Source: a virus (lineage: Duplodnaviria > Caudoviricetes). From it: a stretch of DNA of 25,913 bases. The stretch spans positions 1 through 25,913 of the IMG/VR virus record IMGVR_UViG_3300037483_000503, one strand, 5' to 3'. Numbering within the stretch: the first letter of the stretch is position 1; every line of letters starts with the position of its first letter. A program made the position numbers and the translations under genes. Positions 1 through 25,913 of this stretch are shown piece by piece. The notes below the pieces were generated by a model. The model had not been told where the DNA came from. It made no database searches and saw nothing but the letters and a program-made list of their open reading frames with translations.

Positions 1-1
1 C

Positions 2-385
2 CGCTTAGACGAAATGGTCGAGACGGACCTAGGCCGCATACTTAACGCATGCGATAGGCTTGATACTTGGATAAAAGAAGTAAGAAAGTTTGCGCTAAAT
101 CGGCTGAACTCTGGCGTTCAAATTGAGGGATGGAAGTTAGTGGAAAAAAGGGCGCAGAGAGTATGGGTAGATAGTACCCTGGTTGCGACGGAAGCCCGCA
201 AAAAATTCGGTGACGTGCCTATACTAGACGTGAAACTAAAATCTCCTGCGCAGTTAGAGAAAATTCTCAAAGACAAAAAATGGGTCGCAGAACGCGTCAA
301 ACGCGAGTCATCCGGATGGACTATGGTCCCCGATTCCGATAAGCGCCAAGCCATTGATCCTTGGGGTGGTTTCCTTGAGGCTTGA
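2..385 (+). CDS. DUF2800-family (Cas4-like PD-(D/E)XK) phage nuclease, C-terminal part; 5' truncated by the window edge
   Basis: The frame is open to position 2 (CGC TTA GAC GAA ATG). The C-terminal motifs GWKLVEKR..R.W.D, KLKSPAQLEK and TMVPDSDKRQA are typical of DUF2800, and the gene lies directly upstream of DUF2815 and PolA as in APSE-like modules. Confidence 0.8.
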   Translation, partial: RLDEMVETDLGRILNACDRLDTWIKEVRKFALNRLNSGVQIEGWKLVEKRAQRVWVDSTLVATEARKKFGDVPILDVKLKSPAQLEKILKDKKWVAERVKRESSGWTMVPDSDKRQAIDPWGGFLEA

Positions 386-498
386 CAATTTTATCCGGGA
401 ATAGTAACCCGGTTTGTATGTTAACCGCACGTTGATAAGCCTACCCGGTAGTTCGGGAGGCCCGTTTATAACAGCATTACGTTTAAGAGGTATGTCGT

Positions 499-1077
499 AT
501 GGCTATGGACCCTGCACTCAAAGTTCTCACTCCTGCGTTTAGAGTATCATTCCCTCATGTTTTCGAACCCCATAGCGGTTTTGAGAATCAGCCGAAAAAG
601 TACTCCCTGACTATGCTATTTCCGAAAGACACTGATATGTCGGCGTTGCGTAAAGCCATTGAAATCGCAGCGGTCGAAAAATGGGGTAACGACAAAGCGA
701 AATGGCCTAAGCCGCTGCGTAATCCACTCCGCGATGGCGACGAGAAATCAGACCTGAACGGCTATGCGGGTCACTACTTCGTAGCGGCGTCAAGTCAGAA
801 AATGCGACCCGGTCTGGTGGATAGGCACCGCCAGCCGATCACTGAGGAATCACAATTCTACGCCGGTTGCTGGGCGATGGCGACTGTCGTAGCATTTGCA
901 TATGATAAAGCGGGTAACCGGGGTGTGTCGTTTTCCTTGCAGAACGTTATGAAGGTACGCGACGATGAAGCCTTTAGCGGACGTAGACGCGCTGAGGACG
1001 ATTTCGGGGATATCGAACTACCCGATGATAGCAGTACTGCAGGAGACAATTTCGCGGCTGACGATGGTTGGGCTTAG
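499..1077 (+). CDS. DUF2815 / T7 gp2.5-like single-stranded DNA-binding protein
   Basis: Motifs RVSFPHVFEP, KYSLTMLFPK, PLRDGDEK, YAGCW and NRGVSFSLQNV; acidic C-terminal tail ending in an aromatic residue (DDGWA); RBS AAGAGG upstream. Confidence 0.9.
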   Translation: MAMDPALKVLTPAFRVSFPHVFEPHSGFENQPKKYSLTMLFPKDTDMSALRKAIEIAAVEKWGNDKAKWPKPLRNPLRDGDEKSDLNGYAGHYFVAASSQKMRPGLVDRHRQPITEESQFYAGCWAMATVVAFAYDKAGNRGVSFSLQNVMKVRDDEAFSGRRRAEDDFGDIELPDDSSTAGDNFAADDGWA

Positions 1078-1079
1078 GT

Positions 1080-1262
1080 ATGCTGGGTTTTATTCGAAAC
1101 GTATTAAAGCGCTTAGGCGTCGGTATAGGCCTTATGTTATTTTTGGTTGCGGTTTTGACGATGTGTGTTTTCGCTACTCTCGTCGCTCCGTTTCAATGGC
1201 TCTTAACGGGAAAAACGATGTTTACATACGATCCCAAAGACTCGTACCATGAGTGGAATTGA
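1080..1262 (+). CDS. Small membrane protein of unknown function
   Basis: Fills the gap between SSB and PolA. Basic N-terminus followed by a long hydrophobic stretch (LGVGIGLMLFLVAVLTMCVFATLVAPF). The ATG at 1080 is preferred over 1068 because it follows the SSB stop. Confidence 0.55.
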   Translation: MLGFIRNVLKRLGVGIGLMLFLVAVLTMCVFATLVAPFQWLLTGKTMFTYDPKDSYHEWN

Positions 1263-3241
1263 AAAAGTACTGCATAATAGATTATGAAACTCGTAGCCGC
1301 GCAGACCTTAAAAAAGTCGGCGGCTACGAGTACTCTATTGATCCAACTACATCTATTATATGCGCCGCATATAAAATCGGTACTAGGGATGAGCTACGCG
1401 CCGCGCCTACCTACGTTTGGGAGCCGCTGCGCACTAGCGAGCCGTTCCCTGCAGTACTGAGAGATGCCCTAAACAGTGACGTTACTTTTGTCGCTCACAA
1501 CGCTTTTTTTGAGCAGGTGATAACCCAGAACGTGCTACCCAGGCATACGTACCGGCTGAGCAGTATACCCGTCGATAGGTGGATATGTACGGCTTCGCTA
1601 GCGGCTACCCTGGCCCTACCCCGAAAATTAGATGAAGTCGGGCGAGCAATGGGTACCGTCGTCAAAAAAGACATGCAAGGCCACCGCGTCATGCTCAAAT
1701 GCAGTAAGCCCCGAACGCCATCCAAGCATGACCCTTCGGTATGGCATGAGAAACCTGGCGACCTAGCCATGGTCGCAAGCTATTGCAGCGACGATATCGA
1801 AGTAGAAACTGAATTGTTTTTGAAACTACCGCCCCTTAGTCCTGTAGAGCGTAAGCTATGGGAGCTAGATCAACGGATGAATATGCGCGGTATCCGGGTT
1901 GATAGGTCAGCGGTCTTAGGCGCGATATCCGTTGTTGAAAATGCTTTACGTGAGTATACGGCGGAGCTAGCGCGAATCACAGGTGGCGAGGTACGTTCAC
2001 CAAACCAAGTCGGGCTAATCGTCAAGTACCTAGCAGAGCATTACGGTTACCGGATCGAAAGCATGGCCGCGCCTGTCCTGCGCGAAGCGCTGAAGGGGGA
2101 TCCGCCGCTCCCCGTACGCCGAATCTTAGAGATCAGGCAGCTAGCGGCTAAGTCCTCTACCAAAAAGGTATATGCGTTTGAGCGACGAACTAGGAGCGAC
2201 GGCGTAGCCCGCGATATATTGGCGTATCACGCTGCGTCGACGGGCCGGTGGGCTGCTGTCGGCGTCCAGGTGCATAACCTGCCCAGGGGCAAAACGGCGG
2301 TAGACGAATCCGTTTTTGACGCATTTCAATTTTGCGATACGGACACCCTTCATTTCGCGGGCGAGCCTCTAGACGTAGTGTCAAGCGCGTTACGAGGAAT
2401 GATAGTCCCGCATGAAGGGTATGAGTTTTTCGCGGGCGACTGGTCAGCTATCGAAGCCAGGGTATGCAGTTGGCTGGCTGGTGATAGCCACGGTATCGAT
2501 GAGTATGCAACCAATGCACCTGTATACCGGCGACTAGCCGCTAGGATATACCGTATAAGTGTAGACGATGTTTCAGCTTATCAGCGCCAGGTTGGCAAAG
2601 TTGCTAGGTTGGGTCTGCAGTACGGCATGGGCTGGAAAAAGTTTATCGTTACCTGTAAAGATAGTTTCGGCGTAGAGATAGACGAGTCTACCGCCCAGAC
2701 CGCCGTTGAGGTATTTAGGGAAGTACATCACGCCATCGTGACCGCGTGGGCTACGACCGAACGCGCCGCCATTGCTGCAGTACAAAACCCGACCCGACGC
2801 TACAAGATAAACAAGTGCATATGGTCTATGCGCAAAAAATTTTTAACCTGCGAACTCCCTAGCGGGCGGAAGCTGTACTTCTATAATCCCGAAATACGAA
2901 TGAAGCCAACCCCGTGGAAGGAACTAAGACCTGCGCTTTACCACTACGCGGTCAATGGAGTAACCCGTAAATGGGGTTTAGAAGGTACGTACGGCGGTCG
3001 TCTAATGGAAAACATATCTCAGGCAGTCGCTAGGGATATCATGGCCGACGCTATGCTAAGGCTGGAAGGTACCCTATACCGCCCGGTATTTACAGTACAC
3101 GACGAGATAGTTGCCGAAGCTGTACAGGGGGCAGGCGATTTAGACGATTTTAATACACTGCTAACCCAAGCCCCCGCATGGGCGGGTGATCTACCCTTGG
3201 AAGTAGGAAGCTGGCGCGGCGACCGCTACAGAAAGGCATAA
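1253..3241 (+). CDS. Family A DNA polymerase (3'-5' exonuclease + polymerase, no 5' nuclease), APSE-like
   Basis: ExoI DYET, ExoII AHNAFFE, ExoIII YCSDD; polymerase motif A DWSAIEARV, motif B RQVGKVARLGLQYG, motif C VHDE. GTG start. Confidence 0.95.
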   Translation: MELKKYCIIDYETRSRADLKKVGGYEYSIDPTTSIICAAYKIGTRDELRAAPTYVWEPLRTSEPFPAVLRDALNSDVTFVAHNAFFEQVITQNVLPRHTYRLSSIPVDRWICTASLAATLALPRKLDEVGRAMGTVVKKDMQGHRVMLKCSKPRTPSKHDPSVWHEKPGDLAMVASYCSDDIEVETELFLKLPPLSPVERKLWELDQRMNMRGIRVDRSAVLGAISVVENALREYTAELARITGGEVRSPNQVGLIVKYLAEHYGYRIESMAAPVLREALKGDPPLPVRRILEIRQLAAKSSTKKVYAFERRTRSDGVARDILAYHAASTGRWAAVGVQVHNLPRGKTAVDESVFDAFQFCDTDTLHFAGEPLDVVSSALRGMIVPHEGYEFFAGDWSAIEARVCSWLAGDSHGIDEYATNAPVYRRLAARIYRISVDDVSAYQRQVGKVARLGLQYGMGWKKFIVTCKDSFGVEIDESTAQTAVEVFREVHHAIVTAWATTERAAIAAVQNPTRRYKINKCIWSMRKKFLTCELPSGRKLYFYNPEIRMKPTPWKELRPALYHYAVNGVTRKWGLEGTYGGRLMENISQAVARDIMADAMLRLEGTLYRPVFTVHDEIVAEAVQGAGDLDDFNTLLTQAPAWAGDLPLEVGSWRGDRYRKA

Positions 3242-3247
3242 GGGCCT

Positions 3248-3532
3248 ATGACCCGCAATGAGTATAGAGAAAAAGCTATTCAGCGTCACCTACGTCAAGC
3301 CCGTATGTTAGAGGCGCAGCTAAGGGCTAAGATCACCACGCCTGCGCCAATCCACCACGGGGAGGAGCGTAGGTCATGGGAGATCGAACTCCTAACCGCC
3401 CGACTTTTAGCCGAACGCTACTTAGTGTCTATTTTAGGCCATAAGAGCAATTTTAAAAAGGCGGCGGAACCAACCTCTACCGTAGTAGGTGAACGTATCA
3501 AGGCGAGAATAGTACAAGGCCCGCTCAGCTAG
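3248..3532 (+). CDS. Hypothetical protein
   Basis: ATG 6 nt after the PolA stop, with AAGGG upstream; helical and charged. Its 3' end overlaps the convergent endolysin by 99 nt. Confidence 0.45.
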   Translation: MTRNEYREKAIQRHLRQARMLEAQLRAKITTPAPIHHGEERRSWEIELLTARLLAERYLVSILGHKSNFKKAAEPTSTVVGERIKARIVQGPLS

Positions 3533-3901
3533 ATATGCGGGTAGGATTTCTGCGATAGGGCTTTTTGCCGCGCTAGATTTGGTGATCGGACCCACAACGC
3601 CGTCCGCTTTTATGCCTAGCACCAACTGTAGTAGGCCCACCGCTGTTGCCCCGCCACAATTCACGGCGCAATCAAATACAGGTAGCTGCAGTTTTGAAGG
3701 CAGGTCGTCAATGCGATACTTTGCCCAATAATCGCGTAAGTATATATCGTAGGCCTCGCTGACCGTTAGCTTTTTGATATCGAGGCCGGGGTATGCGCGT
3801 TTTGAGATACCGAACTTAGTCTCACCGCCTGGGTCACCAGGGTCATTGACGTACCCTCCCTCTATCGAAATGACGAGGCGTATAGCGGTAGCCGCGTTCA
3901 T
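3434..3901 (-). CDS. Endolysin, glycoside hydrolase family 108 with C-terminal peptidoglycan-binding (PG_binding_3-like) domain
   Basis: EGGYVNDPGDPGGETKFGIS signature, YLRDYW, FDCAVN.G, DGVVGPIT and GRGWFRR. Confidence 0.95.
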   Translation of the reverse strand: MNAATAIRLVISIEGGYVNDPGDPGGETKFGISKRAYPGLDIKKLTVSEAYDIYLRDYWAKYRIDDLPSKLQLPVFDCAVNCGGATAVGLLQLVLGIKADGVVGPITKSSAAKSPIAEILPAYLAERALYYSRLDTFTYYGRGWFRRLFKIALMA

Positions 3902-4323
3902 ACGATCATCGTTTCTTTGATCAGGTCGGGTTTACGCTTTTTGTACGTTTTAAAAACCTCATAACCAAATACCTGAGCAGCGGCTAGGGTGGATGAATGC
4001 AGTACCGCCATTTTCCAGTCAAGTCCTTGAGCTACTAAGGTAGTTACGCCTAGAAACACCGATCCTCCTGATACCGCTGCCAGCTTCCATTTCGGTTGAA
4101 AATGTCGAATAGCCAGCATACCGCCTTGAATTGATAGACCGATTAGACCCAGAGTGCCCAATCCCCGCCAACCCGCAATGGCGGCTAGGAATGAAGCCCA
4201 CTCCCCCGTTGATGGCGCGTCGGCGGTGACGGTCGCCTCTATACTAGCGTCCGCCCCTAACGCGATTCGCGTAAACAACATAAATAGAAACGCGCCGAAA
4301 AACCAGAGTGTCGTTCTTTTCAT
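3898..4323 (-). CDS. Multi-pass membrane protein, putative holin (start reassigned to MKRTTLWFFG)
   Basis: The ATG at 4323 forms an ATGA overlap with the upstream 62-aa gene and the stop overlaps the endolysin start. It has an N-terminal signal-like hydrophobic segment, 2-3 further hydrophobic segments and a basic C-terminus (KTYKKRK). Confidence 0.6.
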   Translation of the reverse strand: MKRTTLWFFGAFLFMLFTRIALGADASIEATVTADAPSTGEWASFLAAIAGWRGLGTLGLIGLSIQGGMLAIRHFQPKWKLAAVSGGSVFLGVTTLVAQGLDWKMAVLHSSTLAAAQVFGYEVFKTYKKRKPDLIKETMIV

Positions 4324-4508
4324 AGCTCGTCGTCCTTTATATCTAGCCGTTGTAGGATACCGCGAATCTTCTGATGAGCCGCGTTTACGTCTTTTTGGTT
4401 CTGAGCCGTTTGCGTGTACATCCACCAAAGCCGGGATAGCAGAAACGTTCCCGTCGCCAGAATCCCTCCCGTTAGGGCTTTTGTTAGTATGTCTTGAATA
4501 TCTAGCAA
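4320..4508 (-). CDS. Small single-TM plus coiled-coil protein (holin/antiholin-like)
   Basis: TTG start with AAGGG upstream; TM segment ALTGGILATGTFLLSRLWW followed by a coiled-coil-like tail; ATGA overlap with the next gene. Confidence 0.6.
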   Translation of the reverse strand: MLDIQDILTKALTGGILATGTFLLSRLWWMYTQTAQNQKDVNAAHQKIRGILQRLDIKDDEL

Positions 4509-4552
4509 TCATTTAGCCCTTTACCTCTGGCTTAAGCCACCTACGGTGTTGT

Positions 4553-5260
4553 TCATCGCACTCGTCTTGCTCGGATATAACTCCGAGTATCGTAGTCAAA
4601 TCCAGACCCATTAGTGAATGCGAGCAAATAGATAATACCCGATTCCGATAACGAGAATCGCCTAGTGCCTGATGGCAGAGTTACGAAATTAATCAAAGCA
4701 CCGGATGGTTGTATCAAAGTGCCAAAACCACCTTTTGTAACATTATCAGCCGTAGTATTGCTGCTGGATAAAACGGCTACAATTCGGGTAACTCCAGAGG
4801 AACCCGCAGCATTGGCCGCAACAAAACCCTCTACGTCCCAATCTCCTGCTGACAACGTAACACTAGCCAGTTCTACATAATCAGCATTTGCTGCGGTAAC
4901 ATCGGTACCTGCATTAGCCCCTACAAACTCACCAACATACCCGGCAGCCGCGTCATCGTTTGTGTTCGTGCCCTTGAGTTGACCCGCGGATTTCACGACG
5001 CCGGGCAGCGACTGAGTAGTCTCAGCGCCAGTCGTAAAGAAGTTCGGGTCGTCAATTTGGCCCCACGCGGGGTCGGTGCCGTCAGACCGCAACAACCGAT
5101 TGTCGGCTCCTACGGCTAGCCGACCAGGGGTTCCCGATCCATCGGTAGAAACAATGACGTCACCTTGGGTAGTCATCGGGTTTGCTATAGGCGTAGTGCC
5201 CGACGGCGCAGATACCGATACCCCTGATGCGAATGTTAATTGCCTGAATTCACCCGCCAT
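4553..5260 (-). CDS. Tail fibre / receptor-binding-type protein
   Basis: Fibre-type repeat NPMTTQGDVIV..GTPGRLAVG....L.SDGTDP.W and a C-terminal domain GTNTNDDAAAGYVGE...LSAGDWDV...IRARRVR seen in phage fibres; last gene of the tail block. Confidence 0.7.
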   Translation of the reverse strand: MAGEFRQLTFASGVSVSAPSGTTPIANPMTTQGDVIVSTDGSGTPGRLAVGADNRLLRSDGTDPAWGQIDDPNFFTTGAETTQSLPGVVKSAGQLKGTNTNDDAAAGYVGEFVGANAGTDVTAANADYVELASVTLSAGDWDVEGFVAANAAGSSGVTRIVAVLSSSNTTADNVTKGGFGTLIQPSGALINFVTLPSGTRRFSLSESGIIYLLAFTNGSGFDYDTRSYIRARRVR

Positions 5261-5267
5261 ACTAACC

Positions 5268-7853
5268 TCAAATGTCTAATAGGTCGCTTGCTTCTATGTC
5301 TACACTATCCGCGCTCTTGTCTAGTCCAATTATCTTTAAGTCCACGCTACCGCTCCCTCCTAACACTTCACTAGCGTCTAGTTGTAGATCGTCACCAATC
5401 TGACTCGCTAGGTGGTCAGACGACGTGGTGAACCTGTAAACCGCTAGCCTATGGCTTAGTATATCAAATATGTCTTGGATACGGTCCGTTATGGTTTCAA
5501 GCACATGCCGAAAGCGCCGGGTAACTTGCACGCCGTGTAGGTGCCGGGCTACCTCGCTAGACACCGTTTCGCTCGGGCTAGACGCGCCGGCTAACGCCGC
5601 TTCACTAGCGTTGTGCGGATTGTACGCTATTAGCTGAGTAACTATATCCTGATAACCCACGTCTATTGATAACCCTCTATAGGTATTTTCGTCTACGGCG
5701 GCTGTCGAGCTAGGGGCTGATAGTAGTTGGTACTCTAGTTCAAAAGAATTGTTAGCAAATACCAGGCCCATTACGGATTTACATACCAGTTCAAGGTATT
5801 TGCGATACGACGCGAAATCGCCCTCATCAAATTGAGGTATCGAAAATGCGGTATTTAGGTCTAAAGCGCTTTGCGCCGATGTAAACGACGCTGCGTTAGT
5901 TGTAAGCCCCGCTTTATCTGCTAATGCTTTCGCGACGTGTGCATGCCCCACGTTAGCGTCACTGCCCGTTCGTACGTACAAGTCATAGTCAGAAGGGTTG
6001 ATAGCGTTGGCCGGGCGATAGCTGGTCAGTACGTCGGCGCTATAGCTCGACGCTTCGGGTATGGGTAAGTCACGTAAGAGATAGTCACTGTCTACGTGAA
6101 AGTAAGCCAAGTCGTCCTCAACGTCGTCTAGCAGAGTGATGTACTGGTATACGTTGCCGCTATCAAGAGTTGTTTCGCTCGTCGTAAAGTGCCTGCCATA
6201 GTAGAGCGGCCAAGCCTTCCCGGAACTACGTTCCACGAGTACGACGGCGGGGGCGGTGTTAGTGCTCCAAGTGTCCCCTGAGTTTAGGGTTAAAAACTCG
6301 TACCCGTTTTTAGTCGACTGATCGATAACGACAAACGCGTGGGTGTACGTTTGAACGCCGTACGTAAACGACTGGTCCCGGACACATAGGGCATTTGCCG
6401 ACTTTGTCTGAGCGCTATTCTCCCAAGCAAAGCTATCACCTATTCGAATATTGTTATCTGCACCAGTAAACTTCACTAGGTGAAGGTTCTGAATGACTAG
6501 GTTAGCGTCACTCTGTATACGCATGGCGGTCGCTGTTTTAGTATCAGTGCCGACTTGGATATCAAAGTTTAGTTCCCTTGGGCCATCGCTATTAAACCGC
6601 GCTACCGACCAAACGCGGTTAGCGTCTTTACCCGCAAAGCCCGACGCCTCGGTGCACACTGCTGACGTGAGTGACGACGTATCCAGCCTGCTAACCGGAA
6701 ACGGGATAGCGTAGTCAGAGTCTACCCCAGTGTAGCCTACGCCGTTGATAGATAGAAACGCTGCCGTATCGTCAATGACCGCGAAGCCCATTTTAGGGGC
6801 TATATTAACCCCGTTGTTCGCACCCGTATTCCAAAGTAACGTAAACGAGTTGGTGCTATCTTCTTCGAATAAAAATATTCGATTGGATGCGAAGTACGTA
6901 ACCGAATAGTTATTGGTAGTCGCTACGGCGTTCATAGCGGTCTCAACCGCTGTTGCCAAATCCTCTGGTGAGTAGAACCCCTCGCTGACTGTAGCGCTTA
7001 GTGTGCCATCCGCGTCACTCCAGTCTATGTATTTATACGTACTAGGAATTTCGATCATGTCCGATGCGTCGACCGTCTTATACCTTGACAATGGAGCCGC
7101 AATATACGGTACCGGGTTACCCGCATTTGATGCGGCGACATTCGGGAATGACCCGGACTCTTTTAGAAAATAAGCCTCATTAGCCGAGTCGCCCATCAAG
7201 CAAGGCTGATCTAGCAGAGAAAATATGTCGTACAAAGTGAAGGTGATTTCGTCACCACTTATATCTATTCTTTTTATTCTACCTTCAAACATTTTTTGAA
7301 TATTCTCAACGCCGTTAACGCAAACCCAGCATTTAACCACCTTCTCGTAGAATGAGTCCTTAGACGTTAAGTAGTTCTGGAACTCTCTATCTGTGTTTAC
7401 GAGTTTAACGGCGGTGATCGCCGATGAAAGCACTCCGTTTAGCATACCACTGACACTTTGTTTAACCTTAGGAGCCTGGGTTAGCCTAGGCTCCCAATGG
7501 ACTTCATCAGTGCCGCTGTCCTCTGGGTCGATCGTCGTTATACGGTACTGGCCCGACGTATAGAACAAGTCGTAGAAAACTACGATAACGTTAGTCGCTG
7601 ATGGCGCAGCGGCTAACTTAACCTCAAGGCTGGTCCCGCTCCAGTACCAGTAATCGTTAGTGCCGGGTGTCGAGCTAGTTTCCGTTAGGGCAGTACCGTT
7701 ACGCTCGACTCTATTTATCTGATACGTCCAGTCTATGCTGTAAACCCCGCCGCCGTCAGCGCTCATATCCGCACTTACATACCGGGCGGGTGTCATTTTC
7801 ACTAGAGTGAAGCGTTCGCTATTCGGCTTAGCGGACTCGGTTGCAAAGGTCAT
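5268..7853 (-). CDS. Large tail tip / baseplate hub (Tal-like) protein
   Basis: 861 aa, beta-rich, downstream of TMP and Dit. Hub-like segments (MFEGRIKRIDISGDEITFTLYD; QIGDDLQL...LKIIGLDK). Contains the shared inserted domain at ~6715-7055. Confidence 0.7.
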   Translation of the reverse strand: MTFATESAKPNSERFTLVKMTPARYVSADMSADGGGVYSIDWTYQINRVERNGTALTETSSTPGTNDYWYWSGTSLEVKLAAAPSATNVIVVFYDLFYTSGQYRITTIDPEDSGTDEVHWEPRLTQAPKVKQSVSGMLNGVLSSAITAVKLVNTDREFQNYLTSKDSFYEKVVKCWVCVNGVENIQKMFEGRIKRIDISGDEITFTLYDIFSLLDQPCLMGDSANEAYFLKESGSFPNVAASNAGNPVPYIAAPLSRYKTVDASDMIEIPSTYKYIDWSDADGTLSATVSEGFYSPEDLATAVETAMNAVATTNNYSVTYFASNRIFLFEEDSTNSFTLLWNTGANNGVNIAPKMGFAVIDDTAAFLSINGVGYTGVDSDYAIPFPVSRLDTSSLTSAVCTEASGFAGKDANRVWSVARFNSDGPRELNFDIQVGTDTKTATAMRIQSDANLVIQNLHLVKFTGADNNIRIGDSFAWENSAQTKSANALCVRDQSFTYGVQTYTHAFVVIDQSTKNGYEFLTLNSGDTWSTNTAPAVVLVERSSGKAWPLYYGRHFTTSETTLDSGNVYQYITLLDDVEDDLAYFHVDSDYLLRDLPIPEASSYSADVLTSYRPANAINPSDYDLYVRTGSDANVGHAHVAKALADKAGLTTNAASFTSAQSALDLNTAFSIPQFDEGDFASYRKYLELVCKSVMGLVFANNSFELEYQLLSAPSSTAAVDENTYRGLSIDVGYQDIVTQLIAYNPHNASEAALAGASSPSETVSSEVARHLHGVQVTRRFRHVLETITDRIQDIFDILSHRLAVYRFTTSSDHLASQIGDDLQLDASEVLGGSGSVDLKIIGLDKSADSVDIEASDLLDI

Positions 7854-8341
7854 GCGGGTTTACTCCGGTCTGCATACCCAAACCAATGCGCTGCCCCTGC
7901 ATAGTACGCTGGATTTGTCGCAGGAGTATTAACCGGGTCAGGCCAGTCACTGATAGCTGCGAGGTAGAATGTATCCGCATTTCGGGTGTAGTTATTAGTC
8001 TCGATAGCCAGGTGGTACTCGGTATCACTATCTAAATGCTGGCGTTCGAAATCAAAGCGCATGAATCCTATCTGATAATCGCCGTTAGCGTTACCTATCT
8101 CTGATACCCAGTCTGCTACTTCTGCCCAGTCGGAATTGATCACCAACCCAGTAAGGTCTGAGCGCGAATAGAGCCCGAGCCTAAGCTGCTCACTGCCCCC
8201 TGCCACGCCGTGGACGAATATAACTTGGCGTATCCATTTTAGTTCAATGTCCTCTGCCATCGTAAAACCGCCCAGGTGCGCTACCTCACTCGTGTCTAGC
8301 GTCTTAGCGGCTTGCGTTATATGTATTGGTGAAAACCCCAA
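7850..8341 (-). CDS. Minor tail protein (beta-sandwich-like)
   Basis: Lies between Dit and hub with a 1-nt gap and a 4-nt overlap; TTG start; alternating beta-strand pattern. Confidence 0.55.
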   Translation of the reverse strand: MGFSPIHITQAAKTLDTSEVAHLGGFTMAEDIELKWIRQVIFVHGVAGGSEQLRLGLYSRSDLTGLVINSDWAEVADWVSEIGNANGDYQIGFMRFDFERQHLDSDTEYHLAIETNNYTRNADTFYLAAISDWPDPVNTPATNPAYYAGAAHWFGYADRSKPA

Positions 8342-8342
8342 G

Positions 8343-9479
8343 CTATACAGCCTCCTTAACGTCCATCGTCATGCTGTAGAAATCGCGTATGACGTGGCGG
8401 AAAACGGGCTCTGCTTGAAATCTACCGTACATAGTAACTTCAGATAGCGTAGCTGATACGGCGCTAGTCGGGTCAATTGATAAATAGAAAGGCGTTTCAA
8501 CACCAGTCGTTTCGAACATATCCTCTAGGTCTCTGCGCTCACTAGCAAGTATCTGCCCGACTATCATACCTCTGAACTCACGCCTTATCGGTCTAGACTT
8601 ATAAAACTCCGCGCCGCTATCGGATGTAAAGCGCTCACTAGGGTCTGTATACGCTTTAGTGAAGCCGGGTGCTACGTTGGTGTCGGTAACCGTCTCGTAA
8701 TCACCAAGATATAGATGGCCGATTTTAAAGCCCTGACTGCCTAGAGTGTTTTCTCTATCCTCAAACTCAAAGCGCCAGTACCTGTACTCTGTAGACCCGG
8801 CTTCGTCGTCTAAGTAGTAGTGTATGCCTGCGCTATCCCGCGTGACTGTTATGGTGACGGCGGGTGAAGCCCACGAATCGGCAGTGTTACCGTAGAGCGT
8901 ATAAGTGCCACTTGACGAAAATGGAAAGGTCTCGCCTAAAGGGGATATAACGTGGAACTCTTGAACGTCCGTAGCCGTACCCAAATCCAAAGTGATATGT
9001 TCACTCGTATGATTTCGGCGTTTGTCAGCGGTTCCAGCGGTCGCCGCTGACGTGTCACTTGCGGTCGTATACCCCAACGTATCCCATACAGCGTTTGACG
9101 TTTGCGTAAAGCGCAGGGTGTCGGTGCCGCTTGATCTAGATATAGTATATTTGCCGGTAGTGGTCGAATAGGTGCAAGTCCAGTTAGACGACGATGCGTT
9201 AAGCTGCGTTTGAACGTGGGAGGCCAACGCTGCCCCACCTGAATAGTCTGCGCTAGTCAAGGTGATGGTTACATCGCCGCCGTCGTTTACGTAGAGTTTG
9301 TTATTAGTAGAGTCTATCGTGAAATTGCCATTAGGTCGATAGACCTGGCTACGCTGAATAGTCGTAAGGTTTTCTTTGCCAAAGTTTGACATTTCGGACG
9401 CAACGGATATCGCTGACGCGGATAGTCCCGCTGCGAAATTGTTAGCCCCGAAACGGACTCTTTTGTTACGAGTGACCAT
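8343..9479 (-). CDS. Distal tail protein (Dit-like) with discoidin/F5-8-like and inserted domains
   Basis: Directly after the TMP. Discoidin-like motifs (ITLDLGT, YTLYGN, YRYWRFEF, IGHLYLG) and a Dit-like C-terminus (AYTDPSERFTSDSG...YSMTMDVKE). Confidence 0.65.
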   Translation of the reverse strand: MVTRNKRVRFGANNFAAGLSASAISVASEMSNFGKENLTTIQRSQVYRPNGNFTIDSTNNKLYVNDGGDVTITLTSADYSGGAALASHVQTQLNASSSNWTCTYSTTTGKYTISRSSGTDTLRFTQTSNAVWDTLGYTTASDTSAATAGTADKRRNHTSEHITLDLGTATDVQEFHVISPLGETFPFSSSGTYTLYGNTADSWASPAVTITVTRDSAGIHYYLDDEAGSTEYRYWRFEFEDRENTLGSQGFKIGHLYLGDYETVTDTNVAPGFTKAYTDPSERFTSDSGAEFYKSRPIRREFRGMIVGQILASERRDLEDMFETTGVETPFYLSIDPTSAVSATLSEVTMYGRFQAEPVFRHVIRDFYSMTMDVKEAV

Positions 9480-9480
9480 T

Positions 9481-11778
9481 CTACGCGAGCCTTGTATTTG
9501 CTAAGTTAAGATCGAAAATTACTTGACCCAGTACACGGCCATCGATGTTTAGCTGTACAACCTGCCCGCTACCGCCGCCCGTCAAGCCAAAACCTAGCGC
9601 TTCCGCTGCCTGTACTTCTAAGGGTTTTCCACCGTCGCCAGAGACTTTGCCTACAATTCCGCCTCGCCCCTCCGCTGCAGGGTTGAAAGCGTCGACTACT
9701 TCTTGCGCCCTAGCTTTTAGCTCGTTAATGAATATCATTCCCGCATCTTTGAATGAATCCATCACCAACTCTTTGAATCCCACGCCAAAGTCGGTGAGCG
9801 CTTCCGTGAGTGTAGAACTCATCGCGGTTAACAGGCCCGGCATACCTTCACCAATAGCGCTAGGAATATTGGTGACCGTATCTACAACTTTGCCCCAAGC
9901 GTCACTAAAACCCGTAGAAAATTGGTTACCGAATTCATTAAATTTAGGTGCAAGGGTATCAAGCTGGTACCGCATGCCTTCGAATAGCTGAGTTATAAGC
10001 GACTGAGCTATGTAAGGCGCTTGCTCTGATAAGGACAACGCTACTTGAGGCATTGCCGCTGCTAACGCGGTAACGATCGGCCCGGCGTTATCCGCAAGCG
10101 CTTGTACAAATATCGGCGCGTTTTCTGCTAACGCGGTAACGCCTTGAGTAATTCCCTCCGCGAAATCCTCAGCCATCTTTTTAGCTTCTTCTTTAGTAGC
10201 GCCAGCTAGCTGCGTTGCAAGCCCTGCGATCGCATCCCCGCCGGGTATACCCGCGGCTGTCGCTAAAGCGCCTACCGATGCGCCTACTACCGCTTGACCA
10301 CCCGCTACGCCGCCGCCTAAATTCGCAGCGATGGAAGCGGATATCTTGCCGAACGCGGTCGCCGCTTTAACCATGCTATTTAGGGCAAAGCCTAGGTCAC
10401 TAAACCCAGGAGCGCCCGTCGTAGAGCCGCTTGACCCAGGTGTAGCGCCAATCCCCCCTTTGCCGCCCGGGGTATCGGGCATATCATTGATGGCCTTACT
10501 AGCATTTCGTACCTGATCGCCTAACCCTGAAAACGCTTCGGCGGTCGAGTTGACGAATCCGTCAAGGGCGATAAATTTTTCCTCGCTAAGAGCTACAAAG
10601 TCGGTTACGCCGTCGCGCATCTCACCGATCTTATCCCTAAAAACTCCTACCGTGTCCTCGCCAATCATGCCTACGGCGGCTACCCCTACATCGTCTAGTT
10701 TCTTTTTTATTGCGTCGAGATCGACACCAACTAGATTTTCAACTATACCGGTCGCGCCGGGAATGCTCTGTAGAGCCTCAACAACTTCCGACACTAGAGC
10801 GACGATACCCGCGAAAGTGCCCTTAATAACGTCAAAAACCCCGTTGTAAACTTTTTGCACTACATCAAACGATAAAAAAGACTCTAGTAGGAGCGCATTA
10901 ACTTCGATCCAGTTCCCGGTAAGCAAGACCATACCCCTGATCGCTTGACGGGGCGCGGCTATTACTCTTACCAGGGTAGGTAGACTATCAAGTAACAGAG
11001 CTATCCCTTCAGTAACTACTTCGTCTATGCTTTCGCGATTGTTATCTAGTATGTCGCCTAGCTTATTAAGCGCAGTACTAACAGCGTTGATACCTCCAAT
11101 GCCTGCTTTATTTTTGGTGATAAACTCACCGATTTTCTCTTGAAAGTCTCCCCAGGAATTACTCAGTTGAGTAACCGCGCCTGAGTAGGTTTGAATCTTA
11201 GCCAGCGCAGAACCCGCAAAGCGCCGATTCACCAAATCAATTGCCGCCCCTGATTTTAACTGCTCAGCGGTTAGTGATCTCATCGCGGGTAAAGACTCGC
11301 CCAGCTCACCGGTTAGGCCGCTCATTGTCTTACCCAGGTTACGTACGGCTGACTCAAGCGACATGCCGGTAGCCGCCGATAATTCAGAGGCCGCCGTCAC
11401 TAAATCTTTAGCCATGTCATTTGATACGCCAAATGATTTGGCTAGGCTTAGCATTTGCAGCGTCGTTTCATCGCCAATGATAGATACGCTTTGTAGGTCT
11501 GAAGCGAAGGTCTGTAGATCCTTAGACGCTGCAACGCTGAAATCGCCTGCCGAGCGCAGGGCCTGATTCATACCACTAACGGCGTCCTCTTGCTTAGCCG
11601 CCGCGTCAACTACAGTGCCAATGCCTTGCGCGATTTTATTAAATGCAAAGCCCGCTACGATCGCCGCGCCTACCGCCTTGAAGGTAGTCGAGAGCCCTTC
11701 TCCCACGCTACCTAGTTTCTTCAGGTCGCGCTGGGCTTCGCGGCTATCTGATTTAATCTTTAATTCGACGTCTGCCAT
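9481..11778 (-). CDS. Tail tape measure protein
   Basis: 765 aa, Ala/Gly-rich and helical. N-terminus MADVELKIKSD, internal TYSGAVTQLSNSWGDFQEKIG and C-terminal VQLNIDGRVLG are typical; follows the tail chaperone. Confidence 0.92.
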   Translation of the reverse strand: MADVELKIKSDSREAQRDLKKLGSVGEGLSTTFKAVGAAIVAGFAFNKIAQGIGTVVDAAAKQEDAVSGMNQALRSAGDFSVAASKDLQTFASDLQSVSIIGDETTLQMLSLAKSFGVSNDMAKDLVTAASELSAATGMSLESAVRNLGKTMSGLTGELGESLPAMRSLTAEQLKSGAAIDLVNRRFAGSALAKIQTYSGAVTQLSNSWGDFQEKIGEFITKNKAGIGGINAVSTALNKLGDILDNNRESIDEVVTEGIALLLDSLPTLVRVIAAPRQAIRGMVLLTGNWIEVNALLLESFLSFDVVQKVYNGVFDVIKGTFAGIVALVSEVVEALQSIPGATGIVENLVGVDLDAIKKKLDDVGVAAVGMIGEDTVGVFRDKIGEMRDGVTDFVALSEEKFIALDGFVNSTAEAFSGLGDQVRNASKAINDMPDTPGGKGGIGATPGSSGSTTGAPGFSDLGFALNSMVKAATAFGKISASIAANLGGGVAGGQAVVGASVGALATAAGIPGGDAIAGLATQLAGATKEEAKKMAEDFAEGITQGVTALAENAPIFVQALADNAGPIVTALAAAMPQVALSLSEQAPYIAQSLITQLFEGMRYQLDTLAPKFNEFGNQFSTGFSDAWGKVVDTVTNIPSAIGEGMPGLLTAMSSTLTEALTDFGVGFKELVMDSFKDAGMIFINELKARAQEVVDAFNPAAEGRGGIVGKVSGDGGKPLEVQAAEALGFGLTGGGSGQVVQLNIDGRVLGQVIFDLNLANTRLA

Positions 11779-11782
11779 AGCG

Positions 11783-12375
11783 CTACCTTTTTAGCTTTTG
11801 CGATTCTGAGCGGGCTAGCGACGTTGCGATCAACTTAAAAATGCGCATGGTATATGGGTCTAAGGTATCAGCGTTAAGGTGTATCCCCGCTTCGGCTAAT
11901 TGTCTCCGGTCCCCATACTCCTTAAAAAATTGGCCCACCCGCTCGCTGCCCGGTGGCGATCCTATTCCGAAGACGATACTATGCGCTACCAGACCAATCA
12001 GTGTCTTAATATCGTCTTCGACTTTGGGCCATTGGTGACTATACCGATTATCTCTAGTGCAATTTTAGTCCACTCGGCTAAGTACGTTAGTTCGTCGATA
12101 TCTGTAATGGCGTCATCTCCGCCTATGCTTACGCTGATTGCCTCGACAGCTTCTCGCGCTTCTTTAAATACCCTAGCGCTAGCCTCTACGTTGGCTTCGG
12201 TCAATTCACCGTTTTGTAATACAGACGCTGACCGGGCCATTTCCATGGACTTAGCCAAGCGTTCTGACTCACAGGCTACCCTAATCATAGCGTGGCCCGT
12301 GTATCCCTTAGACTTCGTATCGTCATCTAATTCTACGTTCGGGTCATCGCCCAGTCGTACTTTAAATACCTTCAT
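11783..12375 (-). CDS. Tail assembly chaperone frameshift product (gpGT-like, ~197 aa) via programmed -1 frameshift
   Basis: After CCCAAAG (12028-12022) the -1 frame is open for 79 codons (VEDDIKTLIGLVAHS...SESQKLKR) and stops at TAG 11785-11783, 4 nt before the TMP ATG. Confidence 0.8.
11998..12375 (-). CDS. Tail assembly chaperone (lambda gpG-like)
   Basis: Lies between tail tube and TMP and carries an in-frame slippery heptamer C CCA AAG near its 3' end. Confidence 0.75.
   Translation of the reverse strand: MKVFKVRLGDDPNVELDDDTKSKGYTGHAMIRVACESERLAKSMEMARSASVLQNGELTEANVEASARVFKEAREAVEAISVSIGGDDAITDIDELTYLAEWTKIALEIIGIVTNGPKSKTILRH
12022..12028 (-). other. Programmed -1 ribosomal frameshift slippery site CCCAAAG
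   Basis: Matches X XXY YYZ in the correct phase (GGC CCA AAG) of the chaperone gene. Confidence 0.8.
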
Positions 12376-12391
12376 CGCGGGTTAGTTCCTT

Positions 12392-13903
12392 TTAAATCGT
12401 AGACAGAAAAATATCGCCATCGCCGTCGTCGTATGCGTGTAGTTCTGCAGTCATGACAAACAAGCCCTCCACTTCGCTTAGCTGCCAGTTTTTAATAGTC
12501 GTAGAAGGGGCGTACAAAGTACCGGCTTTAGTCTCGACCCAGTTACCGCCCGATTTCTCGCCAAATAAAAACGCGAATGCAGTATCGTCATTGGTAGAGA
12601 ATCGATGGAATTTATCCGTATCGTATTTTTGCAAGTATGCCGTAAACGATATAACGATTTCTCGGTCGATTATATTCGACCCACCCCTACCCGACTCGGC
12701 GCATATATCCCCTTTGACCGCTTTCGGGGTATTTACGTCACAAGTAAACTGGCTGATCTCGAAACAAGTGTTATCGGTACGATCCCCAACTAGAACCAAC
12801 ATATTTTTGGCAGTAATGCCATCAGCGCTATCGTACGCGGGTGTCTGGGGCGGCGTATAAGTCGCCGCGCTATCTGAAGTGTATCCCGTCCCGGCTGCTG
12901 TGCCCGTGTCATCAGCGGAAACGGTGAAGCCAATTTGATCACCAATCGTGTTAGACGTATTAGCTCCTGAATTCCATAGCAGCGAAAGTACGGTGCCGGT
13001 AGCTGTGATAGTATATTTTCCTGTAGAGCTAGAATAGGTTACGGCGGGATCGGTGGTAGTGGCTGTAGCCCTCATAGCAGTTTGAATTGCCGACGCTACT
13101 TCTTGCGGAGACTTATACCAGCCCGCCGCTATCGCCGCCGCAAACGTGCCGTCGTCGTCCGTCCAATCAATGTACGTATCCGCCGCCGCGATATTGACCG
13201 GGTTAAATCCGAACCATATACCTTCGACCGTGTAATTGATGTTTAGTAACTGGCCCGCTACCGCTTCGACCGACCAGGACGTGGTGCGCCCACCCGCCAT
13301 AGCTTGACGTCCGCCCGATTCTCCCAAGTAATTCCATATAGACAGCGTTGGGTGCCCTGTTTCAGCGGGATAGTATGTTGTCGCTTTGCCGAGGCTAATA
13401 CCCGTTGACGGCGCGTTCACCAAGTCAAACGCGGGTAGTATAGTGTCCGTTGATATTGATTCGGCCGGCATCAACTCCCAAGCATATGCGTTATGCTTGA
13501 TCAGCATAGCTTGTCCCCTACGGAATTCCGCGCCTTCTCCACTATCGACAACAACCCCTGACACCGATGAGCCTGAAACGGTGTCATACTCTGTCGACTC
13601 GGTATCCGTCGCGCCCAGTGATGCGTATATCAAGTTACCGTAGTCAGGAGCGGTAGCCGCAGAACCGCTACCGCGCAGGTAGTGGCTACCCGTAAAAACG
13701 GGATCTTCGCTCCCGAGGATACCCTTAGACCGTCCGAGGGAACCCGATAGCTCTAGATTTTCCACGTTCTCTATTTGAGGAACCATCGAAAAACCGGATT
13801 GCAGCTTGATATAGTTAGTTGTGGCGGTGGGGGCTTTAAGCGTGCCCTCAGTGGTTTCGACCACGACGGCGCATACCGTAGAACGTACCTGTATATCGGT
13901 CAT
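12392..13903 (-). CDS. Major tail (tube) protein with inserted accessory domains
   Basis: Upstream of chaperone and TMP; strong RBS GGAGG; tube-like N-terminus (VVVETTEGT) and C-terminus (REIVISFTAY, GTLYAPSTTI). Long at 503 aa and Thr/Ser/Ala-rich. Confidence 0.8.
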   Translation of the reverse strand: MTDIQVRSTVCAVVVETTEGTLKAPTATTNYIKLQSGFSMVPQIENVENLELSGSLGRSKGILGSEDPVFTGSHYLRGSGSAATAPDYGNLIYASLGATDTESTEYDTVSGSSVSGVVVDSGEGAEFRRGQAMLIKHNAYAWELMPAESISTDTILPAFDLVNAPSTGISLGKATTYYPAETGHPTLSIWNYLGESGGRQAMAGGRTTSWSVEAVAGQLLNINYTVEGIWFGFNPVNIAAADTYIDWTDDDGTFAAAIAAGWYKSPQEVASAIQTAMRATATTTDPAVTYSSSTGKYTITATGTVLSLLWNSGANTSNTIGDQIGFTVSADDTGTAAGTGYTSDSAATYTPPQTPAYDSADGITAKNMLVLVGDRTDNTCFEISQFTCDVNTPKAVKGDICAESGRGGSNIIDREIVISFTAYLQKYDTDKFHRFSTNDDTAFAFLFGEKSGGNWVETKAGTLYAPSTTIKNWQLSEVEGLFVMTAELHAYDDGDGDIFLSTI

Positions 13904-13951
13904 AGTGAAAGCCCCTCCATTGGCCTTAGCTCTTTACATTTTTAGTGTATC

Positions 13952-14398
13952 CTAGTAACTTTCATTATACTCGAAACCAAATACTGTCAACAGCCTGAAA
14001 TATCTCCTTTGATCACCTATGAGATACTCAAGCGGGTCGCTAGCCAAGTATCGGACTAAATGCGCCGTACCTAAACTAGTTTCCGCTTCGACAGCTTTTA
14101 TCAGGCTGATTTCATTTTCTAGCAAGGATAGCGCTTCCGTCTGGATACCCGCGCCGTCCGTGTCCGCCTTTGCGATCTCCTTGAATATCAGCACTTCTAT
14201 TTGACGGTCGATATCGATAGAGCTATGCATCTCGCGTCTAGCGTTAGCCCCCGCGCCAAACCCTATGCCGTATCCAAACTTGAGCGCGTAAGCGGGGTTT
14301 ATCTCGGGCTCATATGGATTCGGGATTTTTTTAATACCGGTTAAGGTATCTGTGATGAGTGTCTCCAGCGCGGACGTAATGGTAGATATTTTAGTCAT
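13952..14398 (-). CDS. Tail terminator / tail completion protein (putative)
   Basis: 148 aa, directly upstream of the tail tube gene; helix-strand pattern ending in a beta strand (RLLTVFGFEY); ATGA overlap with the adaptor gene. Confidence 0.6.
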   Translation of the reverse strand: MTKISTITSALETLITDTLTGIKKIPNPYEPEINPAYALKFGYGIGFGAGANARREMHSSIDIDRQIEVLIFKEIAKADTDGAGIQTEALSLLENEISLIKAVEAETSLGTAHLVRYLASDPLEYLIGDQRRYFRLLTVFGFEYNESY

Positions 14399-15261
14399 CT
14401 ATGCATAACCACGGTCGATGATACGCGTTCTGATGGCTCTAAATCCGCGCTACGATTAACATCTATATAGAAGTTTTTCATATTCATAGCCGCTTTGTAC
14501 CTGGCGTCGGCGATTTTGCGGCTCTCTTCATACGCGGGACCCATTGTCGGTCCAAAGCAAATAGCCGCTGTCTTGTGGATGGAAGCCTGCTTTAGCCTGG
14601 TTACGTCAATTATTTGATCGGCGCTGGTGATAACACTGCGTTCGGTCAAGTCGGCTATGATCATTTCTGCAGCGGCAAAGGTTTGCAGGTCCCAGTTATT
14701 TGGGTCAGTACCGCTATTATACGCTGCGCGTAGGTCTGAGTTATCTAGGTTAGCGTACTGCCCATATAGTTCGGAGTCAGTGCTAAACTTATGGCCTACA
14801 TGCTTGAGAACCACAGAAGCAGTTAGGTCGCCCGACCATGCAAATCGTGCCCAGTACATATGGTATATCTCTGTCCCCGTTAGCCCTGTAACGTCCTCGC
14901 TTCGCGATTCTCTGGCCCATAAGGAATTATCGATATCAGGTCTGAATTGGATATACCCGTCCTGCGCCAGAGATGCGCCGCTAGCGGCGGTACGATCTAC
15001 CACATCTACTGCGCTAACCCAACTACCGCCGTCCCACAACGCTACTGATACGTCCGACGATTCTGCATTAGGGGTTGCACCAACATCGAAATATTTTTGG
15101 TTGAAGGGTAACGCAGCGCCTATATAGATATAGTCCTCGGCAGCGACAAACCCTGCAACCGTAACACTACCCGCCGTGTAGTCATTTAACTGGGTAGACC
15201 AGTCAGATAGCGTACCGTCATTACTGTATATCACCCGTTGAGTGAATAGCGATATTGTCAT
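14395..15261 (-). CDS. Head-tail adaptor-like protein with an extra N-terminal beta-rich domain
   Basis: Neck position. The C-terminal ~130 aa are helical (FSTDSEL...AAEMIIADL...LKQASIHKTAAIC...ARYKAAM) as in gp15/gp6-like adaptors; the N-terminal ~155 aa are beta-rich and aromatic. Confidence 0.55.
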   Translation of the reverse strand: MTISLFTQRVIYSNDGTLSDWSTQLNDYTAGSVTVAGFVAAEDYIYIGAALPFNQKYFDVGATPNAESSDVSVALWDGGSWVSAVDVVDRTAASGASLAQDGYIQFRPDIDNSLWARESRSEDVTGLTGTEIYHMYWARFAWSGDLTASVVLKHVGHKFSTDSELYGQYANLDNSDLRAAYNSGTDPNNWDLQTFAAAEMIIADLTERSVITSADQIIDVTRLKQASIHKTAAICFGPTMGPAYEESRKIADARYKAAMNMKNFYIDVNRSADLEPSERVSSTVVMHR

Positions 15262-16262
15262 GGGTTAAATATTCTCCCCAGTACAGCGGCCCGCGCTTTA
15301 AGTTGCGTTAGGTAATCAGGTAATTCCTGTAGCGATTGTTTCACCAAACTAGCCCGGTTTTCAAGCGCATACTCAAATGATTCAGCAAAGGAGCGACCTT
15401 TTCGGTACTTACCGGCGGGTACATCCCACTCAGGCCAGTCAGGTACGACCGCTGACGCCCCCGCTACGGTAGCTTCCTGCCAGGCTATATTTGACTTGGT
15501 GCGGTTAAATGCGTGGTCCTGTAAAGGGACTATCACGACTGAGGGCTTGAGCGCTATGAACTGCTCAAAGTATCGGAACGTATCCGTAATGGGTTTGAAG
15601 TGCCTCCACTTTTTGCCGGCCATACGGCCCTCTAGTCCCCAGTGCGGATGACCGAGCGTAATCAACTCGTAGTCGGGGTGCGCATCAGCGATTGTCAGTA
15701 TGTCGTCGATGTAGCCCTCCATATCCGCAAAGTGAGAAGGCCCGCCGCGCCAAGCGATCACCTTGTTAGGCTCATAGTCATCAGCATACCGAGGAATGGT
15801 CAAGGGCCATGCATTGGGGATGACGTCGATATCAGAGCGAAATGGCCCTAGGCATTCTTTAAGATCAGGGGTTGATACCGTTACCGCATCAGCATGCCGT
15901 AGGAAAAATTCGATACGTTGTTTTTGATCAGGGGTTTGGTACGTGCCCCACGTATAATTAGACATAGGAACGCTGAATAGGTTGTCATCGTAGTCTACCC
16001 ATACCTTACGACCCATACGTTTAGCCGCTTGCATTAGACTAATACAATCTTCTTTGAAGGGCCGGGTTATGTAGAAGCAATCATACTCCGCGATATCGGG
16101 CCAGGATAGCGACCGTCCGGGCCTTAAAAGTTCGACGTCTACCCTAGCAAAGTTTTGCCGGGTCAAATCGTACATGGGCAGTACGCCACGATAAAAGGAG
16201 TACGCGTTGGAAGGGTTATCACCAACTATTAGGACTTTTACGTTGCCATTAGATGTAATCAA
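15258..16262 (-). CDS. Glycosyltransferase, GT-B fold (GT4-like)
   Basis: Motifs VWVDYDDNLF, ADAVTVSTPDL, VIPNA, IAWRGGPSH..D and VPLQDHAFNRTKSNIAWQEATVAG. TTG start overlaps the GT2 stop. Confidence 0.85.
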   Translation of the reverse strand: MITSNGNVKVLIVGDNPSNAYSFYRGVLPMYDLTRQNFARVDVELLRPGRSLSWPDIAEYDCFYITRPFKEDCISLMQAAKRMGRKVWVDYDDNLFSVPMSNYTWGTYQTPDQKQRIEFFLRHADAVTVSTPDLKECLGPFRSDIDVIPNAWPLTIPRYADDYEPNKVIAWRGGPSHFADMEGYIDDILTIADAHPDYELITLGHPHWGLEGRMAGKKWRHFKPITDTFRYFEQFIALKPSVVIVPLQDHAFNRTKSNIAWQEATVAGASAVVPDWPEWDVPAGKYRKGRSFAESFEYALENRASLVKQSLQELPDYLTQLKARAAVLGRIFNP

Positions 16263-17023
16263 AGCGGTTCCTCCGGTGCGGGCCAGGGTATGTAGTAGTT
16301 GTCATCTCGGTATAGAGCTAGCTTACTTTCGTAGTACTGGCGCAAATCCGCAAGGGATTTATCCTTTGTAGTGCGAAGCGGGTCTTTTAGTATCCCGTCA
16401 CCTAAGTGTCTGGCCTTGGCGTCTACTATGTAATAGTTGCGAAATCCCGCAACGGTTGCTCGGTGATGATAGTCGCTATCCTCATAGCCGTATGGGTGAA
16501 ACGCGGGATCGAAGGCCCCGACCTTATCGAGTAGCTCACGAGTTTTCAACTTTACGCCGAATAGCGGCTTATCAAACGGTCTTAGATCTACCTCAGCGAG
16601 ACCGCCCTTACGCGTAGGTAGTGACTGGCGATTGGTGGTCTGCCCCTGCCAGGTGATACCGACCATACCCGTATTACCTATGTTTTTGGCGTGCCAAATC
16701 ATGTAGCGAAGCCAGTCGCGGGGCATATGGTAGTCGTTACCGAGTTGAACGACGAATTCACCCCTCGACCGCATAATAAGCTGATTCAAGGTACGTGCTA
16801 CACCCTCGTTTTTGCTATTCATACGCTCGTATGCTAATCGAGGTTCGGTCTTTGAGATACCGTACCTAATGCATTGGGGGTCTGCGCTACCGTTATCGGC
16901 CCATAGGATTTCGGCGTTGGATAAGTCGATCCCACAAATAGCTAGGTTATACTCCAGGTTTTCTACACAACCCGGATACCTATTGATCGTCATGTACAAT
17001 ATGGACACTGAAGGGATGTTCAC
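16259..17023 (-). CDS. Glycosyltransferase family 2 (GT-A fold)
   Basis: Motifs VSILYMTINR, EILWADNGSAD, NEGVARTLN, GEFVVQLGND and VGAFDPAFHPYGYEDSDYHHR. GTG start overlaps the deacetylase stop. Confidence 0.9.
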   Translation of the reverse strand: MNIPSVSILYMTINRYPGCVENLEYNLAICGIDLSNAEILWADNGSADPQCIRYGISKTEPRLAYERMNSKNEGVARTLNQLIMRSRGEFVVQLGNDYHMPRDWLRYMIWHAKNIGNTGMVGITWQGQTTNRQSLPTRKGGLAEVDLRPFDKPLFGVKLKTRELLDKVGAFDPAFHPYGYEDSDYHHRATVAGFRNYYIVDAKARHLGDGILKDPLRTTKDKSLADLRQYYESKLALYRDDNYYIPWPAPEEPL

Positions 17024-17535
17024 AAGTATGACCTTCCGGTTTGAAATGGGTCTGCGTCTACGCCGTCCCCCACTACGAACGCGCGTTCGTACCCCTCACC
17101 GGATACGGCCTTACGCACGCGAGCGTCCTGCGCGCCGTACGGATACGCGAAATATCTCATAGGGAAGGGAGGCGCTACCTCGCGTGCTAGTTCCACGTCA
17201 TTGACCTGGGTTAGGTTGGCGTGGCTCCAGCTATGCCAACCTATTTCGCAATTGTAATGGGCGGCCATACTTATGACCTGGTCCCAACTCGCGAACATCT
17301 CAGGAGGCATATTTACATCAAATATATTGTCTCCGCCTACGTAGTCACCAGTTATAAACAGTATAGGCTTGGTTTTGGCGTGTATTAGTGCCCTTCGATG
17401 CGCATACACGTTGGCGTATACCCCGTCGAAAGTTAGGCGGTCACCCGACTCCATAGCCCTGTTGATCTCACCCGGGGTATTATAATTTTCATTGTAAGCG
17501 ACGGGCGCGACGTTGTGTAATACGCGGAATATCAT
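17020..17535 (-). CDS. Polysaccharide deacetylase (CE4 / NodB-homology, IcaB/PgaB-like), compact with no signal peptide
   Basis: Motif 1 variant LTFDGVY, metal-binding EIGWHSWSH, FAYPYG; AGGAG upstream. Confidence 0.85.
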   Translation of the reverse strand: MIFRVLHNVAPVAYNENYNTPGEINRAMESGDRLTFDGVYANVYAHRRALIHAKTKPILFITGDYVGGDNIFDVNMPPEMFASWDQVISMAAHYNCEIGWHSWSHANLTQVNDVELAREVAPPFPMRYFAYPYGAQDARVRKAVSGEGYERAFVVGDGVDADPFQTGRSYL

Positions 17536-17560
17536 ATATTACATGCGCTCCTATTTCCGA

Positions 17561-18085
17561 TCAGGGTTTGTAGAGGCGTATCCTTTGACACGGATATGCG
17601 CGGTAGGGCCTTATGTCAACCGTTTTGACCAGTCTCACCCCCAAGTCATCCGTGATTACCTCAATGCCCTGCTCCCAATCCGGTACGCCCGCAATTAGAA
17701 AATGCGTTAATTCGTGCCTATGCTTAGCCATCCAATAGCGTATACGGCTCGTTTCGTAGAAGGGATACAGCACCCCCATAGCACATATCAGGTCGAATTT
17801 TTTCGCACTATTTAAAACAGGGTCGAAACGGGATACTGTCGGGGGGAAACGCTCCATCGCATCAGCGCTCACGTCGAAGCCCCACTTGTCTACGGCAGGT
17901 AGGCTATCCGTGATGAAACCCTCCCCTGCGCCTATGTCCAGCGCCGTTCGGTACGGCAGTGCGGGTATCCTTTCGTGCGCAAGAAGTATATCGCGTACTA
18001 GGGCCAGGCGTAGCCAGTCGTCAGGAGTATCCCGGTACTTAAAGGGGTCGGGTCTACTATAATTTTCAGTATGTATTTTAGTCAT
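17561..18085 (-). CDS. Class I SAM-dependent methyltransferase, NodS-like
   Basis: SAM motif ALDIGAGEG, GFDVSADA and FDLICAMGVLYP. The N-terminal Y.RPDPFKY resembles the DPW.Y start of NodS-family N-methyltransferases. Confidence 0.8.
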   Translation of the reverse strand: MTKIHTENYSRPDPFKYRDTPDDWLRLALVRDILLAHERIPALPYRTALDIGAGEGFITDSLPAVDKWGFDVSADAMERFPPTVSRFDPVLNSAKKFDLICAMGVLYPFYETSRIRYWMAKHRHELTHFLIAGVPDWEQGIEVITDDLGVRLVKTVDIRPYRAYPCQRIRLYKP

Positions 18086-18166
18086 GCAAAATGCCAGGCC
18101 CTTTAGCGGCTTGCCCAGGCCGTCGCCCGCACCCGCATACGAACGCGGGCCGGGTTAGTTTTTCTT

Positions 18167-18586
18167 CTACTTTGAAGGCTTCATTACGCCTACGCATATC
18201 GTAATCTTACCCGCTGTCAATGCAGCGGTGCCGATAGACATAGAGATAACATCAGCGTCATCCAACAGCCGGGGCATATCAGTTAACGAATCCTCCTTCA
18301 GTACAGTGCCGGAAGCGATACCGCTTGCGCCTGTAGACGCTGCGTTTTCGAAAACAGTGCCGGAATTTGTATCACCGAAGGACACATCACCCGTTGTTGC
18401 CGATGTAACTGTAGTATCTACATAGTAGTAAAAGTCAGTTACCAGACAAGCGCCGTCCGCTGTAAACACGTTGAAATCACCCGTCGCACCCCCGTCAACG
18501 GCGTAGTCCCATTGTGCTTTATAAAACCTTTTTTCCAGTGACGCGGGAGCGCCAATGTTTCGCATTTGGTCTAAGTTAGTAGCCAT
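18167..18586 (-). CDS. Capsid decoration / cement-like protein (putative)
   Basis: 139 aa directly after the MCP; beta-rich, Gly/Thr/Ser/Ala-rich, ending LTAGKITICV as in small jelly-roll virion proteins. Confidence 0.6.
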   Translation of the reverse strand: MATNLDQMRNIGAPASLEKRFYKAQWDYAVDGGATGDFNVFTADGACLVTDFYYYVDTTVTSATTGDVSFGDTNSGTVFENAASTGASGIASGTVLKEDSLTDMPRLLDDADVISMSIGTAALTAGKITICVGVMKPSK

Positions 18587-18626
18587 ATTCTTCAGCCCTT
18601 TTTAAATATATTTTTGGTGGTTACAA

Positions 18627-18646
18627 GCGGGCCTTCCCTAGCCCGC
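18627..18646 (-). terminator. GC-rich hairpin after the MCP gene (weak terminator or mRNA stabiliser)
   Basis: Inverted repeat GCGGGC-N8-GCCCGC; only TTGT follows on the - strand. Confidence 0.3.
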
Positions 18647-18671
18647 GCTATTCAGACTACGCGGCCAAGTA

Positions 18672-19676
18672 TCACGACGTTCCACGCGTAACGATACACT
18701 TGCTCGCATGGTCATGGCCGATCACAGCCCCCGCCAAAACTCGTACACCTAGATAGGCAGTGTATTTGCCAGCTGGGCGGTTATCAGTTAAAAACCATTC
18801 GACATTGCCGTATACGCTATGCATGAATGAAGGTACGAACGACAACCCTACATCCTGTGTCGCCGCTGCCCCCGTATCGAGGGATAAAAAATTGTCGTCA
18901 TTATTTTCGAGAATATTAAAGCCCCAACGCTGCTGGACAAACTGACCCGCTACCGTGGGAGTTTTCTCGTCTACGTAGTCATTGCTCACCATGGTAGATG
19001 TGCCAAGGAGATCCTGGTAGTACTGTGGGTCTAACAACGTATACCAGGGCTCTGTTTTTGACCATTTGGCCTTAGCTGCCAGCTTGCGGCAATTACCTAT
19101 GGCCGTAGCGTTGAAATCGGTTACTCCACCTAGTAGATGGTCAGGGCTAGAGGTCGATGCGCTAACCAAGGAGAATAAGTACGCGTCCATTTTCAACGCT
19201 AGCTCGGTCTCCATTTTGATTCGCAATTCTGATTCGGGATTAGTTAACTGAGTTTGCAGAGGTACTAGGTCGTCTAGCTCGATAACGTGGTCAATGACTT
19301 GATCGACGATCAATGATTTTCGGGCAGAGTTAAGTTGTTGAGGTGAAAATTGCTCGTGCCCTGACCCGATAGCTCTACGGTCGGCCGTACCTACCTGGAA
19401 CTGGGTGATATGCACCCTGTCGCCTGGATTAGCGATTTGGCCTTCGTAGTCCCTATTAGTCAACGCGGTTAATTGCGCTCTAGCTTTTAGTTCGTCAACC
19501 GTTAGCGGCGACCATGCTTGGGGGACTTGATTGGCTAGCTCACTTACTAGCGTAATATTACATAGTGATAGGTGATTCCATATGTCCGCATAGGGTAGAT
19601 CCATTGCTTGGCCGTAAGCTACGACGCAAGCTGATAATAGGCCAATGGCCATGATACAACGCATGATAAAACTCAT
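18672..19676 (-). CDS. Major capsid protein (HK97 fold, P22-coat-like) with N-terminal hydrophobic leader
   Basis: Follows the scaffold gene; RBS GGAGGAG; motifs VPQAWS, NRDYEGQIANPGDRVHI, LIVDQ, LALKMDAYL and WGFNILE. Confidence 0.85.
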   Translation of the reverse strand: MSFIMRCIMAIGLLSACVVAYGQAMDLPYADIWNHLSLCNITLVSELANQVPQAWSPLTVDELKARAQLTALTNRDYEGQIANPGDRVHITQFQVGTADRRAIGSGHEQFSPQQLNSARKSLIVDQVIDHVIELDDLVPLQTQLTNPESELRIKMETELALKMDAYLFSLVSASTSSPDHLLGGVTDFNATAIGNCRKLAAKAKWSKTEPWYTLLDPQYYQDLLGTSTMVSNDYVDEKTPTVAGQFVQQRWGFNILENNDDNFLSLDTGAAATQDVGLSFVPSFMHSVYGNVEWFLTDNRPAGKYTAYLGVRVLAGAVIGHDHASKCIVTRGTS

Positions 19677-19732
19677 TAGGGCTCTCCTCCGTGAATAGCC
19701 TGAGAAAATTTAGGGATATAAGCGTTGATAGA

Positions 19733-20482
19733 CTAGTGCTTTGCTAGCCCTGCCATCATACGTTTATAATTTTTCTTTTTGTCTGCTAATGGCATTTTTA
19801 ACCATGCATCGTGGCTGATGGCTCCTTTAGAGTCATCGTTATCACCAGGTGCGTCGGAGCTAGTACTGCCGTTTCCGCCCGTCTTTTTTAGGACTTCAGG
19901 ATAGTCCTTTTTGAATTGTTTAACGGCGCGCAACAATGTCGCCTTATCAATATCGCCCGTTTCCTCGTCGATTTCGATATCATCGGCTTCGATAAGGTGA
20001 GCGAACTTTGATTCTAACACGATACCTGATCCCAACGCCTCGCGAAAGGCTTGCACCTTCGCAGCGTACTGTAGTCGGCCTAATGCGTCCTGTGCTTTAG
20101 CCTCCGCCTTAGCGGCTTTTTCTTCCGCCTCTTCAGCTAAGGTCTTATAATCCTCATCAGCTTTCAGCTTATCGCTACGCCGTTTCGCTTCAGCCTTATC
20201 GCGTTTTTCTTTATCCTTACGCAAGGCTTCGTTTTCTTTTTGCAAACGCCGATGTTTTGCGAGTAACGCCTTGGGGTTTTTTATGCTCTCATCGTCCTTG
20301 TCGTCGTCATCGTCTTTGTCGTCGTCTTTGCCATCTTTATCGTCGTCATCGTCTTTGTCATCGTCTTTGTCGTCGTCTTTGTCATCTTTATCGTCGCCGT
20401 CTTTATCGTCTTTGCCTGACCCGCCGCCGTTATCGCCGTGGTCACGCCAAAACATTCTACTTATACGCGGGGCTAGTAACAT
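19733..20482 (-). CDS. Capsid scaffolding protein
   Basis: Upstream of the MCP; highly charged and coiled-coil (EDYKTLAEE, VKQFKKDYPEVL, WLKMPLADK); acidic low-complexity N-terminal region. Confidence 0.8.
   Translation of the reverse strand: MLLAPRISRMFWRDHGDNGGGSGKDDKDGDDKDDKDDDKDDDKDDDDDKDGKDDDKDDDDDKDDESIKNPKALLAKHRRLQKENEALRKDKEKRDKAEAKRRSDKLKADEDYKTLAEEAEEKAAKAEAKAQDALGRLQYAAKVQAFREALGSGIVLESKFAHLIEADDIEIDEETGDIDKATLLRAVKQFKKDYPEVLKKTGGNGSTSSDAPGDNDDSKGAISHDAWLKMPLADKKKNYKRMMAGLAKH
20288..20412 (-). repeat. Imperfect coding tandem repeat (GAC/GAT/AAA codons) encoding an Asp/Lys tract (DDKDD)n
   Basis: The + strand reads tcgtctttgtcgtcgtctttg.../tcatcgtctttgtc repeatedly; the protein reads KDDKDGDDKDDKDDDKDDDKDDDDDKDGKDDDKDDDDDKDD. 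Confidence 0.9.
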
Positions 20483-20503
20483 GATCTCACCTTATTGCGG
20501 GGT

Positions 20504-20983
20504 TTAAAGACGATGAACGCGGAACGATCGTTCGACCATTTCATCAGCGAAATCGATCGCCTCTCTGTACTCTTTATTAGATATATTAGTCCAAGGTCTG
20601 CCCCCTTGGTGATTCCATACGGCTTTTTGGCCTGTACTATGCCGCCTAAACCCTAGTGTCACTAGGCCGTCACGAGACTGGATAGCCTTAAACTCGCTCA
20701 GCATTTCACCTGTAAACGTGACGTTAGACGTACGCGGGTTAGTCCACGCGGCTAACTTGCCCCTTTTTTTCTCCCGGTACCGGATATACCTGGGCGATAG
20801 AGGTTTAAGCCTACTCTCTCTACCGAAATCCCGCGCAACGCCGAATCCCCTAGCGGCTCTAGAGCGGATACGATCCGCCAGGAAGTCCCCAAGTCTGCGA
20901 ATCTGCCTACGGCTAAACGAATCTTCGATCGCCTCGCTAATCCGCTCGGTTACTTCACTTATGTCTCTTGCTACTATTGGCAT
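20504..20983 (-). CDS. Phage virion morphogenesis / neck-type protein, paralog 2 (start reassigned to MPIVARD)
   Basis: Motifs LKPLSPRYIRYREKK, NVTFTGEMLS, VTLGF and KAVWNHQGGRPW; GGAG lies upstream of the ATG at 20983. Confidence 0.6.
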   Translation of the reverse strand: MPIVARDISEVTERISEAIEDSFSRRQIRRLGDFLADRIRSRAARGFGVARDFGRESRLKPLSPRYIRYREKKRGKLAAWTNPRTSNVTFTGEMLSEFKAIQSRDGLVTLGFRRHSTGQKAVWNHQGGRPWTNISNKEYREAIDFADEMVERSFRVHRL

Positions 20984-21305
20984 CGCCTGAAAACTCCAAA
21001 ACGTCCGCGATTCGGCGTAACAACCGAATTTGCTGAACTTGTAAAGCCCGGTCTGACTCAATTTGATGCGCGTCCAGAACCCGCGCCAGGTCGTCATCTA
21101 GGTCATCCATCAGCCGATAGAAGTTAGGAGCCACGACACCTGACTTACGTTTTGCGGCTAACGATTCCTGATAGAGCCGCTCCTTAGCCCGCCTGGTACT
21201 TTCGTCAGATAAGTGCTGAGCTTTAGCGCGTTCCTTAGCCGCCGCCGATAACTCAGCGGCGCTAGGCATGGCCCGCTTAGCGATTTCGTCGTTTTCTGCG
21301 TTCAT
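20955..21305 (-). CDS. Hypothetical helical protein
   Basis: Fills the gap between the two morphogenesis paralogs with short overlaps; GAGG upstream. Confidence 0.55.
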   Translation of the reverse strand: MNAENDEIAKRAMPSAAELSAAAKERAKAQHLSDESTRRAKERLYQESLAAKRKSGVVAPNFYRLMDDLDDDLARVLDAHQIESDRALQVQQIRLLRRIADVLEFSGDANSSKRHK

Positions 21306-21711
21306 ATGAGTCTAGTACCTCGCTTACTTCTTTAATGGTAACACCGAGAAACGGTCGAGCCTTACCAGGCCTAGGCCGCTGCTTTCCATACGTCCCGCGA
21401 ATATTGCCGTCGGCTTTCGCATTTTCTTCGGTGCCGTCTTTGAATCCGATCACCAAGCTATCGTCGGTTGTGTCTAATAATTCAATAGCTTCTAACATAT
21501 CGCCTTGTAAAGTTAAATCTACTGGGTCTGGGTATTTGTAGTACTTCTTTGAGTACTTGGGAAACTTTCGGCGGCGTTTTCCGTAAAGCCCCCTGCCATC
21601 CACCGCTTCACCGACCATGACTTCTATTAACTCATCGGCGATTTTGCGCTTTTGTCGCGCAGTGAAGCCCGGCCCGATAAACACTTCGACGAATTGGTGT
21701 TTAGTCGACAA
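21277..21711 (-). CDS. Phage virion morphogenesis / neck-type protein, paralog 1
   Basis: Motifs FPKYSKKY, VDLTLQGDMLEAI, LVIGF, KADGN and RPFLGV. Confidence 0.6.
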   Translation of the reverse strand: MSTKHQFVEVFIGPGFTARQKRKIADELIEVMVGEAVDGRGLYGKRRRKFPKYSKKYYKYPDPVDLTLQGDMLEAIELLDTTDDSLVIGFKDGTEENAKADGNIRGTYGKQRPRPGKARPFLGVTIKEVSEVLDSYERRKRRNR

Positions 21712-23101
21712 TGCCTGGGCCCCTGTTTTCGGTATCGATCTCTGATAGTTTAGCGTTTACCTCGATGCTAGACATTTCGGGCTCAAGTCGCAGTAGCGCA
21801 CCCTTACGCGATTCCACTTTTAAGGTACCCACTTCTTTGATCAGGGTATCGACCAAACTACCTCGATCAGACCTGGGTAGCTGCTCCGGAAACGTGACGC
21901 GTATATCTAGGGAATTATCAAATACGCCAGGCACGTCACTGTCCCCCGTCGCCTGCCATACCGGATGCAATTTTTTCGTAATTCGGGTCAAGAGACTCCG
22001 CTCGCCTGGCGCGAAATAGGTAACCTGCTCTTGACGGTCCTCGAAAGTATCCATTTCATCGATCATCTTTGAGATACCAGACGAAAAATTATCGGTAGTT
22101 AGTTGGCCTACCGCCCCCGGCCTAATACCCATGGACTGTAGCCAGAACGCCAGCACTGCTTGAATGAAGTTAACCGCCTTGTCGCTATCTACACTAGGCG
22201 ACAAAGACCCAATACTTGGTGGCGTTTCTGGATTTTGACTTTTGAATATCCACATGACGTTGGGTGAGTACGGCCTTTTAGCGTCGTCTACGTCGATACC
22301 GTATAGAATAGAAAACGCTTGAAACTTTAAGGCAAAAGCTACATCAGAGAGTAGTATAGGAATGATAACGGACATTCTGTACATATCGTCCGATAAAGTA
22401 GGCACCAATTGTATTTGTTGCTTACGGTTGAAGTACTCAAATGGCATCTCCCCTAGCGGGTTTATACCTGGATTGCCATCAGGCATGAACTCATCGCGCT
22501 GTACACCCTTCTCATCGAAAACAGCGTAATCCTTATCAGAGTAGGCGCGTAATAGCCTCTCTTCAGCGCCTACGCTGTTTTTAACCCGTCCGTGGTAAGT
22601 GATAAACACGGTCGGGTTAGTCGGGTCAAACCTGTCATCCGACCAAGGCAAAAACTGCGAATTGAGATACGGCCTAAGTACTAGCCTGCCGTTTCGCGCT
22701 GCAGGCTCCACTAGAGCGTTACCGAATAGCGAGAACATTTGATTTGCAATGCCCATTTGGCGGTCCATGAACATGCCGTCGGTATACGCTCCCATGATTT
22801 CTAGGTCAGACTCACTGGCGTCCGTTATCTCCCGCTTCGGTGGTTTAGCGTAGATTTTAGCTCGCTTGGCAATAATACGCGGTAACACGTTGACCGGTAT
22901 AAGGCGGTCCGCGGCTTGAGCGTACGACGGGGACAAGGTCCCGTCGTCCCGCGTAAACATGCTCTTAAATTCTTTTTCCAAATAAGGAGTCAGCGACCCA
23001 TTATATATGTCGATTAACCTGGATACCCGCGTATGGTATTCAGCGTGATTATCCCAATATTCGTTAAAGCCTTCTAATTGCTCGCGTGAAAACGGCATCA
23101 A
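21701..23101 (-). CDS. Portal protein (SPP1 gp6-like)
   Basis: 466 aa directly after TerL; motifs NVLPRII, NPLGEMPF, SSGISK and IRVTFPEQLPRS. Confidence 0.88.
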   Translation of the reverse strand: MMPFSREQLEGFNEYWDNHAEYHTRVSRLIDIYNGSLTPYLEKEFKSMFTRDDGTLSPSYAQAADRLIPVNVLPRIIAKRAKIYAKPPKREITDASESDLEIMGAYTDGMFMDRQMGIANQMFSLFGNALVEPAARNGRLVLRPYLNSQFLPWSDDRFDPTNPTVFITYHGRVKNSVGAEERLLRAYSDKDYAVFDEKGVQRDEFMPDGNPGINPLGEMPFEYFNRKQQIQLVPTLSDDMYRMSVIIPILLSDVAFALKFQAFSILYGIDVDDAKRPYSPNVMWIFKSQNPETPPSIGSLSPSVDSDKAVNFIQAVLAFWLQSMGIRPGAVGQLTTDNFSSGISKMIDEMDTFEDRQEQVTYFAPGERSLLTRITKKLHPVWQATGDSDVPGVFDNSLDIRVTFPEQLPRSDRGSLVDTLIKEVGTLKVESRKGALLRLEPEMSSIEVNAKLSEIDTENRGPGIVD

Positions 23102-23109
23102 ATCCGCCC

Positions 23110-24558
23110 CTACATGTATGCGACTACAGCATTTGATTGGTTCGACTTCTCAGCTTCTACACTGCAAACCGCATAGCCTAACGCGGTAGTGACATGCTGA
23201 TAGTCTTTAGAGTCATCTTCGATCATGGTTGCGGTCTTTTTTAGTTTCGTCAATTGCAAACCTTCGTCAACCTTCTGCGCTCCTACGTAGACAAACATAC
23301 GCCTACGGCCTAACCCGTTACAAAGATAAGCGTTTACCCTGATATGACGGTGCCTGATACGCGGATTAGACCAGGGTACTTCTACCCGGTAGCGAATAGG
23401 GTGCCCGTCCGGCGTGCGATACTTGGCTAGAAACTGGTGAACGATCTCCCAATCACTCCGATTATTACGTGTGTCTCTGTGCCGGCCCGTAGCATCGCCG
23501 TGTACTACATACTCCAATCCTAAGTTGAAAAATCCGTCATCGGCAATTTCCTCTAACAGGGCTTCGGTATTAAAGCCCATGCGTACAAAGTCCTTGAATA
23601 TATGAAATACATCGGCGCTTTCGTCGTACTGTAAGCCCGCTGCGCTCATGGGCTTACCCTCGCCAATATTAAAATCGAACGTCAAACGAACCGGCCAGCG
23701 CGGGTCAAGTGCATACTCTATATTACGATAGTTTTGGGGTTTGACATACTGATGATAGACGACGATACGCCGAATCGGTCGCCACCTGCCATGCAAAAGT
23801 CTCTCTGCCTCCTCGGGGTCAAGGGATTCAAGCTGCTGATCGTAGTACCACGACGGTAGAAACGGATTGTCTTTAGTCACCGAGTAATACACATGCCGAG
23901 TCATCGGGCGGGCAGTGGTATCGGCTAGGTTGCGATACTCGGGGTTCTCATCTAAGTCCAAGTGAAAACGCTTATATAGAAAATGCTCGGGGTCGCCTGG
24001 GTTGGTAAGTAAGAGACAAAGCGCCATTTTGATATGCGCCGTTCGCCCGATACGCGCCATGAGCGCTTCATACCATACCTGATTCTCCCCTTCTAACTCG
24101 GTAGCTTCTTCTATAATAGCAAACGTCAAATCAAGCGAGCGCACCGATTCGTAGTCGTTCTCATGCCAGCTACGTCCGATGATCTCACTACGGGTACGCG
24201 GGAAACGTACTGAGCATATAGAGTCGACGCATACGTAGTCGATACCCTCAAGTAGTTGCGTATCATTTCGCAAGTGATCGCGAATCTTACGGTAGAGCGT
24301 GTCCCTTAGATCACCAAGGGTACGCCGCGCAATAACGCCTAACGCGTTTTCGTGTGTGAGGCAAATACGGACTGCCAGGTGGGCGACGGCCATAGTTTTG
24401 CTACTTCCGTAAGCCCCCGATAACAGACACTCGTGTACGCCTAGCCCGTAGTCATACTTACAAAGCACGTCATCAATAAATTCATCCTGCCAAGCGATCG
24501 GCTCGGGCGAGAAGTCGCCGAATCCTGGTACGCTAGTTGCGCCCTGGATCTCACTCAT
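23110..24558 (-). CDS. terL: Terminase large subunit
   Basis: Walker A GAYGSSKT, Walker B FAIIEEA, coupling motif TNP, DNPFL and nuclease LTFDFN. The start at 24558 gives an ATGA overlap with TerS. Confidence 0.93.
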   Translation of the reverse strand: MSEIQGATSVPGFGDFSPEPIAWQDEFIDDVLCKYDYGLGVHECLLSGAYGSSKTMAVAHLAVRICLTHENALGVIARRTLGDLRDTLYRKIRDHLRNDTQLLEGIDYVCVDSICSVRFPRTRSEIIGRSWHENDYESVRSLDLTFAIIEEATELEGENQVWYEALMARIGRTAHIKMALCLLLTNPGDPEHFLYKRFHLDLDENPEYRNLADTTARPMTRHVYYSVTKDNPFLPSWYYDQQLESLDPEEAERLLHGRWRPIRRIVVYHQYVKPQNYRNIEYALDPRWPVRLTFDFNIGEGKPMSAAGLQYDESADVFHIFKDFVRMGFNTEALLEEIADDGFFNLGLEYVVHGDATGRHRDTRNNRSDWEIVHQFLAKYRTPDGHPIRYRVEVPWSNPRIRHRHIRVNAYLCNGLGRRRMFVYVGAQKVDEGLQLTKLKKTATMIEDDSKDYQHVTTALGYAVCSVEAEKSNQSNAVVAYM

Positions 24559-25019
24559 GGCTGACCCGGCTTGCGATGACGCTTCTCGCATGAGCCGTAG
24601 CTGATTTCAGCTTCCAAGGTCATTTCACTGGTACTGCCGAATAGCTCGTTTTCAAACGCGGTGATTTCAGCGCGGTACTCTTCGCGCTGAGATTTAGGTA
24701 GGTAGTTGAGGTTGATAGCCCGCTCTTGACTGGCCGGTGTTTCGGGCGCTTTCTCGCGAAAGCCTTCACGGGTTTTCAGCCAAAATATTGTCATAGCTGT
24801 ATTATTGCCGCTAATAGCCATTTCGTACGCCGTCTGGCGGATGCGCAGTGATGACTCGGCGCGACCTTGATACATAGCGGTTTTGACGGCGGGGTCATCG
24901 CGCAATGCTTTACTTAGCGTCGGGGTCGGGATCGACAGAATAGCGGCTTGATAGTCCATCGGCAAACCCAGGCTAGCCATGACTCTAATCTGCTGTAGCT
25001 GGTACGCGGAAAACGTCAA
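24555..25019 (-). CDS. terS: Terminase small subunit (HTH-type)
   Basis: Directly upstream of TerL; N-terminal HTH (GLPMDYQAAILSIPTPTL) and GNNTAMTIFWLKTR motif; TTG start with GAGG. Confidence 0.8.
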   Translation of the reverse strand: MTFSAYQLQQIRVMASLGLPMDYQAAILSIPTPTLSKALRDDPAVKTAMYQGRAESSLRIRQTAYEMAISGNNTAMTIFWLKTREGFREKAPETPASQERAINLNYLPKSQREEYRAEITAFENELFGSTSEMTLEAEISYGSCEKRHRKPGQP

Positions 25020-25092
25020 AAATTGCCTCGAAGGGGCTTACGGGTTTTAGGCTACTAACCTTATAAGCGTATCATGCTGGGCGGCGCAAACG

Positions 25093-25128
25093 AAAAAACC
25101 CGACGCGCATATAGTGCGGCGTCGGGTT
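25093..25128 (-). terminator. Rho-independent terminator separating the regulator genes from the packaging operon
   Basis: 10-bp stem AACCCGACGC/GCGTCGGGTT running into a T6 tract on the - strand. Confidence 0.75.
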
Positions 25129-25151
25129 GCGCAAAGGGTACCAGAATGGAA

Positions 25152-25169
25152 AATCAGAGTACCCTGATT
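25152..25169. promoter_or_regulatory. 18-bp imperfect palindrome, candidate operator
   Basis: AATCAGAGTACCCTGATT (one mismatched pair) in the intergenic region upstream of terS. Confidence 0.3.
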
Positions 25170-25202
25170 ATATCGTAAGGGGTCGCTAGCTGACAACCTC
25201 CT

Positions 25203-25460
25203 TCAAGTAACCCATTTTTTTAGCTGGTACGTACCCCCAATGCGGTTAGGGCCGTTAACGCATTCAATAACTGCCCCGTGTTTTCTAAGGCGCACTAACA
25301 AGTGCTTAAAGTTGTCGTGAGCGTAAGGGAAGCCCCGTGAGCCCCTTTTGGCCCCGTATATTGACTCCACTAATTCATAGCAGTGCTTCGTAGTACCTGG
25401 GGGGCTTAACTCACTCAATAGCTTCCGGCGGTAGGGTGTCATATTAAACTTTTTGGACAT
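25203..25460 (-). CDS. Stand-alone winged-helix DNA-binding protein (OmpR/PhoB effector-domain-like)
   Basis: MTPYRRKLLSEL..PG.....ELVESIYG.....FKHLLVRLRK....IECV.G.....GTYQL follows the Trans_reg_C pattern. Start reassigned to MSKKF. Confidence 0.6.
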   Translation of the reverse strand: MSKKFNMTPYRRKLLSELSPPGTTKHCYELVESIYGAKRGSRGFPYAHDNFKHLLVRLRKHGAVIECVNGPNRIGGTYQLKKWVT

Positions 25461-25501
25461 ATTGCATCCTATAATCCGTAAGGTGATCAGAGCCGCGCAT
25501 A

Positions 25502-25693
25502 TTACGCGGACCATTCATCGTCGGTAGATCCCTCTGCCACAACGTCTAGCCCGGCTTGGACTAACGCGCGATACGCTCTAGCTACACTAAGTCCTTTGGT
25601 CATAGCCAGTAATCTAACGCATCGGTCAATATCCTCGGCGATCGTAAAGCTAACGCCTACTTTTTTCGTATCCGGGTCTAAGTACTTATCCAT
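25502..25693 (-). CDS. Ribbon-helix-helix (CopG/Arc-like) protein
   Basis: KKVGVSFTI (beta strand), EDIDRCVRLLA (helix), GLSVARAYRALVQAGL (helix); RBS AAGGAG. Confidence 0.65.
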   Translation of the reverse strand: MDKYLDPDTKKVGVSFTIAEDIDRCVRLLAMTKGLSVARAYRALVQAGLDVVAEGSTDDEWSA

Positions 25694-25913
25694 TGTCTGA
25701 CTCCTTACCGAGGTTTCGCATTAGGGTTAAAAGCTTATCGGCAAAGCACCTAAGCGTCGATTGTCTGACGGCGTTAGCGGCGGCGTAGGCGGCGTTGGCG
25801 TTAGCGGCGGCGGCGGCGTTGGCGTTAGCGGCGGCGTAGGCGGCGGCGTTGGCAGCGGCGGCGGTGGCGTGGGCGGCGCGGGCGGCGGTGGCGTGGGCGG
25901 CGCGGGCGGCGGC
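25686..25913 (-). CDS. C-terminal end of an Ala-rich repeat phage protein (5' truncated; missing from the ORF track)
   Basis: Open frame from the window edge: AAARAAHATAARAAHATAAAANAAAYAAANANAAAAANANAAYAAANAVRQSTLRCFADKLLTLMRNLGKESDNG*. Overlaps the RHH start by 8 nt. Confidence 0.7.
   Translation of the reverse strand, partial: AAARAAHATAARAAHATAAAANAAAYAAANANAAAAANANAAYAAANAVRQSTLRCFADKLLTLMRNLGKESDNG
25770..25913 (-). repeat. GCC-rich imperfect tandem repeat (poly-Ala with interspersed codons)
   Basis: Units GCCGCCCGCGCCGCCCACGCCACC x2, TACGCCGCCGCTAACGCC x2 and GCCGCCGCTAACGCCAACGCCGCC x2 on the - strand. Confidence 0.9.

Follow-up and report, generated by a model that had tools for sequence, protein, structure and literature searches.

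The major capsid gene of this phage encodes a 39-residue leader ahead of an HK97-fold coat protein. Judged from sequence comparisons, this leader is real, conserved within a clade, repeatedly gained in the family and hydrophobic, and the coat protein is very unlikely to be a lipoprotein. As to its function, we tentatively favour the reading that the leader is a removable membrane-binding propeptide which a host peptidase would cut; that it binds the membrane, in which orientation, and that it is cleaved, and by which enzyme, are all conditional parts of this proposal.

The window, i.e. the whole stretch of 25,913 nucleotides that was analysed, is a virus record of 25.9 kb (68% complete) of an uncultured phage; the run that matches it best is a sediment metagenome, from which it may come. 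The coat gene and its parts are arranged as follows:

19676..18672, minus strand: coat (major capsid) gene, a 334-aa ORF
19683..19690, minus strand: Shine–Dalgarno site GGAGGAG ahead of the capsid gene, ranking with the strongest when 23 starts were scored
19602..19676, minus strand: leader residues 1–25, an n-region (Arg6) followed by an uncharged hydrophobic stretch of 19 residues (7–25), from sequence and model
19560..19601, minus strand: leader residues 26–39, an acidic linker DLPYAD, a short predicted helix and the Leu38-Cys39 junction, from sequence and model
18672..19559, minus strand: predicted HK97-fold major capsid core, residues 40–334, from PHROG 267, model and Foldseek

The whole leader (19676..19560, minus strand) is in frame with the 334-aa ORF, and its sequence is the one quoted in the original prediction. 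A contig of another sequencing run, possibly of the same campaign, showed no difference over positions 19549–19699, and the likely source run matched too. The leader sequence is not an assembly error. The other runs provided short identical contigs only, and in these the leader is without strain variation.

The original prediction held that a strong ribosome-binding site supports Met1 as the start and that the internal Met codons have no comparable site. Both points were confirmed. GGAGG ends 9 nt ahead of ATG 19676, and the pairing energy calculated with a generally known E. coli-type 16S tail is -9.5 kcal/mol for Met1 compared with -2.7 kcal/mol for Met5, -2.2 kcal/mol for Met9 and -1.7 kcal/mol for Met25, the latter lying just behind a predicted hairpin. 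From the sequence we infer that Met1 is the translation start, and the leader is likely translated.

The coat protein (P0001) gave no direct Pfam match but matched the major head protein family PHROG 267 with an E value of 2e-10. Its AlphaFold2 model (pLDDT 88.4, pTM 0.79) was compared with known structures by Foldseek; the best match was the Che8 capsid 8e16 (E 4.7e-12), HK97 1ohg was found with E 5.5e-9, and the TM scores by query were 0.48–0.56. As modelled, the coat is an HK97-fold major capsid protein, and it combines this sequence family with a place in a terminase–portal–scaffold–coat module.

On the minus strand the module comprises, in this order, the terminase, a likely portal, two conserved unknown head genes, a likely scaffold, the coat and a 139-aa protein. 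The terminase was recognised by family matches (Pfam, PHROGs), whereas portal and scaffold were labelled from position only. A four-gene glycosylation-like cassette follows the 139-aa gene, and then neck, tail, tape-measure and lysis genes, all on the minus strand. At 3898–4512 (minus strand) a holin-like membrane protein with a likely signal peptide adjoins a GH108 endolysin; it has no family match. The two neighbours of the coat gene are:

19733..20482, minus strand: likely scaffolding protein of 249 aa (position, composition, tblastn matches upstream of the coat gene in relatives)
18167..18586, minus strand: conserved 139-aa protein after the coat gene (tblastn matches in 30 of 85 loci), leaderless here

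That the head module contains no recognisable prohead protease also held for the part of the genome at hand: no protease family was found in 28 ORFs scanned with Pfam, 24 ORFs scanned with PHROGs and 5 further small ORFs of the 68%-complete record, in which several head-module ORFs are without any family match.

The leader was described at the outset as having a basic residue and a hydrophobic core, and this layout proved to be common to all six members of the leader clade described below. In assessing it we used the lipobox rule, the (-3,-1) rule, the positive-inside rule and hydropathy scales as generally known. The best 19-residue Kyte–Doolittle mean within the first 39 aa is 2.11 for the window coat and at most 1.46 in 230 leaderless homologues. 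Among 20,000 random 38-codon stretches, 0.03% were both open and equally hydrophobic. On a position-free insertion scale the leader helices gave best 19-residue sums of +0.8 to +1.9, which makes them marginally membrane-spanning. The ESM Atlas returned no usable match for residues 1–60, the structure rows being generic helix pairs.

Protein searches yielded 276 coat homologues, 237 of them full-length with an N-terminus that could be anchored. N-terminal extensions of at least 12 aa were present in eight of the 237, and all eight are hydrophobic. Six of the extended proteins, the window coat together with P0002, P0125, P0003, P0004 and P0005, group as a single clade (98/92) within leaderless relatives in a tree of 51 rows that was built with the leaders removed. 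Three leaderless proteins are its sister group (joint branch 100/100); the clade is small, and two of its six members are nearly identical. A conserved leader in homologous capsid proteins had been named as a check, and the five homologues do carry hydrophobic leaders of matching length (36–39 aa). The remaining two extended proteins, P0209 and P0257, fall elsewhere in the tree, so that three lineages have extensions; three label changes were required in 200 of 200 bootstrap trees, with P0257 forming a long branch. P0209, P0257 and P0276, a partial protein resembling P0209, are distantly related to the window coat, and their hydrophobic leaders, of about 22 and 45–50 residues, are independent ones.

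Of 80 IMG/VR loci examined, 79 had an intact 5' end, and the leader was found in none of these; in 78 of the 79 a stop codon lies no more than 18 codons ahead of the core. The leaderless loci have the same head genes as the window. Since it is absent in 79 of 79 informative IMG/VR relatives, the leader is dispensable within the family. Viral scans with the window coat, with the leader alignment A3 and with P0209 gave no matches, a scan with P0004 returned one leaderless relative only, and a metagenome scan gave one weak partial match. Among cultured phages, only four Rhizobium phage records were matched, weakly and with 34% coverage. One leaderless relative sits in a contig of a Bdellovibrionales MAG, which may be mis-binned, and a match was found in 2 of 401 genomes from the same phylum, a count that stands beside no control phylum. 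L083 and L086, leaderless relatives of the coat that lie in two such genomes, hint at the host too weakly for an assignment.

The leaders have a pattern in common rather than a sequence. Pairwise identities are 17–59% for the leaders and 51–95% for the cores; P0002 and P0003 are 49% identical in the leader and 95% in the core, and in the deep pairs the values are 17–26% and 51–63%, respectively. All six leaders have one or two Lys/Arg residues, 16–19 uncharged residues, an acidic linker (net -2 after the helix), a short predicted helix and finally Leu or Met followed by a small residue. Signal and pro-peptides typically change fast in sequence with their hydrophobicity kept, which packed structural parts do not.

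The usual coat N-terminus was predicted to begin only at about residue 40, which agrees with a 116-row alignment: in 108 of the 110 leaderless rows the start Met aligns with Cys39. At this ancestral Met position the six leaders have C, A, A, A, S and G, each preceded by Leu or Met; the junctions compared read C/N, A/N, A/N, S/G and G/S. The start Met is removed before small residues. As the small residue occupies the place of the start Met of leaderless relatives, cutting after Cys39 would yield the ancestral N-terminus, the one that these relatives have once their Met is removed. This match is the main argument for cleavage, which would on sequence grounds fall between Cys39 and Asn40. The small junction residue could, on the other hand, have been left over from the joining of the extension. 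Host-peptidase maturation, which the original prediction had listed among its options, is compatible with the junction and with the lack of a recognised protease in the window, the cleavage itself being putative. By eye, and with residue classes from general knowledge, four of five junctions show a rhomboid-like pattern with a hydrophobic P4, a small P1 and a hydrophobic P2', and the candidate site lies after the helix, an unusual orientation; in rhomboid substrates the motif is near the N-terminal end of a type I or III membrane span. The positions P4, P1 and P2' are those of the rhomboid motif in the available part of PMC2941825.

According to the reading we favour, the 39-residue hydrophobic extension would keep newly made coat subunits at the inner membrane of the host, and a host peptidase would cut, likely after Cys39, leaving the ancestral N-terminus of the family. 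We favour the membrane propeptide because only Met1 has a strong start, because the clade has a common leader pattern that changes fast with hydrophobicity kept, because a small residue occupies the junction, and because all eight extensions are hydrophobic and lie in three separate places of the tree. The difficulty of this reading is topology. The charges, with Lys or Arg before the helix and net -2 after it in six of six leaders, predict an N-in/C-out orientation and thus export of the coat to the wrong side for assembly. DNA packaging requires a coat domain that remains cytoplasmic, so the helix would need to be re-entrant, surface-bound or N-out and not a working export signal. The charge pattern, the marginal helix, the dispensability of the leader, the small size of the clade and the Met38 of P0002 and P0125, which might act as an internal start, all count against the membrane reading. 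A broader proposal appears doubtful to us, namely that tailed phages repeatedly evolved membrane-targeting leaders on HK97-fold coats, and sporadically on scaffold and decoration proteins, with a membrane-bound precursor being released by a host membrane peptidase at a conserved site.

Several other explanations were considered. The leader might be a soluble miniature delta domain whose helices pack mutually or on the scaffold in the procapsid and pace assembly with no membrane step, the leader then being cut or kept inside the head. Two helices are indeed predicted (residues 3–24 and 29–37, with pLDDT 84–89 over residues 1–30), the scaffold of the window phage and that of one relative have a conserved N-terminal peptide which the leaderless sister lacks, and, in the portion of 10.1101/2022.09.09.507160 available, N-terminal extensions occur on about 35% of actinobacteriophage coats and are common on HK97-fold coats. 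We nevertheless regard this explanation as unlikely in view of the 16–19-residue uncharged stretch without heptad charge pattern, the low conservation of the leader sequence and the presence of a separate scaffold gene. Improbable, in our view, is a working Sec signal, with some of the coat being exported, cut by signal peptidase I near residue 22–24 and used for a job outside the cytoplasm, while the rest escapes export and builds heads. The n-h-c layout (basic n-region, hydrophobic core) and the N-in/C-out charges of all six leaders agree with such a signal; in one relative (L023, 1 of 74 loci) the decoration-like protein has a classic signal peptide that ends in A-Q-A. Sites obeying the (-3,-1) rule are present in five of five leaders tested, but their places differ and their frequency is that of chance: such sites arise in 50–94% of shuffles, with 94% for residues 2–25 of the window leader, so that they carry no weight. 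The AYG/QA site put forward initially is no better than chance, and the conserved candidate site is the one between Cys39 and Asn40. A cut at residue 22–24 would moreover leave 15–17 foreign residues on the N-arm, exported coat is not packageable with DNA, and a second start is not evident in the window. It is still more improbable that the leader hides or sequesters unassembled coat from a capsid-sensing host defence and is then shed, a role that could also sit atop the membrane-propeptide reading. The fast change of the leader and its repeated independent gain would fit, and capsid proteins trigger the Thoeris defence according to the accessible part of PMC12578639.

We consider it very improbable that the leader is untranslated or bypassed, with the coat starting at or near the junction. 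P0002 and P0125 have a Met38 that is a possible internal start, and the start codons of the homologues are gene-caller choices. The window sequence, however, contains neither a canonical start codon nor a Shine–Dalgarno site between Met25 and the core, and codons 38–39 at the junction are CTA and TGT, so no start codon exists there. The frame is also open and hydrophobic in six proteins with cores as low as 51% identical, in contrast to the leaderless relatives with their upstream stops. Least probable of all, with hardly any room left for it, is a lipoprotein coat with a lipid on Cys17 and a signal removed by signal peptidase II. The LSAC lipobox is present in the window protein as originally described: it lies within residues 1–25, fits the lipobox consensus and, together with the basic n-region and the hydrophobic core, resembles bacterial lipoprotein signal peptides. 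It is not conserved in the other five clade members, though, and matches in one of six leaders only. At this position P0002 and P0125 have F-S-L-C, and the nearest relatives F-S-L-C or F-S-L-G; P0003 and P0004 have leaders without any Cys, and P0005 has a Cys13 outside the lipobox. A Cys conserved in homologous leaders, which had been proposed as a check, is thus missing from two of the six. A lipobox arises by chance in 5.4% of shuffles of residues 2–25, and a Cys has to reach the outer face of the inner membrane to be lipidated. The lipidated capsid suggested in the original prediction is unlikely given a lipobox in one of six leaders.

The scaffold, which has a fair ribosome-binding site, starts with a 16-residue basic and aromatic peptide ending in FWRDHG (20435–20482, minus strand) that precedes an acidic region. 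Its sole homologue among 1,399 candidates, P0277, which is likely from the same phage as P0003, keeps FWRDHGDNGG; the scaffold of the leaderless sister L002 has no such N-terminal peptide. The peptide may have been gained together with the coat leader. A comparison by eye found no motif common to the coat junction and the scaffold peptide, and a pattern search with the peptide gave 0 matches. The N-terminal part of the scaffold also contains a long Asp/Lys repeat of the KDDD type (20284–20410, minus strand), in place of which P0277 has an Asp/Pro/Gly repeat. If its TAG is read through, the scaffold frame has 18 more open codons, up to a TAATG that overlaps with Met1 (19676–19735, minus strand). 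Recoding of this TAG was rejected, as TAG, TGA and TAA all end intact genes, and nothing elsewhere pointed to recoding. The 139-aa protein is likely a decoration or cement protein, a label given from position. Leaders were also seen on such neighbours in relatives with a leaderless coat: the scaffold of L016 (4740 onward, plus strand) has a hydrophobic N-terminal leader with a strong GAGGAGG site, and the signal peptide of L023 mentioned above belongs to the homologue of the 139-aa protein (3385 onward, plus strand).

In the textbook picture HK97-type heads assemble from soluble subunits. A search of the open-access literature, with subscription journals largely outside its scope, found no description of a membrane-type leader on a tailed-phage coat; PMC13700489 deals with a pilin and does not bear on the question. 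If true, the broader proposal given above would mean an undescribed membrane step in HK97-lineage head assembly, comparable to the procoat of filamentous phages, and a membrane-type coat leader gained at least three times in the family would point to a missing head-assembly step and an unknown role of a host peptidase. The case would also offer a clean test, as there is a sister lineage without leader and the predicted cut restores the N-terminus of that sister.

For comparison, in phage 80alpha the host enzyme Prp removes 13–14 residues at an F/A site common to coat and scaffold, and the phage remains viable if its coat leader is left uncut (PMC5744158, available part). The cleavage itself is a precedent for the membrane propeptide reading, whereas its dispensability counts against it. 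As in 80alpha, the window phage has a short N-terminal extension on an HK97-fold coat, a separate scaffold gene, an extra scaffold peptide and no need for a phage protease; unlike in 80alpha, the leader is 39 aa long with a membrane-type helix and has no clear motif in common with the scaffold peptide. Compared by eye, neither an L27-like motif nor an F/A cut in coat and scaffold was found. The delta domain of HK97 is likewise an N-terminal extension of an HK97-fold coat and is removed, as is likely here (10.1101/2022.09.09.507160 and PMC3185693, parts available). As far as these sources extend, however, delta domains are larger, act as soluble scaffolds and are processed by a protease of the phage, whereas the leader here has 39 hydrophobic residues, a scaffold gene is present and the scanned ORFs of the 68%-complete record contain no protease family.

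The remaining precedents come from the accessible part of a 2011 review (PMC3185693). In f1/M13 a hydrophobic leader on the major coat protein (procoat) is removed by signal peptidase, a membrane peptidase of the host; the corresponding step is putative here. pVIII is, however, a transmembrane protein of a membrane-extruded virus, whereas the present coat would form a cytoplasm-assembled HK97-fold shell and has no clear second span. The T4 prohead assembles on the inner membrane via a separate membrane chaperone that binds the portal, and in that part of the review membrane association is described as shown for no phage other than T4. Membrane-bound head assembly in T4 is a precedent for the membrane reading, with the difference that in our proposal the anchor would sit on every coat subunit.

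The original prediction had possibly linked the leader to the adjacent glycosylation cassette:

15258..18085, minus strand: four-gene cassette with a methyltransferase-like gene, a polysaccharide deacetylase, a GT2 and a second glycosyltransferase (Pfam, PHROGs)

This link found no support. None of the four genes had a tblastn match in 85 relative loci, which would be compatible with a link to the leader since those loci are leaderless. All four also stand together, differently ordered, in an unrelated phage of 44 kb (G402; L087, 6201–9023), the coat of which is fused to an N-terminal protease-like region (so labelled by inspection) and has no such leader. The cassette is mobile. In 52 relatives the slot that it occupies, after the 139-aa gene and before the neck gene, is hypervariable, measuring about 0.2 to 5.3 kb. 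Of 67 slot proteins found, 9 duplicates were dropped and 58 were scanned, and no glycosyltransferase family was found among these 58. The slot in L002–L081 holds fibre-like proteins, a patatin, a C92 peptidase, a thioredoxin, and cement and collagen domains.
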